From the IMG/VR virus record IMGVR_UViG_2938983465_000007: DNA of 64,000 nucleotides, one strand, 5' to 3'. Positions 1-64,000 of this stretch are shown here, piece by piece. The notes under the pieces are model-generated. The model was not told where the DNA came from and ran no database searches. It worked only from the letters and a program-made list of their open reading frames with translations. The position numbers were made by a program, and so were the translations under genes. Numbering within the stretch: position 1 is the first letter of the stretch; every line of letters starts with the position of its first letter. This DNA comes from an uncultured virus (IMG/VR IMGVR_UViG_2938983465_000007). Its lineage: Duplodnaviria > Heunggongvirae > Uroviricota > Caudoviricetes.

Positions 1-113
1 CCGAACCGATAGCGTGCTTCCCCCCGCTGGTAGGTGAAGAGCCGGAGGAACATACCGACGCACAGCCAGAACGTCGCTTGCGTCAGCAGCAATTGCACCA
101 GATGGTTACCCAT
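1..113 (-). CDS. Phage holin family membrane protein (5' part only, runs off window)
   Basis: Hand translation from ATG at 113: MGNHLVQLLLTQATFWLCVGMFLRLFTYQRGEARYRFG; hydrophobic, overlaps end of 106-471. Confidence 0.65.
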   Translation of the reverse strand, partial: MGNHLVQLLLTQATFWLCVGMFLRLFTYQRGEARYRF

Positions 114-471
114 CTTGGCCTCCTATTGCGCCAGGTCCTGCCTTACCTCGCCGGAGCAACCACAGAGAAACAGTCACCACCAGCAGCGCCGCGACAAAGG
201 CAGCCAGACCCGAATAGTGGAACGGCCGGTATCCGTATACATCAACGTCCCTGATTGCCGGCGCGGTCATATAGCCCATGACGAACGAGATCAGCAGAAA
301 CAGCACCCGCTGCCAGGTCGGATACTCCTTGTTCGTCGTCGAATACAGCAGAGCGCCGAACAGCGCGCCCACAGCAGCGGCCCCATCGATGCCGGCCAGA
401 TACCCGGCCAGACCGATACCAGCGGCACCGGCCACAACAGCGGAAGCAGTCGTGCTCGCTGGTTCTCCCAT
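106..471 (-). CDS. Putative phage holin
   Basis: 121 aa with 3-4 hydrophobic segments; first gene after late leader terminator; GGAG RBS. Confidence 0.7.
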   Translation of the reverse strand: MGEPASTTASAVVAGAAGIGLAGYLAGIDGAAAVGALFGALLYSTTNKEYPTWQRVLFLLISFVMGYMTAPAIRDVDVYGYRPFHYSGLAAFVAALLVVTVSLWLLRRGKAGPGAIGGQDG

Positions 472-496
472 CGCTAGAACTCCTCAGCCGGCGGCA

Positions 497-529
497 GAAA
501 AGAGAAAGCCCCTCGAGCGAGGGGCTTTC
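497..529 (-). terminator. Intrinsic terminator in late-operon leader
   Basis: GAAAGCCCCTCG/CGAGGGGCTTTC inverted repeat followed by TCTTTTC on minus strand, just upstream of holin. Confidence 0.75.
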
Positions 530-620
530 AGGGTGACCCGGGCGGGGAAGCTCCGGGGCGGTTTGCACAGCACGTGCATCAATCGATGCCGGACCGCCTT
601 GGCGGATCTCGAACACCATG
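497..620 (-). ncRNA. Candidate late-leader small RNA carrying a GUGCUGUG seed
   Basis: Possible promoter TTTCGG-17-TACAAA (654-626, minus), nested hairpins, terminator at 497-529. Confidence 0.4.
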
Positions 621-669
621 GCGGCTTTGTACCCCCCGAACGGAAAAACCGAAAGGGGGGAATTATCGG

Positions 670-1227
670 TTATCCCGACACGGGCTGACGGGGGCTCGCG
701 GGGGCTGACGGGGGAGCAATTGCCGACGAACGGTATTCACCATTTACCCCGCGTACGGCTTTGCCACGCCGTGCAGCAGTGCGCCGCCGCTCGGCCTTCC
801 GGAGCGCCTTGATCGCCTCCAGCGTGCCGGCATGCCGTCGGGTCAGTTCGCATAGCACCAGCTCATGGAGGCGCTGTACCCAATTGCGATAAGTACGGTC
901 GGTGATTTCCCCGACCTCAAGTGCCGCGATCTGCTGTTTGACGGTGCGCGGAGGACAACTCAGATAGCGCAAGCGCGCCAAGCGCGCGAGACATGCGCCT
1001 TCCTCCCCGCGCCGTTCGATCGCATCTATGCATGCCTGAACCTCGCGCGCACGATGATCGACGGAGGCTCCACCGAGCAACACACGCGAACCAGGCTCGC
1101 CGCGCGGCGGCGCGCCCTGCCACTCAATCAAACCCGCCAGGCTGCTGGATATGGAACTGCATCCCACCCCATTACGGCCGATCTGCGCACTCCAATGCCG
1201 CATCAACACTTCGATCTCTTCAATCAT
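670..1227 (-). CDS. Putative late-gene antiterminator/activator (Q-like position)
   Basis: Start MIEEIEVLMRHW; C-terminal HTH-like segment (RTVKQQ...TDRTYRNWVQRLH); between replication and lysis genes. Confidence 0.6.
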   Translation of the reverse strand: MIEEIEVLMRHWSAQIGRNGVGCSSISSSLAGLIEWQGAPPRGEPGSRVLLGGASVDHRAREVQACIDAIERRGEEGACLARLARLRYLSCPPRTVKQQIAALEVGEITDRTYRNWVQRLHELVLCELTRRHAGTLEAIKALRKAERRRTAARRGKAVRGVNGEYRSSAIAPPSAPASPRQPVSG

Positions 1228-1253
1228 CGCCCCTCTCCCCGCCCGAAACCTCA

Positions 1254-1552
1254 ACCCAACACAAAAACGCCATACCCAACACACACCCAACACACTTAAA
1301 ACTCAACAAAATCAATGAGTTAGATAAACGTGTGTTGGGTGTGTTGGGTGTGTTGGGTTTTTCCAGCCCTCGCGTAGGAAAAAAAGCAGCGCGCCGCACC
1401 ATGATCTTGGTGCATTTTTTTGTTCGCACGCACGCGCCCGCGCGCGTAAACCCAACACACCCAACACACACACCCAGAGGCCCCGAGTTTCGCGGCCTCA
1501 CACTGTGTTGGGTTCGCAAAACAACCCAACACATACCCAACACACCCAACAC
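1254..1552. repeat. Iteron-like array of ACCCAACAC (8 direct, 4 inverted); probable phage replication origin
   Basis: Forward copies at 1254,1274,1285,1450,1459,1524,1535,1544; reverse at 1332,1341,1350,1505; AT-rich spacer 1296-1329; directly downstream of primase-helicase. Confidence 0.8.
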
Positions 1553-1566
1553 ACTTCCGGGCAGAT

Positions 1567-4305
1567 TCACGTCGTGTGCCCCTTCACATGGTCCCAACTG
1601 TCCACGTTCCAGCCCGCGAGCTTGGCCCGCGCCCGCCACTCGACCACGTGCGCACCCAGCGCGGCCGAGGAAGGGGATGGGGGCAGGAAGGACTCCGGGT
1701 CCTCAGGGAAGAAGAACGCCGCGAACCGACGGTTGCTGCCGTCCGTCCAGGGAATTGGCCTGGTCTTCTCGATACTTGCCGTGCTGATGAACAGACTGAA
1801 CTTCGTGTGGCTTATCGAATGCTCCTTGTTCTGCTGGCACCACTCCAAGAACAGCGCGTAGAGATCCTTGCTCATGCATGCCCCCCACAGCCCGTGTCCG
1901 AGTTCACCGCTACGCCAGAGGTGAACGAACGTCTGCCAGGTGGACCTACTCAAGGCCACCAGGCGTTCGCGTGCCGGCGTGCTCGGTGGCTTGGTCTGGG
2001 GGTCGAAGTCGCCTAAGTCCTGGGCCAGCAGCCAGGCATATAGCGCTTCGACGCCGCCATTGGCCAACTCGTGCTTGATCGCCTTCTGCCTGGCCTCCGG
2101 CAGCTTTTCCTCGGGCCACATGACCAAGAACCGCCGATCACCCTCGCTGATTGGCCAGGGCATGATTTCGTTGGAAAGGAACACAGCGTTCATGTGGCTG
2201 GCTTCTTCCCAGCCGTTCACGAACTTGCTCTCGATGCGCACGGTCTGACCGGTGATCAACTGCTTGATCTTGCCGACCTGGTTGTAGCGCTGGTCCCGGC
2301 TGACCACTTCCTCGAACACCGCCCACAACTTGCCGCTCTGCCAGGCATTGAAGTTCCCCTCAAGCTGGGTCTGCCCAACCGTGGCGGAATACTGACCATA
2401 CAGGCGTCCCATCACGACGGAGAACAAGAGGCTCTTGCCTGACCCCTCCATCGTCGAGTGCATCAGCACCGCCGTGTCCATCTTCGCGCCGGTGTGCTGC
2501 AGCGGATACGCAAGCCAGCGCACCAGCCACTGCATCGAGTCCTCAGCGTGGTTGCACAGAAAGGCGATCAGCCAGCGGAGGTTCTCGCACGCCGCATCAT
2601 CGCGCTTGGGCTCCAGCGGCAGGCCCTCGAACGTGTTGATGCATGTCTTGGTGTCGCACGTCATCGTCGGGTCAAAGACAATGTCGGCAACGTCTACCAC
2701 CCGGCGCTCCGGGCTGTTGAGCCAGAGCGAGTAGGCATCGCCCAGGGCCATCTTCACTGCGCCCTCGGGCACACGCCGTTTCTTCGCCAGGTCCCACACG
2801 TCCTTGGTGCCATCGATGTAGACGTAGCGCACCGCTGGAGGCATGCTCATCGGCCCGACGGCCTTTCCGGCCATGGACCGGGCTCGCTCGATCTCCTTGA
2901 CCTGCTCTTCGCTGATGCGCTTTTTCTTCTTCTCGTCGGTAACCTCCGACCACTCCTTGAAAACCTTCTGGCCCACCAGGGCGACGAAGGCGGTCTTCTT
3001 CATCTTCATCGCCTTGTCGATGTCCCACACGTGGGTTGTCCCCTCGACCAGGGCGTAGCGCCGCAGCGCCTTGGCCAGAGTCAGGCCCTCCCCCGCCCCC
3101 CTGTCATCTGCGGCGTCGCCGTCGGCATCCACATCTTCGACCGATGGGGAGCGGGGAAGCTCCTTGGCCGGGCTGGGGGGCGGCTCATCGCCGCTAAGCA
3201 TCTGGTCGAACTGCTCCAGCGCCTCGCGAACACTGGGTGCCCTGGACTCGCGCTCGATGCCCAGTAGGCGCGCCGCGGCCTTGACCGCCTCGCCCTGGTT
3301 GCCGTTGTGGTCGAGGATGCAGAACACGTCGAACGCGTCGTTCTGGTGGCCGTTGGCGAGAGGGTCTGAGCCATGGTGTGAATACACCCGCCCCTCGCTG
3401 ACCGTGACGCCCGGCAAGCCGGTGCTGCTCTGCGGACACAGCCACTTCTTCCCACGCTTGAGGTAGCCATGCGCCTCGAGCAATGCCTCGACATCGTGTG
3501 CCCGGTTGAAGGCATCGATAACCGACCCAGCGCTACCAGCCGGAGCCAGCCGCTTCGGCTTGGTAACCTTCTTCGGTTTCTGCACCGGCGCCCAAGGGCA
3601 TGCCGCCTCGGCGTCACGCTTGAAGATGCCCCAGTTCTTCCAGATGTTCAGCAGGTTGTCCGGCAATACCGGTAGCCCCTCACCCTTTGGCGGGTTGCGC
3701 CAGGTGTACGGTCGCCCGGTGCCAGGATGGATGGAGGGTGGCAGGACGTCCTGCACTAGGCCTGCGCGCAGCTCGAACACGGTGAAGCGCTTCAGGCTGT
3801 CGGCCAGCACCTGCATCTTTGTCTGCTGCTCGGCATCCCCCTTCTCTTTCGCTGCGAGGATCGCCGCCTGCGCGAGCTTGAACTTGGAGCCGTCCGGGTC
3901 CTTCTCGTTGGGCCAGCTCAGTGAGTGCCGACTCAGCTCAACCCCATCCGGCACCTGGAACAGAATTCGGAAGCGCTCCGGATTCCCTACCACGGTGGGG
4001 TAGGCTACCGGCAACGCATCCAGATCCAACCCGAGGCAGTCCCACAGCACCTGGCGAGTGGACGGGACGTCGTCGACATCCAGCGAGCAAACGCGACTGG
4101 GGCCGAGTACGGCCCCCATGTTGTGCTTCGGATGCTTGGACCAGAAAGCCTCAGCCTGGGCAGCATCGGTGTAGTAACCACCTGGCCTCTGCCAGGCCTT
4201 GCCCTTGGGGATCTTGTTCCCCGGTTCGATGACTACCAGCGCGATGCCTTGTTCGACATACCAGCGAGCCCACTCGCTACGTAGACTATCTTCGCCAGGC
4301 CTCAT
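1567..4305 (-). CDS. Bifunctional primase-polymerase / SF3 helicase replication protein
   Basis: 912 aa; N-terminal prim-pol motifs (LDVDD, LPPSIHP); C-terminal Walker A (EGSGKS) and Walker B (VFEE). Confidence 0.88.
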   Translation of the reverse strand: MRPGEDSLRSEWARWYVEQGIALVVIEPGNKIPKGKAWQRPGGYYTDAAQAEAFWSKHPKHNMGAVLGPSRVCSLDVDDVPSTRQVLWDCLGLDLDALPVAYPTVVGNPERFRILFQVPDGVELSRHSLSWPNEKDPDGSKFKLAQAAILAAKEKGDAEQQTKMQVLADSLKRFTVFELRAGLVQDVLPPSIHPGTGRPYTWRNPPKGEGLPVLPDNLLNIWKNWGIFKRDAEAACPWAPVQKPKKVTKPKRLAPAGSAGSVIDAFNRAHDVEALLEAHGYLKRGKKWLCPQSSTGLPGVTVSEGRVYSHHGSDPLANGHQNDAFDVFCILDHNGNQGEAVKAAARLLGIERESRAPSVREALEQFDQMLSGDEPPPSPAKELPRSPSVEDVDADGDAADDRGAGEGLTLAKALRRYALVEGTTHVWDIDKAMKMKKTAFVALVGQKVFKEWSEVTDEKKKKRISEEQVKEIERARSMAGKAVGPMSMPPAVRYVYIDGTKDVWDLAKKRRVPEGAVKMALGDAYSLWLNSPERRVVDVADIVFDPTMTCDTKTCINTFEGLPLEPKRDDAACENLRWLIAFLCNHAEDSMQWLVRWLAYPLQHTGAKMDTAVLMHSTMEGSGKSLLFSVVMGRLYGQYSATVGQTQLEGNFNAWQSGKLWAVFEEVVSRDQRYNQVGKIKQLITGQTVRIESKFVNGWEEASHMNAVFLSNEIMPWPISEGDRRFLVMWPEEKLPEARQKAIKHELANGGVEALYAWLLAQDLGDFDPQTKPPSTPARERLVALSRSTWQTFVHLWRSGELGHGLWGACMSKDLYALFLEWCQQNKEHSISHTKFSLFISTASIEKTRPIPWTDGSNRRFAAFFFPEDPESFLPPSPSSAALGAHVVEWRARAKLAGWNVDSWDHVKGHTT

Positions 4306-4544
4306 ACCGCACCCGACTTAGTCTGCAAGCGGTATCCACGACGCACCTCCCTGCGCTGCTGGCACTCAACGCAGCAATCACACCCAGGCACCGCCAGGCG
4401 GCGCGCTGGGGGGATCTCGCTGCCGCAGTCATCGCAGATCGTCGCGCTGATACTGTACGCCGGCGCCGGACGGGGTCTAGAAGCGAGCGCCGCCTGTAAA
4501 TGGAACTCCTCCAGTTCGGAGGCGCGATCGAGGATGTCACCCAT
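4302..4544 (-). CDS. TraR/DksA C4-type zinc finger protein
   Basis: DILDRA N-terminus; CDDC...IPPARR...CVECQ. Confidence 0.9.
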   Translation of the reverse strand: MGDILDRASELEEFHLQAALASRPRPAPAYSISATICDDCGSEIPPARRLAVPGCDCCVECQQRREVRRGYRLQTKSGAV

Positions 4545-5037
4545 TGGCTCTGTCCTCCAGATCCTGCTCCATTGCCTGGCGCGCGCCGGCCATGATGCCC
4601 AGGACAGCCCGAATCACATTCGCACCGTGGTACTCCAGATCGGCGACCTCGGCGGGCTCCCAGCGGTTGTCATCCGCACCTTTATGCAGACTGGCAACAA
4701 ACTCGCCTTCGCGCTGCAGCAAATCCCCGACCGCCTTCAGGGCGGAAGCCGTGGCATTGACCGCCTCAGGCCGATACCAGACAGCACCGGCTGGGCGCAT
4801 CAGCGCGTCCAGCAGGCGTGGATCCTTGGTCAGGCGGATGATGTCTTCGAGTTCGTCGGGGGTGGGCCACCGGCGTTCCTCGTCGAGCTTCAGTTTCTTC
4901 TGCAGGTCCTCATAGGGCAGGACCATGTCGTGCGCCAGGGAGGTCACCCCCCCCTTGTAGTCGCGCCCTGCGCGGTACAGCGCCTGGCGGAGATCGAATA
5001 CCGGACCGGCGTCCGGCAGCAGGTCTTTCCGGCTCAT
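4537..5037 (-). CDS. Phage regulatory CII-family protein
   Basis: Start MSRKDLL after GGAG; HTH-like region; downstream of cro. Confidence 0.65.
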   Translation of the reverse strand: MSRKDLLPDAGPVFDLRQALYRAGRDYKGGVTSLAHDMVLPYEDLQKKLKLDEERRWPTPDELEDIIRLTKDPRLLDALMRPAGAVWYRPEAVNATASALKAVGDLLQREGEFVASLHKGADDNRWEPAEVADLEYHGANVIRAVLGIMAGARQAMEQDLEDRANG

Positions 5038-5062
5038 AACCGTAAATACTCCTTTTACGGTG

Positions 5063-5091
5063 TAGCCATCGAGCGGGGCTCGCCCTACTCT
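5063..5091 (+). promoter_or_regulatory. Putative sigma70 promoter antisense to the cro-cII transcript (pRE-like position)
   Basis: TAGCCA-17 nt-TACTCT; preceded by inverted repeat ACCGTAAA...TTTACGGT over the cII RBS. Confidence 0.5.
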
Positions 5092-5097
5092 ATGACC

Positions 5098-5195
5098 ACG
5101 ACCGATGCATGTGCTGTGTCGTCGTAAGCCGTCCAAGGGGGTGAGAGCCCTTGAATGGCACCCGCCGGCGCGGGAGGTGAGAGTCCCGCGCCGGC
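5098..5195 (+). ncRNA. Candidate three-hairpin regulatory RNA (seeds GUGCUGUG and 2x GGUGAGAG)
   Basis: Stems ACGAC/GTCGT, GCCGTCCAAGGG/CCCTTGAATGGC, GCCGGCGCGGGA/TCCCGCGCCGGC; the last two have identical loops; functional strand not certain. Confidence 0.5.
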
Positions 5196-5200
5196 ATCCT

Positions 5201-5437
5201 TCAAGCCGCTTGGGCAGTAATGGATTCTTCGGTAATCCGATAATGCTCAAGCACTGCGGCAAGACTTACCTTGCCCTCGCTTTCCCGGAAGAGGGCCTTG
5301 ATCAATGAAACACTTGGATCTTTGCTCGCGTACTTGACGTGCAAACGCAGGTAGTTGACAGAAATCGAGCAGCGCTTCGCATAGGACCGCAGTTGGTCAT
5401 CGCCCATCTGGTCGATGTATTCGCGTAGTTTCATCAT
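5201..5437 (-). CDS. Cro-like repressor
   Basis: Small HTH-like protein divergent from cI-like gene; GGAGG RBS. Confidence 0.75.
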   Translation of the reverse strand: MMKLREYIDQMGDDQLRSYAKRCSISVNYLRLHVKYASKDPSVSLIKALFRESEGKVSLAAVLEHYRITEESITAQAA

Positions 5438-5456
5438 CGTATGCCCTCCTACCGAC

Positions 5457-5517
5457 ATTTAACCACAAAGGTTAAATTTGGCAATACCCACAAGGGCATT
5501 CACCCGAAAGGTTAAAT
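5457..5517. promoter_or_regulatory. OR-like operator cluster
   Basis: Palindrome ATTTAACC-ACAAA-GGTTAAAT (5457-5477) and degenerate copy ATTCACCCGAAAGGTTAAAT (5498-5517) between cro and cI. Confidence 0.75.
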
Positions 5518-5533
5518 GCACAACACTTCACGG

Positions 5534-6181
5534 ATGAATATTTCAGATACCAGACTCACCAACCTCCGGCGGATCATGGCCGAGCGCAAGCTTCGCTCAA
5601 CCGACCTCGCGGACCTGCTCGGCAAGAGTCAGGCTCAGGTCAGCTCGTTCGCGGGAAAGAACCCCAGTAAAGGGATAGGAAACCAGATCGCTAGGGAGAT
5701 AGAACTAGCACTGTCGCTTCCGAAAGGGATGCTTGATCTGTCTTTCGGTCCCAGCGAGCAGGGCAATGCAGTAGTACTTAGCTCCACAGGGAGGAAGCTG
5801 CCAGTGATCGGATCGGTAGCTGCAGGGAAATGGTGCGAAGCGGTCGACACCTTCTTACCAGGCGATGCGGAGGAATGGATCGAAGCACCAGGGCCAGTAG
5901 GCCCTAATGCATTCATTCTGAAAATTGAAGGTCTAAGCATGCTGCCCAAGTTCTCCGATGGCGAAAAGGTAGTCATAGACCCCTCGCTGGAGGCCTTGCC
6001 TGGCCACTACGTTGTCGCCAAGAAAACGAAGTCGCAGGAGGTCACCTTCAAGCAGTTGCGCAGAGAAGGTACCGAGTACTTCCTCTACGCCCTCAATCCT
6101 GACTGGCCAGACCGAATCATCAAGCTCACCGAGGAGTGGCAGATTTGCGGCCGCGCCCGCTGGAAGATCACAGACCTTTGA
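5534..6181 (+). CDS. CI-like repressor (HTH + S24 autopeptidase)
   Basis: N-terminal HTH; VAAG cleavage site; EGLSM catalytic Ser; TFKQL catalytic Lys; start could be 5516. Confidence 0.93.
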   Translation: MNISDTRLTNLRRIMAERKLRSTDLADLLGKSQAQVSSFAGKNPSKGIGNQIAREIELALSLPKGMLDLSFGPSEQGNAVVLSSTGRKLPVIGSVAAGKWCEAVDTFLPGDAEEWIEAPGPVGPNAFILKIEGLSMLPKFSDGEKVVIDPSLEALPGHYVVAKKTKSQEVTFKQLRREGTEYFLYALNPDWPDRIIKLTEEWQICGRARWKITDL

Positions 6182-6199
6182 ACCTCTTTAGTTGAATCG

Positions 6200-6224
6200 A
6201 GCCCGCGTGATGCGGGCTTTTTTC
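6200..6224 (+). terminator. Intrinsic terminator after cI
   Basis: AGCCCGC-GTGAT-GCGGGCT followed by T-run. Confidence 0.85.
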
Positions 6225-6254
6225 TGTCCCCTCAGCCAGCCATCCGCAAAAAAA

Positions 6255-6306
6255 CAACCCCAACAGGTTAACAGTCTCTTGACTACTTAACCTTTGTGGT
6301 TAATAT
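6255..6306 (+). promoter_or_regulatory. pL/OL-like early promoter with operator
   Basis: TTGACT at 6279 and TAATAT at 6301; TTAACCTTTGTGGTTAA (6287-6303) is the exact reverse complement of the OR core. Confidence 0.8.
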
Positions 6307-6344
6307 CAGGTGCGTACCCCCTCTCTCACTTCCGGAGTACGCAA

Positions 6345-6554
6345 ATGCAATCGGCACAGCACACGCCCAAAGTCCGCTGCCAGGTGCTACTTCACCCGGC
6401 TGCGGCCACCAGCCCCAGAGTCGTTCAGGAGATCCAAGCCCGAACCGGCCTGCTGGTAATCGTTAGCACCTCCCACCGCGCCTGCCTCACCCAGCCGCGG
6501 CCTGCTGCCCACAGCACGGATGACGAGTTCGGTCCGTGGGGAGGTGCGGCATGA
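6345..6554 (+). CDS. Small hypothetical phage protein, first gene of early operon
   Basis: GGAG RBS, MQSAQH start; ATGA overlap with next gene. Confidence 0.6.
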   Translation: MQSAQHTPKVRCQVLLHPAAATSPRVVQEIQARTGLLVIVSTSHRACLTQPRPAAHSTDDEFGPWGGAA

Positions 6555-6856
6555 AGCCCACCATCGAAGAACTGCTCCTGCAGATCCTTTCTACCTGCCT
6601 GCTGATCGACAGCCAGGGCAAGTGGAAGGCCACCTTCTATCTGTCCTGCATCGACGCGGACGTCTCCGTTTCAATCTACCGGGCCGACGACACCGCGCCG
6701 TTGGGAGACCGCGTTGCCCATGCCTACGAGTACGCCTTCATCGGCGCCGACACTCGTGGCCGGCGCAGGAACCTCACGGATGACGAGTCCCGGCAGAACC
6801 TGGCGATGCTCCTAACCCTCACCCAGCGCTACCTCAGCATGGAGGCCGCGGCATGA
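6551..6856 (+). CDS. Hypothetical phage protein
   Basis: GGAGG RBS; ATGA overlaps at both ends. Confidence 0.7.
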   Translation: MKPTIEELLLQILSTCLLIDSQGKWKATFYLSCIDADVSVSIYRADDTAPLGDRVAHAYEYAFIGADTRGRRRNLTDDESRQNLAMLLTLTQRYLSMEAAA

Positions 6857-7422
6857 AACCCTTCCTGATCGGCCTCACTGGCCGCGCTCGCTCCGGCAAG
6901 GACACTGCGGCGAACTACCTCGCCGCCCAGTTCGGCCTGCTGGTCTATGCCCTAGCCTCGCCGCTGAAGCTGGCCCTGCTCGACATGCTGAACTTGCCCG
7001 GGTCCGCCCTGGAGGGCTCGGCCAAGGAACAGCCGCTGCCGTGGCTGGGCAAGTCGCCGCGTGAACTGATGCAACTGCTGGGCACCGAGTGGGGCCGCAA
7101 CTTAGTGCATCCACAGCTCTGGCTGCTGCTGGCCGACATGAACCTATCCAACCACCTGGAGGCGATGCCCCAGGCCCAGGGGTTCGTCATCAGCGACGTG
7201 CGTTTCGACAACGAGGCGGACTGGATCCGCGCCAAGGGCGGCGTAGTCGTCCACCTGCGCCGACAGGTTGCCGCCGAGGTCGCCGCACACAGTAGCGAGT
7301 CGGGCATCACTCCGGGGGCACGCGACCTGTTCATCAGCAACGACGGCAGTCTGAATGACCTCTACCAGACGCTGGACGAAGTGATGGCACTGCTCCATCT
7401 CCGCGCAAAGAACGCAGCCTAA
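6853..7422 (+). CDS. Deoxynucleoside monophosphate kinase family protein
   Basis: IGLTGRARSGKDT P-loop; SPRELMQLLGTEWGR; ISDVRFDNE; HSSE motifs. Confidence 0.88.
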   Translation: MKPFLIGLTGRARSGKDTAANYLAAQFGLLVYALASPLKLALLDMLNLPGSALEGSAKEQPLPWLGKSPRELMQLLGTEWGRNLVHPQLWLLLADMNLSNHLEAMPQAQGFVISDVRFDNEADWIRAKGGVVVHLRRQVAAEVAAHSSESGITPGARDLFISNDGSLNDLYQTLDEVMALLHLRAKNAA

Positions 7423-7433
7423 GAGGGCCAGCC

Positions 7434-7718
7434 ATGAACCGGGATATCCGCCAAGCAGCTGCCGCCCTCGGCGTCAGCGAACGGGACCTGCGCAACCACC
7501 TGCGGCAGCACAAGGACCTGAACCAGGACGGCACCCTTGCGGCCAAGCACATAGGCCAGGGCCACCTGTTCATGGATCCGCGTTCGCGCTGGAACCCGAG
7601 GCTGGGCCAGTACACCCACTACAGCGTGGTGATGGTCACCGAGGCTGGAATCTCCTACCTGGCCAAGCGTCTCGGCGTGTCCATCACCGTCACCCAGCAC
7701 AAGGACGACGTGGCATGA
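7434..7718 (+). CDS. Antirepressor KilAC-like domain protein
   Basis: AAAALGVSERDLRNHLR...VTEAGISYL pattern. Confidence 0.65.
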   Translation: MNRDIRQAAAALGVSERDLRNHLRQHKDLNQDGTLAAKHIGQGHLFMDPRSRWNPRLGQYTHYSVVMVTEAGISYLAKRLGVSITVTQHKDDVA

Positions 7719-8083
7719 ATCCAACACCGAACCCCATCGCCGACGCCGTCGGCACGCTCAAGCTGATCGGCATGCACTTCGCGGCACCGACCGCCTACCC
7801 GGCCGACGCTCTACAAGCCGCCGCGACAGAGTGCATCGACCGCCTGGCCGGCCAGCCCCAGGAAGTAGCTCAACTGGCGCTGCTCTATGCCGCCTTGGTG
7901 GCCATCACCCCTCGCGGCTGGCTACCCCACGTCACGCTCACCAACGACGAAGTGCGTCCTTACGGCGCCATAGTCACCGACGCGGCGGGCAACATCGCCG
8001 CCAGCGGGCTCGGCAAGACAGTCAACGGCCTAGTCGCCGTGGTGTCGGCCCGCCTACCGGTGGAGTGCGAGGAGGTTCTATGA
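7715..8083 (+). CDS. Hypothetical phage protein
   Basis: Coupled ATGA overlaps within operon. Confidence 0.65.
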   Translation: MNPTPNPIADAVGTLKLIGMHFAAPTAYPADALQAAATECIDRLAGQPQEVAQLALLYAALVAITPRGWLPHVTLTNDEVRPYGAIVTDAAGNIAASGLGKTVNGLVAVVSARLPVECEEVL

Positions 8084-8316
8084 CGACATTCGAGCAGCTC
8101 TACCAGCAGTGGGGTACAGCGACGCTCACCCTCGCCCAGGTGCGGGCAGCGTACTTCCCGCACCTGAAGACCGATAAGCGCCTACGGGCTCTGATCAAGA
8201 GTGGAGAGGTGGCACTGGTCACCCGCAAGCTCACGACGTCCCGGCTGGAGGAGCCGCTGGTGTACCTGACGGACCTGGCCGAGTTCCTCGACGCTAAGGG
8301 CGTCAAGGCAGCCTGA
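8080..8316 (+). CDS. Pyocin activator PrtN-family protein
   Basis: MTTFEQL...VRAAYFPHL...VYLTDLAEFLD pattern; GGAGG RBS. Confidence 0.75.
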   Translation: MTTFEQLYQQWGTATLTLAQVRAAYFPHLKTDKRLRALIKSGEVALVTRKLTTSRLEEPLVYLTDLAEFLDAKGVKAA

Positions 8317-8534
8317 TCGACGCGCCCCGGCGCAACCGGGTGAAACGACAGGGAGGAATGGCAGCCATGTAGACATCCCAACCGGGGCAGGTCAGCCCAA
8401 CTGGCCGAGCTGGATCAGCAGTCACATATGGCGGCGTATGTGAAACCGGAAGGCCTGGCGACGGGCCCTCCCCATAGGGCTCTCCACGAGAGCCCTATGG
8501 GGAACTCACCCAAACAAACTATGAGGCACAGCAC

Positions 8535-8666
8535 ATGAAAAGACCCTTTCTCGACACCCTGCGCGACGTTGAGTCCGGTGGATTGCTGGACGAACTCACC
8601 GACGCCCAACACAGCCTGATCGACGCCATCCGCCTAACCAACAAAGCCAGAGAACTGACCATCTAA
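8535..8666 (+). pseudogene. 43-aa ORF, probably a truncated phage gene
   Basis: GAGG RBS; MKRPFLDTLRDVESGGLLDELTDAQHSLIDAIRLTNKARELTI*; resembles the N-terminus of a longer common prophage protein (recall). Confidence 0.45.
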
Positions 8667-8741
8667 CCCATCCATCAACACGCCGCGCCGCCAGACTCTC
8701 ACACAATCCCTGGCGGCGCGGCGTCCAACAGGACACAGCAC

Positions 8742-9476
8742 ATGCCTATCACCTATCAGTTCATTATCGGCGGACTGGCTCTCGCCTGCGCCGCGGTTCT
8801 GTTCTTCGCACTCCGGGCCTCTCGCGCCGCCTATGCCAACGGCTACAACTCCGGCCACGACGATGCATCCAGAGCCTGTGAACTCCGCATCGAAGACCAG
8901 CAGGTCCACATTCGAGCGCTCCAGGCCGACCTGGGCGCGATGCAAGCGAAACACATCAACGATCGTGCCGCACTGCTTCTGCAGGCCGACCAGGTACTGG
9001 ACAGGAACAACGCCCGCAACCAGTACGCTCAGTTTCAGCCAGACGACGTAGACACCCTCACCACCTCCGCGAAGCTCCTTCGATTGGCCGGAGACGTGTT
9101 CGCGCGCCTGCACGCTAACGACAAGGCTGAAGCGGCCCACGCCGCGCAGGAAGCAATACGTGCGCTGCTCCGGCGCATCCCGGCCGCACTCGCCGCTGAA
9201 GTGCCCCCGCCTCTTGATACGAAGCTGTTTGACTTCCTCGAGCAGCATGCAACCGGCTCCGCGGACTTCGGCACCTTCACCTTGAGCTTCGAGGTCGGCG
9301 ACACCTTCCGGGGCACCAGGACGATCCGCGAGGCCGTCACCTACGCCTTGGTCAAGGCCGAGGAGTCCGAAATACCTGCGGCCAACCTGCTGCCCGCCAA
9401 GTCGACAGATGGACTCTCCGCCTGGGAGGCGGTTGACCTCGACTACACCGGCGACACCGCGCCGATGTGCATGTGA
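8742..9476 (+). CDS. Hypothetical phage protein, N-terminal membrane anchor plus coiled coil
   Basis: 244 aa; AGGA RBS; hydrophobic N-terminus. Confidence 0.75.
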   Translation: MPITYQFIIGGLALACAAVLFFALRASRAAYANGYNSGHDDASRACELRIEDQQVHIRALQADLGAMQAKHINDRAALLLQADQVLDRNNARNQYAQFQPDDVDTLTTSAKLLRLAGDVFARLHANDKAEAAHAAQEAIRALLRRIPAALAAEVPPPLDTKLFDFLEQHATGSADFGTFTLSFEVGDTFRGTRTIREAVTYALVKAEESEIPAANLLPAKSTDGLSAWEAVDLDYTGDTAPMCM

Positions 9477-9484
9477 GGTGACCC

Positions 9485-10030
9485 ATGACATGGATAATCA
9501 CCTACACCGGCAGCCGCTTCGACCTAATCCAGCCTGACCCGGCAAGCATTCACCCGACCGACATTGCCCACGCTCTCGCCCAGCAATGCCGCTTCAACGG
9601 GCACTGCGTGTCGCACTACAGCGTGGCACAACACAGCTACTTCGTTGCCGACTTGGTTCCGGAAGAACACCAGTTGGCTGCGCTTCTACACGACGCCACG
9701 GAGGCCTACATCGGCGACATGGTTCGACCGCTCAAGGAACTGCTACCCGAGTTCCGGCAGATCGAGGCCGTCATCTGGTCAGCCATCTGTGAGCGCTTCG
9801 ACCTCGACGAGCAACTGCCAGCAGAGGTGAAGCGCGCGGACCTGATTGCGCTCGCCACTGAACGGCGCGATCTGATGCACTTCCATCAGGTTGAATGGGG
9901 TTGCCTCGAAGGCATTGCGCCCCATCGAGCACGCATCAGTCCCTGGTCGGCAGCTGACGCCCGATACCACTTCCACCGGCGCCTGCTTGAACTTCTCGCG
10001 GTTACCCATCGCAAGGGGGTGACGGCATGA
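9485..10030 (+). CDS. HD-domain phosphohydrolase (YfbR/5'-deoxynucleotidase-like)
   Basis: DIAHAL...RFNGH...YSVAQHS...LLHDATEAYIGD motifs. Confidence 0.88.
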   Translation: MTWIITYTGSRFDLIQPDPASIHPTDIAHALAQQCRFNGHCVSHYSVAQHSYFVADLVPEEHQLAALLHDATEAYIGDMVRPLKELLPEFRQIEAVIWSAICERFDLDEQLPAEVKRADLIALATERRDLMHFHQVEWGCLEGIAPHRARISPWSAADARYHFHRRLLELLAVTHRKGVTA

Positions 10031-12180
10031 GCGCAGCTCTGAAAAAGCAAGTTTTTGATTTCAAGACGCAGTACGGCCTGGCCCTGGACGATACCGACGA
10101 CGCGATCATCGTCGACCTGTTCGCCGGCGGCGGCGGTGCCAGCACCGGGCTGGAAATGGGTCTGGGCCGCAAGGTCGACCTGGCAATCAACCACAACCCG
10201 GCCGCAATCAGCATGCACATGGCCAACCATCCCCACGCCGAGCACTACCAGACCGACGTATGGGGCGTGGATCCCCTCGAAAGCACCGGCGGCAAGATCG
10301 TTGCCTGGCTGCACGCTTCGCCTGACTGCCGGCACCACAGCCAAGCAGCCGGTGGCCAGCCGCGCAAAAAGGAGATCCGCGACTTGTCGTGGGTCGTGCC
10401 GAAGTGGGCCGGCAAGCTGCGTCGTCACGGGAAAGGCCCGTGGGTCATCAGCCTCGAGAACGTGAAGCAAATACTCCAGTGGGGGCCGCTGATCGCGAAG
10501 CGCGACAAAGCCACGGGCCGCGTGGTGAAGCTCGACGGCACCGTTGCACAGCCGGGCGAGCGCGTGCCGCGCGACGAGCAATTCCTTGTGCCGGACACCG
10601 GTGCCCTTACCGGAAGCAGCGCCAGGCGCTGGAAACGCCGCTGCAAGTTCGCGCGCCACGGACAACCGAAGGGCCGCAGCTGGGCGCACTTCTGCGAAGT
10701 GCTGCGCGGCCTGGGCTACACCCTGGAATACTGGATCGAGCGCAACTGCGACTATGGCGACCCGACCAGCCGCCAGCGGCTGTACATGGTGGCCGTCGCC
10801 GACGGTTACGAGCCTGCGGCGCCAGTGAAGACGCACGCCGCAACGCCGGCCAAGGGCATGAAACCGTACCGCACGGCCGCCGAGTGCATCGACTGGAGCG
10901 ACCTGGGCCAGTCCATCCGCAACCGGAAGCGCCCGCTGGCCGAGGCGACGATGCGTCGGATCGCAAAGGGCATCGAGAAGGAGGTGCTTCAGCGCGCCCA
11001 ACCTTTCATCGTTCCCATTGCGAACTGGTCGCGCGAAGCGGTCCACCCCGTTGACCAGCCGCTGAACACCGTCACGGCCTGGCCGAAGGGCGGCGCGTTC
11101 TCCGTTGCCACCCCGACGCTGATCCAAGTCGGCTACGGCGAGCGCGACGGACAGGCTCCGCGCGTCCTTGAACTGGATGAACCGCTCGGCACCGTGGTCG
11201 CCGGCGGCGTGAAGCACGCGCTTGCCGCCGCCCACCTGGTGAAATTCCGGTTCGACGCCACCGGTGCTCCGGTCGACGAGCCGATGCCGACGATCACCAG
11301 CGGCGGCGAGTGCAAGCGCCCGGCCGGCGCGGCGCACGCCCTGGGCTTGGCCAGCGCGGTCTTGGTCGGTGTCGGCGGCCGCGCCGGCCAAACCGAGCCG
11401 CGCTCGGTCGCCGAGCCGATGTACACCATCACAGCGAAAGCTGACTGCGGAGTGGCCACCGCGTTCATGGTCCAGGCCAACGGGGGCTACAACACCACCC
11501 ACAGCCGCCCGGCCGACGCCCCGATCAGCACTATCACGAACAAGGGCAGTCAGCAGCAGCTTGCCACGGCACACCTGGTAACGCTGCGGAAAGGATCGCA
11601 TGGCGCCCCGGTGGACGGACCGCTGGGCACGCAAACCGGCACGGACCACCACGGCCTGGTCAGCGCCCTGCTGGTGACGAATACCACCGGCCACAGCAGC
11701 ACGCCGGCGGACCAGCCGACGCCTACCGTGGCAACCGGCGGTCACCACATGCTGGTCACGCCGGAAATGATCGCCGGCAGCCTCACACCCGAGCAATTGG
11801 ACGGCGCGCTGTGGGTGTCGGCGTTCCTTATGCGCTACCACTCGACCGGCGGGCAGTGGGCGAAGCTGGACGATCCGCTGACCACGATCACCACCAAGGA
11901 CCGCTTGGCGCTGGTCACGGTCTGGATCAGCGGTAGCCCCTACGTGATCGTCGACATCCGCCTGCGAATGCTGAAACCGCGTGAGTTGTATCGCGCCCAG
12001 GGCTTCCCCGACAGCTACATCATCGAGCGGGGCCACAACGGGCAGCGGTTCACTCTATCCCAGCAGGTCCACATGTGCGGCAACAGCGTGAGCCCGAACA
12101 CGATGGCCGCATACGCCCGGGCAAACGACCCATGGAAGCGGCGGCTACGGCCGACGCCGCAACAGGCGGTGGCAGCATGA
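10027..12180 (+). CDS. DNA (cytosine-5) methyltransferase
   Basis: Motif I DLFAGGGG, SPDC (motif IV variant), ENV, RQRLY, AQGFP, GNSV. Confidence 0.92.
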   Translation: MSAALKKQVFDFKTQYGLALDDTDDAIIVDLFAGGGGASTGLEMGLGRKVDLAINHNPAAISMHMANHPHAEHYQTDVWGVDPLESTGGKIVAWLHASPDCRHHSQAAGGQPRKKEIRDLSWVVPKWAGKLRRHGKGPWVISLENVKQILQWGPLIAKRDKATGRVVKLDGTVAQPGERVPRDEQFLVPDTGALTGSSARRWKRRCKFARHGQPKGRSWAHFCEVLRGLGYTLEYWIERNCDYGDPTSRQRLYMVAVADGYEPAAPVKTHAATPAKGMKPYRTAAECIDWSDLGQSIRNRKRPLAEATMRRIAKGIEKEVLQRAQPFIVPIANWSREAVHPVDQPLNTVTAWPKGGAFSVATPTLIQVGYGERDGQAPRVLELDEPLGTVVAGGVKHALAAAHLVKFRFDATGAPVDEPMPTITSGGECKRPAGAAHALGLASAVLVGVGGRAGQTEPRSVAEPMYTITAKADCGVATAFMVQANGGYNTTHSRPADAPISTITNKGSQQQLATAHLVTLRKGSHGAPVDGPLGTQTGTDHHGLVSALLVTNTTGHSSTPADQPTPTVATGGHHMLVTPEMIAGSLTPEQLDGALWVSAFLMRYHSTGGQWAKLDDPLTTITTKDRLALVTVWISGSPYVIVDIRLRMLKPRELYRAQGFPDSYIIERGHNGQRFTLSQQVHMCGNSVSPNTMAAYARANDPWKRRLRPTPQQAVAA

Positions 12181-12608
12181 ACACTGAGCAGTTCATCCGG
12201 GAGTCCGCCGCGCGCGGGTTTTCCCGCCGCGCCACCCGGCTAGCCCTGGGCATTGGCCCCTGGGTCTTCCGCGAAATGTTGACCCTGATGCCGGATATCG
12301 AGTGGCCGGCGAAGGGCCAGTCACTGGACCACAAGCGTGCCAACTCGCAGAAACGGGGCCACTGCACGCCGGCACTCGCCCGCGCGCTGGACCAGGCCCG
12401 CCAGGCACGCAAGGACAAACACATCCACACCGTGCGCGACCGGACCGGAACCATAGAGGAACTGGTGGAGACGCTGCCGAGCCCTGTCTCGGCTAGCACC
12501 GTCCGCAGGCGGCTCGCCGGAGGCATGCCGCTCGAGGAAGCCCTCCTTACTCCTGCAATTCCGCCGTTCAGCAACTACAAACGGGAGAATCCCGATGATC
12601 AAGAATGA
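12177..12608 (+). CDS. Hypothetical phage protein, possibly DNA binding
   Basis: MNTEQFIRES start with ATGA overlap; STVRRRL...GMPLEEAL HTH-like end. Confidence 0.65.
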   Translation: MNTEQFIRESAARGFSRRATRLALGIGPWVFREMLTLMPDIEWPAKGQSLDHKRANSQKRGHCTPALARALDQARQARKDKHIHTVRDRTGTIEELVETLPSPVSASTVRRRLAGGMPLEEALLTPAIPPFSNYKRENPDDQE

Positions 12609-13809
12609 TTCACAGGCTCCTTCATGCACTTGCCCGAGTGGCGACGGATCCCTCGTCCATCCGTGCCCGGCACATCCTGCGGTAGAGCAGGCAGGCGGGG
12701 ATGAGCGCGCGGCGTTCGAGGCGTGGGCTACGCATTTACCGATGGATCGGCAGCCGCTACGACCAGACCTCTATATGCCGCAAACTCAATGGGCGTGGGA
12801 AGCGTGGCAGTTCCGCGCCGCCCTGGCGCAACCATCCCCGGCGCCGGAACTGGCCGAGCGCGGTACGCAGCACCGCTTCAGCACCACCGAACAGACCTGT
12901 CGGCATGACTTCGCGGGCGTGTGGTGGAACGACAACGGCGTGACAAAGACCGGCCGGGAGTGCCGGCATTGCGGGTTCTTCGTGGCGGACGCGCCCGAGG
13001 TGCAGGCAGAGGCGGAGCGGCCAGAGCTTTGGGCTGTACATGCCCAAGGGCCGGACGAACTGTACGCAGCATTCACCCGCGAAGACGCGGAGAAACATGC
13101 CGCCGAGCTGAACGCCCTGCCAATGCCTGAAGGGATCGCGGTTGGCGCCGTGGTCGTTCCCTCCCCCTGGCCGGCTGTCCAGCACTGGCAGTATCTGGCC
13201 GAACAGGAGCAAGACCACAAGAACGAGATCACCGGGCGCCTGCGCCAGCTCGAGCGCATCTGCGAAGGGCTGCCGCAAGACGCCATCGATGGCGGCTGGA
13301 CCGTGCAAGGCATTCGCGGCTATGCCAAGCGCTTGGAGGATCAACTGAAGGCCGCCCTGGCCAGGGTCGCGGAGCTGGAGATGCTTCTGCGCAAACTGAG
13401 CACCAACGGCCTGATGCAATTCAGCACCGTAGATGAGGAGATGGCCGTTCAAGCCGCGCTGGGCGGCGCCCCTGTAGCCCAGGCTGGGCAGGTGCCACAG
13501 GCATGGCTCGACGTGCAGGCAGAGCGCCGCCGGCAGGTCGAGGCCGAGGGCTGGACGCCGGAGCACGACGACGGGCACAGTCACGGCCAGATGGCCCGCG
13601 CCGCCGCCTGCTACGCCCTGGCCGGCTCCAGCGCTCCGAATGATGGAACCGCAGCCCTGTTGGTGTCGCTGGCATGGCCCTGGGATGAACAGTGGTGGAA
13701 GCCGAGCACCGCACGACGCGACCTGGTAAAGGCCTGCGCCCTGGCGCTGGCCGAAATCGAACGTCTCGACCGGGCAGCGGCGACTCAGGGAGGGCCGCGC
13801 GATGCGTAG
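12595..13809 (+). CDS. Mosaic hypothetical phage protein (Ead/Ea22-like)
   Basis: 404 aa of short modules (CTCP..HPCPAHP; CRH..CRHC; ERRRQ..EGWTPEHDD domain). Confidence 0.75.
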   Translation: MIKNDSQAPSCTCPSGDGSLVHPCPAHPAVEQAGGDERAAFEAWATHLPMDRQPLRPDLYMPQTQWAWEAWQFRAALAQPSPAPELAERGTQHRFSTTEQTCRHDFAGVWWNDNGVTKTGRECRHCGFFVADAPEVQAEAERPELWAVHAQGPDELYAAFTREDAEKHAAELNALPMPEGIAVGAVVVPSPWPAVQHWQYLAEQEQDHKNEITGRLRQLERICEGLPQDAIDGGWTVQGIRGYAKRLEDQLKAALARVAELEMLLRKLSTNGLMQFSTVDEEMAVQAALGGAPVAQAGQVPQAWLDVQAERRRQVEAEGWTPEHDDGHSHGQMARAAACYALAGSSAPNDGTAALLVSLAWPWDEQWWKPSTARRDLVKACALALAEIERLDRAAATQGGPRDA

Positions 13810-13921
13810 AGCACTGACTGCCCTCGGTATCATCGCCGCCATCGCCTTATTGGTCGTGGTCGCAGGGAAGGCACTCCCTCTGGCAGCCGTTTTACTCTCC
13901 TGGGAAGCGGGGTGCATGTGA
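13802..13921 (+). CDS. Small membrane peptide (39 aa)
   Basis: Hand translation MRRALTALGIIAAIALLVVVAGKALPLAAVLLSWEAGCM*; overlaps both neighbours. Confidence 0.45.
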   Translation: MRRALTALGIIAAIALLVVVAGKALPLAAVLLSWEAGCM

Positions 13922-14127
13922 TGGCTGTCGAGATCGAGCGGTACCTTCGCGAAGCCCAGGTACTGGAGTTCACCACACTTTCGCATGCCACGCTGTGGAG
14001 AGAAGTTAAAGCAGGTCGCTTCCCGAAGCCGGTTCGACTCTCTCCCGGCCGCGTGGGATGGAAGGCATCTGAAATTGCACGCTGGATGAGCGACCCGGAA
14101 GGGTACAAGCAACTTGAGGCGGCTTAG
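13921..14127 (+). CDS. AlpA-family excisionase/regulator
   Basis: RYLREAQV...SHATLWREVKAGRFPKPVRLSPGRVGW; convergent with integrase. Confidence 0.85.
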   Translation: MAVEIERYLREAQVLEFTTLSHATLWREVKAGRFPKPVRLSPGRVGWKASEIARWMSDPEGYKQLEAA

Positions 14128-14132
14128 CCGCC

Positions 14133-15335
14133 TCAAGGCTTTACCTTGGCGACCTTCATCAGCCAGGTCGCCCACACTCTTAACCCCTCACGCTTTTCCT
14201 TGAAGTAGTCATAACGGTCATAGTGCTTAGACGACACATCGTTGAAGGCATGCCCCTGTATACGATCGCGCGTTTCCTTACTGATCCCAGCGACCCCCAT
14301 TAAAGTCTTGCACGTCCTGCGTATATCTCTCAGCGTAAACGGCTCGTCGAACTTATCAGGATGGCGTCGGTAGAGCTTTGTGACTGCCCGAGAGAGTGAT
14401 TGCACGTTGATCGACTCGTTTTCATAACGCCCCATGAACGGATATGCCGCCTCACCACTGATCGGCTCCAGCCGAGCGAGACAGGCTTTGCTCAGTACAT
14501 TGAAAGGCACCAGGTGAATCTGCCGCTCCCCTTCGACTCCTTTCAAGCTCCGGATGGCAAAGTGATCCTTCTGAAACATTCGACGATCCGACCCCAGCAA
14601 CTGCTCAGGTCGCTGCCCTCCGGACGCAATCAGGAACTTGATCAACTCAGCCGTGACTAGGCTGAGCTGCTCCGGAAGCAGGTTCCAGAGTGTCGCAAGT
14701 TCCTTGGCGGAGAGGGCACGCTGCCCTGCGCGCTCCCAGTCCTCCTGCACAGGAATGCTTGCTACAGGGTTGTATTTGAGTCCGAACTTAACCGAGGTGC
14801 TACCGTAGCTGCGCGGATTGAATTCCTGGCCCAGCCCATGCTGATAGGCCGCGTGCAGACTGGAGCGGACCCGGTTGCAGTAGGTCGTCACTCCATCGCC
14901 GATCATCTTGGCCAGGATATCGCGTATGTCCCCTGGCTCTATCTCACTGGCCGCCCGCTTCGCCAGATGCGGCCATGGCCCGGTGACATACTTCTTCATC
15001 GCCCACCGAACATTGCCGGCTGACGCTGCGCCCTCGGCGTCCAGCTTACCCAAGTAGGACTCGATCAGCTCGGCCAACGATCCATCACCCTCAGAACTCG
15101 GGGTCTGCTGCCGGACCTTCTCGCGCGCCTCAGCCAAGCTAAGTGCGGGCCAGGTCCCGAGTTTTCGCTGCCTCTTTTTCCCCTGAACGTGCCACTGGTA
15201 GTAAAACTCCTTCGTGCCGTTCTCCCGCACCTTTAGGAGCAGCACACCTTCTCCGCGAGCACCGCGGCCATCCGACTTGACGTAGTCGCGCCCTGGCTCT
15301 GGCTTGAGCGAGCGGACTTGTTTATCTGTGAGCAT
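14133..15335 (-). CDS. int: Tyrosine integrase (P4-like, with arm-binding domain)
   Basis: MLTDKQVRSLKP start; GQRPEQ, RDIRRT, IQGH, HYDRYDY catalytic motifs; next to att. Confidence 0.93.
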   Translation of the reverse strand: MLTDKQVRSLKPEPGRDYVKSDGRGARGEGVLLLKVRENGTKEFYYQWHVQGKKRQRKLGTWPALSLAEAREKVRQQTPSSEGDGSLAELIESYLGKLDAEGAASAGNVRWAMKKYVTGPWPHLAKRAASEIEPGDIRDILAKMIGDGVTTYCNRVRSSLHAAYQHGLGQEFNPRSYGSTSVKFGLKYNPVASIPVQEDWERAGQRALSAKELATLWNLLPEQLSLVTAELIKFLIASGGQRPEQLLGSDRRMFQKDHFAIRSLKGVEGERQIHLVPFNVLSKACLARLEPISGEAAYPFMGRYENESINVQSLSRAVTKLYRRHPDKFDEPFTLRDIRRTCKTLMGVAGISKETRDRIQGHAFNDVSSKHYDRYDYFKEKREGLRVWATWLMKVAKVKP

Positions 15336-15337
15336 TG

Positions 15338-15358
15338 GTGACAGTATCCAGTGACAGT
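15338..15358. repeat. Direct repeat GTGACAGT x2, likely integrase arm-type sites
   Basis: GTGACAGT at 15338 and 15351 between int start and att core. Confidence 0.5.
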
Positions 15359-15487
15359 TAGCTCGAACTAAGGCGCCCCATATTGATATAAGGCGATACA
15401 CCCGAACGAGCCAAAACCCTTGTACGGCGGGCATTGTAGCCCTATTGGATACCGCCAGGTAAATACTGATATTTCAGCCGATACAGA

Positions 15488-15531
15488 TTCCCAAGCTCAT
15501 GACGAGGGTTCGATTCCCTTCGCCCGCTCCA
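15488..15531 (+). repeat. att site: 3' 44 nt of tRNA-Gly(CCC), not a complete tRNA
   Basis: TTCCCAAGCTCATGACGAGGGTTCGATTCCCTTCGCCCGCTCCA has anticodon loop, T-arm and CCA but no 5' acceptor strand or D-arm upstream. Confidence 0.9.
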
Positions 15532-15543
15532 AATCACCCTGCC

Positions 15544-15584
15544 AAGCCCCTGAAATGCCTAGCGTTTCGGGGGCTTTGCTTTTT
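15544..15584 (+). terminator. Terminator-like hairpin after tRNA fragment
   Basis: AAGCCCCTGAAA...TTTCGGGGGCTT then T-rich tail. Confidence 0.65.
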
Positions 15585-15653
15585 GGGGGAAGGAAAGGTG
15601 TCGAAGAAGTGTCGAGGCGCATTCAGCGCTACATGCTCAGGAGTAGAAAGCCA

Positions 15654-16292
<639 letters not shown>

Positions 16293-16475
16293 TTAAGGTC
16301 TGGAACTCAGGTTCTACGGTGTTCGAACTCCACCACGCTCCATATCCAGGCGACGAGTGGGATTCGCGCGTCGGCAGTCTGTCTACCGTCGGCTCCAACA
16401 TCATAATCCGAATTCAGACCGAATTTGAACCACCTCAAGTCTATTTTTCTTTCCCTCTGTCGACCCCCGCAGCCT

Positions 16476-17459
16476 TCAACCTATGAGCGGGTTGAATCGA
16501 ACAGCCTCAGATAGGTGGTCTTGGGAGAGGTGCGCATATCGCATCGTCATCGACAACGAGGCGTGCCCCAGGATGTGTTGTAGGGTCACGATGTGCCCGC
16601 CGTTCATGATGAAGTGACTGGCGAACGTGTGGCGCAGTACGTGGCTGGCCTGCCCCTTCGGCAGCTTGATCGAGGTCGACAGCAGCACCAGGCGGAACAC
16701 GCCAAGGCAGTTCGTGAACGGCCCGTGGATCTGCCAATGCCGGCGAAGGTCGGCGCCCAATTCTTCCGAGATCGGCACCGAGCGCACACGCTTGGACTTG
16801 GTGTTGGCAAAGATCACCGTATTACCTTTCAGACGTTCCGGCGTCAGCGCCTGAGCCTCACCCCATCGAGCCCCTGTCGCGAGGCAGATACGAGCGACCA
16901 TCTTCGGATGTGGCGACGTGGTGCGCGCATCCAGGGCCGTAAGCAGTTCGGACACCTGATGCTTGGTCAGGTACGACAGCAGTCTTTCCTGAAGCTTGAG
17001 CGGCCGCATGCGCCCTACCGGATTCTCATAGTCAATGACGCCGAGTTGACGCAATTCGTTGTACATGGACTTGAGGTAGCCAAGACGGTTATTCGCGGTC
17101 TTGCCCGACATGCCATTGGCTATCTGCCGGCTACGCAACCGAGCCACTTTCGCGGGCTCCAGGGAGACAGCGACCGGGTCGCCCAGGTCCTTTGCCACCA
17201 ACCGCAGAATCGCCACGCAACGATGCCCGTTGCTCAGGGTCTGGCCGTGCAGTTCATACCAGAGTTCGACCAACTCCGAGAGACGCCGACGGTCCTTCGG
17301 CCTGAGCGTCCAGCAGGGGTTTTCCGCACACTTCTGACGCGCGGTGGCCTCGAATTGCTGCGCCTCCATCTTGGTCTTGAACCGCTTGCGAAAGCGCTTG
17401 CCCTTGATCGGTTCTACATCGACGAACCAACGGCCATCGGGGAGCTTGGTGATCGACAT
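16476..17459 (-). CDS. intF: Pf tyrosine integrase (PA0728-like)
   Basis: TGARWGE, HVLRHTFASH, ILGH, TMRYAH motifs. Confidence 0.93.
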   Translation of the reverse strand: MSITKLPDGRWFVDVEPIKGKRFRKRFKTKMEAQQFEATARQKCAENPCWTLRPKDRRRLSELVELWYELHGQTLSNGHRCVAILRLVAKDLGDPVAVSLEPAKVARLRSRQIANGMSGKTANNRLGYLKSMYNELRQLGVIDYENPVGRMRPLKLQERLLSYLTKHQVSELLTALDARTTSPHPKMVARICLATGARWGEAQALTPERLKGNTVIFANTKSKRVRSVPISEELGADLRRHWQIHGPFTNCLGVFRLVLLSTSIKLPKGQASHVLRHTFASHFIMNGGHIVTLQHILGHASLSMTMRYAHLSQDHLSEAVRFNPLIG

Positions 17460-18751
17460 TAGACGGCATACCCCCGCCGCAGATACCGATCACACATCAG
17501 CTTGTGTATGTGCCTTTCCAGATCGCGACGAGTCCAACCCTTGGCGAGATAGTGGTCTTCGATAACGTGCCAGAACTCCAGTTTACGGGCGGACTCAATA
17601 GCCTTTTTTGCCGGGACACGCTCCCGCGCGATCAGGCTCACGAACTGGCCGAGAAACATCTCGCAGTTACGCCCGCTAAAGCCCTTGGCGGTCTTGTAAT
17701 AGCGCCGATACTCGGTGCGCTCGATCAGCGGATCGCACTCGACCTGGACGCGGGCGTCCTGGCTGATCAGGCTCCAGAACGGATCGTAGACCGCCGTCCG
17801 GCTCAGCAGCTTGAAGCTTTCGCAGGCGTAGTTCCACAGTCCTTGCAGGTGCGGGCAAAGCCCCTCATAGGTGCGGCAGCCGATGACCTCTCCCGAAGCC
17901 ATGCGCGAGCCTTCGGAGAACTGCTGGACGATGGAGTGGTGATAGCGAAACTCGATCCGCCACACCGTTTCCAGGGGGTTATAGGCCGGGTCGCCATCGC
18001 CGAACGGATCGCCGTTCAGGGTCGCCCACACGCTTTCCCAATAGTCGAGCTTGTCGGTGGCCCGAGCCTGGAGGGTCTTGTTATAGATCGACAGTTGCAG
18101 GCCGTTGGCCGAGCCGAACATGTACGTCTCGCCACGCCCGTAGACCGAGGCGTTGCCGTCGAATTCGATCCGCTCGATACCACTGATTTGTCGCACCCGA
18201 CGCGAGCGGCAATGCATGCGGTCCACCAGATCGCGAGGCGGTTTCCAGCCCTGCACGTCCAAGGCGATATGCACAGCGGCTTGGTTGGTTTCGCAGTGAC
18301 TCAGCACGGCAGCGGCCAAATCATCCAGCACGCCCTGGAGGATGCGCGGATCGGCGCCATCGAGGGCGTGAGGCGATACCTCGATCTTGAGGTGCGAGCC
18401 AATGGTATCGACCTTGATGTTGTGATTCTTGATCAGCAGGATCAGACCCATTTCAGCGTTCTGCAGGCGGTACTGATAGCCAGAGTCGCGACCGATACGG
18501 CCCTTGGACCATTCGTAGCCGGCGAACTCGACCACATCCACCGACAGGTCAAACAGCGCCATGACTTCCGGCCGGAGCTTGCCGTTGTACAACTGCCGCA
18601 CCGTATCCACGCCGCAACGCAGAATGCGCACGCCTGACAGATCGGTGAATTGAGCCGTGGTGTCGTCGAAGAACAACCGCCCTTTCGGGCTTTCCAAGAC
18701 CTGACCGTCCGACTCAATACTGACGCGAATTTGATGGCTGATTTTCTTCAT
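17459..18751 (-). CDS. Pf replication initiation protein (PA0727-like)
   Basis: 430 aa; HIALDVQG, IYNKT, WRIEFR Rep_trans-like motifs; position in Pf. Confidence 0.88.
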   Translation of the reverse strand: MKKISHQIRVSIESDGQVLESPKGRLFFDDTTAQFTDLSGVRILRCGVDTVRQLYNGKLRPEVMALFDLSVDVVEFAGYEWSKGRIGRDSGYQYRLQNAEMGLILLIKNHNIKVDTIGSHLKIEVSPHALDGADPRILQGVLDDLAAAVLSHCETNQAAVHIALDVQGWKPPRDLVDRMHCRSRRVRQISGIERIEFDGNASVYGRGETYMFGSANGLQLSIYNKTLQARATDKLDYWESVWATLNGDPFGDGDPAYNPLETVWRIEFRYHHSIVQQFSEGSRMASGEVIGCRTYEGLCPHLQGLWNYACESFKLLSRTAVYDPFWSLISQDARVQVECDPLIERTEYRRYYKTAKGFSGRNCEMFLGQFVSLIARERVPAKKAIESARKLEFWHVIEDHYLAKGWTRRDLERHIHKLMCDRYLRRGYAV

Positions 18752-18789
18752 CTTTAACGATCCAAATTGGTACGAATTGAAACCGCAAT

Positions 18790-18960
18790 AGGTGGCTTAT
18801 CTGACGTGTTACAGGGGCGTCGGCCGCGCCTTCGGCCTATCGCTCATGCCTTGCGCTCCCGGCCGGCGGCGCGGCCCGCCCCTCATGGCGGCACCCCTAC
18901 CGCCGCTAGCGCCGTCATCACCGTCCACCAGTGATGCAGCGCCCAGCCCATCGCCACCGG
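18790..18960. promoter_or_regulatory. Structured intergenic region, candidate Pf replication origin
   Basis: Imperfect GC-rich inverted repeat AGGGGCGTCGGCCGCGCC...GGCGCGGCCCGCCCCT between zot and rep. Confidence 0.4.
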
Positions 18961-18980
18961 AACGAGGAATTCCCAATCGA

Positions 18981-20255
18981 TCATTTCTGCCTCCAGGGCC
19001 GCGAGGCGTATTCGGAATCGGGGACGATGGTCAGCGGCGACTGGCCCCTGGCCGGTGCGTCTGCGGACGCGGCGACAGGCGCTGCCGGAGCGATGCTGGC
19101 CACCGCGCCGGCCTGCCTCCCGGCACAGGTGACGGTCTGTTTCCAGTCCTCATAGCGAAGCTCTACGACGCACTCGCCCTTGGGCGTCACCCGGTAGCCG
19201 GAGCCGATCAGTTGCCAACTGGTGAGTTCCAGGCGCCGGCCCGTGGGATCCTCCAGGGCGAACAGGTAGATATCGCCCCGCGACTTGCGGTAGGCGTGGG
19301 CAAGGATGGAGATCCGCCGATCGGCGAAGGGATGGGCGTTCAGATCAACAGGCGCAGCAGCAGGCCCATCAGGTACAAGCCCAGGAGGAAGAAAGCTATT
19401 CGCAGCAGGACGCGCTGGAGCAGCCACAGCAGCGGGCGCAGCAGGGGCTTGAGCAGGGTCGCCAGGAGCGTCGGCAGGTGTCGCAGCAGCCGGAGCGCCA
19501 ATCGTGCGCAGAGGCCCCATATACCAGACAAAGCCAATAGTGCCGGCCAGCAATGCCAGTAGAAGAACCAGCTTAGGCGACCGGAAGAGGCTCTTGCCCG
19601 CCTTGGTGTCTTGGGTCTTGCCGGTGGCCGTGGACTGGTAGAGGGCGAAGGTCTGCTTTCGGATTCGCTTGTATTCGATGATGGTGCCATCGGCGGGCGG
19701 ACGGTTGAGTTGGGCGTCATGCTGGGCCTCCTTGTAGCGGCCAGGGATGCCGATCACCGCGAGGTTGGAATGCTTGTAGGCCATCTCGCAGGTCATGCGG
19801 ATGTCGTCGCGGATGTAGGAGATGTTCGGCGTGGTGAGGACAATGTCCCAGTTGAAATGCCGGTGCCGGGTCCAGGCGTCGAGCCAGCCCATGGGGCGGT
19901 CGGCCGCGTGGGCCGCTTCCGGTCCACCGGGGTAGTCGAAGCGTTCGAGGTCTTTTTCCCGCCAGGACTTGGGAAACAGCAGTTGGGTTTCGTCGAAGAT
20001 CAGGAAGGCCCCGCGGGGCGCCCACTGGAACCACGTGCGCATCTTTTCGAGGTCTTCCAGCGACTCCAGATCGAGGTTGATGATTTCCGCCGTGTTGGGC
20101 AGGTCCGGGAAGACCTGATAGGCCCGCTCCAGGGTGAAGCCGCGCACGTTGGTGATGATCACCCGCCCGTCTTTCAGCGCGGGCACGGCGTCATCCTGGA
20201 TCGCGCCGGAGGTCTTGTAGGAGCCATTGGGGCCGTGGTGGATCTTGATCGACAC
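18981..20255 (-). CDS. zot: Zot-like assembly ATPase (pI; PA0726-like)
   Basis: HGPNGSYKT Walker A, LIFDETQ Walker B, RHRHFNWD, single TM segment. Confidence 0.93.
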
Positions 20256-20258
20256 GGA

Positions 20259-20615
20259 TCACCTCCCAATGAACGGCACGAAGCGCATGCAGAAGCGCGT
20301 CGCCGCCGCGACCATGATGATGTTCAGCGCCTGCGGCACGCCGAAGAAGGCCAGACCCGCCGCAATCGGACCCGGTAGCGCGGCGTACATGCTGCGGATC
20401 ATCTGCGGCACGCCGAGGCTGTCGATCAGTTCGCGGGCGGCGGTGTAGCTGACATCGATCAGCAGGATCAGGGTCTGGAGCGCGGCGTACATCGACGCCT
20501 TGGTGGCGACCACCAGGCCGTCGCGCACGAAGTCATAGATGCCTTGGGCGAAGAAATCCCAGATCCACTGGAAGAAGGCGATGATCTGATCGAGAAAACC
20601 GGAGAGCCATTCCAT
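20259..20615 (-). CDS. Pf minor coat protein (pVI-like; PA0725-like)
   Basis: 118-aa hydrophobic protein between coaA and zot. Confidence 0.85.
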   Translation of the reverse strand: MEWLSGFLDQIIAFFQWIWDFFAQGIYDFVRDGLVVATKASMYAALQTLILLIDVSYTAARELIDSLGVPQMIRSMYAALPGPIAAGLAFFGVPQALNIIMVAAATRFCMRFVPFIGR

Positions 20616-20619
20616 AGGG

Positions 20620-21003
20620 TCAGTCCTTCAGCAGAATGAGGGCGGCGATCAGCGCGGCCATTAGCAGCAGCGCCACGCGCAGGCTGGAGAGTTGGCCGGC
20701 GTAGTCGGAGATACAGAGGGAGTAGGACTTGCCCCAAATGGTCATGGACTCGCAGGGCAGTTGCCCGCCGCCTTCCGCCAGGTTGAGGTCGAAGGCCCCC
20801 TTCATCTGGTCGACGTTGGCCTTCACCTTGGTCTTGAGTTCTTTCTTGGCTTCCTCGACCTTCTTTTCCCAGGTGGCGATGGCGTCATCCCAGGTGCCGG
20901 GCGTGGGTTCCTTGAGTTCGCCGCCGGGGCCTTCGGGGCCGGTGGAGCAGTTCTCTTTCGCCGGGTCGCAGGTGCCGTTGCCATCGCCGCCCGTGCCGCT
21001 GCC
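20620..21003 (-). pseudogene. coaA: 3' part of coaA (C-terminal domain and membrane anchor), cut off by phage insertion
   Basis: GSGTGGDGNGTCDPAKENC...VALLLMAALIAALILLKD; joins in frame to the 5' part at 60914. Confidence 0.92.
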
Positions 21004-21090
21004 TGTAGCGCGGCGCGAAATTTGGCGCGGATTTGCGCAATAAATGACGCGCCCTAACCGTTTCGCCAGCGGCAAAAGAATTTCAAAAGG

Positions 21091-21315
21091 TCAGCACAGG
21101 ACGACGATATCGCCATCGGCTACCCGTTCAGACAGAGCGGTCAGCTTGCCGATGCCCTCCCGTAGAAATCGGCTGAGCTGCTCGATGCACTCGCGCTGGT
21201 CCTTAGTGAGACTGAACTCAGCCTCCATGCTTTCCATGAGATCAAGGCAGCACTGGTTGAGAAACCCCACTTCCAGTAGTTCAGCCCGCAACCTTTGCCT
21301 CAGTACCTCGTCCAT
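21091..21315 (-). CDS. Hypothetical 74-aa protein at phage end
   Basis: Helical-looking ORF, lower GC than tail genes, last gene before terminus. Confidence 0.65.
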   Translation of the reverse strand: MDEVLRQRLRAELLEVGFLNQCCLDLMESMEAEFSLTKDQRECIEQLSRFLREGIGKLTALSERVADGDIVVLC

Positions 21316-21388
21316 CCCAAGGTTCCTATCTACTACTCGACATCAGACTTTCGGAACGTGGCAAAAACGAGAACGCCATCACAACTAC

Positions 21389-21676
21389 CTATTCAGGTAG
21401 TGGATACCGCGCTTTGATCGCCTGGACAGCTGCGACCCATGCCGCCAGGTCCGGCTCGGCGCCAGCGGCTATGGCGTCAAACTCGGCCTCCAGGCGCAGC
21501 GGGTCGGACTCGGTGCGATAGGCCTGGCGCCGCAGCTCCTGGACCTCGGCGAGGAGGTCGTCGGGATGGAACGCCAGGTCGCTGACCGGGACGCCAGCGA
21601 GTGCTGCGGCCTCGTCCAGCGTGCCATCCCATTCCGCGAAGAACTCGCCTTTCAGTAGAACTCGTTTCATGGTCAT
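21389..21676 (-). CDS. Putative tail fibre assembly protein
   Basis: RRQAYRTESDPL...WVAAVQAIKARYP pattern; ATGA overlap with tail fibre gene. Confidence 0.7.
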   Translation of the reverse strand: MTMKRVLLKGEFFAEWDGTLDEAAALAGVPVSDLAFHPDDLLAEVQELRRQAYRTESDPLRLEAEFDAIAAGAEPDLAAWVAAVQAIKARYPLPE

Positions 21677-22821
21677 GCGCTTGCTCCGTTGATTGTCAGG
21701 ATGGGTGCAACATGGATACCCGGATCGACGAGGCCACCGAACCACGCCGGACAGGCGAGCGCGATCTGAGCCCCTGCGGCCGCGTAGATATACGGGCACG
21801 CGTTGTCATAGCCGTTATACGACTGCATCGAAAACCTGAGATGCACCCACTGGCCCGCCGGCAACACAACTCCCGGAGCGGCCACAGCCCCATTGATCCA
21901 AAGGCGATGGGTCGTATAGGGCGCAGAGGAGATATGAGCCGAGCCGCTTTCGACACGCAGCCACATGACGACAGTCGCCCATGCGCCCGCGTTGAAAACT
22001 GTTTTGCTGCCGTTTGAGCAGCATAGATACCGCGTAACCCCATCCGCGCCGGCCGAGCCGGTAGTTGTCTGTGTCCCCGCTGTCAGCACTGTCGTGAAGA
22101 ACTCGACCCCGTACCTTGAAACGGATGTCCAGGTGCGGCCCATCGCAGCCAGCAGTGCTTGCACCCGCGCATTGAGCGCCGGCCCTGCCCCACCATTTGT
22201 GCTGTTGTCGAATGCGAACTTTCCCCCATCTGCGAGGCTGGCGCCGTTCCAGCCATTGATGAAGGTGCTTGGAGTCCATGACGTTGTGAACATCGTACTC
22301 AGCGGATTGGCTGCGGTTCCCGCGAAGCGACCCATGTCGGGCATCAGGTTCATGAACGGCAGAACGTTGAGCGCCGATTTCGCCGCCGATCCCAGCTCCG
22401 CCCAAACACCGTTTTCGCGGGCATATGGCTTTCCATCGCTCGGCGCGTCGGCCATTCCGCCCACCAGCTCAGTCCAGGCGCTGCCGGAATACTCATACGT
22501 CTTGACCTGGCCGCTCGGCGTCGTCTCGTTCGCCACCTGCACCCGCCAGCCCAACCTGGGCGGCATGTACTCCCAAATGGGCGTGGTCGCACCCGTTGCC
22601 CACCAGCGCGCTAGGCGGTTCTGATTGGAGCCGGCGCCAGTGAAAATGTACGTGTCCCCCTCGGCCTGGCCGGTTGTGGGCAGTGTGGCGACGCGCCCCT
22701 TGACGACCGGTTGGCGCAGGAAGTCATCCCAGCGCAACATGCGGATCAGTTCGTTGTAATGCCCCTCACCGGGGGCGCCACTGATCAGCAGGCCGGTATT
22801 CGGTCCCATATAAAGAGTCAT
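21673..22821 (-). CDS. Tail fibre / receptor-binding protein (DUF2793-like N-terminus)
   Basis: PTTGQAEGDTYI...WEYMPPRLGW and DAPSDGKPYAR motifs; end of tail operon. Confidence 0.75.
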   Translation of the reverse strand: MTLYMGPNTGLLISGAPGEGHYNELIRMLRWDDFLRQPVVKGRVATLPTTGQAEGDTYIFTGAGSNQNRLARWWATGATTPIWEYMPPRLGWRVQVANETTPSGQVKTYEYSGSAWTELVGGMADAPSDGKPYARENGVWAELGSAAKSALNVLPFMNLMPDMGRFAGTAANPLSTMFTTSWTPSTFINGWNGASLADGGKFAFDNSTNGGAGPALNARVQALLAAMGRTWTSVSRYGVEFFTTVLTAGTQTTTGSAGADGVTRYLCCSNGSKTVFNAGAWATVVMWLRVESGSAHISSAPYTTHRLWINGAVAAPGVVLPAGQWVHLRFSMQSYNGYDNACPYIYAAAGAQIALACPAWFGGLVDPGIHVAPILTINGASA

Positions 22822-25028
22822 TGTGCTAAGCCTCCAAGTTCCTCGCCGAGGCGGAAGCCAAGGCCGTGTCGTTCGATTGTGATATCGTGTTGCTGCCAGC
22901 TCTGCAGACCGTCGCGAACGCTGAACAGCACGATGCGCAGCACCGGCAGCAGCCCATGCGCTATGTCGTCCTCCAGCGGGTAGGTCCAGGTCGTGCCGGT
23001 CAAGCCGGTGTACGACTTCTTCAGGCTGGAACCGCTGTAGATGCTCAGCGTGTATGTCGTGCCAGCTTCCAGCGATATGCTGCTCGCAGACGAGTCAACC
23101 AGTTGATCGGCCTGCAGCAGCCGGTTGCGGTGCGCCCACGACACGGTCAGCACACCGTAGGTCTTCGTCGGATACGCCACACCACACACCAGCACCCGGC
23201 CAGGCGCATAAGGCCGCGCCTGGCGCTGGTTCATTCGCAGCGAGTCGACCGGCGCGAGGCTCTCTGCGAGCGTCGCCGAGCTGGTGCGGCTCAGCAGCTT
23301 CACGTTCACTGTCTCGCCGGTCACGTACTCACGCGTGTCCTCTGTTGCCCAATCCTCGTAGAACCAGATCAGCGCGCCGGCCTCATGCGGCGCTGGCACC
23401 GTATCGACGCATCCCCGCGCGAGCACCGCGGTGCCGGCCGCGGCGTTGATCGCGTCGACGCGGAAGATCTCGTCATCGATCATCGCGGCCGAGCCCACCT
23501 CGACGAGGTCAAGGTCAACCCCTTGGACAAGCGTGACGCTGACGCTGGTCAGGCCCCGGCCGATATCTGCTGAGATCGTCGCGACCGGGCAGAAGTCGCC
23601 GGACGTCCGCTCTTCGAACGATGCAGATCCCACGCGGCTGAGCAGCGCGTAGTTCATCTGCAGGCCGGACGGCCGCATGCCCAGCGCCGCGAGGATGCCT
23701 GTCTCTGGCTGCAGTTGCGCCAGATCTGCATCGCTCAGTGCCGCCGCGAGATCACGGTACGGCGCCTCGATGAGCCTGCGGGTCGCAATGACCCGCGGGG
23801 TGCGGTCGGGCGGGGTCCAGTTCGGCGGCTGGACTGCGGACGTCCCGGCTGCCGGCAGTCCGAACACGTCTTCCAGCGCGGTGATGGCGATGGTGCCCCT
23901 CGTGAGGGTGCCATAGTCGATCTTTCCGGCGCGTAGGACGATCAGTTCGATCCCGCGCTTCCGGCTGCGAACGCAGAACACGTCGCCGGGGTTCAGCGCA
24001 TAGGCGCGCCGATCGAGCCGCAACTGGAGCTTGCGGATAGCCGACGTCGACACGTTGCAGTCGCGCGCCGCCACCCTGCCGGCCAACTCGCCGGTCGGTA
24101 GGCCCGGATACTCCTTCGTCGTAGTGATCACGCCGCCGGCCGCGCGGATCGCGCCGGCATTCTTCGCACGGGCACGCCGGTCGGTGTTGGTGATCGGGTC
24201 GTGCCACACGACGACGAACTGGTTCGCCGTGCCGTCGAGCGATGTGATGCTGTCTTCGTCGATCCCGAGCAGCCCGCTGTCCTCATCGAATACGGGCAGC
24301 GTCGCGACGTCGTAGTCGTCACGGATCAGCCGCAGCGTCCAGAGTCCGGTCGAGCGGGAAAGGAACTGAGTGGCGCCAATGTGATCGAGGACGGTCTGCT
24401 CGAAGTTGTCCAACTCGTCTGCCACGCGAAACTTGAGGCACAGACCAAAGCCCTCGGCGAACAACGTATCTGCGGCCGTGCGATACGAGGCCTGGTCCAG
24501 CAGGCCGCGATCTTTGCCGCGGCCCCAGTCGCGGTTGGTCTGGCATTCGAACAAGATGTGGGCGGGGTTCATCGCCTTGACCTCGCCGCCGGCAAGGCTG
24601 ATCACGGCCTTCTCGGGATACCAAACTCCACCGTCCCATCCGTTCAGCGCGCGCCGCCACCGGCTCATCCAGGCTTTCGGGTACTTGTTCATCGCGCAGA
24701 GTTGCCCGTCGAAGAAAGCAGTGGTGACGCCACGGAACGCGGGCACCAGGCCACCTACCATCGCCGCCAAGCGAGGATTCACGGATTGGTCCGGGGCGCC
24801 GAACATGACGTCTAGCGGCCCGGCGATGCCACCCTCCGCCTTGTCCCCACCGAACAACTCACCGGCCTGGATCTGGATGGTCTGGTTGCTCTTGACCGAC
24901 CCCTTCCAAGCGGTACGGTCGCCGGCCTTGATCTCGACCATCTCGTCAAGCGGGCCTCTCGCAAACCCCATGAGAATACCCATGTAGTAACGCCAGCCCA
25001 TCGTTTGCGCTTTGCTACGGCCGCCCAT
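22818..25028 (-). CDS. Tail tip / host-specificity protein
   Basis: 736 aa from MGGRSK; ELFGG..EGG and MNPAHI motifs. Confidence 0.8.
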   Translation of the reverse strand: MGGRSKAQTMGWRYYMGILMGFARGPLDEMVEIKAGDRTAWKGSVKSNQTIQIQAGELFGGDKAEGGIAGPLDVMFGAPDQSVNPRLAAMVGGLVPAFRGVTTAFFDGQLCAMNKYPKAWMSRWRRALNGWDGGVWYPEKAVISLAGGEVKAMNPAHILFECQTNRDWGRGKDRGLLDQASYRTAADTLFAEGFGLCLKFRVADELDNFEQTVLDHIGATQFLSRSTGLWTLRLIRDDYDVATLPVFDEDSGLLGIDEDSITSLDGTANQFVVVWHDPITNTDRRARAKNAGAIRAAGGVITTTKEYPGLPTGELAGRVAARDCNVSTSAIRKLQLRLDRRAYALNPGDVFCVRSRKRGIELIVLRAGKIDYGTLTRGTIAITALEDVFGLPAAGTSAVQPPNWTPPDRTPRVIATRRLIEAPYRDLAAALSDADLAQLQPETGILAALGMRPSGLQMNYALLSRVGSASFEERTSGDFCPVATISADIGRGLTSVSVTLVQGVDLDLVEVGSAAMIDDEIFRVDAINAAAGTAVLARGCVDTVPAPHEAGALIWFYEDWATEDTREYVTGETVNVKLLSRTSSATLAESLAPVDSLRMNQRQARPYAPGRVLVCGVAYPTKTYGVLTVSWAHRNRLLQADQLVDSSASSISLEAGTTYTLSIYSGSSLKKSYTGLTGTTWTYPLEDDIAHGLLPVLRIVLFSVRDGLQSWQQHDITIERHGLGFRLGEELGGLAQ

Positions 25029-25245
25029 TTCCCGCCTCCGCACGAGCGTGGTTGACAAGGCGTAGGGCCAGCTCGTCGCCGGTAGCTTCCAGCACCGATG
25101 CTGGCACTCCCTCGGCAACGAACCGGTGCCAGTCCAGGCCGTGGGCGTTGAACCAGGCCCTCGCACCGGATACGCAGTAGCCCGGTCGGCTGGTCAGCCC
25201 TGGCACACTGCGCAGATGCGCTGTTGTGATGATCAGATCCGTCAC
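25015..25245 (-). CDS. Small tail-region protein
   Basis: YCVSGARAWF..HGLDW pattern; coupled in operon. Confidence 0.75.
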   Translation of the reverse strand: MTDLIITTAHLRSVPGLTSRPGYCVSGARAWFNAHGLDWHRFVAEGVPASVLEATGDELALRLVNHARAEAGNGRP

Positions 25246-25472
25246 TTCTTCGACCCTTTCGATTTGACTGCCTTCATCCGCTCGTTACCGGTACCGAGGA
25301 CGATCCAGTCCTCGATCCACACATCGCCGAAGATCACGTAGTGGCCAGTGCCGTCTTCGGTCTGAGGCAGATCTTCGGAAGTCAGCGCCTCCGGTTTCGG
25401 CTTCGGCGCTTTCGCAGAAGTAGCGCTGCTGATCAAATACGACGCGACCAGAATCGCGATTTGCACCCACAT
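25242..25472 (-). CDS. Small tail-region protein
   Basis: PQTEDG...VIFGDVW pattern; GGAG RBS. Confidence 0.75.
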   Translation of the reverse strand: MWVQIAILVASYLISSATSAKAPKPKPEALTSEDLPQTEDGTGHYVIFGDVWIEDWIVLGTGNERMKAVKSKGSKK

Positions 25473-25481
25473 GGATGACTC

Positions 25482-26300
25482 CTACCACCAGGGATCGCCG
25501 TCGAACGGCGACTTGCCCGGAAGGAATGGCACTGCACCGCAGTTCGCTGTGTTGTTGAACTTGTCGTTGCAGGTTTGGATGAGCTGATCACATCCGGGGA
25601 ACGCGACAGCCCGAGTACCAGGAGCCAACAGCGAGGTGCCACCCACCAGGACCAGGCGGTTGCCGGTGTGCTGCTGGATACCACGCTGCTCGATCACTCC
25701 CTGGCCGCTGTCCCACTCGACGTAGCCTCCGCGGAACCAAGCATCGGGGTAGCCGCCGATCGCGTTGCCGGCCCCCGTCACGCTGTTGCCATCACGCAAC
25801 TCGACGGTGAACGGTACGCCGTACGGTTCTCGGTCTACCCGGCAGTTGTTATCGAACACCGTGTAAGGGCACTCACGTCCCCATGCGAGGCTGATCGATG
25901 TGCGTGGTTCGGTGCCGAGCAGCCGGCATTTGATCTGCACCCGGCTGTCGGCCGGCCAGTTCACCTCGTCGATCCTGCCCATCCACACCACAAGCCCCTG
26001 GGGCTCGTTCCAGTGGATGTCCCAGACGGTCAGTGTTGGAGCCTTCGACGGCCGAGCGCCCCGGTATAGCTGCGCGACTTCCAAGTCGCTCGGGCCAGTA
26101 ACCGTCATGATGTCGGCGCTGACTTGGCCGGTCATGCGCCGTCCATCGTCGCTCACCGGCCGCGCCCGGAACGTCATGTTGTTGAACTCGATGTCTCGAT
26201 TCGCTGTTGTGTAGGTCCAACGGATCGGGCCGAGGCGGAAGTCGTATAAGCTGATCGCCTGGCCATCGGCGAGGGACCGCTCGCGATCACTGAAGCTCAT
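25482..26300 (-). CDS. Tail tip protein (BR0599-like, conserved Cys)
   Basis: CPYTVFDNNC...PGCD...TCNDKFNN. Confidence 0.8.
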   Translation of the reverse strand: MSFSDRERSLADGQAISLYDFRLGPIRWTYTTANRDIEFNNMTFRARPVSDDGRRMTGQVSADIMTVTGPSDLEVAQLYRGARPSKAPTLTVWDIHWNEPQGLVVWMGRIDEVNWPADSRVQIKCRLLGTEPRTSISLAWGRECPYTVFDNNCRVDREPYGVPFTVELRDGNSVTGAGNAIGGYPDAWFRGGYVEWDSGQGVIEQRGIQQHTGNRLVLVGGTSLLAPGTRAVAFPGCDQLIQTCNDKFNNTANCGAVPFLPGKSPFDGDPWW

Positions 26301-27993
26301 CGCGTACTCCTCGGAACACCGTGCTGGCCGTGCTGATGCCGTCGGTGTCGGTTTCGTGGGTGATCTGCACGCTGTCGCTGTCCTGCCGGCAAAGTGTCAT
26401 GAACGAGATGCGTGCGACGTCGCTCGGCCGGACAACGGTGCCCAGCGCGCTGTCGATCGCCAAGCGCTCGACGTCGACGCTCAGCTCGCTGACGTCGAGG
26501 ATGCGCCGGTAGAAGACCTGCCCGCCGAACAGCTCAATGCGGATATCGCGCCGGCCGGGAGCATCAGCCCTGAAGAACCGCGCCAAGCCGCACAGCTCGA
26601 CATCGAGGACGGAGCTGGTCGCAGCCACTGTGTCGGCCAAAACCAGGTCGGCGGCATGGGTCGGAATCCAGATCGCTTTCTGTCGGCCGCGCAGGGCGTA
26701 CAGCAGGCTGCGCAGCGCCGCGTGCTCCTCTCGGCCCTCGGTCTGCCAGCGGAAGCCATGCACCGGGAAACCGACCCCAGCTTGGTCGGCGAATTGCGGC
26801 AGGCCGGTTTCGTTGTCCAGGACATCGAGCAGGCGCTGATACGACAGGGACAAGTCTTCGGACTCTTCGGGCCGGTGATCGAGGACAGGCCAGCCCCGGT
26901 ACGTTGCCGTCGGCATGACCTCCAGCCAGTCGCTGCTGTCCATCACCAGGAACCGCGCTTGTGCGCTGTAGAGGGTGTCGGTCAGCCGGGTCAGCGCCGG
27001 TTGCTCCGTCAGCTGTGCGGTGCGAATGGGGTACAAGCGGGAGCCGGCCGGCCAGCGCCGCTGAACCGGCCGCGCAAGCTGAATGGCCGACGCCGCCAGG
27101 TCCTGGATCTCCACGACCTCGTACTCGAATGCTGACTCACCGCGCAGCAGCGCAAGGCCCCCGGCCCGGAAGTCCCGCCAGCGCGTATCGCACTCGATCG
27201 TCAGCGCGCCGGCCGCGGTGACGCTTGCCAGCAACTGGATGTCCGGCCACACCGGCAGCGCCCAGATTCGCCCACCCCAGCCTGCAAGGCTGAGGTCGAG
27301 GAGCACGCGCTCGCGCCCCTCCGCGTAGAACTCGGCTTCGAATGAACGCCGGGGTGACAGGCGCAGCGATCGCCGTTGCTCGACTCCCGACGTGCTGGTC
27401 AGCAGCTCGGTCAACCACTCCAGTGACTCCTGCACGCCATCAGCCCAGTCCGGCGCAAACGGCCACGCGGTGATCCGGTTTCCGGTAATGACCAGGATCA
27501 ACGGCTGTTCGTCCTGCAGTTGCCAGACGATGCGCGCGTCCACTACCGGCGGTCCATCCGTCGACACGGCCACAGTCCAGATGCGCTCCTGCAGCGCCGC
27601 GAACGGCAACGGCGGCGACGGCTGGCCGGCCAGGCTGATGCCATCGGCGTCCTCGCGATCGATCTGCGACAGGGTGCGGGGCGTGAAGTGGGCGTTCCAA
27701 ACTGAGACGGGACGTTCCTGCACGCTCACGACGTTCCCCAGATCCAATCGGCCAGGGATCAGCCAGATGCGGTTGTAGAAGTTCTCGACCAGGTCGGACT
27801 GGTGAACTGCCGAGTACGCCGAGTGAATGACGTCAACCGGCTGGTGTGCCCCATAGCTGCCAGCCAAGGTCGAGGCGCTGGCCGAGCCCAGGGTGATGTC
27901 CTGGTTCAAGCCCAGAGCGGAGATGTTCGGGGTGATGCCGGCAACGACCGCTTCGACCGGCCGAGGTACCTGAAATCCGGGGAAGGTCGCCAT
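26287..27993 (-). CDS. Virion structural (distal tail) protein
   Basis: From MATFPG; PDWADGVQESLEWLT..GVEQRRSLR..PRR motif. Confidence 0.78.
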   Translation of the reverse strand: MATFPGFQVPRPVEAVVAGITPNISALGLNQDITLGSASASTLAGSYGAHQPVDVIHSAYSAVHQSDLVENFYNRIWLIPGRLDLGNVVSVQERPVSVWNAHFTPRTLSQIDREDADGISLAGQPSPPLPFAALQERIWTVAVSTDGPPVVDARIVWQLQDEQPLILVITGNRITAWPFAPDWADGVQESLEWLTELLTSTSGVEQRRSLRLSPRRSFEAEFYAEGRERVLLDLSLAGWGGRIWALPVWPDIQLLASVTAAGALTIECDTRWRDFRAGGLALLRGESAFEYEVVEIQDLAASAIQLARPVQRRWPAGSRLYPIRTAQLTEQPALTRLTDTLYSAQARFLVMDSSDWLEVMPTATYRGWPVLDHRPEESEDLSLSYQRLLDVLDNETGLPQFADQAGVGFPVHGFRWQTEGREEHAALRSLLYALRGRQKAIWIPTHAADLVLADTVAATSSVLDVELCGLARFFRADAPGRRDIRIELFGGQVFYRRILDVSELSVDVERLAIDSALGTVVRPSDVARISFMTLCRQDSDSVQITHETDTDGISTASTVFRGVRDELQ

Positions 27994-27995
27994 TT

Positions 27996-28919
27996 CTACT
28001 CGACCACCCGGAATGCATAGCCGACCAGCGCGCTGGTGTTGCCGAAATCGTTGGCTGTTCCGCGCTGCAGCAGAGGGAAGACGCGCCATGTGTCGGTTCC
28101 GATGGTGATCGAGTCCCCAGGCGCGAGGAAGTCCATCCGGCACAGACCGAAATCGGGCGCTTCGCCGATGTACCTCGAACGCTGCTGAGCGCCGAACGCA
28201 TAGATGGCGCACGGCACCACGTTGGTCGAGCTGTTCAGCTCGTTGGCGCTCGCGTCGATCAGCCCCACGTCGGGATGGTACTGACTGCTGTAGTTTCCGC
28301 GACCGGGGCCGACGACGCGCCGGGAGACGTTCGTTGTGTAGTCGAACGGCAACCAGTCCGGCGATGGGCTACCGTCGAGGCTGTCCAGCCGCAGCACGCT
28401 GCCGCCGCCACTGTACCGAATGTGATAGCCATCGAAGGGGTGCGACGACCAATTGTCTGTCAGCGCTTGGCCAGGGCTGTAGATGAACGAGCCGCAAACA
28501 TACTGACCGCCTGTATAGGCGACGCCACGCTTGTTCAGGGAGCCGATCATCACTGGACGGAACTGACCGGCAGCGATTTCGACGTGAAGGTGCAGATAGG
28601 CAGCGGTGGCGAACAGGTGATAGCGCGTGAATGGCCCGGCGCTGAGCTGCGCGATGGTCGGCCCTTTCGACGAATAGGGGTTGTACTGTACGGAATTGCC
28701 TGGCTGCGCGTTCCACGCCAGGCCGTTATCGAACCCCGTATTGCCGGCGAGCTGCCATTGATTGGAACCGGCGTTGAATGACCAGTAGCCGTCGGCGTTG
28801 TGACAAAGCCATTCCGATGCCGAGGCGCGGTCGGTGACCCAGCCGAGGGTTTCAGCGTGGGTGCGGAGCTTGCCCAGCAGATCCGACGGGTTGTTCGCTG
28901 TTCCGGTGAAGTAGGCCAT
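27996..28919 (-). CDS. Virion structural protein
   Basis: 307 aa in tail operon after tape measure. Confidence 0.75.
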   Translation of the reverse strand: MAYFTGTANNPSDLLGKLRTHAETLGWVTDRASASEWLCHNADGYWSFNAGSNQWQLAGNTGFDNGLAWNAQPGNSVQYNPYSSKGPTIAQLSAGPFTRYHLFATAAYLHLHVEIAAGQFRPVMIGSLNKRGVAYTGGQYVCGSFIYSPGQALTDNWSSHPFDGYHIRYSGGGSVLRLDSLDGSPSPDWLPFDYTTNVSRRVVGPGRGNYSSQYHPDVGLIDASANELNSSTNVVPCAIYAFGAQQRSRYIGEAPDFGLCRMDFLAPGDSITIGTDTWRVFPLLQRGTANDFGNTSALVGYAFRVVE

Positions 28920-28921
28920 GT

Positions 28922-29878
28922 TCAGTCCGCCCTAATTGCAAAGAGCCAGGGATTGCCAGACCGCCACGCCGTCTGGAAAACAACGTGATCGACTCCGTTC
29001 TCGGTGATGACGTCTTCGGCGCCGGAGTTGAGCGTCGGGACGTACCAGGCGCCGTCGAAGTCGCCCAAGTACCTCCTGCCTTCAGTTTCGCGGGTCACGA
29101 GGCTCAACGCCTTGAGGGGGAACTTCCCGAACGAATCCCGCAGCTGATTGACAACGGCTTCACTGCTGCCCGCATAACGGCCGCAGCCCAGCGGGAGGAG
29201 CGTCCGATTGCTGTAGTCAGATTCGTTGGCTGACCCACCTGCGACAGTGAAACCGAGCCAGCGCCCGGCGGGATCGCGGAGATAGCAGCTGCGCTCGTAG
29301 GGGCTGCTGATGCCCCGGTGCCGGTCGCTAACGTCGGACCAGCGGGTTGCAACGTCGCCACGGTAGGAGCCCACGACAGCCAGTGGATACGGGAACTGCG
29401 ACGGCGGACAGGGTGGCAGGATGAAGCCCGCGCCGGCCGACTCGTAAATCGTGCTGACCTTGACGACCAGCCAGAACCTGCGGCCGTTGGCGAAGAACCA
29501 GTAAGGCATCGGCTGGTTCCATGCCAGCAGTTGCACCCGCGGGCTGTAGTTGACGAAGGCTGTCCAGAAATCGCCACCGGGCGGGATCGCCCCAGCATTG
29601 AACGCCGTGCCGCCCATCAGGCGCAGGTTGTAGTAGTCCAGGGCGGTATCGCCGTAGCTCTGAATCCCCATGTAGATGGCGTCGGTGCCGCCCAGGCCAG
29701 GGGCGCGCAGAGTCACCTGGCGTACGGCTATAGCCGTGCCGGACGCGGGGATGGTGTTGTCGAAAACCATCTCGTAGGCCTGCCCAGCCGCGACCAGGTC
29801 TGGGTTCGCGGTGAGGAACTGGACGAGGCGCTCGACCAGGTTCTGGTGGTTCGTGGCTGTGCCGAATTCGGTGGCCAT
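28922..29878 (-). CDS. Virion structural protein
   Basis: 318 aa directly after tape measure. Confidence 0.75.
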   Translation of the reverse strand: MATEFGTATNHQNLVERLVQFLTANPDLVAAGQAYEMVFDNTIPASGTAIAVRQVTLRAPGLGGTDAIYMGIQSYGDTALDYYNLRLMGGTAFNAGAIPPGGDFWTAFVNYSPRVQLLAWNQPMPYWFFANGRRFWLVVKVSTIYESAGAGFILPPCPPSQFPYPLAVVGSYRGDVATRWSDVSDRHRGISSPYERSCYLRDPAGRWLGFTVAGGSANESDYSNRTLLPLGCGRYAGSSEAVVNQLRDSFGKFPLKALSLVTRETEGRRYLGDFDGAWYVPTLNSGAEDVITENGVDHVVFQTAWRSGNPWLFAIRAD

Positions 29879-32800
29879 CAGTTGATTCCCAGTAGTTGAC
29901 GGAATTTCTGCGGGTCGCGGCTGATGTGCAGAACCATTGCTTCGTCGCCGTAACGACCCGCCATCACATCACCGATGCGGCTGGGGTCGTCGACCAGGTA
30001 GAAGTTCTGGTTGTTCTTCAGCGTCGCGCTGAGATTCTTTGCGGGCTCTTGTAGACGCGAACCAGCCAAGCCCGGAGCGGGCATGGCCGGAGCAGGAGTC
30101 CCCATCAGGCCGCCCGTAGCGTGGCGGACCGGGTTCGCCCAGGCGCCCAGGGCAGCCATGCCATACCGGTTGAACTGCTCCAGAAACGCGAGTGCGCCGG
30201 GCTGCCGTACCACGGCGGCACGGGTCATGAACTCGTCGTTTGAGGCCAGGATCGGGATGCTGTCGCTGGTGCCGGTGCCCGGTCCTTGGATACGGCCGCC
30301 ATCGGCAAAGCCACCTCCGAAATACGCACTGGCGGCACTCATGCCCAGTTGCAACCAGCCCCCCCCACCGCCAGTGCCGCCAGCAGCACCGCCACCGAAT
30401 AGGCTGCTGAACAGGTTGCCGAACAAACTGGCACCCTGACCAAACACTCCAGCCAGCGCGCTCGCCAGAGTGCCACCGCCCGACGTGGTTGCTTCGCTGA
30501 TCGCGCTGCCCATTGCGGCTGCGCCTTCGGTCGACGCGGCAGCAATAGCAGCCGCTGGACCGGCTTGTCCGGCTGCAGAGGCTGCGCCGCCCAGCACCTG
30601 GCCACCGTTCGCTGCCGCTAGCGATGCGGCTGCAGCCTGAATCGCCGCGGCGCCGGTCACGAGAGTGCCTCCCGCGGTTGCCAGGGCGCCGGCCGATGCC
30701 GAGACCGCCGAGGCACCTACGGCCAGGTCTTTGCTGCCAGCGTCTTTGGTCTCGCCGAGTCCGAAGCTACTGAGCAACGATGCTCCGAGCTGCCTGGTCG
30801 CCATACGAGCGGAGTCGGCCGCGAGCGTACGGAGAAAGTCATCCAGGCTGGCCTTACCCGTTGTTACGGCGGAAACGACGCTGTTCTCCAGGCCAGACAT
30901 CGCGTTGCTGAACAGGTCGTAGGTCTGGCCCGCGACGTTCCTGGCCGAGTCGAGATAGTCGGCGAACGCCGAGCGGGCACCGTTGGTCCAGTCTGCCTGC
31001 GCGATCTGCAAGGCCGCGTAGTTGCGTTGGAGCTGCTCGGTCATCGCCGCGTGGTTCGCCTGCAGCTTCTGCAGCTTGTCGTTGTACTCGTCGAGGCTCA
31101 TGCCACGCGAGCCGTCGCCGTACTGGCTCGCCAGGTCCAGGCGCTGCTGTGCGAATCGGTCGTCAAGGCTGCCACGCTGATCGAACAAGCGGCGCTGTTG
31201 CGCGCCCATGCCCACGGCAGCGGCGGCACGTTGACCCTGGAGGGCCAGCGCATCCTGTTGTTGCTGGAGCGCATCGCTGTAGGCCTTGACTGCCTGGGCC
31301 TGTTTCTTCAGGCGCCCCTGTTCGTTGAGCTGGAGGACTTCCAGGTCGGCGTCTGCCTTCTTCTGCGCCTTGACCATGTTGTTCCTGGCCTCGGCGATCT
31401 TCTGGTCCAGGCTGATGCGCTGGGCCGCCGTGGTGGAACTTTTGTCGCGCAGCGCCTCCAGCGCCTGGATTTCCCCCTCATAGGCTGCGGTGACCTGGTC
31501 CTTGTTCTGGCTGATCAGTTCGCCGCGCTGCGCGACATAGTCCGCATAGCTCAGCAGGCCGGCGCGCTGCTGCGCCTGGAGCTTCTGCTCGGCGTTCCTG
31601 TAGTCGGCCTGCAACTGGTCCAGCTGGTTCTTCGCTTCGGTGACGGTGGACTGATCGAGTGGAGTACTCGGCCCCTTCGGAGTCTTCGGGTCTTTGTACT
31701 TCTGATCAATGGCCTTGCGAGCAGCGGCGATGTTTTCCGGCCGCAGGCGCTCGTCGTTCGGGTTCGTGGCTTGAATCGCGGCGATGCTGCGATCCAATTC
31801 CCGGTTCAACTTGTCCCGTTTCTCTTTATTGGTGCGAACAGTCTCCAGCAGCCGGTCCATACTCTGCTGACCGCGCGTGGCTTCACTATCCAAATAAGCC
31901 TTGAGCCGCGCCGCCTGGGCTTTCTCGCCTTCATCTTGAATTTCCTGAAGGGCATCGGTGAATTGCTTCCCGCGTTCCTCGTCCGACATTGAGTTGCGCT
32001 GGAAAGCCTTGCGCACCTCGTTGAGCCAGCCGAGCGGCCCGAAAACTGCGGCACTGGCAGCTGCCTGGCCTGGCTTGAACGCCGGACCGCTCAGTTGCTC
32101 CAGACGCTCTTCAGGCGTTTCCGTGCGGCCCACGCCGAGCATCTCGTCCCATGCACCTTTTGCGATGTCGCCAACAGTCCTCCACGCGCGCTCCATCGTG
32201 CCCAGGTTCTCGACGATCTGATTCGCCCGCTCGTCCATAGCCTGGCTATAGGCGTCCATGGCGAACTGGGCAGCACCCAGCGTGTCCCCCTGCCTCTCCA
32301 GGGCAGTGATCTGCTCGTACACCGAGGCCGTCAGGTAGTGATAGCGGTCATTGAGCTGCTGCGACGCCTTGACCGGATCATCGGCCAGCTTGGAGAACTC
32401 GGCCACGGTTTCAGAAACGGCCTTACCAGTCGCCTCCTGCATAGCAATCGCAGTGGTTCCGACCTGTTCGATCTGCTCGACCGTGAACTTACCTGTGGAA
32501 GTGATCTCCGACAGCGCGGCCACAGCTTCGTACCGTGTACCGTTCACTTTGGCAAGCGATGCGGCCATCGCTGCCAGCTGCCCAGCGCTGGTGCCGGCAT
32601 AGTTGCCGGTCAGGATGATTGATTCGTTGAGTTCGCTGGCTTCGTCGCTGCCTTTCTTGTAGGCATAGGCCAATGCGACAGCCGCCGCTGCGGCCGCCGC
32701 TGCAACGATGGCAAATGCGCCGCCAGCACTCCCCAGCCCTGAAAGCGCTCCCTTGGCGTTTTCCGCCGCTTCAGCCGTGGTGTTTGCCGTATCGGCCATG

Positions 32801-33729
32801 TCGGTGAAGCCGTCGCTGACATTGTCGGCCCCATCGGCAACCGCCGATTGCTCCTTTGCAACGGCCGCAAGGCCTTCGCCCACGGCAAGAATGCCGCCAG
32901 CATTTACGGAACTGGTCAGGCCGAAGAACGACTTGATCTTTTCACCGAGCGCCCTGAAGGTTTCCCCGACGCCACCGAAACTATCGGTGATCTGGCCGCC
33001 CTGCTGGATAGCGACCATCCAGACCGGCATGCCGCTGGCCAGACTGGTAACAACGTCAGTGATCTGTGCCGGCAACTGCCGCATCGCCTGCTTGTACTGC
33101 CCCGCGGACAGTCCGGCGACTTTCATCGCATCAGACGTTCCGAGCAGCCGTTCACGTTGTTCCTGGAGCCGCGCGCTGTAGGTCGCAAAGCCCTCGGGAT
33201 CAATCAGTTGGGAGTTCCTGGCCTGCCCCAGGCGTTTTTCCAGGTTGTCGAGCTTCTCCAGCTCACGCGTAACCGGATCGATCGCTCCCAGCAACTTGGC
33301 CAGCTCCGACTGCTGCTTGTCGAACTCGGCCGAGGCCTTGGCGGCGGCTTCGGCGGCTCGCTGCTCGGTCGCGATCTGCTGCTGCCTGGCACGCTCGGCG
33401 TTGTGGTAGGCGTTCATCGACGCCGATTGGGCGCGTGCGCTCTCCTGCCAACCGGCAGTTGCGGCGCGGGTTGAGGTGTTGAGCTTGTCGGAACTGTTGG
33501 CCAGGGCGTCGAACGCGGCCTGCTGCTGAAGGCTGGCCGCCACCATGGCCTTGAGCCGTGCCGCCTGTTGATCGGCACTCTCGCCGATCGCACTCAGCTG
33601 ACTGCTGGTGGCGGTGGCACTGGTACCGATCTGCTCGACCTGGCTGTTGATGTTATCCAGGGCCTGGGCGCCCTGATTCCCGTCAGCGCGGATGCGTAGT
33701 GCCAGATCAAGTTCTTTGCCCGTTGCCAT
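29878..33729 (-). CDS. Tail tape measure protein
   Basis: 1283 aa, Ala/Gln-rich; QLPAQITDVVTSL..QQGGQ motif; GPGTGTSDSI C-terminal motif. Confidence 0.93.
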   Translation of the reverse strand: MATGKELDLALRIRADGNQGAQALDNINSQVEQIGTSATATSSQLSAIGESADQQAARLKAMVAASLQQQAAFDALANSSDKLNTSTRAATAGWQESARAQSASMNAYHNAERARQQQIATEQRAAEAAAKASAEFDKQQSELAKLLGAIDPVTRELEKLDNLEKRLGQARNSQLIDPEGFATYSARLQEQRERLLGTSDAMKVAGLSAGQYKQAMRQLPAQITDVVTSLASGMPVWMVAIQQGGQITDSFGGVGETFRALGEKIKSFFGLTSSVNAGGILAVGEGLAAVAKEQSAVADGADNVSDGFTDMADTANTTAEAAENAKGALSGLGSAGGAFAIVAAAAAAAAVALAYAYKKGSDEASELNESIILTGNYAGTSAGQLAAMAASLAKVNGTRYEAVAALSEITSTGKFTVEQIEQVGTTAIAMQEATGKAVSETVAEFSKLADDPVKASQQLNDRYHYLTASVYEQITALERQGDTLGAAQFAMDAYSQAMDERANQIVENLGTMERAWRTVGDIAKGAWDEMLGVGRTETPEERLEQLSGPAFKPGQAAASAAVFGPLGWLNEVRKAFQRNSMSDEERGKQFTDALQEIQDEGEKAQAARLKAYLDSEATRGQQSMDRLLETVRTNKEKRDKLNRELDRSIAAIQATNPNDERLRPENIAAARKAIDQKYKDPKTPKGPSTPLDQSTVTEAKNQLDQLQADYRNAEQKLQAQQRAGLLSYADYVAQRGELISQNKDQVTAAYEGEIQALEALRDKSSTTAAQRISLDQKIAEARNNMVKAQKKADADLEVLQLNEQGRLKKQAQAVKAYSDALQQQQDALALQGQRAAAAVGMGAQQRRLFDQRGSLDDRFAQQRLDLASQYGDGSRGMSLDEYNDKLQKLQANHAAMTEQLQRNYAALQIAQADWTNGARSAFADYLDSARNVAGQTYDLFSNAMSGLENSVVSAVTTGKASLDDFLRTLAADSARMATRQLGASLLSSFGLGETKDAGSKDLAVGASAVSASAGALATAGGTLVTGAAAIQAAAASLAAANGGQVLGGAASAAGQAGPAAAIAAASTEGAAAMGSAISEATTSGGGTLASALAGVFGQGASLFGNLFSSLFGGGAAGGTGGGGGWLQLGMSAASAYFGGGFADGGRIQGPGTGTSDSIPILASNDEFMTRAAVVRQPGALAFLEQFNRYGMAALGAWANPVRHATGGLMGTPAPAMPAPGLAGSRLQEPAKNLSATLKNNQNFYLVDDPSRIGDVMAGRYGDEAMVLHISRDPQKFRQLLGIN

Positions 33730-33815
33730 GTCGAGTCACGTCAGAAAGGAGTGGCTCGCATGGTTACGCGCGCGCGCGAACGGGTCTTTGTGGCAAGCAA
33801 AAAAAACGCCCCGAA

Positions 33816-33959
33816 CTAAGTCCGAAGCGTCTTGAGGTGTGCTTTAGCGTCGTTGCCGCCGGCAAACGCCAGGTTGGTGTCGATGAACTGGTTAGCCCGG
33901 TGGTGGGACAGTCGCCGCTGCTCGGCATCGTAGAGCAGCAGGATCTGCCGCTCGGTCAT
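33816..33959 (-). CDS. Second tail assembly chaperone segment
   Basis: MTERQILLLY; ATGA overlap with 33956-34462; frame is open further upstream. Confidence 0.55.
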   Translation of the reverse strand: MTERQILLLYDAEQRRLSHHRANQFIDTNLAFAGGNDAKAHLKTLRT

Positions 33960-34462
33960 TCGACCGATGGTGCCTGGGGTTCCGTATCCTCCGGCGATGA
34001 GGCAAGCATAGATGTCTGCCCAACGGCCTTCCTGGCCTCTTCGGCTGCCCGTTCGGTTTGAATTCGGTCCACCACCGCCCCGATAAAGAAAGGGCCGTTC
34101 ACCAGCCACCAGACGTACAGCAGGAAGTTTCCATCCCGGTGCGGCAAACCTTTCACCCATTCTTCGTCGACGTCGGCCGCCACTGCCATCAGGTGCGGGA
34201 TGAGATCCGAGTGCTGGCCGAGCACCACCAGGATCTGCTCTAGGTCGGGAAGCACAGCCCCTTGACTGATGGCATACAGGTCATCGAGCAACGGCTGGAT
34301 CATGGGGCGTAGCCGCAGCCCTTCGACGAATCCGTACTCGCGCACGGTCAGCTTGCGGCCGGCGACCTCGATCTCGCGTTCGGGGTGCAGTATCTGCAGA
34401 TCATCCGCTCCTTGCGCAGCAGCGGGGCCGGGCTTGGCCTTACGTTCTACCTTGCGCCCCAT
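33956..34462 (-). CDS. Tail assembly chaperone
   Basis: Between tail tube and tape measure genes. Confidence 0.75.
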   Translation of the reverse strand: MGRKVERKAKPGPAAAQGADDLQILHPEREIEVAGRKLTVREYGFVEGLRLRPMIQPLLDDLYAISQGAVLPDLEQILVVLGQHSDLIPHLMAVAADVDEEWVKGLPHRDGNFLLYVWWLVNGPFFIGAVVDRIQTERAAEEARKAVGQTSMLASSPEDTEPQAPSVE

Positions 34463-34463
34463 G

Positions 34464-35216
34464 TCAGGCGCCCTTCTGCACGATGCGACCGAAGCCGCCC
34501 AGGTTGGCGTCGGCGGCGTTCAGGGTGTCGTATAGCACGCTACCCGTGAGCTGGAAGTTTCCGTACTCGTCGTTGATGAGTGCCAGGTCACCGACCGGGT
34601 CGAACTTGCAGCGGTACAGGGTCACGATCACCGGTTCCTGATTCTCGGTGTTGATGCCGTCCAGCAGGATGTAGCGCTCCGGCGGTGGTGAGGTGAACAT
34701 GGTGTAACCGGTGGCGACCTCGGAGGCATACGCGGCCTTGAACGGCTGGGTCTTGCCGGTGACATTCAGCAGCTCGATCAAGCCAGCCGTTGGAGATTCG
34801 ATACGGTAGTCCGTACCCAAGACCAGCTCCGCAGGCGTGGTGGCACTGTCGGTGAGGACCACCGAGGAGACGAACTGACGGTCCAGCTTCACGAAGTCGC
34901 CGGCCTTCAGATCGCCCTCAAGGACTTCACCGGTCACCGTGTCGGCGGGCAGCTCGATCTGCGAGGCCCAGATCGCCGCAGCGATGTTCTTCGGCAGCCA
35001 CTCGTCGTAGGTGATGTTGACGGTGGCGGTCTTTCCGCGCTGCAGGCGACCGTACTGCAGACGGTTGCCCGAGAACGACTCCGTTGTATTGGTGCTTTCG
35101 GTGGCCATCTGCAGGGTCAAGACCGGTACGTTTCCGGCCCACACAGGGCGGCTCAGCTTGCCGTTGGGCAGGCGCTCGCCGGCCCAGACCCGACCCTGGA
35201 AGGAAAACAGCGACAT
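34464..35216 (-). CDS. Major tail (tube) protein
   Basis: 250 aa; FSFQGRV..GNVP..ESFSGNR pattern; position. Confidence 0.75.
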   Translation of the reverse strand: MSLFSFQGRVWAGERLPNGKLSRPVWAGNVPVLTLQMATESTNTTESFSGNRLQYGRLQRGKTATVNITYDEWLPKNIAAAIWASQIELPADTVTGEVLEGDLKAGDFVKLDRQFVSSVVLTDSATTPAELVLGTDYRIESPTAGLIELLNVTGKTQPFKAAYASEVATGYTMFTSPPPERYILLDGINTENQEPVIVTLYRCKFDPVGDLALINDEYGNFQLTGSVLYDTLNAADANLGGFGRIVQKGA

Positions 35217-35219
35217 GAT

Positions 35220-35429
35220 TTACTCCTTGGCGGCGGGAGCCGCATCTTGAGTTTCGACCGTGATCTTCTGGTGCTGGACCAGGAAGGCCTTGTCGAGGGT
35301 GTTGACGTAGATTTCGGCGCCGGCCGGGTATTTCGTGCCGGCGTGCGTGTGATGAGCAGTGAGTGTCACCTTCTCCTCCTTCGGCACTGAGACGGCGGGG
35401 ATGTCCTGTTTCTTGGCGGGGGTGCTCAT
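35220..35429 (-). CDS. Small hypothetical virion-region protein
   Basis: HTHAG..Y..G motif; coupled in operon. Confidence 0.7.
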   Translation of the reverse strand: MSTPAKKQDIPAVSVPKEEKVTLTAHHTHAGTKYPAGAEIYVNTLDKAFLVQHQKITVETQDAAPAAKE

Positions 35430-35881
35430 GAGGTTCTCCCGATAGCGTGTTGGGTGTGATAGAGGTCGGCCCAGATCAAAACGGACGTGTCATAGTCCAC
35501 GGCTTGTCCCTGGATGAGTTGACAGTCACGGGCTCCCACCAGACCAGGCGGCACCCAGCCGATCAGGGCATCCCGCACCTGTCCCAGTACTGGACGTAGA
35601 TCGTCCATCGCGTTCTTGCCCTTGTTGTCCCGGTAGTTGCGGGTTGCGACCACAACACCGAATCGCACCTGGACCATCTGCCGGGTCGCTGCGCCGGGTG
35701 CTCCGGACGAGCGCGGCATCGGCGTTTCTTCGGCGAGGATCACGTAGGCGGTCGGTGTCCGGAAGTCGCGGACCGCCTTGATGGCAGCAAAGTCCGCCGC
35801 ACCGCCGACACTCTCCAAGACAGCTACCTGATCCTTCAGGCGCTCGATGATCAGGTTGTGATCGAATGGAGCGCTGGACAT
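35426..35881 (-). CDS. Tail terminator-like protein (Mu gp37-like)
   Basis: Follows gp36-like gene; VRDALIGW.P motif. Confidence 0.7.
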   Translation of the reverse strand: MSSAPFDHNLIIERLKDQVAVLESVGGAADFAAIKAVRDFRTPTAYVILAEETPMPRSSGAPGAATRQMVQVRFGVVVATRNYRDNKGKNAMDDLRPVLGQVRDALIGWVPPGLVGARDCQLIQGQAVDYDTSVLIWADLYHTQHAIGRTS

Positions 35882-35882
35882 G

Positions 35883-36392
35883 TCAGAAGTCCTTCAACTG
35901 ATCGAGGCTGAATGTTCGGCCCGGAGTCACCACCTGGGGAGCCCCGCTGGTGGAGTTGGCCACCGGGTCGTCCTGCCCCAGGGAGAACCGGCCCTCGGCG
36001 GTGAGCTGCAGAAATTTCAGGGCGTCCCGGTAGTCCCGAACGATCGGGTCTTTCTCCGCGCCTTCACCCAACCGGTCCTTATGCAACAGGTAGCGCGTGA
36101 TCGCCCGGTGCCAGCCGACCACGATGCCAAAACGCTGTTGCAGCGGCAGGTAACCACGTTGCTGCAGGAATCCGTCGATGAAGGACCGGGCATCGCTCAC
36201 CGCACTGTCGATGACCTCTACAGCGGCGTTGCCGACCTCGATCTCCTCCGGCGTCCACTGGTCCACCGGCAAGCCGCGCAGCAAGGCATCGAGCAGCTCG
36301 GTCTGGACCGCACGGTACTGCTGAGGCGTCGCGGCCTGGGACAACTCTTCCGCCCCAGGCCGTTCGGCCAGCTCCGGTAACGTGATGTACAC
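35883..36392 (-). CDS. Head-tail adaptor (Mu gp36/DUF1320-like)
   Basis: GTG start; YITLPEL...IDGFL..RGYLPL...ITRYLL...YRDALKFL. Confidence 0.8.
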   Translation of the reverse strand: MYITLPELAERPGAEELSQAATPQQYRAVQTELLDALLRGLPVDQWTPEEIEVGNAAVEVIDSAVSDARSFIDGFLQQRGYLPLQQRFGIVVGWHRAITRYLLHKDRLGEGAEKDPIVRDYRDALKFLQLTAEGRFSLGQDDPVANSTSGAPQVVTPGRTFSLDQLKDF

Positions 36393-36399
36393 AGCCACC

Positions 36400-36726
36400 T
36401 CAGCAGCCCTCGGGCTGAGCGATGGCGCGCACCAGGGCCATGACACCCGTCTGGATGTCGGTCTTGGCGATCGCAGCCCAGCGCAACGGCTCTGCAGCCA
36501 GGAAGCGACGAAGCTCGACACACTCCGGGCTCGACTCATGCTCAGGTGCCAGCTTCGACGCCTTTGCGGCGGCCTGCTTAACCTCCAGGTCCGTACTCAG
36601 CCGGCCGGCCAACGCGGCCTGCAATGCCAGCAGTTCCGCGCCTACGGCCTTGACACGGTTCATCAGGTCGATGTCGTCCTGAGTCAACTCGCGATAGCCG
36701 GCGATCTTGCGGTGCTGGTTGTCCAT
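36400..36726 (-). CDS. acb2: Anti-CBASS protein Acb2 (cyclic oligonucleotide sponge)
   Basis: MDNQHRKIAGYRELTQDDIDLMNRVK...EPLRWAAIAKTDIQTGVMALVRAIAQP closely resembles Acb2 as I recall it; Y11 and K26 present. Confidence 0.88.
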   Translation of the reverse strand: MDNQHRKIAGYRELTQDDIDLMNRVKAVGAELLALQAALAGRLSTDLEVKQAAAKASKLAPEHESSPECVELRRFLAAEPLRWAAIAKTDIQTGVMALVRAIAQPEGC

Positions 36727-36920
36727 CACAGCACCTCTGGAACGATCGCGCCGATGGGCAGGAGCTGGTCCGCCTGATCGCTGTTCAGCAGAATGCTGTC
36801 GCCAAAGGTGTAGGACTCACCGTCGTGATCCAGGCGTTCGCGTTTGACGATGTAGCGGTTCTTTTCGCCGACACCCTCGGTGTTGGGTGCATCCTGGTCG
36901 TTGCTCGTTTTACGGGCCAT
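36726..36920 (-). CDS. Small hypothetical protein after capsid gene
   Basis: MARKTSN...LDHDGESY..GD...QLLPIGAI; GGAG RBS. Confidence 0.7.
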   Translation of the reverse strand: MARKTSNDQDAPNTEGVGEKNRYIVKRERLDHDGESYTFGDSILLNSDQADQLLPIGAIVPEVL

Positions 36921-36966
36921 GAGATAGAAACTCCGAGGGCGACCCGAACGGCCGCCCAGTTGAGGG

Positions 36967-37896
36967 TTAAGCCGCGACGGCGTTCTCGAAGAAGAAGCCG
37001 AGGTCCGGTGCGGTGACCAGTTCCTTGACCGATTCACCAACACGGACGCGCTGACCACCGCGCAGGCCGATGTTCGGGTCGGCGATCGAACCGGACACGC
37101 GATCGCCCCACTGGCCGGTCAAGCCGAAGGTGGTGCCGTTGCGGGTATCGGCCAGGCGGTCGCGATAGATGAAGGACGCATGCGGCCCCCAGGCCCGAAT
37201 CAGGCTCGGGTTCTGTCCCGGCCGGGCGATGTTCAGCCGTGCTTCGCCGACGTAGATCGCCTCCAGCTCAAGCAGCTCCTGCAGGAAGGCCATCGGCACC
37301 ATGCCCTCGTCGCCGAGCGTGCCGTTGTATGCCTTCACGATCTTCGGGTGACGGCGCAGGATGGTGGCGGTGCGGCGGCCCAGGACGCCGATGTTCGGGC
37401 GCAGGATGACGCTGTCCAGGGCGTCGGTGATCTCCGGCAGCGGGTTGCTGGCCGGGTCGCTCCATTGATCGGTGCCAGACAGTGTCCTTTTGTTGCCCGC
37501 GGCATAGCTGTTGGGGTTGAAAACCAGCTTGGAAGTCCGAGCTTCGCGATCGAGCAGGATCAGGTTGGTGGTCTGCTCGGTGGCGTGGCCCAGGGGGTTG
37601 TAGTTCGTCGGCGCGTTGTCGATATCCGCCTGCGGCACCGGGGCGTCCAGGCCGTGGTCCTCGGTGCTGCTGGTTTCGTCGGTGGCGCTAAACTCCACTT
37701 CGTTCGGCTTGGACTTACGGCCGACCAGGGTTTCCGGCACGGTGAAGCCCTGGGCGAGGTCGTACTTCCAGTACTTGAACTCTTGCTTGCCGACCGGTAC
37801 GCGCGGCAGAACCTCGTCTGCGATCATCCGGCCGTTGCGGTAGGCGATGGCGATCGCCGTCAGTTCGGGATCGATGGGAAATGGTGCATTGCTCAT
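36967..37896 (-). CDS. Major capsid protein
   Basis: 309 aa; IDPELTAIAIAYRN...IADEVLPRVPV; follows protease and decoration genes. Confidence 0.85.
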   Translation of the reverse strand: MSNAPFPIDPELTAIAIAYRNGRMIADEVLPRVPVGKQEFKYWKYDLAQGFTVPETLVGRKSKPNEVEFSATDETSSTEDHGLDAPVPQADIDNAPTNYNPLGHATEQTTNLILLDREARTSKLVFNPNSYAAGNKRTLSGTDQWSDPASNPLPEITDALDSVILRPNIGVLGRRTATILRRHPKIVKAYNGTLGDEGMVPMAFLQELLELEAIYVGEARLNIARPGQNPSLIRAWGPHASFIYRDRLADTRNGTTFGLTGQWGDRVSGSIADPNIGLRGGQRVRVGESVKELVTAPDLGFFFENAVAA

Positions 37897-37907
37897 GGAG
37901 CGCTCCT

Positions 37908-38285
37908 TCAGGCTACCGGCAGAACGGCCGGGGCGATGTAGACGGACCCGATATCACCCGCGACGCCGCTGAGTTCAGCGAAGCCGATGATGTAAGTGGT
38001 GGCGGCCTGCGGCAGCGTCGCGGCAACCGCTCGCCCCTGGGCGTCGGCCGTCAGCGCATCACCGCGAGTGACGTTGCCGCCGTACTCGACCGGCGCCAGG
38101 CCGGAACGGATGACGTCGAAGACCGCACCGTCGGCGGCGGGAATTTCGGTGCTGATGCCGATCAGCAGCGCAGTGCTACCGGCAGCCTGGGCGGCCAGGC
38201 CGTCCGAGCTGCCATGAATCACGATGCGGCGGGCGGCGATGGCGCCGCTGGCACGTTTGGCGGCGATGAGTCCGGGAATGTTCAT
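37908..38285 (-). CDS. Head decoration/cement protein (DUF2190-like)
   Basis: 125 aa Ala/Gly-rich; GGNVTRGDALTADAQGRAV. Confidence 0.75.
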   Translation of the reverse strand: MNIPGLIAAKRASGAIAARRIVIHGSSDGLAAQAAGSTALLIGISTEIPAADGAVFDVIRSGLAPVEYGGNVTRGDALTADAQGRAVAATLPQAATTYIIGFAELSGVAGDIGSVYIAPAVLPVA

Positions 38286-38288
38286 GGC

Positions 38289-39527
38289 CTACTTGGCTCC
38301 CTTGGTGATGTGGGTAACGGCCTCGGTCGTGCTGATATGGCGTCCAGCCTGCCGCTGTTCTTCCTGATAGCTCTGGGCTCGCGCTGCAATGGCGTGAGCA
38401 CTGCCGAAGCTCAGGTCGCCGCCGTCGCCGGATTTCTCGGAAAAGTCCACCTGCTTGGGCAGTTCGGCCAGCAAGCTGCGCAGCACCTCGGCCGCCGGCT
38501 TGGTGACCTGGCCGTCGCCCTCGGCGAACTCCAGGGGGGTGTCGGCAGGCAGACTCACCAGCAACTCGATCACCGGAGCCTTCTGGCGCGGCAGCAGTCG
38601 GCCGGCATTGACCAGGCCTTCGGCGAACTCGGTGACCTCGTTGCGATGTTCCTGGGCTTTTTGCTGGGCCACCTGTGCTTCGCGGGTGGCCAGTTGTTGC
38701 TCGCGCTCGTCGAGCTGGCGTTGGCGCTCATCGAGCGCGGCTTCGTCAGACATGGTCGTGTCCTGTTGTGAGGGATGAGAGGTCCGGTCAGCCTCTGCCG
38801 CTGACTCGGAAGCACCGTCGGATGGGGTGACGGTGCCCTGCGGCTCCTCCGCAGCGGCGGCAGAGGCTGCTGCGGCGTCGACGCCTTCTATTGCGGGTTC
38901 GGAGAACGACGCCTGGATACTGGCGCCGTGGGTGACTGCACGCCGCGCGTCCTCCTCGATCGAGGACAACTGCCATTGCGGGATGAGCTGGTCGGCCCGT
39001 TCGGCGCCTTCGCGCTCGACGAAGAAGTCACGCAGGCGGCGCAGGATCTCGGTCAGAGCCGTCACCGCGTAGGGCGCTTCCGCGAATTCGATGACTAGGT
39101 CGCCGTCGTCCTCGGCGAAGTTCAAGGCATCGGGAATGCCCTTGATGGCCGGCGGCACGGCACCGAGGAAGCCGATATGGCGCAAGTAGTGCTTGCCCGG
39201 AACCGGGTTGCCTGGTGAGTCCGGCAGGTACACCGAAGCGCTGCGCTTCTTGTACATCTTGCGGTTCGCGGCTTCTGCGAACTCGGGGACCACCTGGTGC
39301 GGCTCGGCATAGAGCATGCCCTCGCGCACCTCCAGGCCCTTGGCCCAGCCGTAGGCCGGTGCATTGAGCTTGGGGTGACCGATGACGAGAGGGGCCTCGC
39401 TGAGCGCCGGATCGTAGGTCGCGGCGATCTCCTGCAGGATGGCCTCGGTGAATTCCACCGGGCGGCCGTCGAGGGCGACGTGCCGGCCGGCGGGGAGGAT
39501 AGGCAGAGTGGCGGTTGGCTTTTTCAT
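38289..39527 (-). CDS. Mu-like prohead protease/scaffold
   Basis: APLVIGHP..PAYGW..YKKRSAS..LRHIGFLGA.PPAIKG; coiled-coil C-terminus. Confidence 0.88.
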   Translation of the reverse strand: MKKPTATLPILPAGRHVALDGRPVEFTEAILQEIAATYDPALSEAPLVIGHPKLNAPAYGWAKGLEVREGMLYAEPHQVVPEFAEAANRKMYKKRSASVYLPDSPGNPVPGKHYLRHIGFLGAVPPAIKGIPDALNFAEDDGDLVIEFAEAPYAVTALTEILRRLRDFFVEREGAERADQLIPQWQLSSIEEDARRAVTHGASIQASFSEPAIEGVDAAAASAAAAEEPQGTVTPSDGASESAAEADRTSHPSQQDTTMSDEAALDERQRQLDEREQQLATREAQVAQQKAQEHRNEVTEFAEGLVNAGRLLPRQKAPVIELLVSLPADTPLEFAEGDGQVTKPAAEVLRSLLAELPKQVDFSEKSGDGGDLSFGSAHAIAARAQSYQEEQRQAGRHISTTEAVTHITKGAK

Positions 39528-39745
39528 GCCGCCCAGAGTGAGGCGGCAGAACCGGACGATCTTTGTCGCAACCGAAAATTGGGACAAAGGCCGCGTTGGG
39601 GAGGCTTTTCTACGAAACCACGCCAACGGGCACCGTGGCAACCCCAGTAGGGCGATTTATAAAGCGTCAGCAAGGCCCGTAGAGGGGCGTAGGCCGACGA
39701 AGATAGACCTACGCCCTCGTTTGGGCCGCCAGGGGCCTAGAAACG

Positions 39746-40315
39746 CTAATTCTGCAAGGTTGAGTTTATGAGGCTCATGACTCGCTGCAGCAGTTTGGCA
39801 TCGTCAGTGTCCGACGTGCCCAGCCAGGGCCTGGCCGGCATGGTGATCGTGTAGGGGCCGATGCGCACGTCCTGGGCGAAGTTGCTACGGCGTTTCGGGA
39901 CGAACTGTCGACCGACCTCGCCAGTACGTTCATTCATCCTGAAGTAAACCGTGCTCTGCCTCTCCTGACGTTGGATCGTGCCGCCGAACTGATGGATAGC
40001 GCCATAAGGAAGGTTTGTACCGAACAGCAAGGTATCGCCTTCAACCTGCCCCGCCAGTTTGCGCAAGTCGCCGCTGGCGGTGAGGATCTTGTCCCTGTTT
40101 CTTCTCTTGCGAGCCTGGTAGCGAGGCGACAGTGCCGCCCAGGGCGTGCCATCCGGAGCCCTCTGAGCCACGAAGCGCGCCTGGTGGATATCCAGTAGTG
40201 GCTCGATCAGATCTTCGAGGATCTTGGTGGGACTGCGCAGAGTCGCAGCCGCCGCGCTCAGTGCCTGTGTCACCTGCTGGCTGTCGAACTCCAGCTCGAT
40301 ACGTGCGCCGCTCAT
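39746..40315 (-). CDS. Virion morphogenesis protein (Mu gpG-like)
   Basis: PDGTPWAALS, YGAIHQFGG, MPARPWLG motifs. Confidence 0.88.
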   Translation of the reverse strand: MSGARIELEFDSQQVTQALSAAAATLRSPTKILEDLIEPLLDIHQARFVAQRAPDGTPWAALSPRYQARKRRNRDKILTASGDLRKLAGQVEGDTLLFGTNLPYGAIHQFGGTIQRQERQSTVYFRMNERTGEVGRQFVPKRRSNFAQDVRIGPYTITMPARPWLGTSDTDDAKLLQRVMSLINSTLQN

Positions 40316-41562
40316 AGTCCACCCTCCACCAAAACCAAACGTCCATTGGCCAACTGCTGCCCGAGCTGCTCGACGCCGACCACGCTGCCGGACTGGACGG
40401 CATTGCTGCGCGAGCTGCCCTGCAGGAGATAGTTGACGATCATTGAGAGCCAGCCTCCGCGTCGGCCAGAGTCGAACACGTAGACCAGAGCGTTGGATGA
40501 TGCATCCAGGAGAACCGCCTGCGGCTGAGCGAGCGCCTGCGGAAGTTGCCGCAGGTCGGCCAGCGTCAGTCCAGCGAGCGCGTCGTCTACCTCTGGCTCG
40601 GTCGTCGCGGCCTTGACCAGTGGCACCAATTGCTCGTCGCGCATGCTGATCAACGCGGTCTGTGGCGTGACGCCCGCCCGTTGCATGCCAGCGACCGTCT
40701 CGGGGCTCAGCGTGCCCACGTTGCGAGCGCTGCCACGCACCACTGGCTCGGCCACGACCTCATCCAGCCAGCTTGTCCAGGAGCGCTGCAGCGCCTCCTC
40801 GACACGCTGCTCGTCCAGCAGTTGCCTGTTCATGCGTGCCGCCGGTTCGGCCGGCAGCGGCGCGGTCTTCTCCAGGGTCAGCTGCACCTGGTTCTCGAAG
40901 GCGGCTCGACCGGGTGCGTAGTTCCAGCCCGGATCGATGCCTTCCGGCACCTGGACCACCTCGCCGTGGAAAACGATGTTGCGCAGGCGGCCAGGCGGTG
41001 GTTCGTCCGGTCCCGACTTCCCCATCGCCTGCAGCTCATCCAGGCTGTAGGCCGTGACGTAGCACTCGCAGCCGAACCCCGACGGCGGATAGTGCGTCTT
41101 CCACCACGGGTTGTCGGCATGGATGTGCAGGCCATCCCATGCCAAGTGCAGCTCGCGCGGGTGCTCGACAGCGTCACTGTGGTGATAGCCCCAGTACGGC
41201 CGCGTTGCCTTCACTGCCTGCAGCTGGGCGTAGCGGCCGGCTGCGTAGCTGGTACGCAGGTTGGTGCGGTAGATCACCTGGGCACGCCAGGCGCGACCGC
41301 CGGCCGGCTCCCAGCCGTAGTTGTCCAGGACGGCGTAGTAGTCCTTCTGGAACTCCTCCAGGGTTAAGCCATCGCGGATCGCCTGACGCACCACTGCGTA
41401 GAGATCTGCGACCAGGTCCGCACGATGGGCGCCTGCGCTCACAAACGACTGGTCATGGGCGGCACCGCGCACCGTGGCGTAGTTGACCGAGGGGTTCTTC
41501 GCCTCAAAGAAAGCGATCTGCTCGCGAAACGAGAGGCTGCCATACGTCGCCGCGGTAGCCAT
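40312..41562 (-). CDS. Head morphogenesis protein (Mu gpF-like)
   Basis: IYRTNLRTSYAAGR, YPPSGFGCEC, IDPGWNYAPG. Confidence 0.9.
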   Translation of the reverse strand: MATAATYGSLSFREQIAFFEAKNPSVNYATVRGAAHDQSFVSAGAHRADLVADLYAVVRQAIRDGLTLEEFQKDYYAVLDNYGWEPAGGRAWRAQVIYRTNLRTSYAAGRYAQLQAVKATRPYWGYHHSDAVEHPRELHLAWDGLHIHADNPWWKTHYPPSGFGCECYVTAYSLDELQAMGKSGPDEPPPGRLRNIVFHGEVVQVPEGIDPGWNYAPGRAAFENQVQLTLEKTAPLPAEPAARMNRQLLDEQRVEEALQRSWTSWLDEVVAEPVVRGSARNVGTLSPETVAGMQRAGVTPQTALISMRDEQLVPLVKAATTEPEVDDALAGLTLADLRQLPQALAQPQAVLLDASSNALVYVFDSGRRGGWLSMIVNYLLQGSSRSNAVQSGSVVGVEQLGQQLANGRLVLVEGGL

Positions 41563-43040
41563 CAGGCACTACCTCGCGCGGCCAGATCGTCCTGGACGTC
41601 AGTACGTCCAGCCAGGTTCGCTGCCTGCAGGCCGACCGCCATGGCGGCCGCGTATTGATCCAGGCTCAGCTCGGGAGCAAGTTGCAGCAGTTGCTCCTGC
41701 AGCTCGTCGAGGCTGGTGGCATTGTCGACCAGAGCGCGGAGTTGCTCGCTCCAGTCCTTTACCGCCGGCTGCATGGCCTTGGCCAACTGGTCCGTCATCG
41801 CCGCGGCCGGATCGCTTCCCCCGGCACGTTCGGCAAACTCGGCGGCAGGTGAGGGGCCAGTTGGCTGACCTTGCTCCTGTTTCTGATCCTGCTCCTGGAC
41901 CTCAATTCCATAGGTCTCCTGGACGTAACCCAAGGTGGGCTTGAAGCCGGAGAACCGCACTACCTTCTCGTCTCGGCTGGCCTTGGCGTCCATGTCCTCG
42001 GGTTCTTCGACGACCCGGTAAACGCATGGCGGCTCAGCGCCGGGGAAGTTCCACTCGGTCAGCCAACGCGCGGGGCCCTGGTTGAAGCTCTCACAGATGA
42101 GGTCGGCGTCAGCCTTCACCAGGTCGAGGCGCACGTCGGCCTGCAGATCGTCGTTACCCAGGCGGCCGGGAGTGCCCTGGCTCGACGCCACCTGGCCCAG
42201 CGTTACCTTGGCGATGGTCTCATCCATGGTGTCGTGCAGGATCTTGTAGTCGGCCGTGCCAGAGCGCGAGGCCTCCAGCAGTTCCACCAACATGTCCTCC
42301 GGCATGATGACACCGGTATCGGTCTGAATCGCCTGGGTGGCGGCCAGCAGCTTGGCCTTCTCCTCTGGCGTGGCGTTCTTCCCGAATTTGCCGACGGCCG
42401 TGGGCATACCGAACTTGTCCAGGAACGTGAGCCAGAACTTCAGTCCGTTGCGCTTGAAATACACCGGCCAGTACAGCCAATGGGCCAGTCCGAGGCCATA
42501 GGGCTCGTCGTCGTTGTCGGCGCCGGTCGAGAAGTGCCAGAAGTACGGCGAAGGGCACGGCTCACCCTCGAACATGTTGTTCGGCGTCAGCAAGCGCAGG
42601 CCACCCTGCAGGTCGTAACGGAAGCGGCGGCGGTTGCGCACCTTGACCGCCTGCAGGGTGATGTAGCGGTCGTCGCGGCCGTAGATGAGTTCGGACACGG
42701 CGTGGCCGTAGTACACCCCATAGAGCATGCCGTTGGTGATCCGGTCCCAGCCAACGTTCTGCAGCTGCTGCTTCAGGTGCTCAGCTGCGGCCTTGTCGAT
42801 CCGGCGGTCGCCGCCGGCATCGACCTGCCATTCCTTGCTGACGACGGCCAGCTGCCGCTGGCCCCAGGTCGCCTTGACCTGGGCGTCGCGCAGCACTTCC
42901 TCGTAGATGCGCAGGTCGTTGCCGCCCCGGCGCTGCAGGATGTAGTCGCTCGGTTGCTGCAGGCCGGAGAGGAATGGACGGGTAATATCGCGGCCGTCGC
43001 CCGTGGTGGCGATCTCCTGGCCGAGCTTGGGCGGGTGCAT
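41562..43040 (-). CDS. Portal protein (Mu gp29/DUF935-like)
   Basis: PYGLGL...WLTFLDKFGMP motif; follows terminase. Confidence 0.9.
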   Translation of the reverse strand: MHPPKLGQEIATTGDGRDITRPFLSGLQQPSDYILQRRGGNDLRIYEEVLRDAQVKATWGQRQLAVVSKEWQVDAGGDRRIDKAAAEHLKQQLQNVGWDRITNGMLYGVYYGHAVSELIYGRDDRYITLQAVKVRNRRRFRYDLQGGLRLLTPNNMFEGEPCPSPYFWHFSTGADNDDEPYGLGLAHWLYWPVYFKRNGLKFWLTFLDKFGMPTAVGKFGKNATPEEKAKLLAATQAIQTDTGVIMPEDMLVELLEASRSGTADYKILHDTMDETIAKVTLGQVASSQGTPGRLGNDDLQADVRLDLVKADADLICESFNQGPARWLTEWNFPGAEPPCVYRVVEEPEDMDAKASRDEKVVRFSGFKPTLGYVQETYGIEVQEQDQKQEQGQPTGPSPAAEFAERAGGSDPAAAMTDQLAKAMQPAVKDWSEQLRALVDNATSLDELQEQLLQLAPELSLDQYAAAMAVGLQAANLAGRTDVQDDLAARGSA

Positions 43041-44743
43041 CAGTAGCCTCCGAGGTCGGTGCGGCCGGCGACGGTGCCCCAGCCGCGGTTGGTGGTGTTA
43101 CGGGTACCGGCAAGGTCTTGTTGTGCGGAGGCCCGGCGCCCAGCCGACTGGCACTCGATAGGCTGCTTGCGGCCAGCCATGTAGCTTGCTCGCACGGCCA
43201 TGACCAGGCTCACGGCGCTGTCGCCATGACGCTTTGCCTTACCGCCCGCCGATTCCAGATCAGCCTTGCGGCCTTTATCGATCACTGGAATGCCGTTCTC
43301 GACCTTGATCGAGAGAAGATCGTCCAGCGTGCTTTGGTGCCTGGACAGCTCGATGTTGAAGGCCTCGAACTCCCCTTTGAGCTTGGGCATCCACTCGGCG
43401 TACCAGGCAAGGTTGAGGCTGACCTGCTCGACCACCGCTGGGCCATACCGCAGCGCCGCCTGTTCCGCGAGGTATCCGCCGTTGCCGGTGGCATCGAAGG
43501 CCATGCCCACGACACGCGGCAGGCGATCGCAGATGAAGAACATGATGTCGCGCTGCGCTTCGTAGGTCAGGTTGCGCAGCTCGACCCGGAACGCCTCCCG
43601 CTTGCGTAGGGTCGGCGAGATCTGCAGCGGGGTGAACACGGTCAGGTCGCCACGGCGCGCGAAGTCTTCGCCAAAGCTGTGGGTGTTCTCCGGGTCCAGC
43701 CTGGCCAGCTCTGGCAGAAGGTTTTCTTCGCACCAGGTGCGGATCTCGTCTTCCCGCATCTGTGGCGTCCAGCCTTCGAAACCTTCCGGCGCCTCGTACC
43801 GGTAGATACGGATCGAATGGTCCTGGACCATCGCCTGCTCGATGAGCACGCGAGAGAGGTAGGCGCCGCCGGACTTCTTCGGGATGCAGCCGTATTCCTC
43901 GTCGGCGGACTCGGTATTGGGGGCGTTCTTGTACAGCCCATCGCGCCACGCCTTCTCGGCCTCGGGCGACCACTCCTGACCGGTGACGAAGCAGATTCGC
44001 TTGTACAGCCCTTCGGCGATCGCATCATCCAGGGTGATGCGGTGAACGCTGTAATCCTTGCGGCCCTCGCGGGCATCCTGAATGTACTGGTTGAACGGGT
44101 TGTCGACACCGTTGTGGGTGCTGATCAGGCGGACCTTGTTACCCCACATCGTCAGAGCCAGGGCGGCCTTCAGCAGTTCCTCCAGGGACTCGTGGAACGC
44201 CGCCTCGTCGATCACCACATCGCCCTGCAGGCCGCGCAGGTTACTCGGCCGGCTGCTCAGGGCCTGGATCTTCCGCCCCGACTTCGGGAAGCGGATCATG
44301 TAGGTCAGGATCTCTTCCTTCTTCCCTTCGTCCCAGAAGGTCTGCTCGTAGACGTCAGCCTCGGCCAGCTCGTTGAAGGCGCGGGCGAACAACGCGCAGG
44401 CGGCGATGTACTCCAGCGCCATCTCCTGCTTGCTGCCGACGTAGAAGGTGTTGCAGCCACCTCGGCGCCGCGGCTTGGCGGCATTGATCACGTTGCGCCC
44501 GGCTTCGGCCCAGGTCAGGCCGGTGCGGCGAGACTTCTCCGCGATCATGATCGGACTCTCGTCCTCGAACCAGCGCTGCTGGTAGCCCAGGAAGACGGCG
44601 TCGTTGGATGGAATCGCCTCGGATATCTCCTGCGGCACATCGACGCCATGCAACGCCATCTCCTCGGCCAGGTCGATCTTGCGCGGCGCGCTGGTGGCCT
44701 TGAGCTTGGAGCCCAGGCTATCGGACGTTGCGTGCATGGCCAT
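43040..44743 (-). CDS. Terminase large subunit (Mu gp28-like)
   Basis: EKSRRTGLT, VVIDEAAF, ISTHNG, GEDFAR, HGDSA motifs. Confidence 0.92.
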   Translation of the reverse strand: MAMHATSDSLGSKLKATSAPRKIDLAEEMALHGVDVPQEISEAIPSNDAVFLGYQQRWFEDESPIMIAEKSRRTGLTWAEAGRNVINAAKPRRRGGCNTFYVGSKQEMALEYIAACALFARAFNELAEADVYEQTFWDEGKKEEILTYMIRFPKSGRKIQALSSRPSNLRGLQGDVVIDEAAFHESLEELLKAALALTMWGNKVRLISTHNGVDNPFNQYIQDAREGRKDYSVHRITLDDAIAEGLYKRICFVTGQEWSPEAEKAWRDGLYKNAPNTESADEEYGCIPKKSGGAYLSRVLIEQAMVQDHSIRIYRYEAPEGFEGWTPQMREDEIRTWCEENLLPELARLDPENTHSFGEDFARRGDLTVFTPLQISPTLRKREAFRVELRNLTYEAQRDIMFFICDRLPRVVGMAFDATGNGGYLAEQAALRYGPAVVEQVSLNLAWYAEWMPKLKGEFEAFNIELSRHQSTLDDLLSIKVENGIPVIDKGRKADLESAGGKAKRHGDSAVSLVMAVRASYMAGRKQPIECQSAGRRASAQQDLAGTRNTTNRGWGTVAGRTDLGGY

Positions 44744-44744
44744 G

Positions 44745-45320
44745 TCAGGCTTTCCCCAGCAGGATGTCGCGGATACGTTGTTCGAGCTGCTCGCTCATGC
44801 CATCGCTGCCACGCATCTCTTCCAGGCGCTGCTCCTGTTCCTGGAGCTGTTTCTCGCGGCCCCGCTGCTCAGCCTCTGCCTGGAACTTCTTCAGCGTGAC
44901 GCTGGAGCGCGTCAGCGTCGCGATGTTCTTGGCCGCAGACGCCAGCAGTCCGACACGATCGGCCGGGTCCATCTCTTCATCACCAGCCTCCTGCAGGGAG
45001 ATGATCGACTCGAACAGCTCGGACTGGATCATCGCCGTCAGCGCTTCGCTGCGTGCGTCCAGGTCGTCGCCGGCCTGGGCACGGATCAGCTTGGCCGCCT
45101 CGGTGCTGGCACGAATTGCCGCCAGCCGTCGCTCCAGCTTCTGGCCGTAGCGATGCACGGCCGCACGGCTGGGCAGCTCGCCGGCCTCGGCCTGGCTCGG
45201 GAACTGCGCCTGCAGGTCCGCGATCAGCTCGTCCAGGGTCATCCGGCCATCGGCCAGGCGCCCCTCGATGTAGGCCCGGACTTGATCCGGTAGCCGGGAG
45301 ATCGATGATTTCCGCCCCAT
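44745..45320 (-). CDS. Terminase small subunit (Mu gp27/DUF3486-like)
   Basis: MGRKSSISRLP...SRAAVHRYG. Confidence 0.85.
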   Translation of the reverse strand: MGRKSSISRLPDQVRAYIEGRLADGRMTLDELIADLQAQFPSQAEAGELPSRAAVHRYGQKLERRLAAIRASTEAAKLIRAQAGDDLDARSEALTAMIQSELFESIISLQEAGDEEMDPADRVGLLASAAKNIATLTRSSVTLKKFQAEAEQRGREKQLQEQEQRLEEMRGSDGMSEQLEQRIRDILLGKA

Positions 45321-45325
45321 GGTCG

Positions 45326-45634
45326 TCACCAGTACTTCTTGGGGCGGGCGATGCCGGGTTCGCAGTCGATGGTGTACTCGGCGACGTCGGTGCCGTACCG
45401 GGTCAAATCGGCGAACCACTTGCCAGACGGTTCCTTGACCAGGGTGACCAAGTCACGGTCGGCCAGGTAGTCCAGCTCGCGACGGATCTCCAGCGGTGTG
45501 GCGTCGGGGTACTCGCTCTGTGCGACCGAGAGGACCGGCCCCTCGTAGGCGCCCACCGGTCGAGCGTTGTTCAGGGTCAGCAGAATCAGCCAGCGCAGGG
45601 ATTCCCGGCGAATCTTGGCCATATCAGTTTGCAT
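45326..45634 (-). CDS. Mu gp26-like winged-helix protein
   Basis: RWLILLTL...ELDYLADRDLV...LTRYGTDVA...PGIARP. Confidence 0.75.
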   Translation of the reverse strand: MQTDMAKIRRESLRWLILLTLNNARPVGAYEGPVLSVAQSEYPDATPLEIRRELDYLADRDLVTLVKEPSGKWFADLTRYGTDVAEYTIDCEPGIARPKKYW

Positions 45635-46013
45635 GGTTAGCTCCTACCAAGCCGCGCAGCTGCGCGTTTTCCAGTTTCGTGGCCAGGCTGTCGAGCTTCA
45701 TCTCGATCACGCTCTGGCCACGGATGTAGTCGTCGCGAAGCACGTACTGGAACGGAAGCTCGGCCTTCAGGCTCATCAGCTCTCGCTCAACGCGCTGCCA
45801 CTGGTTGGTTTCTTCCCGCGCGGCCTGCTCGATGGCGTCCAGCCGGTAGGAGAGTTGTTCATGGTTCGCCAGGCGTGCCTGGTCTTGGCTTGCGAACCTC
45901 GCATCCAGGCTCTTCTGGATCTGGTTGAGCAGCAGCTTGCCGCCGCCCGCACAGGCCCCGAGGAAGGTCAGCAGCAGAGTGATCAACTGCCACAGTTCCA
46001 GCTCGACCTTCAT
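45624..46013 (-). CDS. Membrane-anchored coiled-coil protein (Mu gp25-like position)
   Basis: N-terminal TM then coiled coil; YVLRDDY motif. Confidence 0.7.
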   Translation of the reverse strand: MKVELELWQLITLLLTFLGACAGGGKLLLNQIQKSLDARFASQDQARLANHEQLSYRLDAIEQAAREETNQWQRVERELMSLKAELPFQYVLRDDYIRGQSVIEMKLDSLATKLENAQLRGLVGANHAN

Positions 46014-46318
46014 TCCCTATTCCCCTTGTTCCAGTAGTGCGTTGAGCTGAGCGAGATTGCGAAGAGACCAGGCCCCGTAGTCCTGGGCAAAGGCCAGAAT
46101 GTCCGCCGGAGTGACACCGCTTTCCAGTAGCTCGGCGTCAGAACCGGCGGCGGGCCAGGTCGCTGCTTGAGTGCCGGCGGAAGCGGTGCGCGCTCCTGTG
46201 GCGGACAAACTGGCGCCGAGGGCGGTGTTGAAGTCGCGCACCCAGCCGCGAGTGAAGACACAGCGAGGGATAGCAGTAGGCGCAGCACCAGGTGCCGCTC
46301 GGTAGGCGGTCGATACAT
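46010..46318 (-). CDS. Rz1-like outer-membrane spanin lipoprotein overlapping Rz in another frame
   Basis: Lipobox LAAG-C then Pro-rich mature part; exact start uncertain. Confidence 0.6.
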   Translation of the reverse strand: MYRPPTERHLVLRLLLSLAVSSLAAGCATSTPPSAPVCPPQERAPLPPALKQRPGPPPVLTPSYWKAVSLRRTFWPLPRTTGPGLFAISLSSTHYWNKGNRE

Positions 46319-46628
46319 GGGCGATTCGCTCCTGGAGTTGGTGTCGGGTGTCGGTCAGTTGCTGCTGTACCTGCAGCAGTTGCTCCTCGGCCAGGTTGGC
46401 GCGCGCGATCTGCTGCTTGTACTGGACCAGGCTGTCCTGAAGGACCTGGGCGCGCTCGTTGGCGTGCTGCATCTGCAGGTTGAGCAGAGCAGCGTCACCC
46501 TCCGCGCGGGCGGCGGCATACCCACGGTCGTAGCTGGCGGAGCCGTGGATCACCACAGCGGCGCCGCACAGCACTGCGCTCAGCACGAGCCAGAACGTAC
46601 TGGTGCGTAGGAGGCTAAGGACGGCCAT
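46017..46628 (-). CDS. Rz-like inner-membrane spanin
   Basis: MAVLSLL start; N-terminal TM plus coiled coil; after endolysin. Confidence 0.7.
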   Translation of the reverse strand: MAVLSLLRTSTFWLVLSAVLCGAAVVIHGSASYDRGYAAARAEGDAALLNLQMQHANERAQVLQDSLVQYKQQIARANLAEEQLLQVQQQLTDTRHQLQERIAHVSTAYRAAPGAAPTAIPRCVFTRGWVRDFNTALGASLSATGARTASAGTQAATWPAAGSDAELLESGVTPADILAFAQDYGAWSLRNLAQLNALLEQGE

Positions 46629-46812
46629 GATTTCTCCGCTTGTACTTGCGAGCCTTACGTTTCGCCCGAGCCACCCCCGACTTTCCGTGTCTCTCCCGAG
46701 GGAGCGGCGAATAGTGGAACTCTGGCCGGGCCAGCCAGTTGCGGGATGTAGCGCCGAGGGTGATCGAACCCACCAGGCCAACGGCCAGGCAGCTCATGAG
46801 CAGGCGTTTCAT
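46615..46812 (-). CDS. Small basic hypothetical protein in lysis cassette
   Basis: MKRLLMSCL...KSGVARAKRKARK; ATGA overlap, GAGG RBS. Confidence 0.6.
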   Translation of the reverse strand: MKRLLMSCLAVGLVGSITLGATSRNWLARPEFHYSPLPRERHGKSGVARAKRKARKYKRRNHGRP

Positions 46813-47438
46813 AGCTGATACCTCTGGCCGCACACACCGTCGCCCCACTGCAGATAGATCCGCTCGTAGCGCAGCAGGATGAGGCGCGGGTAGTTGCGGT
46901 TCTCGCGGAAGTTGGCGGCCGAGCGCCCGGCGTTGAAGCGCTCGACGGAGTCGAACCAGGCCAGCTGGTCGGCGCCGGATGCCGAGGCCAGCCTACGGTC
47001 GCGATTTACCCACCCCTGGCCGCCGTTGTAAGCGGACAGTACGAATGCCCAGCGATCACACTCGCTGGAGGCCTGGTTTCGGTCGTAGAGCCAACGGTCG
47101 TAGGTGACCAGCGCGCGCAATGCCCAGCCTGGATTGAACGGCTGGTTGGTGCCAAGGGCGCCCGGATACAGGCCGGCGATCCATTCCGCAGTGCCGGGCA
47201 TGAACTGCGCCAGACCCTGGGCACCAACAGGCGAGCGGGCATCAGCACGCCAACGGCTTTCCTGGTGAACCTGTGCGGCAAAGGTGGCGATCGGCGCCGA
47301 CAGGCCCCATTCGGCATGGGCGCTGCGCACCAGGGTGCGCCGGTATTGCTCGGCGGCAGTGGGGATGCGATCCGTCGCGAAGGCCGGCTGGCAGGCGGTC
47401 AGCAGACCCAGCAGGCCGAGGGTGAGCAGGCGCTTCAT
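46809..47438 (-). CDS. Endolysin, SLT lytic transglycosylase with signal sequence
   Basis: QESRW, GAQGLAQFMPGT, AYNGG, ENRNY motifs. Confidence 0.9.
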   Translation of the reverse strand: MKRLLTLGLLGLLTACQPAFATDRIPTAAEQYRRTLVRSAHAEWGLSAPIATFAAQVHQESRWRADARSPVGAQGLAQFMPGTAEWIAGLYPGALGTNQPFNPGWALRALVTYDRWLYDRNQASSECDRWAFVLSAYNGGQGWVNRDRRLASASGADQLAWFDSVERFNAGRSAANFRENRNYPRLILLRYERIYLQWGDGVCGQRYQL

Positions 47439-47593
47439 CCGAAGAAGCCTCCCCACCACACCAGGGCCGTCATCGCGATCACGTCGAACACGCGCTGCTT
47501 GAAGCTGATCACGTTAGTGAGGCCATCGCACGCATAGGACGTAACCAGGACCACAGAGGCCAGGACGATCCAGATGATTTGCGGGACGCCCAT
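47435..47593 (-). CDS. Small membrane protein
   Basis: MGVPQIIWIVL...LVWWGGFFG, two TM segments. Confidence 0.6.
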   Translation of the reverse strand: MGVPQIIWIVLASVVLVTSYACDGLTNVISFKQRVFDVIAMTALVWWGGFFG

Positions 47594-47595
47594 GG

Positions 47596-47892
47596 TCAGA
47601 GCCCCAGCGTCAGGCCGAGGATGCAGGCCAGCACGATCAGCCCGCGGCGCAGCCAGGCACCCACGACCACCAGGTTGGCCGAGCATTCGTGCGGGCGGGC
47701 CACGTACGGAAACAGGCTGCGGTCGATCCAGTAGCCGGCCACTGCGCCCAGCGTCACCAGGACCAGCTTATAGGCGACGACCTGGAGCTGCTCCGGGCGA
47801 ATGGCGGCGAGGATGATCAGCAGGACGAGGGTGACCAGCGTCCAGCTGGTCATACGCGGCGCGCGGCGGCGCCGGGGTTGCGGCGATGACAT
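47596..47892 (-). CDS. Putative holin
   Basis: PRMTSW...GYWIDRSLFPY.RP...RRGLIV; three TM segments. Confidence 0.8.
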   Translation of the reverse strand: MSSPQPRRRRAPRMTSWTLVTLVLLIILAAIRPEQLQVVAYKLVLVTLGAVAGYWIDRSLFPYVARPHECSANLVVVGAWLRRGLIVLACILGLTLGL

Positions 47893-48065
47893 GACGATGC
47901 TCCCGATGGGGTGGCCATCCCTGGCCAACTGATGGGCATCCTGCTCCTGCAGGACGCCCGGACATCATCGTCACGCGCGCGCGAAGGCTCTTTTTGGGTA
48001 CCGAACAATCAATCGATAGGGCGACGGATCAGCATTGGATCTCCATCACCGAGGAGACCACTACC

Positions 48066-48965
48066 ATGTCCAGGCATGAAGACCTGCTGTTGCAACTCAT
48101 CCAGCGTGACCCCGACAAGATCAGGAGCATCCTGGGGCTGCCCGCTCCAAAGCCAGACCTGTCCTGGTACGAAGGAGCAGAAGTCTGGATCGAAGCGGGA
48201 CACCGTAGCGACAGGGGCGCGGAACTACGCATAGCCTTCGGGGGGCCACTCCCGCATGGCTATGCTGATTTCTGGATACCGTTCAGCGGACCGGATGGCA
48301 ACGCGCTGGGCTGGCTGCGCTTCAGCTACATCACCACGGTACGGGAGAAGTCTCTGTTCACCGCCTCTGAATGGCGCTCCGCAGGCGAACCTGCCCCGGC
48401 CGAAGAGAGCCGGCTGGATCTGCCGATGGACCCGCTGCCGGGAGGTTTCGCACCCGTGTCCAACAAGGGCGCGAGTGACGGTGCCGATCAGCACTCTGTA
48501 GCGCACAGAGCGAGCAAAGGGATCGATGAGCACCTCTTGGTGGCAATGGCAGATCCCAACGTGATAGCAGCAATCATGCAAGCAGCACGGGCCAAGCGGT
48601 TTGCAAAGCTCGCCCCCTTAACCACTCAGGAGTGGGCGACTGAAACAGAGCGAATGAAGGCTCAGCTTTCGCCTCCTGCGCAGGCGCTGGAGCCCGAAGA
48701 GCCGGCCAAACCGGGGCCCCTGCAACACATCGGGTTTTCAGGGCCTCAGCGTGTCCTGCTGGACCAGTTGGCGCAGTACTGGCTCAGGATCGCCGCAGTG
48801 TCGAAGCGCGAGGCTGAGGCGAACCCCAACCCGGACCGGAAGCGCGGGCTGGAGATGAGGTACATGGCGCACTACAACTGCGCGGCAGAATTACAGAATC
48901 TGCTCCAGACCGGGGAGCTTCCGGGCCATCTCGGTTTTCAGGTACTCGCGCAAAAGCCCGAATGA
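48066..48965 (+). CDS. Hypothetical accessory protein (299 aa)
   Basis: GAGGAG RBS before MSRHED; opposite to late genes, converges on repressor operon. Confidence 0.65.
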   Translation: MSRHEDLLLQLIQRDPDKIRSILGLPAPKPDLSWYEGAEVWIEAGHRSDRGAELRIAFGGPLPHGYADFWIPFSGPDGNALGWLRFSYITTVREKSLFTASEWRSAGEPAPAEESRLDLPMDPLPGGFAPVSNKGASDGADQHSVAHRASKGIDEHLLVAMADPNVIAAIMQAARAKRFAKLAPLTTQEWATETERMKAQLSPPAQALEPEEPAKPGPLQHIGFSGPQRVLLDQLAQYWLRIAAVSKREAEANPNPDRKRGLEMRYMAHYNCAAELQNLLQTGELPGHLGFQVLAQKPE

Positions 48966-49026
48966 CCAAGAGGCCGAGGGCTTCAGAATGACGTCCTTGG
49001 CCTTCTTCCACAGCGTGTCCTCACTT
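48891..49026 (-). pseudogene. Possible 3' remnant of a DUF2513-like gene
   Basis: DTLWKKAKDVILKPSASWSFGLLREYLKTE resembles DUF2513 C-terminus (recall); no start or N-terminal part. Confidence 0.4.
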
Positions 49027-49224
49027 ACCCAGCATACCCAAGAGCTGACGGTAGACTCCCTCGATAAGGTCGGGCAAGGGTGGAGTGCTCTCTCTTTCCT
49101 CGATGCCGAACCAGTACTGCTCTCGGGAGTCCAGCATCTGGTTTTGGCTAGTGACATAAGTCGTCACCAACTGCACAGCCAACTTCATGACTTCTCGCCT
49201 GGTTTCTTCACTGAAATCATTCAT
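49021..49224 (-). CDS. Hypothetical 67-aa protein downstream of repressor
   Basis: GGAG RBS; MNDFSEETRREVMKLAVQLV. Confidence 0.6.
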   Translation of the reverse strand: MNDFSEETRREVMKLAVQLVTTYVTSQNQMLDSREQYWFGIEERESTPPLPDLIEGVYRQLLGMLGK

Positions 49225-49243
49225 CACAGCATCTCCGTAATCA

Positions 49244-49684
49244 TCATTCGCCGCCTTGGCGTTTCTCTTTCGCACGGTCCTTGTGCGCCAGAGCACTCGC
49301 TGTGCTCTCCATGGCTCTCCGTCCTTCTTCATCTGATCCCCGATAGTTCTCGATCAGGGCCTTTTCTCGCTGATTGAGCCTGTACTCGCCAAGCGGTTCA
49401 GCGACGACTGAGTGTGTGACTGGATTGGTTTTTTCGGTCATATGTTGCGATGGCGCAACATATGCCTGATCAGTAGCGAGCGGCGCTCGCTGACCTGTCA
49501 ATACATAAAGAACATCAACTCCGGCCGCCGCAATGGCGGCCAGGTATGCGGCATCTGGATGCCGCTCATCCTTCTCGTAGTTGATCTGCGCGCGCTTTTG
49601 CACCCCACCGACCTCAGCAAAAGAGGACTGGTTCATTCCTTTCCTCTCGCGCTCTTCCCTTAATCGTTCGCCGATGGTGCTCAA
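49244..49684 (-). CDS. Phage repressor (XRE HTH)
   Basis: Probable TTG start; IGERLREERERKGMNQ...AQINYEKDERHPDAAYL; divergent from Ner-like gene. Confidence 0.88.
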   Translation of the reverse strand: MSTIGERLREERERKGMNQSSFAEVGGVQKRAQINYEKDERHPDAAYLAAIAAAGVDVLYVLTGQRAPLATDQAYVAPSQHMTEKTNPVTHSVVAEPLGEYRLNQREKALIENYRGSDEEGRRAMESTASALAHKDRAKEKRQGGE

Positions 49685-49699
49685 ATGATCACCTTTCGC

Positions 49700-49728
49700 T
49701 TGCAATGTGCACGAATGAACACCATAAT
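49700..49728 (+). promoter_or_regulatory. Early lytic promoter
   Basis: TTGCAA-17 nt-CATAAT upstream of Ner-like gene. Confidence 0.7.
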
Positions 49729-49780
49729 CAATCCAACAAAACACAAACATCATTCAGCAACCAGTCAAGGAGCCACCGCC

Positions 49781-49990
49781 ATGGCTACCCAGAAGGCACT
49801 GACCCCTGACCAGGTCAAACAGCGTTTCCGCCAACGCGGAATCACCATTACCCAGTGGGCCGCAGAGCATGGTTACAAGCGCAACGCTGTGTACCGCGTA
49901 CTCAACGGCTTCGACAAAGCCAACTACGGCCAGGCCCACGACATCGCCGTAGCCCTCGGCCTCAAGGCCTGCGACCCCGTCGCCGCCTAA
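49781..49990 (+). CDS. Ner/Cro-like DNA-binding protein
   Basis: LTPDQVK..F...GITITQWA...VYRVLNG...HDIAVALGLK; AGGAG RBS. Confidence 0.85.
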   Translation: MATQKALTPDQVKQRFRQRGITITQWAAEHGYKRNAVYRVLNGFDKANYGQAHDIAVALGLKACDPVAA

Positions 49991-50035
49991 TTCTTTCGCC
50001 TCCAACAACAGCAGCGAGGGACACCGCCATGTCCA

Positions 50036-50356
50036 TCAATCGTTTTCAGGCTTCTGGCCAGCGCCTGGCTGCTTGGGCTCGCCAGCAAGGCTTGGTGCCG
50101 GCATCAGTTGAAACCCTGAACGCCGCAGCAGCACCTCGGGTTCATCAACCAGCATCCCAAGCATTCGCTGAAACAGCACGTCCTGAAGCGAGTCCGGCTC
50201 TATCTGCTGGTTGTGCCAGTCCGCAAGTAGACGGGCGTACTCCGCTGTGTCCAGCTGCCCCGTCTTGCCCAGTGCCAGCACTAACGCCTGAAGCAGTTGC
50301 ATCACTCCCTCGATGCCTTCCAGAGCCCAGTCCCGGCCCGTTTCCTGTTCTTCCAT
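50036..50356 (-). CDS. Hypothetical protein antisense within early operon
   Basis: AGGAGG RBS; 106 aa with amphipathic helical pattern. Confidence 0.6.
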   Translation of the reverse strand: MEEQETGRDWALEGIEGVMQLLQALVLALGKTGQLDTAEYARLLADWHNQQIEPDSLQDVLFQRMLGMLVDEPEVLLRRSGFQLMPAPSLAGEPKQPGAGQKPEND

Positions 50357-50382
50357 CCGTCCTCCTAACGAGGGTCACCGCC

Positions 50383-51063
50383 ATGACCGATCAACCGCAA
50401 CTCATGACCGAGGAGATCGAACTGATCCCCCATCCCATGGACGCCTGGCGTGCCGCGCTCAACGCGCTGATCGCCTGCGCCCCTGGCGACAGTGCAGCCA
50501 TCGCCGTACACCTGGCCGAAGCCCGCCAGCAGGCCCTGGTGTTCGTCGATCGCACTGCTGCCACCGAGGGCACCCGCAAGTTGGTCGACCGTCTGATGCT
50601 GATCGGCGCTGGCCGTATCGTGGGTGATCGCCTGCAGTCACAAGCCGCTCCAGCAACCGTTGCCTCCCTAAACCGCCGCGTAACCGCCCGCATGACCGTA
50701 GTGGTCAACGGCACGGACTACGACGTATCCACCATGCCCGGCGTGATGGTGGGCGACATGATCCGCGTCGATCCCAACAACATGCCTCCAGCGCTCAATC
50801 CTGATGCTGTTCTCGGAGGATTCTTTCAACCTGGCCGGGTGTTTTCCCTGCCTGAAGCAGGTACTCCCTCAGGACCTGATCAGCCAAGTGCTCAAGGAAA
50901 TGAGCTACCTCCGGTTGCACCTGCAACAGATCGGCGTGGCGGCGCATCTCAGCCTGCAAACGCTGAGTGTCAATCACACCCTGCTGCTGCAGAAAGCCAG
51001 CCAGCACCACATACCCACGCTCAAGCGCCTCAAACCGCGCCGCAAAAGCCTGATCAGCCATAA
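50383..51063 (+). CDS. Hypothetical early protein (in-frame upstream start at 50029 possible)
   Basis: GAGG RBS before MTDQPQL; contains segment similar to transposase C-terminal region. Confidence 0.55.
   Translation: MTDQPQLMTEEIELIPHPMDAWRAALNALIACAPGDSAAIAVHLAEARQQALVFVDRTAATEGTRKLVDRLMLIGAGRIVGDRLQSQAAPATVASLNRRVTARMTVVVNGTDYDVSTMPGVMVGDMIRVDPNNMPPALNPDAVLGGFFQPGRVFSLPEAGTPSGPDQPSAQGNELPPVAPATDRRGGASQPANAECQSHPAAAESQPAPHTHAQAPQTAPQKPDQP
50795..51061 (-). CDS. Hypothetical protein antisense within early operon
   Basis: GAGG RBS; MADQAFAARFEALERGY, 88 aa helical pattern. Confidence 0.55.
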   Translation of the reverse strand: MADQAFAARFEALERGYVVLAGFLQQQGVIDTQRLQAEMRRHADLLQVQPEVAHFLEHLADQVLREYLLQAGKTPGQVERILREQHQD

Positions 51064-51188
51064 CCCGTACCTCGTTCTCGTTGGTGAATGTACCCCAACA
51101 GAGTGGCCATTTGGTAACGACATTGCCAAGGGCAAAACAGAGTTTTTGATTGGAAGCCGCCTCAGACGGCCCAAAGGAGCCCCATCCA

Positions 51189-51677
51189 ATGAAGCGTCGA
51201 AATTGGAAACACTGGGTGCCGCGCTCGCCAGCCGACGCACTGGACGGCTGCGCGCAGCTGGCCATGCAGCGCTACAACCGAGGAATCGAACGTTTGGCCT
51301 GTGATCACCTGGGCCAGAACAACCACAGTTCTCTCTATAAGTGGATCGGCAACGGCCGCCTGCCGCTGAGCCTGATCCTGCCGCTGGAGCACGCCTGCGG
51401 CCTGCCGCTGATCACCCGCTACCTGGCCGCCGCTCACGGCAAGCTCCTGGTCGACATCCCGGTTGGCAAGGCCTGCAACGCCAGCGACCTGCAGCAGCTG
51501 CAGGGCGTGCTGCACAACGCCACCGGCGCGCTGATGGCCTTCTACGACGGCAAGCAAACCGCCGAACAGACCCTGGACGCCATTCGCGCCGGCCTCGAAT
51601 CCCTCGCTTGGCACCACGGCAACGTCGCCCAGGCAGAAACCCCTCAACTGGACTTTGGAGTGGCTGACGATGAGTAA
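51189..51677 (+). CDS. Conserved hypothetical early protein (regulatory CII-like)
   Basis: AAGGAG RBS; SLYKWIGNGRLP...LEHACG. Confidence 0.7.
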   Translation: MKRRNWKHWVPRSPADALDGCAQLAMQRYNRGIERLACDHLGQNNHSSLYKWIGNGRLPLSLILPLEHACGLPLITRYLAAAHGKLLVDIPVGKACNASDLQQLQGVLHNATGALMAFYDGKQTAEQTLDAIRAGLESLAWHHGNVAQAETPQLDFGVADDE

Positions 51678-51930
51678 GGCCATCGACCTGCAGGCCCTGC
51701 TGCGGCGCCTGGACGAGCAAGCCTATGAGCAGCTCTGCGCCGAAGCTGCGCGTCTTGCCGAAGAGAACGAGTACCTGCGCACCGAGCTGACCCGCATGGA
51801 GGAATGTGCCGAAGGATGGTGCAACGAGGCCCAGCATCTCCACCAGCAACTGGCGGAAGCCACCGCTGGCCAGGCCGCTATCACCCAGTCCGGCGCCCTG
51901 ATCGTCATTCCGATGGAGCGCTGCGCATGA
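51670..51930 (+). CDS. Hypothetical coiled-coil protein
   Basis: GGAG RBS; coupled in operon. Confidence 0.65.
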   Translation: MSKAIDLQALLRRLDEQAYEQLCAEAARLAEENEYLRTELTRMEECAEGWCNEAQHLHQQLAEATAGQAAITQSGALIVIPMERCA

Positions 51931-52226
51931 GCACCAAACGCACCCACGACAGCGTCAGCCGCGCCCTGCGAGTACTCAAGGCCCTGCGCGGCCACACCCT
52001 CAATGGGCTGAGTAACGCCGAGCTGGCCAAGGCGCTGGGCGAGAGCCCGGCGAACATCACCCGCTACATGGACAGCCTGATCGAGGCCGGCTTCGCCACT
52101 CGCCTCGACAGCGGACGCTTCGCCCCGAGCATCGGCTTCCTGCAATACGCGATGGCCACCGCCGAGGAGCTGCAGCGCGGCGCCGCACGCATCAACGAGA
52201 TCCAGGCGCGCATCAGCGCCCACTAA
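51927..52226 (+). CDS. IclR-like HTH DNA-binding protein
   Basis: SVSRALRVLKAL...GLSNAELAKALG...ITRYMDSLIEAGF. Confidence 0.8.
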   Translation: MSTKRTHDSVSRALRVLKALRGHTLNGLSNAELAKALGESPANITRYMDSLIEAGFATRLDSGRFAPSIGFLQYAMATAEELQRGAARINEIQARISAH

Positions 52227-52283
52227 ACAAGGAGCAACACCCATGAACTATCGGAAATCGGCTGGTGATCGGAGGGTTGCCTG

Positions 52284-53240
52284 ATGGCTCGCAAATCACA
52301 AGCCGCTGTTGAACTGCTCGAAGATGACATCGAGCAAGGTCAGGCCCTGCTAGCCAAGCAGCACCAAATGGCCGCGCTCAACACCGAACACGACAATCAG
52401 GTCCGCGCTGTGGCTGCACAACTGGGCTATCAACTACCGGCCGATTGCACGGACCCAGACCTGATCCAGCGCGACATCGCCGCCAACATGCGCCGCAGCG
52501 TAGAGGCGTGCCTTGAAGTGGGGCGTGGGCTGCAAGTGCTCAAGTCGGCATGCATCCATGGCAGCTTTATCGAGCGACTGAATGCGTTGGGACTTGAGCG
52601 CACAGTTGCCTTCCGCTTCATGGACGCTGCGACCAAATTCTCTGCGCTCGGTAGCAACGCCACTTTGACGAAGGCCATTGACAGCCAGTCGAAGCTCTTC
52701 GAAATGCTCGTCCTGGAGGATGAAGAGATCCAGGAGCTGGAACTCACTGGCCAGACCGGCGAGCTGAGCATTGACGATGTGGCCACCATGTCGGTCAAGG
52801 AGTTGCGCAAGGCCCTGCGCGAGGCCCGTGAAGACAAGAAGGCCCTCGCCCAGGTCAACGCCGACAAGAACACCAAGATCGACGAACTGGCTGCTCAACT
52901 GGCGCGAAAGCCGCTGGTGGTCGTGCAGCCGATGGATGAGCAGTTGGCCGAACGACGCGAAGAACTCGCCACCAAGGCCACCGCGGCCGAAGCCGCCATT
53001 GCCGGCGCACTGCATCCAGCCGTGCAACTGCTGGTCGAGAAAGGCGAAGAGTCCGGGCAAGACCAGCGTCCGATCATCGCCGGCATGCTCGCCCAGGTAG
53101 AGCGGGCACTGCTGCAAATCCGCGCTGAATACAACATCCCCGCCACGCCGTCCGCCAGTGCCACGCCGACCTGGATGGCTGATGACAGCGAGGAGGCGGT
53201 GAAGGCCGCGTTGGCCGAAGCCGCCAAGCAGGGTGAGTAA
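52284..53240 (+). CDS. DUF3102-like protein
   Basis: EVGRGLQVLK...HGSFIERL...RTVAFRFM; precedes transposase. Confidence 0.75.
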   Translation: MARKSQAAVELLEDDIEQGQALLAKQHQMAALNTEHDNQVRAVAAQLGYQLPADCTDPDLIQRDIAANMRRSVEACLEVGRGLQVLKSACIHGSFIERLNALGLERTVAFRFMDAATKFSALGSNATLTKAIDSQSKLFEMLVLEDEEIQELELTGQTGELSIDDVATMSVKELRKALREAREDKKALAQVNADKNTKIDELAAQLARKPLVVVQPMDEQLAERREELATKATAAEAAIAGALHPAVQLLVEKGEESGQDQRPIIAGMLAQVERALLQIRAEYNIPATPSASATPTWMADDSEEAVKAALAEAAKQGE

Positions 53241-55023
53241 GCCTATGAGCGCCGTGATGACTCAACGCCTCGTTGCCCTGGCACACGAGCTGGATCGCTC
53301 CACCGCGAGCAGAACAGAGCTGTGCCAAGCGGCTGCGGACGATCTGCGCATCTCCCTGGCGACTCTGTACCGGAAATTGAAGGAGGTCACTGTGACCCAG
53401 CCCCGAAAGAAGCGGGTCGATGCCGGCACCTCAGCGTTGACTCGCGATGAGGCGGAGCTACTCAGTACCACGCTGATCCGCTCCATCCGCGATAACGACA
53501 AGCAACTCAGCACCCTGGAGCGCGCCGTCGAGCGTCTTCGCAACAACGGCAAGATCGTCGCAGGCTCTGTGGATCACCGTACTGGTGAAGTCACGCTCAT
53601 GTCGCTCAGCGCTATAGGCCGGGCCTTGCGTGCCTATGGCTTGCACCCTGAGCAACTACTGCGCCCGGCCCCAGCGGTCGAGTTGGTCAGTCTGCATCCC
53701 AACCACGTCTGGCAGATCGACGCCTCGATCTCCACTCAGTTCTACCTGGCCAATGACGGCGCGCGCGCCATGAATAAGGCCGAGTTCTACGACGGCAAGC
53801 CAGAGAATCTCAAGCGCATCGAGAAACAGCGCCTATGGCGTTACGTCATCACGGACCACACCAGCGGTACCCTGTACGTGCATTACGTGCTCGGCGCTGA
53901 AAGCGCGGAGAACCTCTGCCATGTACTGATCAGCGCGATGGTCAAGCGTGGTGATACCGACCCGTTCCATGGCGTGCCCTTCATGATCATGACCGACCCC
54001 GGTGCGGCCATGACCTCCTCGATGTTCCGCAACCTGTGTCGCGCCCTGGGCATCGAACTGATCATCAACAAAGTCGGTAACGCACGCGCCAAGGGCCAGG
54101 TCGAGCAGGCCCACAACATCGTCGAGCGTGAGTTTGAAAGTGGCCTGCAACTGATGCAGAAACCGCGCACTCTGGACGAGATCAACGGGCTGGCCGGACG
54201 CTGGATGCGGCACTACAACGCCACCGCCATCCACACCCGACATCACCGCACTCGCTACGCGGCCTGGATGACGATCAAGCCTGAGCAACTGCGCATTGCA
54301 CCGCCTGCAGAGACGATGCGCGAACTGGCCATTGCCGCACCGGAGAAACGCAAGGTTTCTGCCCGGCTGCGGGTGCCGTTCCGCGGCGCCGAATACGACG
54401 TATCCGTTATCCAGCACTTGCAGGTCGGTGACCAGGTGCTGGTTACCCGCAACCCGTTCCGCGATGCGGATAGCGCTCAGGTTGTGCTTGTTGGAGACGA
54501 CGGCCGCGAGCACTACCAGGTGGTCGAGCGTGTTGAGCGTGACGACAACGGGTTCGCGGCTAACGCTGCCACTCGCCGGGTGATTGGCGAAGAGTACCGA
54601 GCCTTGCCAGAGACCGCCGCGCAGAAGGACCGCAAGCACCTGGACCAGCTCGCCACCGGCACCAGCTCGGTCACGGAGGCAGAAAAGGCGATCAGGTCGC
54701 GAGCAGTGCCGTTCAACGGCGAGATCGATCCGTTCAAGGAACAGGCCAACACCGTGTTGCCAACCTACCTGCCCAAGCGCGGTACCGAACTGGAGACTCG
54801 CGTCACCGTGGCTGGCTTGGCCTCGGTCGAGCTGAAACCACTGAACCGCATCGAGCTAGCCAAGGCGCTGCGCGCACGTATGGGTACAGCCTGGACACCA
54901 GCATCCATGGAGTGGCTCAAGACCAACTACCCGGACGGCGCTATGGAGGAGCAACTCGACAGCATCGTTCAGCAGTTGCAGGCACCTGCACGCCCAAGCC
55001 TGCGCCTGGTAGGGGGTGAGTAA
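53233..55023 (+). CDS. DDE transposase (MuA-like)
   Basis: WQIDAS, MTDPG, AKGQVE catalytic D-D-E; N-terminal HTH. Confidence 0.92.
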   Translation: MSKPMSAVMTQRLVALAHELDRSTASRTELCQAAADDLRISLATLYRKLKEVTVTQPRKKRVDAGTSALTRDEAELLSTTLIRSIRDNDKQLSTLERAVERLRNNGKIVAGSVDHRTGEVTLMSLSAIGRALRAYGLHPEQLLRPAPAVELVSLHPNHVWQIDASISTQFYLANDGARAMNKAEFYDGKPENLKRIEKQRLWRYVITDHTSGTLYVHYVLGAESAENLCHVLISAMVKRGDTDPFHGVPFMIMTDPGAAMTSSMFRNLCRALGIELIINKVGNARAKGQVEQAHNIVEREFESGLQLMQKPRTLDEINGLAGRWMRHYNATAIHTRHHRTRYAAWMTIKPEQLRIAPPAETMRELAIAAPEKRKVSARLRVPFRGAEYDVSVIQHLQVGDQVLVTRNPFRDADSAQVVLVGDDGREHYQVVERVERDDNGFAANAATRRVIGEEYRALPETAAQKDRKHLDQLATGTSSVTEAEKAIRSRAVPFNGEIDPFKEQANTVLPTYLPKRGTELETRVTVAGLASVELKPLNRIELAKALRARMGTAWTPASMEWLKTNYPDGAMEEQLDSIVQQLQAPARPSLRLVGGE

Positions 55024-56192
55024 TGCTGCGTCTGAAGGAAGTACTCGCAACCCTCAGCCTTGGCCAGGCTGATCTGGCCAGGGCGATGAAGCTCAGCCCG
55101 GCAGCCATCGCTCAGTTGGTCAATCACGACCAGTGGCCCAAGTCCATCGACAAGCAGGAGCTGTGGGGCCGTATGGCCGACTGGCTCTATGACGTTGGTG
55201 CGCAAGACGGCGACATCGCCGCCTTGGAAGAAGAAGTGGAGTCGCCGCGCGCCAACGCGGCGACTCCTGCAACCCCGGAAACCAATCACGAAAACCAGGA
55301 GTGCCCCGACATGCTAATGGCAAAACAATCCCTGCGGCCAGACACCAAGCGCGCCTTCGGCGTGATGGTCGACCCGTTTGGCGATCTACGCTGCGCCGAA
55401 GACATGTATTTCAGCGGCGATATTCGCTACATCCGCGAATCGATGTACCAAACCGCACGCCATGACGGCTTCCTCGCCATCGTGGGCGAGTCCGGTGCCG
55501 GCAAGAGCACTCTGCGTCGCGATCTGACCCACCGTCTTCGCAACGAGCCGGTCATAACCATCGACCCCTTCGTGGTTGGCATGGAGGCCAACGACATCAA
55601 GGGCAAGACCCTGAAAGCGACTCACATCGCAGAAGCCATCATGTATGCCGTGGCACCGCTGGAAACACCTAAGTCCAGCCCCGAAGCTCGCTTCCGCCAG
55701 GTCCACACCTGCCTCAAGAACTCATACGCCGCCGGCAACCGTCATGTCGTGATCATAGAAGAGGCGCACTCGATCCCGACCCAGACCCTCAACCACCTCA
55801 AGCGCATGCGCGATCAGTTCGAGGACGGATTTGACAAGCTGCTCAGCATCATCCTGATCGGTCAGCCCGAACTGCTCATCAAGCTGTCGCCACGCAACGC
55901 CGACGTGCGCGAAGTAGCCCAGCGGGTCGAGATCGCCATCTTGCCGGCCATCCCCTCGGGTGATGTAGAGCAGCACCTGGCATTTCGTGTCGGACGCGCC
56001 GGCAAGAAGCTGGACGAACTGATCGACCAGGGTGGCATCCACGCCATCGTTGAACGCCTCGCCAGCTCCGGCAAGGACGGAACCAGCCAGCTCTATCCGT
56101 TGGCGATCGGAAACCTCTTCAACGCAGCGCTGAACCTGGCTGCCGAGATCGGTGAAAGCCGCATTACCGCTGATGTGGTCAAGGGGGTGTGA
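55023..56192 (+). CDS. Transposition AAA ATPase (MuB/ExeA-like) with N-terminal HTH
   Basis: GESGAGKS, IIEEAH, LIGQPEL. Confidence 0.92.
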   Translation: MLRLKEVLATLSLGQADLARAMKLSPAAIAQLVNHDQWPKSIDKQELWGRMADWLYDVGAQDGDIAALEEEVESPRANAATPATPETNHENQECPDMLMAKQSLRPDTKRAFGVMVDPFGDLRCAEDMYFSGDIRYIRESMYQTARHDGFLAIVGESGAGKSTLRRDLTHRLRNEPVITIDPFVVGMEANDIKGKTLKATHIAEAIMYAVAPLETPKSSPEARFRQVHTCLKNSYAAGNRHVVIIEEAHSIPTQTLNHLKRMRDQFEDGFDKLLSIILIGQPELLIKLSPRNADVREVAQRVEIAILPAIPSGDVEQHLAFRVGRAGKKLDELIDQGGIHAIVERLASSGKDGTSQLYPLAIGNLFNAALNLAAEIGESRITADVVKGV

Positions 56193-56193
56193 G

Positions 56194-56535
56194 ATGAACG
56201 TCGTACCGATCACTGGCCGCCGCCCTGAAGAGCATCCGAAAGCTACCCATCTGCCGCTCTGCACCGTGCTGACGCCAGAGCTGGCCCGCTGCCTGGAGGC
56301 CGTCAACAGCGCCACCCGCGCCTTGCGTCAGGCGCGCATTCCGATTGAGCAGACGTCGGTGCTCGATCGCCGCCTGTTCATCCGCGAAGAGGATTCGCTG
56401 CGGCTGCACCGCCACTTCCGCAAAGCCATCCGCGGCATTCGCCAGACCACTTACGGGATGGTCACCGTCCATGTCGTCAGCCTGCTCGACGTCGACGTGG
56501 CCTGGACGACCCCGGTGAAGGAGCAGGATCAATGA
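56194..56535 (+). CDS. Hypothetical phage protein
   Basis: Coupled in early operon. Confidence 0.65.
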   Translation: MNVVPITGRRPEEHPKATHLPLCTVLTPELARCLEAVNSATRALRQARIPIEQTSVLDRRLFIREEDSLRLHRHFRKAIRGIRQTTYGMVTVHVVSLLDVDVAWTTPVKEQDQ

Positions 56536-56837
56536 CCGTCATCACCCATGCTTACACCCCGCTGATGGACGTTGATGCCATGAGCGAGGAGGACTGCCGC
56601 CTGGCCCTGAAGGATGTTCTGCGCGATGGGTTCGCTAAGGACCAGCAAATGGTCGAGCTGAAGACCATCAACCACACGCTGAATCAGCAGCTCAATCACG
56701 CGAACAACATCTTGATCAAGCTGGCGGAGTTGAAGCTGGCCTATCAACACGAGGCGTATGAAGCCGAGCTGGAGCAGTTGGCCGCTTACTACCTGCACCT
56801 CAAGGCCGAGCAGCAGACTGCTGGGAGGGTGCACTGA
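56532..56837 (+). CDS. Hypothetical coiled-coil protein
   Basis: AAGGAG RBS; ATGA overlap. Confidence 0.7.
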   Translation: MTVITHAYTPLMDVDAMSEEDCRLALKDVLRDGFAKDQQMVELKTINHTLNQQLNHANNILIKLAELKLAYQHEAYEAELEQLAAYYLHLKAEQQTAGRVH

Positions 56838-57448
56838 TGAACAACGACACACAGCGGAACCAGTGCGATGGCTGCCAGGCCGGCGTGCCGCTGGAGAACG
56901 GCAAACACCGAATGGGACGTCCTGGTGGCTACCCCGACCTCATGAGCTGCACAGCCCATCTCTATGGGGCGCCGCAAGTACAGCCTGTGGCATGGGCCAT
57001 TTTCGACGGCGCCTGGATCTCGGACCACACGGCTGATCCAAACCGAGCGGAGCAATGGGCTGAGGATGGCAAGAACGTGATCGCTCTTTTCGCGATGCCG
57101 GTCCAGCAGCCGGTATCTGCTTTCGCTCGGGATGTGCTGGCAGAACGGCAGCGACAGATCCGACAGGAAGGCTTCAGCCCCGACCATGACGCTGAGCACC
57201 GAGGCGGTGAACTAGCGCTGGCTGCTACCTGCTACGCCGACGAAGCCGTTACGCAGATCTGCCAGCCAGAACGAGAACCGTGCCTGACGCAACTGGTGCC
57301 GGGCTGGTGGCCGTTCGAGCCATCCTGGTGGAAACCCAGCCTGGACGTTCGAAAGAACCTAGTGAAGGCCACGGCGCTGCTCCTCGCACAGGGTGACGCG
57401 CTCGACCTGCAGATTGATACCGAGCTGGAGGGACGTCCCCATGGCTGA
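56837..57448 (+). CDS. Hypothetical protein with ERQRQ..EGF.PDHD domain
   Basis: GGAGG RBS; C-terminal domain also seen in 12595-13809. Confidence 0.7.
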   Translation: MNNDTQRNQCDGCQAGVPLENGKHRMGRPGGYPDLMSCTAHLYGAPQVQPVAWAIFDGAWISDHTADPNRAEQWAEDGKNVIALFAMPVQQPVSAFARDVLAERQRQIRQEGFSPDHDAEHRGGELALAATCYADEAVTQICQPEREPCLTQLVPGWWPFEPSWWKPSLDVRKNLVKATALLLAQGDALDLQIDTELEGRPHG

Positions 57449-57641
57449 TGTTCTGGAAATCGACTGCCCCGCGTGCAGCACTCCGTACCCCGAAATCACC
57501 GCAGGCTCTGCAGCTCATGACCCGAGCCTGATCGAGCTGGTGATCACCTGCAGCAACTGCGGACACATCCTGAATGCGTTCGTCTCTCTGGCTGAGATGA
57601 GCGTTGTACCGAATCCCGAAGAGGAAACACCCCATGGCTGA
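57441..57641 (+). CDS. Small zinc-ribbon protein
   Basis: CPAC...CSNCGH; GGAGG RBS. Confidence 0.65.
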   Translation: MADVLEIDCPACSTPYPEITAGSAAHDPSLIELVITCSNCGHILNAFVSLAEMSVVPNPEEETPHG

Positions 57642-58257
57642 ACAAGTAGTGCACGTTCCCGCCGGGTACCGCATGGACGCCAAGGGGCGCCTGGTACCTG
57701 AAGAAATGATCAAGCCCATCGACCTGGAGCGCGACCGCCTTGTGCAGGAGATCGTTGCCAAGGGGAAGGCTCTGAACAAGGCGTTGCTGGATTTCAAACT
57801 GGCGACATTCGGCGATATCGAAGCCTTCATCACACTGTCGGCCGAGCAGTACCAGGCGAAGGTAGGTGGCAAGAAGGGCAACGCCTCCCTGGTCAGCTTC
57901 GACGGTCGCTACAAGGTCATTCGGGCCATGGCCGACAACATCGCCTTCGACGAGCGCCTGCAGGCGGCCAAGGCGTTGATCGACGAGTGCCTCCACGAAT
58001 GGACAGAAGGTGCTCGCGCGGAGGTCATCACGCTGATCAACGATGCGTTCCGCGTTGACCAGGCGGGAAACATCCGTACCGGCAGCGTGCTCGCTCTGCG
58101 CCGCCTACAGATCGACGACGAGCGCTGGCAACGTGCAATGCAGGCCATCGGCGAGGCTGTCCAGGTCGTGAGCACCAAGGCGTACGTGCGTATCCAGGAG
58201 CGGGTCGGGGACACCGACCAGTACCGCTCCATTCCTCTTGATATCGCGGGGGTGTGA
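57634..58257 (+). CDS. DUF3164-family protein
   Basis: PAGYRMDAKGRLVP..IKPIDLERD...GGKKGN...FDERLQAAK. Confidence 0.85.
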   Translation: MAEQVVHVPAGYRMDAKGRLVPEEMIKPIDLERDRLVQEIVAKGKALNKALLDFKLATFGDIEAFITLSAEQYQAKVGGKKGNASLVSFDGRYKVIRAMADNIAFDERLQAAKALIDECLHEWTEGARAEVITLINDAFRVDQAGNIRTGSVLALRRLQIDDERWQRAMQAIGEAVQVVSTKAYVRIQERVGDTDQYRSIPLDIAGV

Positions 58258-58258
58258 C

Positions 58259-58948
58259 ATGGACCAGGACCGTATCCTCGACAAGATCAAGAAGTGCCTG
58301 GAAATGGCCAAGGGGCGGGGTTCCAACCCGAACGAGGCCGAGATCGCGCTGCGTCATGCCCACAAACTGATGGAAGCCTACAACCTGGAGATGGGCGACG
58401 TGCTGGCCAGCATGGCTGGCGAGGCCAGGGTTCCCGCCGGCTCGGATGGAAAACCGCCGGCCTGGCGGGTGCGCCTCGCTCAAGTGTGCTGCCATGCCTT
58501 CGGCACGCACCTGATCATCTGCACCTCCTATTTCGAAAGCGCTTCGTTCCTGTTCGTCGGCTGCGCGGCGGCGCCGGAGCTGACCGGCTACGCCTACCAG
58601 GTGCTGGAGCGACAGCTGCAGAAGGCGCGCAAGGACTTCCTGAGCACACAGAAACGCTGCAAGCGGTCCACCAAGGTGGCCCGTGGAGATGCCTTCGCAC
58701 ATGGATGGATTGAGGCCGTGTACGCCAAGGTCGACCAGTTCGCGGGCGTCGACGACAACATCGCCGACGCGATCCAGGCGTACATGGCGAAGCACCACGC
58801 TGACGTCGGCAAGTTCGAGATGAAGCGCCGCAAGCTCAAGGCACGTGACGAAGTGGCCAGTGAAGCGGGGTATGCCGCGGGCAAGCGCGCGCGGCTGCAC
58901 CAGGGGATCGGGCACCAGGCCGTGGCTCGGCTTACTCAGGGGGTGTGA
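58259..58948 (+). CDS. DUF2786-domain protein
   Basis: ILDKIKKCL...NPNEAEIALRHAHKLMEAYNL. Confidence 0.85.
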   Translation: MDQDRILDKIKKCLEMAKGRGSNPNEAEIALRHAHKLMEAYNLEMGDVLASMAGEARVPAGSDGKPPAWRVRLAQVCCHAFGTHLIICTSYFESASFLFVGCAAAPELTGYAYQVLERQLQKARKDFLSTQKRCKRSTKVARGDAFAHGWIEAVYAKVDQFAGVDDNIADAIQAYMAKHHADVGKFEMKRRKLKARDEVASEAGYAAGKRARLHQGIGHQAVARLTQGV

Positions 58949-58949
58949 T

Positions 58950-59669
58950 GTGGCCACCGTACTTAGCCAAATCGCCCAGGATGCTCTTGGCCGAGCTTAT
59001 GGCCGGCTCCGTCATCGCAGCGCATGCCGGAGCCGCAGGCCCTGGACTGATGAGGAAATGGAGCAGCTACGTCTGCGGTATCCCCATGAGCCTACTGCTG
59101 ATATCGCCGAGGATCTTGGCCGCTCTATTCATATGCTCTACCACAAGGCCGAACAGCTCGGCCTCAGAAAAACGGCAGCCTTCCTCGCGAGTCCATTGTC
59201 CCGCCGTCTGAATGGCTCACAGGGCTCCGGGCACCGGTTCGCCAAGGGTTCCACTCCCTGGAACAAGGGGCTCAAGGGGTTGCCTTCGATTGGGCGTAGC
59301 TCGGAAACCCAGTTCCAGCCTGGCAGCAAGCCCGGCAATTGGCTGCCAATTGGCAGTCACCGGCTGAGCCGGGATGGCTACCTGCAGCGTAAGGTCACGG
59401 ATACAGGCTATCCCCCCAAGGACTGGGTGGCCGTCCATACATTGCTGTGGGAAGAGCACAACGGCCCAGTTCCAGAGGGACACTGCCTCTGCTTCAGAGA
59501 CGGTAACAAGCAGAACATCACCCTGGACAATCTCGAACTCATCACCCGCGCCGAACGTATGCGGCGCAACACCATTCACCGCTATCCGCCGGAGCTAAAA
59601 GACGCAATTCGCGTGGTCGGCAAGCTCAAGCGCACCATTCGGGAGATTGAGCATGAAAAACAAAGTTGA
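58950..59669 (+). CDS. HNH endonuclease with N-terminal HTH-like region
   Basis: HTLLWEEHNGPVP...FRDGNKQN..LDNL; start approximate. Confidence 0.8.
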   Translation: MATVLSQIAQDALGRAYGRLRHRSACRSRRPWTDEEMEQLRLRYPHEPTADIAEDLGRSIHMLYHKAEQLGLRKTAAFLASPLSRRLNGSQGSGHRFAKGSTPWNKGLKGLPSIGRSSETQFQPGSKPGNWLPIGSHRLSRDGYLQRKVTDTGYPPKDWVAVHTLLWEEHNGPVPEGHCLCFRDGNKQNITLDNLELITRAERMRRNTIHRYPPELKDAIRVVGKLKRTIREIEHEKQS

Positions 59670-59865
59670 AGACCTCCGTAATCATCTCTTCGCCACCCTC
59701 GAAGGGCTGCTTGATAAAGACGAACCACTGGATATCGAGCGGGCGAAGGCGGTTGCCCAGGTGAGTTCGGTGATCATCGAGTCGGCCAAGGTCGAGGTGA
59801 AGGCCATGGAGTTGCTCGACGCCAATGGCAGTAAGTTTCTCCAGATCGGTGAGGAACCGCGGTAA
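59653..59865 (+). CDS. Hypothetical phage protein
   Basis: DLRNHLFATLEGL...ERAKAV...IIESAKVEV; follows HNH gene. Confidence 0.75.
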   Translation: MKNKVEDLRNHLFATLEGLLDKDEPLDIERAKAVAQVSSVIIESAKVEVKAMELLDANGSKFLQIGEEPR

Positions 59866-60428
59866 TGGCCCTCGCGAAAGCACTACTCAGCAAGATCCAC
59901 ATCGCTCGTCAGCAGCTCGGCCTGCAGGACGATGTCTATCGGCAGAAGCTGCAGGTGATGTTCGGCAAGGGGTCGGCGCGGGATCTGAACCTGCGCCAGG
60001 CCGAGCAGTTGCTGACGGAGTTCAAGCGCCTGGGCTGGCAACCACAGCCCAGCAAGCGAGCAGCCGGCAAGCCGCATAACTTCAGTCAGCTGCCCGCCGA
60101 GGTCCAGGTCATCGAGGCGCAGTTGGCCGAGATGAGGCTGCCCTGGAGCTATGCCGACAAGATCGCCAAGCAGATGTTCGGCGTGGCCAAGGTCGCATGG
60201 CTGAAGAAGCCAGATCAGCTCACGGCAATCCTGGCGGCGTTGCACGTCGAGCAGGAGAAACGGTACCTCCTCGCCGAAGTGGATCGGCTCTGCCAGGGCC
60301 TGGGCATCGAGCATCCAGAACAGGCGGCCGGCCTGGAACAGCTGCCGAAAGGATGGCGGCGGCAGCGTCCAATCCTCAAGGCCCTGGTGGAAACGCTCCA
60401 GGCGGCCGCAGATAGCAAGCGGAGGTAA
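59865..60428 (+). CDS. gemA: GemA-family (Mu gp16) regulatory protein
   Basis: KIHIARQQLGLQDDVYR...GKGSARDL. Confidence 0.85.
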   Translation: MALAKALLSKIHIARQQLGLQDDVYRQKLQVMFGKGSARDLNLRQAEQLLTEFKRLGWQPQPSKRAAGKPHNFSQLPAEVQVIEAQLAEMRLPWSYADKIAKQMFGVAKVAWLKKPDQLTAILAALHVEQEKRYLLAEVDRLCQGLGIEHPEQAAGLEQLPKGWRRQRPILKALVETLQAAADSKRR

Positions 60429-60430
60429 TA

Positions 60431-60790
60431 ATGAAGGAGATCCGTTCGCAGCAGATCCGCCGCCGGAACAACATGCTCAGCGAGCTGGCCGAACTGATCG
60501 TCGAAGCGTTCGTGCGCAACGGGATTCCTCGGGAGAAGGCGGTGCCCGAGTCGGAAGAGGTGGCGTTCCAGCTGCATCGGCGCTGGGCCGGTTTGACATT
60601 TGTTTTCCCGGTCAAGGATGACCTGGCCCGCAAGCGTCTGGAGTTGCACATCCTGCAGCGCTACGATGGATCGAACGCCGACAAGCTGGTCCAGGAGTTC
60701 GGAATTTCAGAAGGGCTGATCTACGAAATCGTCAGGAAGCACCGCAGGCAGCGAAAGGATCAGATGACGCTTTTTGACCCGGCCGAATGA
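60431..60790 (+). CDS. Mor/C-family transcription activator
   Basis: WAGLTFVFP...YDGSNADKLVQEFGISEGLIYEIV; GGAGG RBS. Confidence 0.88.
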   Translation: MKEIRSQQIRRRNNMLSELAELIVEAFVRNGIPREKAVPESEEVAFQLHRRWAGLTFVFPVKDDLARKRLELHILQRYDGSNADKLVQEFGISEGLIYEIVRKHRRQRKDQMTLFDPAE

Positions 60791-60910
60791 GCCGGGTCTT
60801 CGTTTCACCCCTGGCAACACCTTTTCATTCTCTCGTCCCGATATTCCCCATCCCCTCCCGCTATATCTCGATTTTTCGCGCACCTCCCCCTAGGTATTTC
60901 TCACCCTCTC

Positions 60911-61810
60911 TCAGCTGCCGTCACCGTCGCCGCTACCATCGCCCCCGCCGTTGCCGTCCCCTCCCCCGCTGCCGTCGCCGCCATTGCCGGTGCCGCCGTC
61001 GTTGCCGCCGCCGTTGTTGTCTCCACCGCCATTGCCATCGCCGCCGCCGTCACCGCCCGGCGTGGTTGGGTCGGTTGGATCCGTGGGATCGGTCGGGGTC
61101 TTGACGCAGGTAGTCCCCGACCACGACCAGCCGGGCGGGCAGCCGGGGTCGTTCGGGTCGGAAGGATCGGTGTTCGGGGTGTCGGGCGGGTTCAGCGAGT
61201 CGCCGGTCTGCGCGAAGGTGTAGGAATCGGCACCGCAATTCTGTCCGGTGCCCTTGAGGATGTAATTGCAGAAGCCGGTGGTGGTGGAGCCTTTGACCAG
61301 ATAGCAACTGGCCGGGCTGGGGTTGCCGCCGTACTCGCAGCTTTGATAACAGGCGCTCGGTGCGCCGCCGTCGCCGACATAGTTCCGCCCGCCCGAGGTG
61401 ACAACAGGCGAGTCCGGGCCCTTGGCCGGAAACAGTTCGCCTTCCTTGCACTCTTCGGGTGGCGGCTTGCAGGCACCGTCGGCCGGATCGAGTTCTTGCT
61501 CTGGAGGACAGCTATCGCCAGTCAAGATGGTAGCCGACGTCTGCCAGGTGATTCCGCCAGTACCCGAAACATTGCACTGAACTTCCTTGTAGCTCAGTTT
61601 GTTGATTTCCTTTAGCCAGTTGGCCGACGTGTTATCGAAGTAGTACTGGCACGCCGCCGTATAGGATGGAAAGAAGGCCGTGGGCTTTCCGGGGATGGAA
61701 ATCTTCCATTGGTAGAAGTCCGCGCTCGCCAAGGAATGCCACAGCAACGAGACCAGCAGGCCCAGCAGCGGAAGAAGTCGGCCAAGGCCGGAACGTGCGT
61801 TGTTACTCAT
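60911..61810 (-). pseudogene. coaA: 5' part of coaA (pIII-like attachment protein), truncated in the Gly-rich linker
   Basis: Signal peptide, Cys-rich domains, PTD and GGD repeats; stop TGA supplied by phage end. Confidence 0.92.
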
Positions 61811-61823
61811 CCAGTCACCCATG

Positions 61824-61858
61824 AAAAAGCCCCCTGCCGGAAACTCCGGAGGGGGCTT
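61824..61858 (-). terminator. Terminator between coaB and coaA
   Basis: AAGCCCCCT...AGGGGGCTT hairpin with T-run on minus strand. Confidence 0.7.
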
Positions 61859-61876
61859 CCGCCTCGGTCTGTTCGG

Positions 61877-61954
61877 TTAGAAGAATTCGCCGGTCCGGTA
61901 CCCGGTGATGAAGGCGCCGGCGAAGAACGCCCCCAACCACACCGACCAGAGCAC
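61877..61954 (-). CDS. Possible 25-aa hydrophobic peptide
   Basis: GTG start: VLWSVWLGAFFAGAFITGYRTGEFF*. Confidence 0.35.
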   Translation of the reverse strand: MLWSVWLGAFFAGAFITGYRTGEFF

Positions 61955-61957
61955 CCG

Positions 61958-62206
61958 TTACGCCTTGCGCAACATGCTGTAGATCAGGCCGGCGACGGCC
62001 AGGATCACCAGGGCGCCGACGATGTAGCCGCCAATGGCCTTCATATCGCCCTGCCCATCGGTGATCGCCGATTCCACCGCGCTGGTGTCGATCACCCCGG
62101 CGAAGGCCGGCAGCGAAGTCGCGGCAGTGACGGAACCGGCGATGCACAGGTTGCGGAACGAGGCGATCGGGCTGAACTTGGCGATGCGTTGCTTCATTGC
62201 TTTCAT
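61958..62206 (-). CDS. coaB: Pf major coat protein
   Basis: Mature GVIDTSAVESAITDGQGDMKAIGGYIVGALVILAVAGLIYSMLRKA is the Pf1-type coat protein. Confidence 0.97.
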   Translation of the reverse strand: MKAMKQRIAKFSPIASFRNLCIAGSVTAATSLPAFAGVIDTSAVESAITDGQGDMKAIGGYIVGALVILAVAGLIYSMLRKA

Positions 62207-62218
62207 GGTGTTTCCTCT

Positions 62219-62470
62219 CTACTTGGCTTTACGAAGAAGTGACGCGACCCAGCCAATCAAAAGCCCCGTCACGAACGATCCCAGGACGCCAGCGGCACCG
62301 ATGCCGAAGGCTTCCGGGGAGAAACCACCGTTGACCAGGATGTCCACGTATCCAGCAGCCTCGGGCGGAATCAGGTAGGCCTGTTGCCATGCGAGTTCGC
62401 GACACGCCGTGAAGCCCTCGGGGGTCGAGGTCCACGCGGTACACACCTGCACAGCGACAACGCCTGACAT
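62219..62470 (-). CDS. Pf minor coat protein (PA0722-like)
   Basis: 83 aa, C-terminal TM; position. Confidence 0.85.
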   Translation of the reverse strand: MSGVVAVQVCTAWTSTPEGFTACRELAWQQAYLIPPEAAGYVDILVNGGFSPEAFGIGAAGVLGSFVTGLLIGWVASLLRKAK

Positions 62471-62482
62471 AGCGATCAGTCC

Positions 62483-62575
62483 TCAAACAGCCAGGGAGGC
62501 CGCTAGGCCGTCGATCCAGCCCCAGGCGTAGCCGGTGGCCAGACCTACCGCGAACAGCGAGAGATAGCGGAGCAT
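62483..62575 (-). CDS. pfsE: Pf 30-aa protein (PA0721-like, superinfection exclusion PfsE)
   Basis: Hand translation [39 protein letters not shown]; position. Confidence 0.8.
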
Positions 62576-62591
62576 CGCGGCCTCCTACGGC

Positions 62592-63026
62592 TTACGCCTT
62601 GGCGTCCGGGGACTTGTCTTGTTTGTCCTGGCCCTGCGGCTGCTGGGCCGGGCGCGGGGCTTGGGCCTGTGCTTGCGGGCGGGCCGGGGCTTGGGCGGTC
62701 GGCGCCATCGGCTTGCCGCCCACCGCCAACAGATCCACAAGGACTTGGGTATTGGTGATCCGACCGAAACGGTCTTGGGTCGGGCGGACCACGCTGGCGA
62801 ACTTGCAGAGCACCGGCTGGCCTTCGAAGACGATGGCGTCCAGCAGGGTCGGCTCGATGTTGTATTCGCTGATCTCGAAGCCCTTGGCGTTGCCACGGGC
62901 ACCTTCCGGGATCGGGGCGATGGACTGGACCGAGGCGTAGATTTCCCCGGTCTTGGTCGAGGTATAGGTGTCGGTCTTGGTGACCCACAGTTCGACGACG
63001 CCGCCTTGGGTTGCAAACATGTTCAT
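62592..63026 (-). CDS. Pf single-stranded DNA-binding protein (PA0720-like)
   Basis: MNMFATQGGVVELWVTKTD, 144 aa, Pro/Gln/Ala-rich tail. Confidence 0.92.
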   Translation of the reverse strand: MNMFATQGGVVELWVTKTDTYTSTKTGEIYASVQSIAPIPEGARGNAKGFEISEYNIEPTLLDAIVFEGQPVLCKFASVVRPTQDRFGRITNTQVLVDLLAVGGKPMAPTAQAPARPQAQAQAPRPAQQPQGQDKQDKSPDAKA

Positions 63027-63159
63027 CGGTGTTTCTCCTTCAATTCGCCTTTTTCGGCGTGAGTTGTCCCGCTGCTGCAAATTCGGCTGTTTCGCCTTCA
63101 TTCAGCGGTGTTGGGTGAAAGTGATGTGTGGGCGATCCCTTCGGGCCGGGCTCTATTCG

Positions 63160-63537
63160 CTAGCGAACCAAGCCAACCACGGGTGTTCGTCTCAGCCCAT
63201 TCGAGTAACGGTCCCTATCGCAACGTCGTCTCCGACAGCCAAGGGGAACGCTTCCCCTTGGAACCCGCAGAGCAACACCAAGGGCTCTGCCCTTGTCATC
63301 CCGCTCTTGCCGCCGAGGGCTCGGGAGCGCGGGGCGGAGGAGCTGCCCCACACTCCCAAGCAGAGGCTGTTTCAGGGGGGAGGCGTTCAAGGGTGCGCTG
63401 CGCCCGTGCTTCCGTTCGCCGGAACGGTGAGGCTGTTCCGACGAGCCGGGAGCGCGGCCCTTGACCGGATCGGCCACGGTGCGGGCGGCTTGGATCAAGC
63501 AGAGCAGGAGCAGCGCTTTCAGGGTCTTAGCGAGCAT
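63160..63537 (-). CDS. Pf hypothetical protein (PA0719-like)
   Basis: 125 aa at expected position; GGAGG RBS. Confidence 0.6.
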
Positions 63538-63540
63538 GGG

Positions 63541-63828
63541 TCAGCCCTCCAATTGGAATGCTTCGCGCACGGGCACAAAGGGCGTGGGCTTCCCGCTGTC
63601 GTACACAACGTGCCAGTACTTCGGCGGACGCCGGGACGGGTCGTGTTTCGCGCAGAAGGAACGGGGACGGCAGAGCCAGCGGCCACCTTCCAGATAGGGC
63701 AGCCCAGGGGGCCGGCAGTCCGGACACGGCGACGGGTTGTGCAATGGGATGGCCTGCCTTGCGGACCAGCACACAGAGCAGGCGCAGTCCGGGGCGTGGG
63801 TTTGGCGCAAGTAATTCGGAGACGACAT
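63541..63828 (-). CDS. Pf Cys-rich protein (PA0718-like)
   Basis: MSSPNY...CACSVC...CPDC; AGGAGG RBS. Confidence 0.8.
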   Translation of the reverse strand: MSSPNYLRQTHAPDCACSVCWSARQAIPLHNPSPCPDCRPPGLPYLEGGRWLCRPRSFCAKHDPSRRPPKYWHVVYDSGKPTPFVPVREAFQLEG

Positions 63829-63831
63829 GGT

Positions 63832-64000
63832 CAGCTTCCTCCTTATCTTGGCGAGCACGACCCCAGGCGAGAGCCTCAACCCGCAGGTCGGTCAGATAGG
63901 ATTCTTCCGGCTGGGAGAGGTAGCCGGCGTCCATGAGGCCATCGATCAGCATCAGGGCGCGGTCGAAGGGTTCGCTGGGATGCTCTGCCGCGTGCAGCAG
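63832..64000 (-). CDS. Pf PA0717-like protein (partial; start outside window, 3' end uncertain)
   Basis: HAAEHPSEPFDRALMLIDGLMDAGYL at expected position. Confidence 0.5.

Follow-up and report, generated by a model that had tools for sequence, protein, structure and literature searches.

The window analysed here is a stretch of 64,000 nucleotides from an uncultured virus of the Caudoviricetes. The features discussed below are the following:

4537-5037, minus strand: cII gene, Phage_CP76 family (Pfam PF06892, E 9.1e-14; phrog_101, E 6.2e-28)
5063-5091, plus strand: putative sRNA promoter, TAGCCA (5063-5068), 17 nt, TACTCT (5086-5091), with an A at 5098
5098-5200, plus strand: candidate sRNA of about 100 nt with three hairpins (fold, covariance model, strand tests)
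5098-5195, minus strand: cro-cII spacer of the rightward early transcript, putative fully complementary cis target, with the two-part motif on its sense strand
5201-5458, minus strand: gene in the cro position, 85 aa (position; Pfam and PHROG comparison)
5516-6181, plus strand: CI-type repressor, HTH plus peptidase S24 (family matches), with a terminator-like site downstream (6199-6219)
6279-6306, plus strand: PL-like early promoter, TTGACT, 16 nt, TAATAT, overlapping an operator-like palindrome (TTAACC...GGTTAA)
6311-6363, plus strand: putative target site B (site 1 of the preliminary description), hairpin loop motif plus seed match
6345-6554, plus strand: gene of unknown function at the head of the leftward early operon (69 aa, phrog_13491); target gene of site B
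6486-6517, plus strand: site 2 of the preliminary description, inside a coding region, unsupported as a target
8469-8537, plus strand: putative target site 3, hairpin, unpaired CUCACCC and seed match over the ATG
8535-8666, plus strand: 43-aa ORF, short form of phrog_204 proteins; target gene of site 3
8680-8745, plus strand: putative target site D (site 4 of the preliminary description), 15-bp hairpin plus seed match over the ATG
8742-9476, plus strand: protein of unknown function (244 aa, phrog_28364/34956), N-terminus hydrophobic; target gene of site D

The putative cis target ends 62 nt ahead of the cII start. The gene in the cro position has no family match in Pfam or PHROG and varies widely among relatives; the sRNA region beside it stays conserved. 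Among the target genes, that of site D has the largest cluster (107 unique proteins).

On the plus strand, 5098-5205 folds into three hairpins, SL1 (5098-5125), SL2 (5128-5159) and SL3 (5164-5195), with an energy of -59.0 kcal/mol (z -4.99) that none of 200 shuffles equalled. SL1 bears the seed, CAUGUGCUGUG, and the loops of SL2 and SL3 are each exactly GGUGAGAG. All the coordinates and strings of the preliminary description are present in the sequence, and its account of the three hairpins and of the SL2 and SL3 loops stands; its placement of GUGCUGUG mostly in the loop of SL1 does not, since in the minimum-energy fold four of the eight bases are in the loop and the other four in a weak A-U/G-U stem.

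The TAGCCA-17-TACTCT element first described ahead of the hairpins is indeed found at 5063-5091 and is kept in relatives. In the window, it is a weak match to the consensus (7/12) that a sigma-70 scan did not flag. Among 99 unique homologous sequences, 85 have TAGCCA as the -35, and the -10, always TAnnnT, is TATCCT (79), TACTCT (13), TATTCT (5) or TATATT (2). All 99 share a 17-nt spacer, which takes 52 different sequences. The tail past SL3 in the window copy, AUCCUUCAA, is a poor U-tract, and scans flagged no terminator-like site past SL3 in the window or in a relative, L004, whose own scan flags no promoter either. Among 64 sequences, a run of at least three T follows the last hairpin on the sRNA strand in 51, and the opposite (cro-cII) strand has at most two T past the hairpins in all 64. 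No transcript of the sRNA was seen: the only runs that contain the region are represented by strandless contigs, of which X1 covers all of it and X3 and X4 cover it only from inside cI onward, and the single raw-read run gave 0 reads. The candidate sRNA has no match in Rfam, the C4 model included even at E up to 10, and a literature search found no published account of this RNA or motif, which agrees with the initial statement that the motif was not recognised as a described family.

The sense strand of the cro-cII leader had been read as a further copy of a two-part motif, and it does carry the motif found at the trans sites; every copy has the sense orientation relative to its local early transcript. 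A comparison with a shuffled background, proposed in the preliminary description, shows that CTCTCAC-N15-45-CACAGCAC occurs three times in the window versus 0.01 expected (0/100 shuffles reach 3), and CACAGCACATG three times versus 0.10 (0/100 shuffles). CACAGCAC by itself occurs nine times versus 3.63 expected, with five of the nine inside 5111-8741. CTCTCAC is not enriched overall (5 versus 9.23 expected), yet four of its five copies are in this region. CTCACCC is at chance in the window (12 versus 11.53 expected) and therefore lends, by itself, no support to sites 2 and 3.

At site B, CUCUCAC (6323-6329) lies in the loop of a 5'-terminal hairpin (6311-6343), the gene begins with the ATG at 6345, and CACAGCACA at 6355-6363 matches the seed. 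At site 3, a hairpin (8469-8503) is followed by unpaired CUCACCC (8505-8511), and CACAGCACAUG (8527-8537) covers the ATG at 8535; in G- and T-class relatives, the hairpin of the counterpart site is followed by the complete cognate loop motif. Site D consists of a 15-bp hairpin (8680-8724), the loop of which carries ACUCUCAC, and of GACACAGCACAUGC (8732-8745), which covers the ATG at 8742. The stretch GACACAGCACATGC at 8732-8745 is perfectly complementary to 5107-5120 over 14 nt, and the reverse complement of site D is the second match of the sRNA covariance model (23.9 bits). Co-folding with the sRNA opens SL1 onto B, 3 and D with ddG values of -10.2, -15.7 and -16.2 kcal/mol, respectively; of three unrelated gene starts used as controls, two give 0 and the third (9485) -7.0 kcal/mol. 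Three of the four trans sites first proposed (1, 3 and 4) hold up. The letters of site 2 (6486/6510) are present, but this site is unsupported as a target: it is inside a coding region, its fold has a z of -0.70, its CTCACCC is at chance frequency and co-folding with the sRNA predicts no intermolecular pairs. At the matching place in L002, L003 and L004, CACAGCAC is absent.

Conservation in related prophages had been another proposed check. The two-part module occurs in at least 120 viral contigs, as well as in 28 species-representative genomes (26 Pseudomonas, 2 Metapseudomonas), and each time it lies in the leader of a CII (Phage_CP76) gene. ACAGCAC is in all 64 unique leaders of CII homologues (proteins 66-99% identical), and an sRNA covariance model built from 64 relatives matches 5098-5169 on the plus strand (40.6 bits, E 5.5e-6). 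Judged from these genomes, the module is a conserved unit of Pseudomonas temperate phages.

In 85 loci of 4 kb, ACAGCAC has 211 copies on the PL strand versus 4 on the opposite strand. Two-part sites occur in 88 loci, 68 of which have two or three, all in the single leftward operon. Of 371 sites with a callable ORF, 330 are at or within 10 nt of a start codon. The seed CACAGCAC, which is constant across the family, usually abuts it. The mean perfect match to the sRNA of the same phage is 11.9 nt for D-type sites (155), 10.8 nt for seed-only sites (66) and 10.0 nt for B-type sites (110 sites in relatives), against 7.9 nt for 85 other ACAGCAC occurrences; only at translation starts does the seed pairing reach past the 7-mer. 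Perfect matches to the phage's own leader sequence reach 16 nt.

The strand on which the structure is kept can be read from the cro-cII spacer. In 64 distinct sequences with 20 pairs each, 98.8% of the cells are paired, and 8 of the 20 pairs have changed on both sides. None of 500 shuffles reached the observed covariation, which answers the stem covariation test suggested at the outset, although the related sequences in these comparisons are not independent events. On the sRNA strand, the stems comprise 1180 Watson-Crick, 85 G-U and 15 mismatch cells, versus 1180, 7 and 93 for the same stems on the cro-cII strand. A stem finder restricted to Watson-Crick pairs gives 70 A-C versus 5 G-U on the cro-cII strand. 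The hairpins of the target sites have no such strand preference (15 G-U versus 11 A-C for D-type, 0 versus 5 for B-type); a naive energy comparison favours the opposite strand in 128 of 144, that strand being G+U-rich.

At least six classes of the loop motif can be told apart, and a change of class is accompanied by a change of the sites in the leftward early operon. Four classes were seen first (CTCTCAC, CTCTGAC, CCTCTAC and CTCTTAC); with sites scored on these four 7-mers, all 174 two-part sites in 92 distinct loci carry the cognate one. When any CTCTNN is counted, 262 of 289 sites in 141 distinct loci are cognate (against 213 in the best of 2000 permutations). The co-evolution with targets that was to be looked for is found for the loops, but with 27 non-cognate sites it is imperfect. 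In 18 minority-class loci, 46 of 50 sites are cognate and only one carries the majority motif. For the T class, the prediction was made before the flanks were fetched, and three of three sites proved cognate. Two loci, L162 and L170, match their sRNA at the promoter-proximal site alone. Both loops of one sRNA share their class in all 10 aligned three-hairpin sequences.

The best explanation of these observations, to which a probability of roughly two in three may be given on comparative grounds, is a discrete plus-strand antisense RNA with trans targets, encoded at 5098-5195 of this Pseudomonas prophage. The plus strand between the cro-position gene and cII would encode a structured RNA of about 100 nt from its own promoter (5063-5091). 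This RNA would be fully antisense to the cII leader and would pair in trans with the two-part sites on the mRNAs of the leftward (PL-like) early operon. The GGUGAGAG hairpin loops are predicted to kiss CUCUCAC, usually in a hairpin loop 20-40 nt upstream of the start codon, after which SL1 would open and pair over 9-14 nt with (GA)CACAGCAC(AUGC) at or beside the start codon. Such pairing would block ribosome binding at the genes starting at 6345, 8535 and 8742. Positions 5-7 of the loop motif would set specificity classes, as in the c4 RNAs of P1 and P7, with the seed constant across the family. Synthesis of the RNA, its pairing and the repression of translation are candidate steps, and they might take place early in infection or else in the lysogen, where they would add a second level of immunity.

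The preliminary description left a choice between a trans-acting sRNA and nut- or put-like sites, and the comparative evidence favours the former over the latter: the conservation of G-U pairs is strand-specific, a promoter and terminator are conserved on that strand, and loops and targets change in a coordinated way. It is very unlikely that the copies are cis-acting sites that modify RNA polymerase for terminator read-through, whether N-dependent like lambda nut or alone like HK022 put. It is true that the positions fit, with a copy directly after the cro-position gene and another right at the 5' terminus of the PL-like transcript, that the copies are all sense to their transcripts and that a constant CACAGCAC with a phage-specific hairpin loop recalls boxA plus boxB. 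However, the copy behind cro is kept as a structure on the opposite strand (G-U 85 versus 7; 70 A-C versus 5 G-U), and it is this strand, opposite to the cro-cII transcript, that has its own promoter and U-tract. Moreover, there are three or four sites per phage, not one per operon, most of which abut start codons, and the match to the sRNA of the same phage runs into the start codon. In lambda nut, the linear element comes before the hairpin; here the order is reversed. Pfam gives no family for the first PL gene.

Another possibility, itself decidedly unlikely, is a phage RNA-binding protein, a translational repressor like T4 RegA or a coat protein, which would read the loop and CACAGCAC on all copies, the sense cII-leader copy included, without any antisense RNA. 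Since all copies have one orientation on the transcripts, covariation alone fits such a protein equally well, and the classes could mirror co-evolution with it; the sites are at start codons, and the target hairpins are almost all Watson-Crick with no strand signal. This would leave unexplained the strand-specific G-U conservation, the promoter and the U-tract at the cII-leader copy, and perfect matches of up to 16 nt exceed the needs of a protein site. No class-varying candidate protein was found, and the N-terminus of the first PL gene product is identical in the C and TAC classes. Finally, the sRNA could be real and its logic reversed or confined to cis, which is unlikely: the cII leader would be its real job (by cleavage, attenuation or transcriptional interference, like lambda OOP) and the PL sites titrating sponges, or the rightward transcript would titrate the sRNA off the PL sites. 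The full complementarity to the cII leader fits this, as does the conserved module in which sRNA, leader and cII travel together beside unrelated cro-type genes; the resemblance of the site D reverse complement to the sRNA gene makes the targets look like leader copies. Sponges, however, need not sit on start codons, whereas at 330 of 371 sites with a callable ORF the seed lies over or beside the AUG, and the match to the sRNA extends into the coding sequence. The difference from the trans-acting antisense RNA is one of emphasis only, and both effects may occur together.

Several known systems resemble the candidate trans-acting RNA in part. The lambda nut and HK022 put elements lie at similar positions on both early transcripts and combine a constant element with a phage-specific hairpin loop; here, in contrast, the structure at the cro-side copy is kept on the other strand, and several sites lie in one operon, at start codons. 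The CI RNA of satellite phage P4, to which that of N15 is related, resembles the candidate here: it is a small RNA for immunity, a single stretch of which is complementary to two or more sites in the early transcript. The P4 RNA, however, is a processing product of the leader of that very transcript and works by terminating transcription early; the sites here are on start codons, the RNA is antisense-encoded and no Rfam family matches it. Lambda OOP, according to a passage in PMC7067206, is antisense to the 3' end of cII and inhibits CII synthesis. Like the candidate here, it is short, has a promoter of its own, converges with the rightward early transcript and is antisense to the cII mRNA, but OOP overlaps the cII 3' end and has no described trans targets, whereas the RNA here overlaps the 5' leader, stops 62 nt short of the cII start and has matches in several genes of the other early operon.

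The c4 RNA of P1 and P7 (immI; Rfam C4, RF01695) is also a small phage RNA, two exposed segments of which pair at two sites around a ribosome-binding site and so silence early or antirepressor functions. It has a single target, which lies in the very transcript from which c4 is cut, on the same strand. Citron and Schuster reportedly found in 1990 that the c4 RNAs of P1 and P7 differ in their pairing segments and targets, which results in heteroimmunity; these differences match the loop classes here. Full repression of ant requires the C4 antisense RNA, the binding site of which is upstream of icd-ant (PMC8198154). The RNA here differs in host genus, in phage type and in having no match to Rfam C4, and it would be made from its own promoter on the strand opposite to the cII leader, with two to four trans targets in addition to the cis target.

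The window belongs to a lambdoid Pseudomonas aeruginosa prophage that is near-identical to phages Meadow, Presto, Lodos, and Turba (95.5–100% identity in the regions searched). Its immunity region and the adjoining early genes are laid out as follows.

Features of the immunity region and of the early operons
4302–4544, minus: DksA/TraR-type zinc-finger protein, directly after cII
4537–5037, minus: cII (Phage_CP76)
5098–5195, plus: candidate sRNA, with hairpins SL1 to SL3
5201–5458, minus: gene in the cro position (85 aa)
5516–6181, plus: CI-type repressor (HTH and peptidase S24)
6199–6219: terminator-like site
6279–6306: PL-like promoter, TTGACT-16-TAATAT, overlapping an operator-like palindrome
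from 6345, plus: leftward early operon
8080–8316, plus: PrtN/excisionase-like protein, directly before the 218-nt gap that contains site 3

Given this layout, the "rightward" cro-cII transcript corresponds to the minus strand of the window and the "leftward" operon to its plus strand. Operator-like palindromes (TTAACC-N5-GGTTAA) lie at 5460–5516, between cI and the gene in the cro position, and at 6288–6304, over the PL-like promoter; none is found close to the putative sRNA promoter. The cII Shine-Dalgarno sequence occupies the loop of a conserved hairpin of 8 bp (ACCGTAAA / TTTACGGT, 5040–5062, minus) that ends at the cII ATG and is found in most relatives, with a variable loop.

The preliminary description had noticed two short motifs in the hairpins of 5098–5195 and their complements at four sites, numbered 1 to 4, on the early transcript; all of its strings and coordinates are present in the sequence. 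The plus strand of 5098–5205 folds into three hairpins (−59.0 kcal/mol, z −4.99), with none of 200 shuffles equally stable, and two of the loops are exactly GGUGAGAG. The string GUGCUGUG does lie in the first hairpin, as described, but is just half unpaired in the minimum-energy fold rather than mostly in the loop. Taken singly, the motifs are weak evidence: CACAGCAC, the complement of the SL1 seed, occurs 9 times in the window against 3.63 expected (2 of 100 shuffles get to 9), CTCTCAC 5 times against 9.23, and CTCACCC 12 times against 11.53. Their combinations are strong evidence: CTCTCAC-N15–45-CACAGCAC occurs 3 times against 0.01 expected, which bears out the supposed enrichment over a shuffled background, and CACAGCACATG occurs 3 times against 0.10. 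Shuffles fall far short of the stability of the hairpins at sites 3 and 4 (z −6.17 and −6.64, respectively), and the site 1 hairpin is of modest stability (z −1.90). Site 2 (6486–6517) had to be abandoned as a target, its co-fold with the sRNA predicting nothing, its fold being at background level (z −0.70), CTCACCC occurring at chance frequency, and its ACAGCAC-type match being absent from the corresponding position in L002, L003, and L004.

The element is widespread. The pattern of the cII-leader copy matched at least 120 viral contigs and 28 species-representative genomes, 26 of Pseudomonas and 2 of Metapseudomonas. An independent search, starting from the CII protein, found 75 loci, and in this set ACAGCAC is found in 64 of 64 unique cII leaders having sufficient upstream sequence. 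The gene in the cro position differs between phages while the adjoining spacer element stays unchanged, which indicates, from the comparison of the loci, that the element belongs with the cII leader. Some distant cII leaders (loci L180, L181, L196, and L213–L226) have two tandem ACAGCAC seeds and differently arranged hairpins, so the range of sRNA architectures is wider than the two forms covered by this analysis.

The strand on which the structure is maintained was assessed in an alignment of 64 distinct copies of the commonest, two-hairpin form, each read antisense to cro-cII (the form in P. aeruginosa has a third hairpin as well). In the resulting 20-pair structure, 98.8% of the cells are paired, and 8 pairs have changes on both sides; none of 500 shuffles reached the observed level of covariation in homologues, for which the preliminary description had proposed a test, and slid controls were just 26–60% paired. 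In the same cells, the antisense strand has 85 G-U pairs and 15 mismatches, whereas the cro-cII strand has 7 and 93, and a Watson–Crick-only stem finder, which is without composition bias, counted 70 A-C against 5 G-U on the cro-cII strand. The structure is thus conserved and covarying on the strand proposed for a trans-acting sRNA, and the window copy is recovered at 5098–5169 (plus; 40.6 bits, E 5.5e-6) by a covariance model derived from these relatives. Strand-specific conservation of G-U pairs should separate an antisense gene from a sense cis element, and here it appears to do so cleanly.

Transcription signals are found on the same antisense strand, where TAGCCA is kept in 85 of 99 unique sequences and TAnnnT in all 99, separated throughout by 17 nt in 52 sequence variants of the spacer. 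These hexamers put the start at the A that opens the first hairpin, which is 5098 in the window. A run of at least three T follows the last hairpin in 51 of the 64 copies on the sRNA strand; the other strand has at most two T in 64 of 64. In the window itself, the putative promoter has 7 of 12 consensus positions and was passed over by a sigma-70 scan; it may require an activator. The U-tract of the window copy is poor. A mini-ORF in the cII leader, ATG GCT ACA CCG TAA (5055–5069, minus), overlaps the putative −35. Since its ATG is absent in at least 10 of the 99 unique relatives (−35 variants TGGCCG and TAGCCT), a promoter would seem to fit this stretch at least as well as a mini-ORF. A second candidate mini-ORF, at CACAGCAC-ATG in the cII leader, was rejected, its ATG being ATT in the relative LPPA56 and its frame being unconserved. 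Parts of the stretch are present in 14 RNA runs as Logan contigs, which are without strand, ends, or levels. Four of 23 listed runs were compared with the stretch. X1 covers 30 of 30 bins, and X3 and X4 begin inside cI; their prophages therefore probably differ upstream of that point. The raw-read run, X22, gave 0 reads.

Over 4 kb of the leftward operon in 85 loci, ACAGCAC occurs 211 times on the mRNA strand against 4 on the other, with ATG directly after it in 90 of the 211. When a two-part site is defined as a loop motif at most 60 nt upstream of ACAGCAC, 92 distinct loci contain 174 such sites, and 88 of these loci have at least one (one in 20, two in 50, three in 18); a further 72 ACAGCAC-ATG sites in the 92 loci are without the full loop motif. 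Three layouts can be distinguished.

Layouts of the target sites and their examples in the window
6311–6363, layout B (site 1): 5'-terminal transcript hairpin with the motif in its loop, start codon, seed 7–10 nt inside the gene
8505–8537, seed-only or shifted layout (in site 3, 8469–8537)
8680–8745, layout D (site 4): GC-rich hairpin with the motif in its loop, Shine-Dalgarno sequence, seed abutting the ATG

At B, 3, and D, two segments of the sRNA are complementary to sites around the ribosome-binding site, the GGUGAGAG loops to CUCUCAC and the SL1 seed to CACAGCAC(AUG). The mean perfect match to the phage's own sRNA is 10.0 nt at B-type sites (n = 110), 11.9 nt at D-type sites (n = 155), and 10.8 nt at seed-only sites (n = 66), with a maximum of 16 over the target sites, against 7.9 nt at 85 further occurrences of ACAGCAC. 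Co-folding with the sRNA opened SL1 onto the target sites and gave ddG values of −10.2 (B), −15.7 (site 3), and −16.2 kcal/mol (D), against 0, 0, and −7.0 kcal/mol for three control gene starts, in a program that cannot model loop–loop contacts. Two other approaches were set aside. An RNAduplex energy scan of the whole window was uninformative, as without accessibility strong pairing is found for any GC-rich 90-mer (mean −63.9 kcal/mol). Simply comparing the fold energies of the two strands favoured the strand opposite the mRNA in 128 of 144 target windows, which was read as composition bias because that strand is G+U-rich; with the Watson–Crick-only stem finder, the sRNA gives a strong strand signal and the target hairpins give none. 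The sRNA covariance model has its second-best match in the reverse complement of site D, which suggests that the target sites originated as copies of the leader.

Elsewhere on the plus strand, CACAGCAC is followed directly by GTG at 566–576, just past a terminator-like hairpin (505–529), in an interval flanked by two minus-strand genes, well to the cII side. A 44-aa ORF (574–708, plus) begins at this GTG, and the same arrangement is found in L002, L003, L004, L024, L045, and L126; it could be an additional seed-only target or due to chance. Another copy (4043–4050, plus), conserved in L002 and L024, lies opposite the primase gene (1567–4305, minus) and is likely to be no target but a result of primase coding constraint. 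Sites of this type probably explain most of the 59 copies on the same strand and side in the 85 loci.

The preliminary description had allowed for cis-acting antitermination sites as well as for a trans-acting sRNA. In N antitermination, a nut site consists of boxA and then a boxB hairpin, present once per early operon upstream of terminators and read by an N-family protein. Here, however, the hairpin precedes the linear element, up to three two-part sites occur in one operon and at start codons, and the first PL gene is without a Pfam match. The put RNA of HK022 has two hairpins and acts in cis on polymerase from the sense early transcripts, whereas the cro-side hairpins considered here are maintained on the antisense strand (by the G-U count, 85 against 7). 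Another possibility is a protein that reads the motif, which covariation alone would fit equally well; the balance tips toward an sRNA because the leader copy combines strand asymmetry, a putative promoter, and a U-tract.

Changes in the loop motif are matched between RNA and targets. In LPPA56, CCUCUAC(A) replaces CUCUCAC(C) in both sRNA loops and in the target sites, and in L045 and its relatives the motif reads CUCUGAC throughout. CUCUUAC loops occur in a locus first known from a 624-nt fragment alone; when its flanks were fetched to test the prediction, 3 of 3 two-part sites carried CUCUUAC, as predicted. The CII-based set contains the further forms CUCUAAC, CUCUAUU, and one mixed. Overall, there are at least six loop classes. 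When any CTCTNN site was admitted in 141 distinct loci, 262 of 289 sites were cognate; permuting the sRNAs among loci 2000 times gave 191.9 on average and 213 at most. The 18 minority-class loci have 50 sites, of which 46 are cognate and 1 has the majority motif. Related phages thus show the matched RNA and target changes expected of a c4-type system. L162 and L170 have one cognate site each, the promoter-proximal one, while their distal sites carry a neighbouring class, which we read as mosaic recombination; the B site of L169 has one mismatch. L125 was rejected as a T-class locus, being a chance match to the search pattern.

The 287 unique ORFs downstream of target sites fall into eight clusters, none of known function.

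Clusters of genes downstream of target sites
One cluster: first gene of the operon, phrog_13491
One cluster: 114–261 aa, hydrophobic N-terminus, phrog_34956/28364
Two clusters: phrog_204
Two clusters: phrog_210/DUF2303
One cluster: small membrane protein
One cluster: excisionase-like protein

The 43-aa ORF at 8535–8666 (plus) corresponds by alignment to the N-terminal part of phrog_204 proteins, whose length in relatives is about 115 aa; this short form is shared by the window phage and Lodos.

The most economical explanation would be that the cII leader has a cis-encoded antisense RNA with a second, trans-acting role in the other early operon, where two-part binding, by kissing loops and by the seed at the start codon, would block the initiation of translation. 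A more far-reaching reading, an RNA immunity code in temperate phages of Pseudomonas that joins constitutive synthesis, orthogonal classes, copied targets, and operon coupling, is put forward tentatively, with a probability of roughly 0.3. Because the operator-like palindromes of the repressor are missing from its promoter, the sRNA would be made constitutively by the prophage, and it would keep several early genes silent, be their copies leaky or incoming. The bases after CUCU in the loop motif would define at least six mutually orthogonal specificity classes, letting phages escape one another's RNA, and the target module would be a copy of the sense strand of the cII leader that has spread before unrelated genes. 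The rightward early transcript would be a perfect sponge for the sRNA, so switching on the rightward promoter would release the leftward operon and couple both early operons via RNA.

Provided that the RNA is produced and works in the way proposed, it would constitute an undescribed RNA layer of early-gene control in lambdoid phages across the genus Pseudomonas. A single regulator, its seed constant and its loop code swappable, would control cII in cis and, in trans, two to four genes of the other early operon. The idea of RNA-defined heteroimmunity from P1/P7 c4 would then extend to a large and common group of phages; phrog_13491, phrog_204, DUF2303, and the membrane-anchored family, all of unknown function, would stand out as early genes that have to be silenced, and the classes would offer a natural set of orthogonal sRNA–target pairs for use in Pseudomonas.

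As for known families, Rfam, including C4 (RF01695), gave 0 matches at the gathering score over the whole window. At E ≤ 10, the scan of the motif region (4900–8900) gave six weak matches, none to a phage antisense RNA family and none at 5098–5195, which agrees with the preliminary view that the motif is no described family. No description of this RNA was found in the full-text literature, a coverage outside which most subscription journals lie, so an older one is possible. Lambda OOP, whose Rfam model has no match, is alike in position only: the candidate RNA is short, convergent with the rightward transcript, and overlaps cII mRNA, but at its 5' leader (5098–5195, cII starting at 5037) rather than at its 3' end. 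There is also a likeness to c4 of P1/P7, in the constant seed, the variable loop, and the classes, and in the two-segment complementarity to two sites flanking or covering the ribosome-binding site. The c4 RNA is cut from the transcript that also carries its target, at a position upstream of it; the window candidate, in contrast, lies opposite the cII leader, in another operon than its trans targets, and has promoter-like and terminator-like signals of its own. We rate it, on sequence evidence, as a candidate of the phage antisense immunity RNA kind, unusual in having several trans targets along with a cis target, and in a loop code that comprises at least six classes.
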